8,711 nt of DNA from a virus. Its lineage: Duplodnaviria > Heunggongvirae > Uroviricota > Caudoviricetes. Positions 1-8,711 of this stretch are shown one piece after another. Below the pieces are notes generated by a model. The model saw only the letters and a program-made list of their open reading frames with translations, did no database searches and was not told the DNA's origin. The stretch lies in IMG/VR virus record IMGVR_UViG_2695420643_000013; one strand, written 5' to 3'. The position numbers were made by a program, and so were the translations under genes. Every line of letters starts with the position of its first letter. The first letter of the stretch is position 1.

Positions 1-440
1 CGCCACCAGTCATCCTCACGCTCAAAATCCGGCATATCAATTCCCGCCAGATGGTAGGCATCCCGGAACAGCGTGTAACAGTCCGTCACCCCGTGCTCAA
101 AGAGCCGTCCTGTCAGATGTGGCACACAGCGGAATTTATGAATGTCCCCCCGGCAGACCAGCCACCAGGACAGTGCACTTTTTATCTGCAGCCGCCGGTC
201 GGCCTCGCTCAGCCAGGGCAGACCACCGGGATGACTGTGGACCAGTGCCACAATCTCCCCCTGCATCTCTGCCCGCAGCCAGTCTTCCGGTGCAATACGA
301 AAATACGCCTCCGGCTCTGCAGAGATATTCACACAAGGGATATACCGCTCCCCCTCCGGCGTTCTCACCACGAAGCCACACGACTCCGCAGGCACACACC
401 GCCGGGCATGCGCCAGAATCGCTGATTCAGTCTGTGTCAT
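1..440 (-). CDS. K: Tail assembly protein K, lambda gpK-like (N-terminal JAMM/MPN domain plus start of NlpC/P60 domain); partial, 3' end lies beyond window start
   Basis: Manual minus-strand translation from ATG at 440..438 gives the same first 99 residues as the 1766 copy (MTQTESAILAHARRC...HSHPGGLPWLSEAD...WWLVCRGD) and continues IHKFRCVPHLTGRLFEHGVTDCYTLFRDAYHLAGIDMPDFEREDDWW with no stop to position 1. HSHPx7SxxD is a JAMM motif; DCYTL matches the NlpC/P60 catalytic Cys region as I recall it from lambda K. Lies immediately downstream of L, as in lambda. Confidence 0.85.
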   Translation of the reverse strand, partial: MTQTESAILAHARRCVPAESCGFVVRTPEGERYIPCVNISAEPEAYFRIAPEDWLRAEMQGEIVALVHSHPGGLPWLSEADRRLQIKSALSWWLVCRGDIHKFRCVPHLTGRLFEHGVTDCYTLFRDAYHLAGIDMPDFEREDDWW

Positions 441-1149
441 AAACCGGGATTTACTGCGAAAGTTTATTAATGGAAAGGAAACCGCCAAAATTAGCCACCA
501 TGCCGCGCATCTCACACCCGCGCATGCACTTGCTGCATCTGTCCTTACGGATATCGGTGGTGGGTTTATCGAACTCATCCGCCACAGCCCCGCCCGTGTA
601 ACCACACTCATCAGAGCGGTAGGTCCACATACAGGTGTTCGCCAGCATGATGCGACCGGGAAACAGCGCCCCGTCCGTCTCGGTCGGTGTGGCCAGCACA
701 AACGAGGCCGTCATGGCCGTCAGCGATGACATCTGCTCCACCACCCACCGGTCAGTCAGCTCCTGCTCCGGGTCGGCCTCCGGATTGCCTGCCACAAAGT
801 TCACCGCATCCAGAAAACGCGCATACACCCGGCGGCGGACCACCGTGGCACCCACCAGGCTCTGCAAATCCTCCGCCATCCCGGTGACAAGACCGAACAG
901 ATTGGACACCGTCAGCGACGGGCGGGCACTGCTGCCCTTTCCGTTCATCTCAAAGCCACTGCCCTCAATCGGGTACGCCTGATATTGCCGCCCCTGCCAG
1001 GTCACCGGCTCCCTTTTTTCATTCAGCTCATTGCAGAAAAAATACCGCTCACCGCCCTGCACCGTCAGGTCGATTTCCCAGAGCACCACCCGCGGTGACT
1101 GCTCTGACTTAACCGACTCGTTCAGGCTTTCTTCGTGAATGTCCTGCAT
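145..1149. repeat. Direct repeat, copy A of the duplicated K(5')-L segment (continues at lower identity through the M-like region to about 1470)
   Basis: 145..440 matches 1471..1766 at offset 1326 with 2 mismatches in 296 nt (by eye). 451..1149 matches 1772..2470 at offset 1321, with a 5-nt indel in the L-K spacer. The encoded L proteins differ at 14 of 232 residues. Confidence 0.9.
451..1149 (-). CDS. L: Minor tail protein L, lambda gpL-like (copy 2 of 2)
   Basis: 232-aa ORF, same length as lambda L and with the Cys-rich C-terminus (CSKCMRGCEMRG...NFGGFLSINKLSQ) I recall from lambda gpL. About 94% aa identical (14 differences) to the ORF at 1772..2470. Start overlaps the stop of the upstream ORF. 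Confidence 0.9.
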   Translation of the reverse strand: MQDIHEESLNESVKSEQSPRVVLWEIDLTVQGGERYFFCNELNEKREPVTWQGRQYQAYPIEGSGFEMNGKGSSARPSLTVSNLFGLVTGMAEDLQSLVGATVVRRRVYARFLDAVNFVAGNPEADPEQELTDRWVVEQMSSLTAMTASFVLATPTETDGALFPGRIMLANTCMWTYRSDECGYTGGAVADEFDKPTTDIRKDRCSKCMRGCEMRGMVANFGGFLSINKLSQ

Positions 1150-1766
1150 CAGTTCACCACCTGCTTAAACTCCGCGCTGAACTCAACGCGCAACATCCCG
1201 ACCCGCGCAGACCACCCGGCACAGGTCACCTTTATCTGCCGGTATGCATAGGGTGGCTTCCACAAAAATGCCTTCCAGCCCCCGTGCTCTGCCAGAAACG
1301 CTTCCAGATGCCGGGCCTCCTCCCGGGTCACGGAAAGCGTCACCCGGTATGTTTTCAGGTCAGCATTCAGCCCTGCCGCCATACGCTGTGAGTACCCGTC
1401 ACCAAAACGCACTTCACGCACCGATGGCTGCGAGTTCACCTCCATATCCGGCTTCACTTTCCAGCGAAAATCCCCCCGGCAGACCAGCCACCAGGACAGT
1501 GCACTTTTTATCTGCAGCCGCCGGTCGGCCTCGCTCAGCCAGGGCAGACCACCGGGATGACTGTGGACCAGTGCCACAATCTCCCCCTGCATCTCTGCCC
1601 GCAGCCAGTCTTCCGGTGCAATACGAAAATACGCCTCCGGCTCTGCAGAGATATTCACACAAGGGATATACCGCTCCCCCTCCGGCGTTCTCACCACGAA
1701 GCCGCACGACTCCGCAGGCACACACCGCCGGGCATGCGCCAGAATCGCTGATTCTGTCTGTGTCAT
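1149..1766 (-). CDS. Chimeric ORF: K N-terminal JAMM/MPN domain (residues 1-99) fused in frame to minor tail protein M (from about residue 4 to the end)
   Basis: 205-aa ORF. Residues 1-99 are encoded by sequence near-identical to 145..440 (K 5' end). From residue 100 (FRWKVKPDMEVNSQPSVREVRFGDGYSQR...RVEFSAEFKQVVN) it aligns along its full length to the M ORF at 2470..2811 and, by recollection, even more closely to lambda M. Junction maps to about 1470/1471. Whether it is expressed or functional is unknown. Confidence 0.7.
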   Translation of the reverse strand: MTQTESAILAHARRCVPAESCGFVVRTPEGERYIPCVNISAEPEAYFRIAPEDWLRAEMQGEIVALVHSHPGGLPWLSEADRRLQIKSALSWWLVCRGDFRWKVKPDMEVNSQPSVREVRFGDGYSQRMAAGLNADLKTYRVTLSVTREEARHLEAFLAEHGGWKAFLWKPPYAYRQIKVTCAGWSARVGMLRVEFSAEFKQVVN

Positions 1767-2470
1767 TGGATTTACTGCGAAAGTTTGTTAATGGAAAGGA
1801 AACCGCCAAAATTAGCCACCATGCCGCGCATCTCACACCCGCGCATGCACTTGCTGCATCTGTCCTTACGGATATCCGTAGTGGGGTTGTCGAACTCATC
1901 CGCCACCGCAGGACCGTTATACCCGCATTCATCTCCCCGGTAATCCCACATACAGGTGTTCGCCAGCATGATGCGACCGGGAAACAGCGCTCCGTCCGTC
2001 TCGGTCGGTGTTGCCAGCACAAACGAGGCTGTCATGGCCGTCAGCTCTGACATCTGCTCCACCACCCAGCGGTCGCTCAGCTCCTGCTCCGGGTCCGCTT
2101 CCGGATTGCCCGCCACAAAATTCACCGCATCCAGAAAACGGGCATACACCCGGCGGCGGACCACCGTGGCCCCCACCAGGCTCTGCAGGTCCTCCGCCAT
2201 CCCGGTGACCAGACCAAACAGATTCGACACCGTCAGCGACGGGCGGGCACTGCTGCCCTTCCCGTTCATCTCAAAGCCACTGCCGTCAATCGGGTATGCC
2301 TGGTACTTCCGCCCCTGCCAGGTCACCGGCTCCCCTTTTTCATTCAGCTCATTACAGAAAAAATACCGCTCACCACCCTGGGCCTTCAGGTCAATTTCCC
2401 AGAGCACCACCCGCGGTGACTGCTCTGATTTAACCGACTCGTTCAGGCTTTCCCCGTGAATATGCTGCAT
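1471..2470. repeat. Direct repeat, copy B of the duplicated K(5')-L segment (continues at lower identity through M to 2811)
   Basis: See copy A. Homology of the K part stops abruptly at 1470/1471, where the sequence switches to the M-like reading frame. Confidence 0.9.
1772..2470 (-). CDS. L: Minor tail protein L, lambda gpL-like (copy 1 of 2)
   Basis: 232-aa ORF in the canonical position directly after M (stop/start overlap at 2470). Sequence family as for 451..1149. Confidence 0.9.
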   Translation of the reverse strand: MQHIHGESLNESVKSEQSPRVVLWEIDLKAQGGERYFFCNELNEKGEPVTWQGRKYQAYPIDGSGFEMNGKGSSARPSLTVSNLFGLVTGMAEDLQSLVGATVVRRRVYARFLDAVNFVAGNPEADPEQELSDRWVVEQMSELTAMTASFVLATPTETDGALFPGRIMLANTCMWDYRGDECGYNGPAVADEFDNPTTDIRKDRCSKCMRGCEMRGMVANFGGFLSINKLSQ

Positions 2471-2811
2471 CAGTTCACCACCTGCTCAATCGTACAGCTG
2501 AAATCACTGTACCGGACGTTATCCGTGACGCTCCACTCCCGGCACACCACCCTCACCGTCCGGTTATGTTTCGGCGGTCGCCACAAAAAGGCACGGTAAC
2601 CACCATGCCAGGATAAAAATTCATCCAGCCAGCGCCGGGTTGACTCATCCGTCACCCGGAACACCGCCTGAAACGTCTTCAGTTGAGGATTCAGTCCTGT
2701 GGGGCGACGCTGTTCATAACCGTCACCAAACCGTACCCTCGCCACCGACGGTTTCTCACTCACCTGCATCCCTTCACGCGGGACCAGATGCAGCGTTTTT
2801 ATCTCAGCCAC
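2470..2811 (-). CDS. M: Minor tail protein M, gpM family (divergent from the M-like part of the chimera)
   Basis: 113-aa ORF between tape measure and L, the size and position expected for gpM. Shares the RFGDGY, HGG and AFLW-PP motifs and the C-terminal QVVN with the M-like half of ORF 1149..1766. Start at 2811 overlaps the H stop by 8 nt. Confidence 0.85.
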   Translation of the reverse strand: MAEIKTLHLVPREGMQVSEKPSVARVRFGDGYEQRRPTGLNPQLKTFQAVFRVTDESTRRWLDEFLSWHGGYRAFLWRPPKHNRTVRVVCREWSVTDNVRYSDFSCTIEQVVN

Positions 2812-5800
2812 TCAGCATTCCTCCGTCACGTCGCATGGACAACATCACCGCCTGCACCCGCTGGTCAATCAGCTGCACAAGACTGCCTGCCGCCTCCGGC
2901 CCTATCTGGCCATTAGTCCCGTCATTCTGAATGGCGATATGGTAGACCGGGGAATACACCAGGCCCGCACTACCGTTCATACTGCCCACCGCTCGCACAC
3001 CCAGCGAGCCATCCGCCGCCCGGGTCAGGGGCATAATGGCTTCAGGACCGGCCTCCCCCATCAGTCCCGCCCCTTTTGCAAAGGCAAAGTACGTGGGCGT
3101 ATCCACAATACTGTTGCTGTACGCACTCAGGTTTGCCGAGGTATACACGCCGCCTTTTGCATTGGCCACCGCCCCGCCCAGCCAGTCACCAATGCTGCCG
3201 AGAAATCCTCCCGCACCGGACATACCGTTTGCCGCCGTCTTAATTCCGTTGACAATCGCGGCATTCATAAGAACTTTTGATATTTCCTGCAGCACTGATG
3301 AGGCCCAGCTGCGCCATTCCACTTTATTTCCGTTCAGCATCTCCGTGATGTTATTCACCATCCCTGAGATACCCTCCGTCGCAAGCTGTGCTGCCTGTGA
3401 GGCGTAATCGGACGCATTATCCACCCAGTTACTGAATCCCTCCTGCAGCCCTTTCTGCCAGTCCGCACGCTGCACATCCGATTCGGCATAAAAGGCTGCC
3501 TGGTCCTTAAGGCGTTCGCTCAGATACTGCGCGTTCTGTGCCCGTGCCTGTCTGTAAAAATCCTCACTGATATCCCCGGTCTGATACTGAGACTGAAGGT
3601 CCGCATCCTTCTGGCGGAAGCTGTCGCGGATCTGCTGCAACTCCCGCATGCGTTCCCTGGCTCGTTCTCCCTGCCCGTATCCCAGCAGTTCGGCTTCATT
3701 TGATGCACGCGCAGCCACATTATCATTCTTCAGGGTCTCTTCCCGGGATCGCAACTGTTCCCGGATTTTTTGCTGGTCAATCAGGGCCGCGTTACGCAGC
3801 AGTTCCTGCTTCTGCATCTCCGTCAGGGTTTTCAGTTCGCCCTGCGCAGTCTGGTACTTCAGCTTCGCCAGCTCTGTATTCTGACCCGCCAGTGCCAGTT
3901 GCTCTTTCTGCTGCTTCAGTAGCCGGGAAAAACTGTCTTCCGCTTTTTCCGTCTCTGATTTTCCACCCCGGGATTTAGGTTTGTTCGCCTCGTTATTACG
4001 CCAGGCTTCCAGGGCATTACTGATATAACGCTGTCTCGCCTCCTGATACGAATCCCCCACAAAACCAAGGTCATCCGCCGCATACCCCAGCCGGGCACGC
4101 TCTTTTTCCTCCCCCTTCAGTCGGGACAGGGCCAGCTCACGCTCTGTTTTTGTCAGGGCACTCTGCTGTTTATCATCCAGGGTGGCCTGTGGCAGCCGTA
4201 ACGGTACATTCACCAGCCCCTGACGCTGCTGAAGCAGTTCATTCCCCAGCCCCAGCAGACGGTTGAATTCCGTATGCTGACCGTTCATAACCAGCATGGA
4301 CTGGTACACCTTATTCTGCTCTGCCGCCTGCTGACGAATTAACGCCACACGACGGTCTTCCAGCCCGGCAAGCACATCCTGAATGGACTGCGCTTTTTCC
4401 TGCATCTGTGCCAGACGGGACTGCTCAACGGCAAGCTGCTCTGTTGCCTGAGCAAGCCCTTCCGTTACGGTCTTCACCGAGGTCAGATGGTTTATCATGA
4501 ATCCGTCACCGGTCGTCCAGCCCGGGTTCGCCAGAACATACTGATATCCTGCGATTTTTTCCTGCAGGGATTTCACCCGACTGGCCTGTTCATCAATCAG
4601 CCGGTTCTGCTCTGTCAGCGCCGCCCGTGTTCGTCCTTCATTATCTGAGGCTTCAGGCAAAGACATTGACGGCGTTTTATGCGCGATTTCATCTATCGTC
4701 AGTGCATACTGGCGCGCAGACTCCCTGGCCTGCTCCTGATTCTGGTACAGCGTGTACCATGCTGCAGCCCCCAGCATCACCAGTCCGGGTACGCCACCAA
4801 CCAGCCCCAGCGCACCGCTCATCAGACGTGAGCCCACCGCCGTTGTACTGTTCAGCGCATTCTGGGCGGCGCTTCTGGCAGCAATATTTCTGTTCAGGCG
4901 TTCCTGTGTGGCCGCCAGACGGGCCTCTGCAGCAATCTGCATCTCCGTCCCGCGGGCTGCCGCCACGGCCTGCTGAGCACGGTACACGGCTGCCCTTGCC
5001 CGCGCTGTGGCAATCTGCGTTCCCCTGAACTGTGCTTCCGCCAGTGCAACTTCATTACGTGCAGCCGTCACAAGTCCTGCCGTGGCAGACATCGCTCCGG
5101 AGGCCATATTGCCAAAGTACCGGGCAACCCCGACGGCAACCAGCGCACCCACAGCTGTTGCCACATTATCAATCTGTCCGGCAACACCGTTCAGCACGCC
5201 GGAGAGCGTTTTTGTCACCCCGCTGGCCTCATTCACTCCGCCCACCCAGGCCATAAAGGCGTTTTCCACCTTCGTGATACTACCGGAAACCGTTTCTGGC
5301 ATGGCGGCATATTCATCACGCAATACCCCCAGCTGGCTGATTAACGCAGGAACGACTTTATCCGCCGTCAGTTGACCATCGTCCGCCATCGCCTTCAGAT
5401 CTTTACGGGCCACGCCCATGCCTGCAGCCAGTGCACGAATGATCCGGTCACCACTTTCATTGACCGAATTAAATTCCTCACCGCGCAACACACCCTGTGC
5501 CAGCGCCTGGCTGAACTGGGTGATCACCGAACCCGCCTCAGCCGTACTGGCACCGGAGATTTTCAGCCCCGTGGAAATGGCCTCCGTCACCTTCAGCACA
5601 TCATCAGCACTGTAACCATATTCACGCATCGAGGCAGCCGAACGGGCAAACAGGGCCGCATTATCCGAAAAAGCGGTACCTGTCCGCTGGCTGATATCCA
5701 TCAGCACTTTCTGTGATGACGAAAATTCATCAGATGACTGCGACGCCTGTTTCAGACGGGCATTCACGGAACTCCACTCATCAGCCAGTGAAATCAGGTG

Positions 5801-6046
5801 TCCGGTGGCAAAGGCACCGGCAAATGCGCCAGCCATTCCGACAGCAGAACCGCGAATTTCCGTCAACTGGCTGTTCAGTTCTGCCAGGGCACGTCGCTGC
5901 TCCCGGGCTGCCGCAGCGGCCTGACGCCCGCCATTCTGCAGGGTCCGGTAATATTCACTGCCCATACGGGAAGCACGCTGGAGCTCCGACTGGAATGACT
6001 GTGAATTTGCCGAAATTTTGATAATCAGTTCACGTAACGTCGCCAT
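2804..6046 (-). CDS. H: Tail tape measure protein, lambda gpH family
   Basis: 1080-aa ORF, Ala/Gln/Arg-rich with long predicted helical stretches and Gly/Ala-rich hydrophobic segments. C-terminus (NDGTNGQIGP...RRDGGMLSG) matches the lambda H C-terminus as I recall it. Sits between the G/T chaperone pair and M. RBS-like GGAGAAAGGTGA lies directly upstream of the ATG at 6046. Confidence 0.95.
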   Translation of the reverse strand: MATLRELIIKISANSQSFQSELQRASRMGSEYYRTLQNGGRQAAAAAREQRRALAELNSQLTEIRGSAVGMAGAFAGAFATGHLISLADEWSSVNARLKQASQSSDEFSSSQKVLMDISQRTGTAFSDNAALFARSAASMREYGYSADDVLKVTEAISTGLKISGASTAEAGSVITQFSQALAQGVLRGEEFNSVNESGDRIIRALAAGMGVARKDLKAMADDGQLTADKVVPALISQLGVLRDEYAAMPETVSGSITKVENAFMAWVGGVNEASGVTKTLSGVLNGVAGQIDNVATAVGALVAVGVARYFGNMASGAMSATAGLVTAARNEVALAEAQFRGTQIATARARAAVYRAQQAVAAARGTEMQIAAEARLAATQERLNRNIAARSAAQNALNSTTAVGSRLMSGALGLVGGVPGLVMLGAAAWYTLYQNQEQARESARQYALTIDEIAHKTPSMSLPEASDNEGRTRAALTEQNRLIDEQASRVKSLQEKIAGYQYVLANPGWTTGDGFMINHLTSVKTVTEGLAQATEQLAVEQSRLAQMQEKAQSIQDVLAGLEDRRVALIRQQAAEQNKVYQSMLVMNGQHTEFNRLLGLGNELLQQRQGLVNVPLRLPQATLDDKQQSALTKTERELALSRLKGEEKERARLGYAADDLGFVGDSYQEARQRYISNALEAWRNNEANKPKSRGGKSETEKAEDSFSRLLKQQKEQLALAGQNTELAKLKYQTAQGELKTLTEMQKQELLRNAALIDQQKIREQLRSREETLKNDNVAARASNEAELLGYGQGERARERMRELQQIRDSFRQKDADLQSQYQTGDISEDFYRQARAQNAQYLSERLKDQAAFYAESDVQRADWQKGLQEGFSNWVDNASDYASQAAQLATEGISGMVNNITEMLNGNKVEWRSWASSVLQEISKVLMNAAIVNGIKTAANGMSGAGGFLGSIGDWLGGAVANAKGGVYTSANLSAYSNSIVDTPTYFAFAKGAGLMGEAGPEAIMPLTRAADGSLGVRAVGSMNGSAGLVYSPVYHIAIQNDGTNGQIGPEAAGSLVQLIDQRVQAVMLSMRRDGGMLSG

Positions 6047-6062
6047 TCACCTTTCTCCGGGC

Positions 6063-6087
6063 AAAAAAACCTGCCACAGCAGGTTTT
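6063..6087 (-). terminator. Perfect palindromic stem-loop with flanking U-tract between T stop and H start (terminator-like or mRNA stability/processing hairpin)
   Basis: Plus strand aaaaaaa-cctgc-caca-gcagg-tttt. On the minus-strand transcript: AAAACCUGC UGUG GCAGGUUUU followed by UUU, i.e. a 9-bp stem (5 GC pairs plus 4 AU pairs), 4-nt loop and U-run. Located in the 50-nt gap between T stop (6097) and the H ribosome binding site. Confidence 0.4.
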
Positions 6088-6096
6088 CATCATTAT

Positions 6097-6411
6097 TTAT
6101 GACATTGCTGCAAAGCTCAGCGCGTCTTCCAGCGCCGCAAACGGATCTGACTCCACTTTATCCTCATCCTCGCCCCAGCAGAGCATGGCGTCCTCCAGTG
6201 AAACATTCATCCCCTGCGCCCCGAAAACCGCTTTCACGATCTGCGCATTACGGATATCCCCGCGCTCATCGCCCAGCGGGGACACCCTGTCGAACTCCAT
6301 CCACATCATCGCCTCGCTCGCACTCAGACTGTGGCCCAGTTCGGATAAGGTGCGCCCCAGACGGAGCGCAAGTCGCATCAGAAAGAGAATTTCCGGGCGG
6401 GCTACTTTTTT
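6097..6411 (-). CDS. T-frame extension of the tail assembly chaperone (G-T fusion product, made by -1 programmed ribosomal frameshift from G)
   Basis: The -1 frame relative to G is open from the slippery heptamer at 6411..6405 through the 93-aa ORF 6097..6378. Read by hand: after the slip the sequence runs AAA AAA GTA GCC CGC CCG GAA ATT CTC TTT CTG ATG CGA CTT, joining the MRLALRLGRT frame. The G then G-T arrangement just upstream of the tape measure gene is conserved in long-tailed phages. Confidence 0.8.
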   Translation of the reverse strand, partial: KKVARPEILFLMRLALRLGRTLSELGHSLSASEAMMWMEFDRVSPLGDERGDIRNAQIVKAVFGAQGMNVSLEDAMLCWGEDEDKVESDPFAALEDALSFAAMS

Positions 6412-6774
6412 CTGGCCGACTCTGCATCAGCGATCAGTTCCAGTGCCTGACGCAGCAACCGGGCATGTACCGGACCATAGACGGCCAGCACCTGCTCACG
6501 GTCGTCCGGAGTGAACACCCGCTGCAGATCCGTATCAAACAGGACATCGCAGAACAGCGTCACATCCGCTTCCAGGTTACGGCGGGTTTTCGCCACCACC
6601 GACAGGGTATCGTCATCCTCTCCATCACCATTGAGCACTTCCTGCCACAGATACCAGGCCTCTGCCGAAGGCTCCCGCAGCACCACGCTGACATTACCCC
6701 ATTCCGGCACCTTCACCGTTTTATGACGAAACCCTGACAGTCTGGCCAGCGCCAGCGTTTTCAGATCCTTTTTC
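6402..6774 (-). CDS. Tail assembly chaperone (gpG analogue)
   Basis: ORF between the major tail and tape measure genes. I place the start at the internal ATG 6774..6772 (MKKDLKTLALARLSG..., 124 aa) rather than 6824, because it follows the V stop (6791) and is preceded by an AAGGGGA Shine-Dalgarno about 8 nt upstream. Acidic protein ending ...ESARKK with the slippery site in its last codons. Confidence 0.8.
6405..6411 (-). promoter_or_regulatory. -1 programmed ribosomal frameshift slippery heptamer A_AAA_AAG (G to G-T)
   Basis: Minus-strand sequence AGA AAA AAG TAG: the heptamer A AAA AAG is in the X_XXY_YYZ register of the G frame, immediately before the G stop codon, and the -1 frame is open into the T ORF. 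Same heptamer as the well-known dnaX frameshift site. Confidence 0.75.
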
Positions 6775-6790
6775 ATGATGACCCATCCCC

Positions 6791-7507
6791 TTATCCGGCG
6801 GCTGCGCTCACTGTCACGGTGCATTCAACAGACGTCACACTCTGTGCTTTCTCTGCCGAATCGGTCACCACGCAGGTATATTTCCCCGCATCAGCGGACT
6901 GCGCACCTGGCTTACTGAAGGTGTCTGTCGTCTGCCCGTCAACCGGCTGACCATCCTTCTTCCAGGCGTATTTATACGGCGGCGTTCCCCCGTTGGCACT
7001 GACTGACATTGTCAGCAGCGCACCTGTATTCACGGTAAGTGTTTTATCCAGATTTTTCACAAACGCCAGCGGTACCACAAAGGACACCGGTTTGCCTTTC
7101 ATACGCAGTGAAAACGTTGCTGCCACCACGCCGTTGGTACCGGATGACCAGGTGTGCTGACGCACTTCCGCCAGGAACTTAAAGCCCTTACCGGACGGAA
7201 ACAGCACCTTAAACGCATACAACGCGTCATTGTCATAGGCATCACGCAGGGCGTTCTGGGCCTGATTCAGATAAAAATTACCCGACATGGAAATCTCAGA
7301 CGACGCCCCCAGACCGTTGATGTTCTCCTGCTCGGTGGAGCAGAGCGTGGTCACATCAATATCCTGTTTCTGACCGGCGGTGAACTGGACTTCCTTGATG
7401 GTGCAGTCCAGGCGCAGATATTCCGCCTTATCCATAGTTTCAGCAGTCGCCGGGGCAGATGAAATCATCACCTGCGTCAGCTGTGAGCGTTCATACAAAG
7501 CAGACAT
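6791..7507 (-). CDS. Major tail (tube) protein with C-terminal Ig-like domain
   Basis: 238-aa ORF directly upstream of the G/T chaperone pair, the conserved position of the major tail protein. Strong RBS (AGGAGG, 7 nt upstream of the ATG). The C-terminal 80 aa or so (GGTPPYKYAWKKDGQPV...AGKYTCVVTD...VECTVTV) have the pattern of an Ig-like domain, as on lambda gpV and other phage tail tube proteins. Confidence 0.8.
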   Translation of the reverse strand: MSALYERSQLTQVMISSAPATAETMDKAEYLRLDCTIKEVQFTAGQKQDIDVTTLCSTEQENINGLGASSEISMSGNFYLNQAQNALRDAYDNDALYAFKVLFPSGKGFKFLAEVRQHTWSSGTNGVVAATFSLRMKGKPVSFVVPLAFVKNLDKTLTVNTGALLTMSVSANGGTPPYKYAWKKDGQPVDGQTTDTFSKPGAQSADAGKYTCVVTDSAEKAQSVTSVECTVTVSAAAG

Positions 7508-7521
7508 TCTGCCTCCTGATA

Positions 7522-7546
7522 ATAAAAAACCCGCACGCGGCGGGGT
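7522..7546 (-). terminator. Intrinsic-terminator-like hairpin between the tail terminator gene and the major tail gene
   Basis: Minus-strand transcript ACCCCGCCGCGUGCGGGUUUUUUAUU: 5-bp all-GC stem (CCCGC/GCGGG), 5-nt loop, then six U. Lies in the 66-nt intergenic gap after the TGA of ORF 7574..7918 and before the AGGAGG RBS of the major tail gene. Confidence 0.5.
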
Positions 7547-7573
7547 ATGGGTTTTGTAGAAAAAAAGAAAAAG

Positions 7574-7918
7574 TCACACCGTGACCTGAAACTCCAGGGT
7601 TGCACGGTAACAGCGGTTTTCCGGAATATAGTCCTGCATTTCACTGACGGATCCCGGGGCCAGCAGCATTATGGCTTCACGGGCGTCCTGACGTATCTGA
7701 CGCGCCTGCGTCACAGTCCCGGCATAAACGTCTATCTGCACCGACACTGAGGACTCCGCCTGCCCGCCCATCACGTCCGCAGACACCGATGAAATCAGGC
7801 TGAAAACCACCCACGGAAGCGCCACCGACGGCCTGCCATCCAGCAGGGGGACCACATACGGGTACACCTGCCCGCCGGCAAGATGCGCCAGATGAGGATA
7901 CAAATCCGCCTCCGTCAT
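7574..7918 (-). CDS. Tail terminator-like protein (gpU functional analogue), assignment by position and size
   Basis: 114-aa ORF immediately upstream of the major tail protein gene. Start overlaps the upstream stop (ATGA). Small tail-terminator proteins occupy this slot in lambda/HK97/SPP1-type gene orders. I do not recognise specific motifs. Confidence 0.55.
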   Translation of the reverse strand: MTEADLYPHLAHLAGGQVYPYVVPLLDGRPSVALPWVVFSLISSVSADVMGGQAESSVSVQIDVYAGTVTQARQIRQDAREAIMLLAPGSVSEMQDYIPENRCYRATLEFQVTV

Positions 7919-8361
7919 CGTCTCAGTACCTCATCAATGGCCCGGTTCATCCGTGCAATCGCCACTTGCGCTGCCTGTTCACTGCGCACATCAAACGCCG
8001 GACGCACAAACGGGTGCGGTGGCATATTCACGGTCCCCATTTCCACAAACCGCCAGTAGAAAGCATTGCGCGGGTTATCCGCCTTCATGGTGTTATCGCT
8101 GTTACCGGTGTCCGGATTAACACCCCGGATATGCACACCGGATTCCATCCCGCCATCGCGGGAGCGCCGGGAAAGGACCACCACATTGCGGCGCAGTTTT
8201 CCCCTGCGTACCGGTGCCCGTGACACCACTTCTTCTTTCAGCACATTCGCACCCGCACGGGTTGCCTCACGCAGCACCCGGTTATTTTCTGCACCACTCA
8301 GAAGCTGCAAATCGCGGCTGATGTCCTCCAGCCCCGAAAAATCCAGCAGGGTTTCGATCAT
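7915..8361 (-). CDS. HK97 gp10-like neck/tail-completion protein (tentative)
   Basis: 148-aa ORF in the neck gene cluster. The C-terminal region (NMPPHPFVRPAFD) resembles what I recall of the HK97-gp10 family. Translationally coupled on both sides by ATGA overlaps. Confidence 0.55.
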   Translation of the reverse strand: MIETLLDFSGLEDISRDLQLLSGAENNRVLREATRAGANVLKEEVVSRAPVRRGKLRRNVVVLSRRSRDGGMESGVHIRGVNPDTGNSDNTMKADNPRNAFYWRFVEMGTVNMPPHPFVRPAFDVRSEQAAQVAIARMNRAIDEVLRR

Positions 8362-8708
8362 TTTTCACCTCCCAGCCGACAGAGAATTTCCAGACGTCCG
8401 CCGGTCGCATCCGGCACGGGCAGCCCGACAACGTTCAGGATCCGGTCACGCCAGGGACCACTCAGCACATGAAGTCGTGACGCTGCCGTGATTTCCCGAC
8501 CGGACTGACCGCGCACCCAGATGCGGATTTCCGCCTGCGCCATTTCCGCACCGGACTGCATCCGCTCCCGGCTGCTCCTGCCACGGATATCCGCATGAAT
8601 TTTCCCGCATGACACCCATTCTTCCGTCATTTCTCCGGCAGCATTACGGGTTAACACCGGGTTCAGAACACTTATCATCTGTGTCAGACGACCTGCAGAT
8701 ATTGCCAT
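8358..8708 (-). CDS. Head-tail adaptor / head closure protein (SPP1 gp16-like family, tentative)
   Basis: 116-aa ORF, first gene of the neck cluster in the window. Size, position and general pattern are consistent with phage head-tail joining proteins. Start is 3 nt from the window edge, so the true start could lie upstream. Confidence 0.5.
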   Translation of the reverse strand: MAISAGRLTQMISVLNPVLTRNAAGEMTEEWVSCGKIHADIRGRSSRERMQSGAEMAQAEIRIWVRGQSGREITAASRLHVLSGPWRDRILNVVGLPVPDATGGRLEILCRLGGEK

Positions 8709-8711
8709 TCC

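Follow-up and report, generated by a model that had tools for sequence, protein, structure and literature searches.

Organization of the Tail Gene Region

The window, i.e., the complete stretch of 8,711 nucleotides analyzed here (IMG/VR record IMGVR_UViG_2695420643_000013, Caudoviricetes), contains phage tail genes that are all located on the minus strand in the order H, M_A, L_A, a chimeric open reading frame (ORF) composed of K residues 1 to 99 and M_B residues 4 to 109, L_B, and K_B. The genes are assigned to M-L-K tail cassettes on the basis of Pfam matches that all lie far above the curated cut-offs and of the H-M-L-K order on one strand. The two cassettes represented in the window are referred to as A and B, and their genes, segments, and boundaries are found at the following positions.

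2804..6046, minus strand: tape measure protein H of cassette A, 1080 aa, HK97 type (Pfam TMP_3, Phage_HK97_TLTM, and Tape_meas_lam_C)
2470..2811, minus strand: M_A, minor tail (distal tail) protein, 113 aa, a type found with the HK97-type tape measure (Pfam Phage_min_tail)
1772..2470, minus strand: L_A, minor tail protein L, 232 aa, copy A allele (Pfam Phage_tail_L)
1149..1766, minus strand: in-frame chimeric ORF, 205 aa, K residues 1 to 99 with the JAB/MPN domain plus residues 4 to 109 of a lambda-type M (Pfam)
1471..1766, minus strand: K 5′ fragment, copy A, K nt 1 to 296 (alignment to natural K alleles)
1469..1471, minus strand: nonhomologous K-to-M junction (comparison with the parental alleles)
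1149..1469, minus strand: 3′ part of M_B, codons 4 to 109 plus the stop codon of a lambda-type 109-aa M (nucleotide match to natural B-type M)
451..1149, minus strand: L_B, minor tail protein L, 232 aa, copy B allele (Pfam Phage_tail_L)
1..440, minus strand: K_B, the first 440 nt of a full K gene that runs past the left edge of the window (Pfam Prok-JAB)
1149..1168, minus strand: mosaic boundary of copy B, the last ~19 nt of M (Q-V-V-N-stop); copy A counterpart at 2470-2489
556..624, minus strand: divergent patch within L, L nt 526 to 594; copy A counterpart at 1877-1945
145..555, minus strand: near-identical block comprising the L 3′ end, the L-K spacer, and K nt 1 to 296; counterpart at 1471-1876

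The product of the chimeric ORF combines two Pfam domains, Prok-JAB at residues 3 to 102 and Phage_min_tail at residues 100 to 204. The NlpC/P60 half of K_B lies beyond the window. The two copies form direct repeats in a head-to-tail arrangement with a spacing of 1321 to 1326 nt, and they are connected at positions 1469 to 1471, where K nt 296 is followed by M nt 10. Every ORF in the duplicated unit is intact, and the start of L_B overlaps the stop codon of the chimera, which keeps the stop/start coupling of the two genes.

Lineages of the Two Cassettes

Both cassette lineages are common in prophages carried by Escherichia coli strains that produce Shiga toxin (STEC). In STEC O45:H2 and O111, single-copy prophages that combine the HK97-type tape measure with the 113-aa M protein match positions 1471 to 8711 of the window with 99.9% identity; compared to the UTAK-2 prophage, the window shows 8 mismatches in 7241 nt. 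M_A shows 99.7% nucleotide identity with M of the UTAK-2 prophage and 95 to 97% with other A-type loci. The collection indexes the exact L_A protein in 4129 blocks; 10 of the 10 contexts listed for it are single-copy cassettes with a 1080-aa H and a 113-aa M in the order H-M-L-K. The K 5′ fragment of copy A is 100% identical to K of UTAK-2 and to two further natural single-copy alleles (L007 and L008). HK97 itself was rejected as a source of M_A, which has only 34% amino acid identity with the M protein of HK97; the resemblance of cassette A to HK97 is thus confined to the tape measure family and the head-tail genes.

The second lineage is distinct in M and H. M_B matches M of two natural B-type cassettes (L002 and L010) with 100% nucleotide identity over 321 nt. 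It shares 79.2% of its amino acids with lambda M, compared to 45.0% for M_A, in line with the original prediction that the M half of the chimera is closer to lambda M than the M gene at 2470-2811. The M proteins in phage records fall into discrete types, one close to M_B and lambda and the other with 90 to 99% identity to M_A and ~45% to lambda. Sixty phage records hold an M at ≥95% amino acid identity to M_B, and 91 records hold one at 90 to 99% to M_A, followed by a gap to below 80%. M_A and M_B therefore are members of different M families, each tied to its own type of tape measure. The H protein of cassette A and the lambda-type H proteins of B cassettes show 26 to 29% amino acid identity, in the C-terminal part only.

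The exact L_B protein is indexed in 1305 blocks, and its natural neighbors are either a 109-aa M with a lambda-type H or a 113-aa M with an HK97-type H. L_B is 99.4 to 99.9% identical to natural alleles at the nucleotide level, and K_B is 99.3% identical to one natural K allele (L009). K_B is not copied from an A-type K: past the junction point, 7 of 144 nt differ between K_B and K of the A parent, compared to only 2 of 296 nt before it. Positions 1 to 1469 of the window match other prophages carrying the lambda-type tape measure with 98.7% identity at best. The A side (99.9%), M_B (100%), and L_B (99.9%) match different natural lineages, so that the two copies do not group with the same donor. 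A common donor lineage for both copies of every gene had been named in advance as evidence against a mosaic origin. No genome with both exact parents was identified among complete genomes; since the exact B parent is absent from these (98.7% for the best match), the two parents cannot be assigned to a common host cell.

Identity between the Copies

The original prediction described a steep identity gradient, with K 5′ segments ~99% identical at the nucleotide level, L proteins ~94% identical, L differences clustered around 556 to 630 and 1876 to 1950, and M sequences sharing about half of their residues. These four estimates agree well with the measured values. The K 5′ segments (1471-1766 and 145-440) show 2 differences in 296 nt (294/296, 99.3%), both synonymous, and the 99 encoded residues are identical. 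The L genes (1772-2470 and 451-1149) differ at 60 of 699 nt (91.4% identity), corresponding to 218 identical residues out of 232 (94.0%) in the proteins. M_A and M_B share 48% of their amino acids over 98 aligned residues and about 55% of their nucleotides in a codon-based alignment. Uniform divergence across the unit, which would have spoken against the prediction, is not seen: K 5′, L, and M are strongly heterogeneous (99.3%, 91.4%, and ~55%; chi-square of 281, P of about 8e-62).

The differences within L are unevenly distributed as well, with 22 of the 60 located in L nt 526 to 594 (window 556-624 and 1877-1945). In a permutation test with a 75-nt window, the observed count was reached in 0 of 5000 permutations. 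This patch has an identity of 68.1%, compared to 93% for L nt 1 to 525 and 99% for L nt 595 to 699. Both patch alleles are found in natural single-copy L genes, and L of UTAK-2 contains an intermediate version. In the stretch from L nt 595 through K nt 296, identity of the copies amounts to about 99%, not counting an indel of 5 nt in the L-K spacer; the near-identical block as a whole contains three substitutions in addition to this indel. The spacer has a length of 10 nt in copy B and 5 nt in copy A, and both alleles, ATCCCGGTTT and ATCCA, are present in natural cassettes.

The predicted unevenness of identity is thus real, but its form is stepwise rather than a smooth gradient. Sliding identity between the copies jumps from 0.44 to 0.90 at the M/L boundary. 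The change is abrupt and located at the gene border, with homology starting 19 nt upstream of the L start (window 2489 and 1168). A blastn comparison of the A cassette with a natural B cassette gives a single 718-nt alignment comprising L and 19 nt upstream, with no alignment in M, H, or farther upstream.

Comparison of natural A and B cassettes that are not linked to each other explains this profile. In 72 such pairs, identities are 55 to 58% for M, 93 to 100% for L nt 1 to 525, 68 to 100% for the patch, 97 to 100% for the L 3′ end, and up to 99.7% for K 5′. One pair (L021 and L002) shows 56.4, 92.8, 68.1, 99.0, and 99.3% for these five segments, and the window's own pair shows 55.8, 93.0, 68.1, 99.0, and 99.3%. 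Because identity in K 5′ rises to 99.3 to 99.7% in unlinked natural pairs, the copies in the window are no more alike than those of unrelated prophages, and their K 5′ segments are not closer to each other than to alleles from outside. The gene conversion at the K-proximal end that had been offered as one explanation of the gradient is therefore not needed, nor is divergence after a duplication; the comparison with natural pairs led to the rejection of both processes. The different donor lineages and the profile of the unlinked pairs support the other explanation offered, recombination between two different lambdoid tail cassettes.

Tandem duplications known from the classical genetics of phage lambda provide a precedent for duplications on the kilobase scale in lambda-like genomes. 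A tandem duplication of M-L-K5′ in one phage, followed by divergence and by gene conversion homogenizing the K-proximal end, would match the layout and the regular repeat spacing, as well as the ~99% identity of K 5′ and the L 3′ end between the copies. It is nevertheless scarcely credible as the origin of the region. A divergence of M to 48% amino acid identity is impossible in situ with flanks that are 99.9 to 100% identical to natural alleles, and the M, L, and spacer alleles of each copy exist in unlinked single-copy prophages. Furthermore, the K 5′ copies are no closer than those of unlinked natural pairs, and K_B beyond the junction differs from the A-type K. The uniformly low divergence and the common lineage expected of a single origin are not observed.

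The K-M Junction and the Fusion ORF

The sequence across the K-to-M junction is GGGGGGATTTTCGCTGG. The parental K alleles read GGGGGGA-A/C-ATTCAT at this point and the parental M_B reads ATGAAAACC-TTTCGCTGG, compared to GGGGGGA-T-TTTCGCTGG in the chimera. The T at position 1470, which makes up the last missing base of codon 99 (GAT), is found in neither of the parental alleles. Comparison of the chimera with the parental K and M_B revealed no microhomology and no other register at the junction. An alternative join was considered 12 nt downstream, where AAATTCCGCTG of K resembles CCTTTCGCTG of M, and was rejected, as a simple join at that site would not reproduce the sequence of the chimera. 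Apart from the junction T, the 617 nt around the junction contain no private change.

The junction was searched for in several collections. Among 5426 complete genomes of E. coli, 50,697 phage records, and 72,556 plasmids, no place matched ≥80% of a 261-nt junction query, and every match ended at the junction. Exact junction patterns of 40, 28, and 22 nt are absent from IMG/VR, GTDB representative genomes, and JGI metagenomes. An exact look-up of the 205-aa fusion protein returned nothing on record, and in a collection of 5.8 billion protein clusters, none of the best 120 of 244 matches combines Prok-JAB and Phage_min_tail in one protein. In the search for homologues of the fusion, each match covers one half only. 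The 204-aa matches that were inspected are not K::M fusions but frameshifted K proteins. The K-M fusion is apparently unique among the collections searched, and the reality of the junction rests on this one sequence. Other odd fusions, for example, K::L and T::M, exist as singletons.

The junction stems either from an illegitimate recombination that took place very recently or, with lower probability, from a chimeric assembly. In the latter case, the contig would wrongly connect reads of two different lambdoid prophages from a single genome, or reads derived from a chimera formed during sequencing or in the library; the duplication and the K::M fusion would then be unreal, and the uneven identity would still reflect two real cassettes. 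The absence of the junction from the collections searched and of the fusion architecture from the best 120 of 244 protein matches is consistent with such an artifact. So are the 100% identity of the flanks on both sides of the junction to natural alleles, the shortness of the window, which ends within repeated prophage genes, and the known difficulty that STEC genomes, with up to 15 to 18 places matching these genes, pose to assemblers. Against this stands the nature of the join itself. Misjoins in an assembly graph arise in shared sequence, but K and M_B share none at the point where they meet, and one junction base fits neither parent. A random chimera would seldom link two tail cassettes with matching orientation, with a register offset of 1.3 kb, and without loss of the reading frame, and all ORFs of the unit are intact. 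An assembly or sequencing artifact is regarded as rather unlikely.

The in-frame fusion raises a further question, that of a selected, functional arrangement in which both the fusion and the additional L gene would be retained for a contribution to tail-tip assembly. The fusion might tether the JAB domain of K to the distal tail ring, or the two L proteins might form mixed trimers. The chimera is in frame, its JAMM motif region (HSHP...SEAD, located in residues 1 to 99) is preserved in full, and it lacks only 3 residues of M; the intact ORFs and the overlapping stop/start coupling of L_B with the chimera would allow such a role. In contrast, the arrangement recurs nowhere in the collections searched, and the region carries no changes after the event that could reveal selection. 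The lambda-type M half is confronted with a tube and a tape measure of the other type in the window, and one in three joins would be in frame by chance. Such a functional role is thus very improbable. The same low probability applies to the reading as an expressed, selected innovation of the tail tip, which could deliver the JAB domain of K to the growing tip or mix two tail lineages. In the more probable case of a recombination scar, the fusion protein would be a by-product and probably nonfunctional, since its M half is without the cognate lambda-type tube protein.

Origin of the Arrangement

The region is probably a recombination scar in which two lineages of the lambda-like tail cassette are joined end to end. 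Cassette A would have contributed the sequence from the head-closure gene through H, M_A, and L_A to the first 296 nt of K, and cassette B, from a lineage with the lambda-type tail shaft, would have contributed M from codon 4 onward, L_B, and K_B. The nonhomologous join, in which codon 99 of K is followed in frame by codon 4 of M, would then mimic a tandem duplication of M-L-K5′. The differences between the copies would predate the join and represent the inherited divergence of the two lineages. In this scenario of joined cassettes, M, H, and the tube genes would belong to a deeply diverged tail-shaft module, and L, K, and the downstream genes would belong to a tail-tip module that is freely swapped among lambdoid prophages by homologous recombination. 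The separate histories of the shaft and tip modules would account for the step in identity from ~55% to >90% at the M/L border and for the 99% identity across the L 3′ end and K 5′.

Two routes to the arrangement are conceivable. The first is a single step, a template switch or illegitimate crossover between A and B cassettes paired via their L-K homology. The second would begin with a tandem duplication in a B-type phage, which would then have been connected to an A-type phage by a homologous crossover within the 99% identical L3′-K5′ block. Both routes would yield the identical product and are indistinguishable. The sequence comparisons show to which lineage each part belongs, the step in identity at the gene border, the matching profile of unlinked natural pairs, and the missing homology at the junction, whereas the event itself is one that we infer. 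It appears to be recent, because no private change except the junction T is found in 617 nt and because direct repeats of ~400 nt with 99% identity should delete readily. As part of the best explanation, the region may represent a natural intermediate caught soon after illegitimate recombination, before homologous deletion turns it into an ordinary mosaic.

Relation to Known Systems

The H-M-L-K order, the Pfam families, and the M/L stop/start overlap are shared with phage lambda. The lambda products are the distal tail protein gpM, the hub protein gpL with an Fe-S cluster, and gpK, an assembly protein with JAB and NlpC/P60 domains. Both L copies of the window have 76% amino acid identity with lambda L, and M_B has 79% with lambda M. 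Unlike lambda, the window contains two L genes, two M sequences that belong to different families, and a fusion of a K fragment with M, and its tape measure and the adjoining M are of the HK97-related type. In lambda, gpM forms the distal tail protein ring, with one face on the gpV tube and the other on gpL/gpJ, and gpK is absent from the virion (PMC10721106). The module boundary between M and L fits the role of gpM as an adaptor ring between tube and tip, and the M/L border is confirmed as a sharp boundary separating the tail-shaft genes (tube, chaperones, tape measure, and M) from the tip genes (L and K onward).

The mosaicism of lambdoid phages, with patches of >90% identity in a background of ~50%, has been attributed to illegitimate and homeologous recombination (PMC2327257). 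The window shares several features of this modular exchange (PMC2327257, PMC9836094), namely, abrupt transitions between ~50% and >90%, one of them at the M/L border, a short divergent patch inside L, and blocks matching different natural phages. Whereas ordinary mosaics have one copy of each gene and keep synteny, the modules in the window overlap by 1.3 kb; the partial duplication and the fusion ORF follow from a joint with one end within K and the other within M. The uneven identity of the copies is explained by this well-known mosaicism, the only unusual part being the in-frame K-M join, and the main value of the analysis is one of housekeeping. A real junction would represent one of the rare natural cases in which a nonhomologous joint falls within genes and the partial duplication has been preserved. 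The illegitimate recombination model of phage mosaicism predicts such unselected intermediates, which are seldom seen; a single instance is anecdotal. For the annotation and assembly of STEC prophages, the region calls for caution.

The closest relatives show the ordinary state of the locus. The prophages of UTAK-2 (NZ_CP157162.1) and of O45:H2 strain 2011C-4251 (NZ_CP027388.1) match the window in their genes, starting at head closure and extending up to K nt 296. Their K gene leads straight into I and J, without a second M-L unit or a K::M junction. Enterohemorrhagic E. coli genomes with multiple lambdoid prophages, such as the prophage pool of O157 Sakai, hold several near-identical tail cassettes per cell that are able to recombine (PMC2669165). 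These prophage exchanges have been described as homologous (PMC2669165), in contrast to the junction in the window, which joins K and M at a site without homology.

Gene layout and identity between the two units

Repeat finding and sliding-window alignment show two head-to-tail units with a spacing of 1321-1326 nt. Cassette A (window 1471 upward) contains an HK97-type tape measure gene, M_A, L_A and a K 5' fragment, and cassette B (window 1-1469) contains a lambda-type M_B, L_B and K_B. Every gene is carried by the minus strand:

8708-8358, minus, head closure protein
8361-7915, minus, HK97-gp10-like protein
7918-7574, minus, tail completion gp17
7507-6791, minus, major tail protein, 238 aa, Ig-like C-terminus
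~6776-6402, minus, tail assembly chaperone
~6378-6097, minus, T
6046-2804, minus, tape measure H, 1080 aa
2811-2470, minus, M_A, 113 aa
2470-1772, minus, L_A
1766-1149, minus, chimeric 205-aa ORF, Prok-JAB and Phage_min_tail (Pfam)
1149-451, minus, L_B
440 to window edge, minus, K_B start

The identity figures of the original prediction hold: the K 5' copies are identical at 294/296 nt, with both differences synonymous, L_A and L_B show 91.4% nucleotide and 94.0% amino acid identity, and M_A and M_B agree at 48% of residues and, in the codon alignment, at 55% of nucleotides. Divergence is thus heterogeneous across K 5', L and M (chi-square 281, p ~8e-62). The clustering of L differences claimed around 556-630 versus 1876-1950 is borne out by a divergent patch at L nt 526-594 (window 556-624 and 1877-1945), which holds 22 of the 60 differences and is matched by 0 of 5000 permutations. 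The M half of the chimera is, as proposed, closer to lambda M than M_A is (79% versus 45% identity). A steep gradient was also proposed; the uneven identity stands, in the form of a step rather than a slope. When cassette A is compared by blastn with a B-type cassette from nature, one 718-nt alignment results; it comprises L and the 19 nt at the end of M and does not extend further upstream. The tape measures of the two cassette types have 26-29% of residues in common, in their C-terminal parts only.

Natural alleles and donor lineages

M, L and K 5' were taken from natural single-copy cassettes, 18 of A-type and 4 of B-type, and compared in all pairs, 72 of them A x B. In these 72 pairs the figures are as follows. 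Identity is 55-58% in M, 93-100% in L nt 1-525, 68-100% in the L patch and 97-100% in L nt 595-699, and reaches 99.7% in K 5'. The unlinked prophage loci L021 and L002 give 56.4, 92.8, 68.1, 99.0 and 99.3% for these five segments, compared to 55.8, 93.0, 68.1, 99.0 and 99.3% for the two copies in the window, so that the profile predates the adjacency of the units. These pairs contradict a tandem duplication followed by divergence or gene conversion, and neither process is needed for the identity profile. Homogenization of the K-proximal end had been offered as one explanation, yet the K 5' copies are no more alike than those of unrelated prophages. The alternative offered with it, mosaic origin, is supported, with the observation itself confirmed, as the copies match different lineages.

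Single-copy prophages of STEC O45:H2, O111 and related strains share 99.9% identity with window 1471-8711, and the UTAK-2 prophage (L014) shows 8 mismatches in 7241 nt, 6 of these in L. UTAK-2 and the prophage loci L007 and L008 carry a K 5' with 100% identity to that of copy A. For window 1-1469, the best whole-stretch match (98.7%) is to prophages that combine a lambda-type tape measure with a 109-aa M. M_B is 100% identical to L002 and L010 across 321 nt, L_B shows 99.4-99.9% identity to many natural loci, and the 5-nt and 10-nt alleles of the L-K spacer are both natural; taken piece by piece, copy B consists of natural alleles. K_B differs from the A-type K at 7/144 nt beyond the junction point and 2/296 nt before it, so K_B was not copied from the K of the A parent. 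The collection has 4129 blocks with the exact L_A protein, 10/10 listed contexts being single-copy A-type cassettes, and the exact L_B protein, in 1305 blocks, adjoins either M type. Phage records show two discrete M families separated by a gap; M_B and lambda M are close to the first, M_A to the second.

The L patch is a segregating natural polymorphism with an intermediate version in UTAK-2. Four of the eight UTAK-2 differences lie at its 3' edge (L nt 582-594, window 1877-1889), where the UTAK-2 bases are copy-B-like; the patch boundary thus differs from one natural allele to another, indicating that small recombination events have recurred within L.

An IS3-family element lies at the L 3' end, between L and K, in E. 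coli 2011C-4251 (L025, 3404-4617; equivalent to window ~1767-1800). This insertion is present in the closest cassette A relatives, four O45:H2-type genomes (H121-H124), and absent from the L-K interval of the window. It is also in this interval that the spacer varies naturally between 5 and 10 nt.

The step at the M/L border

In the lambda virion, which is without gpK, the distal tail protein gpM forms a hexameric ring, one face of which anchors the tip to the gpV tube while the other touches the gpL/gpJ ring (PMC10721106). In the contexts listed for the L_A and L_B proteins, the 113-aa M always accompanies a TMP_3/HK97-type tape measure, and a lambda-type one always accompanies the 109-aa M. 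It is reasonable to infer that M moves together with the genes for tube, chaperone and tape measure, and that lambdoid prophages exchange a tip module made up of L, K and the genes downstream. The textbook picture of lambdoid mosaicism is one of patches of >90% identity in a ~50% background, resulting from illegitimate and homeologous recombination (PMC2327257; PMC9836094). The uneven identity between the copies is ordinary mosaicism of this kind.

The K::M junction

The sole unusual element is the singleton K::M junction at 1469-1471, a candidate on this one sequence. The chimera contains the K N-terminal domain (Prok-JAB, residues 3-102) and M (Phage_min_tail, residues 100-204), with K codons 1-99 continuing in frame into M codon 4 (...CRGD|FRWKVKP...). 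Parental K reads ...CTGCCGGGGGGA(A/C)ATTCAT, parental M_B reads ...GCGATGAAAACCTTTCGCTGG, and the window reads ...CTGCCGGGGGGATTTTCGCTGG; comparison of these alleles shows no microhomology. The T at 1470 differs from both parents among sampled alleles and completes codon 99, keeping the frame.

Among 5426 complete E. coli genomes, 50,697 phage records and 72,556 plasmids, no match to a 261-nt junction query runs past the query midpoint, and exact junction strings were not found in IMG/VR, GTDB representative genomes or JGI metagenomes. Exact look-up of the 205-aa protein returned no record, and the domain combination occurs in 0 of the best 120 of 244 matches in a collection of 5.8 billion protein clusters. 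This uniqueness is compatible with an assembly or read chimera, which is nevertheless unlikely: repeat mis-joins fall within shared sequence, of which this join has none, and its same-orientation, in-frame, locally displaced geometry is also expected from real slipped recombination.

Public E. coli and Shigella assemblies contain other singleton tail-gene fusions (P0041, P0075, P0076, P0115, P0109, P0024), including K::L (Prok-JAB with Phage_tail_L), T::M (Phage_tail_T with Phage_min_tail) and K::Lom. Aberrant joints thus have precedents in the tail cassette, none of them equal to the K::M joint.

The joint most likely goes back to a single non-homologous event that connected K nt 296 to M nt 10, with an offset of ~1.3 kb from the homologous register. 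This event may have taken place directly between A and B cassettes paired via L-K homology. Alternatively, it may have created a tandem duplication in a B-type phage, which then underwent homologous crossover with an A-type phage within the 99% L3'-K5' block. The observed product is the same by either route, and the data do not discriminate between them. An A-type duplication as the start of a two-step route is excluded: the second step would find no homology between M_A and M_B. Apart from the junction T, there are no private substitutions around the junction, and ~400-nt direct repeats at 99% identity should recombine readily, which suggests that the event was recent. A tidy A-shaft/B-tip hybrid would result from deletion between the K 5' copies or between the L copies. 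A selected functional K::M fusion has no support beyond the intact reading frames. Most likely, the fusion protein is a by-product, its lambda-type M half being accompanied in the window by a tube and tape measure of the other type.

Other features of the tail genes

The chaperone gene ends in ...AGA AAA AAG TAG (6402-6413, minus), with the heptamer A AAA AAG (6411-6405) immediately 5' of the stop codon, and its -1 frame stays open as far as the ORF of T, which has its ATG at 6378. The arrangement resembles the conserved G/GT programmed -1 frameshift of long-tailed phages. Tape measure H (2804-6046) is a composite of TMP_3 (residues 83-273), HK97 tape measure (395-686) and a lambda-type C-terminal domain (862-933), with similarity to lambda-type H confined to the C-terminal third (~26-29% aa). 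Precomputed annotations of identical genes give weak Ig-like domain matches at the C terminus of the major tail protein (6791-7507), the type of decoration commonly found on siphophage tube proteins.

Follow-up and report, generated by a model that had tools for sequence, protein, structure and literature searches.

The window analysed here, the whole stretch of 8,711 nucleotides of a tailed-phage genome (IMG/VR record IMGVR_UViG_2695420643_000013), carries on its minus strand genes for head closure, a gp10-like protein, tail completion and the major tail protein, followed by G, T, H, M1, L1, K'::'M2, L2 and K2, in that order. The arrangement H-M1-L1-K'::'M2-L2-K2 amounts to ~1.32 kb more than the canonical H-M-L-K, and K'::'M2 is a single reading frame in which the first part of a K gene runs into most of an M gene. 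Its upstream neighbour is L1 and it is followed by L2 and then K2, where the canonical order is L-K-I, and, unlike a normal M gene, it does not directly follow the tape measure gene. The two sides of the joint are referred to as the A arm (from position 1471 upwards) and the B arm (from 1469 downwards), after the two putative parental genomes discussed below. The features of the locus are:

1149..1766, minus strand: K'::'M2 fusion ORF (ORF list, Pfam domains, AF2 model with two confident domains).
1471..1766, minus strand: K' segment, K codons 1-98 and the first two bases of codon 99, the end of the A arm; 0 mismatches to K of L003.
1470..1470, minus strand: junction base, T on the coding strand, third base of codon 99 (GAT); in neither parental lineage.
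1149..1469, minus strand: 'M2 segment, M codons 4-109 and the stop, the part of the B arm that is transcribed first; identity with L014 and L002.
451..1149, minus strand: L2, second intact minor tail protein L, 232 aa, B arm; Pfam Phage_tail_L, E 1.6e-91.
1..440, minus strand: K2, 5' part of an intact K, codons 1-146, running off the window start; from translation.
1772..2470, minus strand: L1, first intact L copy, 232 aa, A arm; ORF list and alignment with L2.
2470..2811, minus strand: M1, intact 113-aa M, A arm; Pfam Phage_min_tail, E 9.1e-29.
2804..6046, minus strand: H, tape measure protein, 1080 aa, HK97-like, A arm; exact protein match.
145..1165, no strand assigned: direct repeat copy 1 (K N-terminal part, L, shared M end); self-BLAST and repeat finder.
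1471..2486, no strand assigned: direct repeat copy 2; self-BLAST and repeat finder.

The fusion ORF is intact, encoding 205 aa from an ATG start, with the stop included in its span. Residues 1-99 are the same as the first 99 residues of the intact K (247 aa) encoded by a related prophage (L001) and of the window's own second K copy, the translation of which continues past residue 99 as IHKFRCVPHLTGR..., as in an intact K, and residues 100-205 (FRWKVKPD...QVVN) are the same as residues 4-109 of the 109-aa M of L002, the 321 nt of the M part having 100% identity with the M gene of L014. The start codon of M and its first three residues are thereby replaced by 99 residues of K, and the native translation start region of K is kept and matches L003 exactly. 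An in-frame chimera of the K MPN domain and M, with an intact JAMM motif and a retained stop/start overlap with L, is what the initial annotation had described, and all three points are borne out: both parts are identical to known genes; all the JAMM residues can be read from the translation, E19 (in PAESCGF) and H68-S-H70-x7-S78-x2-D81 (HSHPGGLPWLSEAD); and the TGA stop of the fusion (1151-1149) overlaps the ATG of L2 (1149-1147) as TGATG, as is also seen at the M1/L1 joint at 2470. The agreement of both halves with known genes, at 100% protein identity, is far beyond chance, and neither half has decayed, the K and M parts being unchanged at the protein level with respect to the parental types.

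Pfam assigns Prok-JAB (PF14464) to residues 3-102 of the fusion (E 2.5e-15; 56.8 bits against a cutoff of 25) and Phage_min_tail (PF05939) to residues 100-204, covering profile positions 3-108 of 108 (E 1.6e-36; 125 bits), and the best PDB sequence match of the M half is the lambda 'Tail tip protein M' 8IYK (E 2.3e-52), with four further entries also matching. No match to NlpC/P60 (PF00877) was obtained in the fusion with Pfam. In the intact K of L001 the JAB match ends at residue 105 and NlpC/P60 occupies residues 111-224, so the junction lies only approximately at the MPN-NlpC/P60 boundary where the initial annotation had placed it, its exact position being ~6 residues before the end of the JAB match; the fusion is thus devoid of about the last 6 residues of that match, and its own JAB match stops 3 positions short of the profile end. 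Trypsin sites at R97 and R101 leave only GDFR across the joint, and the expected Lys-C peptide is SALSWWLVCRGDFRWK.

The extra length of the locus is a direct repeat. Self-BLAST aligns 145-1165 with 1471-2486 at 93.5% identity with 58 mismatches, and the repeat finder resolves this into a K part at 99% (296 nt) and an L part at 91% (699 nt). K' and K2 differ by 2 nt and no amino acid, L1 and L2 by 60 of 699 nt and 14 amino acids, and in the alignment of M1 with the M2 part 47 of 106 residues are identical. M1, L1, L2 and K2, which flank the fusion, are all intact as far as the window reaches. The base-level quality of the window is good, since the neighbouring ORFs are all intact and H and L2 are exact copies of widespread proteins; the exact H protein is listed in 2331 blocks of the collection and the exact L2 protein is present on many public contigs. 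In all 10 of the 10 places shown for H, a single M and a single L are followed by one K, or by IS66 in its place (L007, L009), and then by I and J, and the 20 places shown for exact H or L2 likewise contain single M and L genes and then K or an IS66 element instead. In the type A reference prophages a single H-M-L-K set is present and the corresponding span is ~1321 bp shorter. Neither the duplication nor a two-parent origin was part of the initial annotation, and both are key to the identity of the locus.

Comparison of the two sides with related sequences shows that they have separate closest relatives. Window positions 1471-8711 match L003 (CP157141, a prophage of STEC-type strains) at 99.90% with 7 mismatches and no gap, and L001 at 99.85%, and positions 1-1469 match L014, which has a lambda-type M and tape measure, at 99.46% and the best RefSeq complete genome at 98.7%. 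The switch between lineages is abrupt, at 1470|1471, and the flanks of the window trace to two different lineages that have been joined. On the coding strand the joint reads ...TGCCGGGGGGA-T-TTTCGCTGG..., where K relatives have GGGGGGA-C/A-ATTCAT (GAC or GAA) and M relatives have ATGAAAAC-C-TTTCGC (codon 3 = ACC). Comparison of the parental sequences revealed no homology or microhomology between them at the joint. Either the M parent carried the junction T as a private synonymous SNP, or the base was altered in the course of joining.

Other origins were considered and set aside. A simple tandem duplication of one locus is ruled out by the differences between the copies, 60 of 699 nt in L1/L2 and 47 identities in 106 aa in M1/M2, and by the separate closest relatives of each arm. 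A microhomology-mediated join is ruled out since the parents have no bases in common at the joint; K AAATTCCGCTG and M ACCTTTCGCTG resemble each other imperfectly at a site 9 nt further downstream than the break in K, but this similarity does not yield the junction that is seen. As a possible source of the junction T, an M allele with ACT as codon 3 was also sought, and 0 of 3382 M copies from 1468 complete E. coli genomes match it.

We also searched for other instances of the junction and of the fusion protein. A junction-spanning query of 141 nt found no sequence covering both halves in 5,426 complete E. coli genomes, 50,697 phage records or 72,556 plasmids; thousands of K halves and M halves matched separately, ending or starting at window positions 1469-1471. 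Exact junction k-mers were absent from IMG/VR, the GTDB species genomes and the JGI metagenomes, and the exact fusion protein from ~15 billion proteins. At the level of domains, no protein with both PF14464 and PF05939 was found among the best 120 of 255 word-index matches in 5.8 billion clusters, and an exhaustive phmmer search of 1.84 billion representatives gave no coverage of both halves among the best 150 of 2136 matches, each of which covers one half. K-like JAB proteins of ~105-130 aa, possibly incomplete, do occur among the cluster representatives. Judged by these searches, the combination of JAB with Phage_min_tail is recorded nowhere else in the collections covered. The database search that had been proposed for other K-MPN::M fusions thus returned none among the matches listed, and the statement that K-MPN::M is not a known tail component stands, no two-domain protein being among the best database matches listed.

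Taken together, these data make it likely, in our view, that the locus is a recent illegitimate, out-of-register join of two lambdoid genomes and that the fusion protein is an incidental, non-selected product of that join. The setting would be an E. coli of the STEC prophage pool in which two lambdoid genomes, phage or prophage, recombined independently of homology. Genome A, with an HK97-like tape measure and a 113-aa M, would have given the segment from the head-closure gene through K codon 99, and genome B, with a lambda-type 109-aa M, that from M codon 4 onward, namely M, L, K and presumably I and J. With A broken downstream of the break point in B, ~1.32 kb would be carried twice, as M1-L1-K'::'M2-L2-K2, and a join that was in frame by chance would link the JAMM/MPN domain, without NlpC/P60, to the M domain without its first three residues. 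Such a join could have arisen by exchange between A and B during lytic growth, when phage genomes are replicating, by a deletion between neighbouring co-oriented prophages, or by a tandem duplication in a B-type phage followed by homologous crossover within the near-identical K'; these three routes are inseparable from the 8.7 kb window. Among the points against the proposed join are that the junction base at 1470 is explained by neither parent and that the locus is a single sequence without read-level support.

The alternative that survives best, although we consider it unlikely, is that the junction is not biological and is instead a library-preparation chimera or an assembler mis-join among near-identical lambdoid prophages. 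The presence of the junction in no other sequence set searched and the one untemplated base at the junction are consistent with this, as is the finding that contigs with the exact H protein are mostly 5-20 kb short-read pieces, the same size class as the window, and that comparable K chimeras lie in imperfect drafts (L023 with Ns, L026 with fragmented genes). Graph- and overlap-based assemblers, however, mis-join at common sequence, and the parents are not homologous where they meet; only rarely would a random chimera bring together two tail operons that point the same way, with the reading frame kept and an offset of just 1.3 kb. Moreover, the remainder of the window carries no errors in its proteins, and the 58 mismatches between the repeat copies argue against a repeat-expansion error of one locus. 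We infer that the event is real and recent.

The fate of an out-of-register join of this kind can also be considered. RecA- or Red-type recombination at the K'/K2 or L1/L2 repeats would delete 1.3 kb and restore a canonical H-M-L-K, and the duplicated arrangement is thus expected to be unstable. A 113-aa M beside the exact L2 protein occurs naturally in L015-L021, and since the two are already paired there, the collapsed hybrid should be viable. Whether phage mosaics arise from random illegitimate joins that are then counter-selected is a standing debate (PMC3945230), with a random cut-and-paste model set against relaxed homologous recombination, and the present case fits a picture in which illegitimate joins are raw material that is trimmed later.

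To characterize the protein that such a join would encode, the fusion was modelled as a monomer with AF2. Single-sequence AlphaFold gave a pLDDT of 37 and a 46-row alignment was used instead, with which the model reached a pLDDT of 91.7 and a pTM of 0.64, with two confident domains whose mutual orientation is undefined. The structure prediction of the fusion alone that had been suggested at the outset thus has both halves predicted to fold. By Foldseek, the M half of the model superposes on lambda gpM (8iyk_E) with TMt 0.85 and an rmsd of 2.5, and the MPN half on P. furiosus JAMM1 and on MPN domains of the Rpn11/CSN5 type, over ~100 columns with an rmsd of ~3 and TMt 0.57, matching ~100 of the 130 residues of PfJAMM1. 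In view of the intact ORF, the native K start region and the predicted folding of both halves, the fusion protein may well be made.

The tail biology of lambda indicates what such a protein would meet. gpM is the distal tail protein, a hexamer through which the V tube is connected to the L/J hub, with 109 of 109 residues ordered, and gpK was undetected in lambda virions by mass spectrometry (PMC10721106). In Ur-lambda, gpM residues K2 and W6 contact the side-fibre collar (PMC12617516), which places the N-terminus of M on the outer face. The JAB and NlpC/P60 domains of K are predicted to process the ubiquitin-like protein I (PMC1779556). By analogy with these structures, an N-terminal extension of M would be sterically not absurd, yet it would be placed at the collar site and would replace residue K2.

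We consider it very unlikely that the fusion is a working, selected gene, either an M subunit with an outward JAMM/MPN domain in the tip ring or an MPN domain tethered to the assembling tip and acting on the ubiquitin-like I or another substrate. Several points speak in favour of this: the ORF is intact, with the native start of K and a stop/start coupling with L, the catalytic JAMM residues are complete, the AF2 model has two well-folded domains that superpose on the gpM of 8IYK and on P. furiosus JAMM1, the outer position of the M N-terminus in Ur-lambda could let an extra domain project (PMC12617516), the break points are near domain and gene boundaries, and the K-like JAB proteins of ~105-130 aa among the cluster representatives, possibly incomplete, could be taken in the same sense. 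However, no second example at any divergence is among the matches listed, so that there is no sign of conservation or selection, and the fusion is redundant beside the intact M1 and K2 genes. In addition, gpK is not a component of the lambda virion (PMC10721106), the 99-aa N-terminal domain would occupy the Stf collar site, M2 shares only 47/106 residues with M1, the copy that goes with the phage's own V and H, and the flanking repeats make for an unstable arrangement. A very slim chance is given to the specific outcome in which the fusion protein is produced and takes a place in the distal tail ring through its M domain, with or without M1 subunits beside it, so that six or fewer JAMM/MPN domains are displayed outside at the V-M junction, or in which MPN activity is supplied in cis to the assembling tip.

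The break points leave the reading frame intact and fall 6 residues short of the JAB match end and at codon 4 of M, a combination that would be rare if breakage were uniformly random. Although made post hoc, this observation counts against a purely incidental product and hints at some filter for a tolerated or useful one.

The preferred explanation thus remains the illegitimate join, with an incidental fusion protein. The initial annotation had left the choice between a dead recombination scar and a novel fusion in the tip complex, and a scar is favoured over a tail component by the two lineages with their abrupt switch, by the partial tandem duplication that leaves M, L and K intact on either side, and by the failure to find the junction in any other collection searched; 'dead' is too strong, given that the ORF is intact with the K start and may be made. 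As M1, L1, L2 and K2 cover every tail function, we regard the fusion as probably made from the late operon but dispensable and unselected. Nothing in this analysis gives positive support for a selected function.

If real, the locus is a snapshot of a fresh homology-independent, out-of-register lambdoid join in which the duplication is still unresolved and the parents are identifiable within ~0.5%, a step in phage evolution that normally escapes observation. It bears on what share of phage mosaicism has its beginnings in random illegitimate joins, to be cleaned up afterwards by selection and homologous recombination. The fusion is also a ready-made construct for asking whether the MPN domain of K folds and acts without its NlpC/P60 partner, and whether gpM tolerates an N-terminal extension on its outer, collar-binding face. 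Were the fusion to be present in the ring or at the tip, it would be a distal tail protein decorated with an enzyme, which would be a new kind, observed at the moment of its origin. The phenomenon itself, recombination scars and mosaic joints in lambdoid prophages, is a known one, with a domain combination unrecorded elsewhere and no new system, and its importance is modest, the fusion being a one-off without sign of selection.

Compared with lambda K (TAPK; JAB/MPN and NlpC/P60), residues 1-99 of the fusion are the same, including the start region and the E...HxH...S..D motif, but the whole NlpC/P60 domain and the ~6 last residues of the JAB match are absent and the next gene is L2, not I. 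Compared with lambda gpM (PF05939; 8IYK/8IYL/8K35/8XCG/9E7M), residues 100-205 correspond to M 4-109, with a near-full profile match, the predicted gpM fold and the TGATG kept; gpM, however, is normally a single domain of ~109-113 aa with a free N-terminus, encoded after the tape measure gene, whereas the fusion has 205 aa, is without residue K2 and adds a 99-aa domain. In siphophages, 'evolved Dit' proteins consist of a Dit ring domain with an extra globular module; in the known cases such modules, either inserted carbohydrate-binding ones or domains at the C-terminus, are shared by whole groups of phages. The fusion likewise combines a distal tail domain with an extra module, but here the module is an N-terminal peptidase-type domain and has been seen once.

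A parallel in gene arrangement is the K(1-134)::L(87-232) chimera of a Shigella sonnei draft (P0041, L023), which has an order H-M-L-K'::'L-K-I and, like the present locus, an in-frame K' joint created by a partial tandem duplication of the tail module. It differs in that the partner is L, that the repeat copies are 98% identical and thus of a single lineage, and that the contig contains Ns, which makes its validity uncertain. Other tail-gene chimeras in public data, besides K'::'L in L023, are T::M (L024/L025), H::M and V::K, and the T::M case is a deletion scar present in both the NCBI and Logan assemblies. As proof of a biological class, such database chimeras were set aside as a weak analogy, those examined in context lying in draft assemblies.

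With lambdoid mosaic joints in general, the present joint has in common an abrupt switch of lineage without homology at the joint and, on the M side, a position near a gene boundary. Established mosaic joints are in register, with one copy per gene, whereas the joint of the fusion is 1.3 kb out of register and has retained the duplication. In this respect the locus resembles an intermediate still awaiting resolution more than a mosaic that has become fixed.

Ten loci (L013-L022), among the matches listed, have a protein identical to the second L copy of the window (L2, 451-1149). In L013 and L014, the latter being the prophage to which the B arm was matched, the identical L protein adjoins a 109-aa lambda-type M, and in L015-L021 it adjoins a 113-aa M and the tape measure is HK97-like. 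The presence of an exact L2 beside either type of M argues that the M/L boundary is itself a natural mosaic joint. At the K/M joint there is a single base, window position 1470 (T on the coding strand), that differs from both parental lineages; it makes codon 99 of the fusion GAT, which is synonymous with the GAC found in the second K copy of the window. The first M copy (M1) has GTG as its start codon and shares its first 8 nt with the 3' end of H (2804-2811). In the B lineage, the start codon of the lambda-type M is ATG.

Further upstream in the tail module, the G gene ends in ...GCC AGA AAA AAG TAG (6402-6411 region, minus strand), and the following features were read:

6411-6405, minus strand: slippery heptamer A AAA AAG, directly 5' of the G stop
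6404-6402, minus strand: G stop codon TAG
6097-6378, minus strand: T ORF, downstream of G and in a different frame

A programmed -1 G-T frameshift is expected of lambdoid tail chaperones, and from its sequence the slippery site is predicted to be the site of this frameshift.

In several STEC genomes, the tail module akin to 1471-8711 is split by IS3-family or IS66/ISEc22 elements (matches H35-H37, H39, H41 and H132-H136; loci L007 and L009), and in L007 and L009 an IS66 element occupies the expected position of K.

Further lambdoid tail-gene chimeras were observed in public data (L024/L025 6001-6507; proteins P0166, P0138 and P0003). These include a T::M chimera in which the tape measure is deleted, present in an NCBI assembly and again in the one built by Logan from run SRR12217148, an H::M chimera of 405 aa, a V::K chimera of 370 aa and, on a 4.8-Mb contig, a K with an in-frame internal duplication of 35 aa.

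A Shigella sonnei draft contig (CXFV01000035, which includes Ns; locus L023, 6001-6840) has K(1-134) joined in frame to L(87-232) within the gene order H-M-L-K'::'L-K-I, and the repeat has a period of 845 bp with copies that are 98% identical. Compared with the window, this is a partial tandem duplication of like kind in the same tail module.
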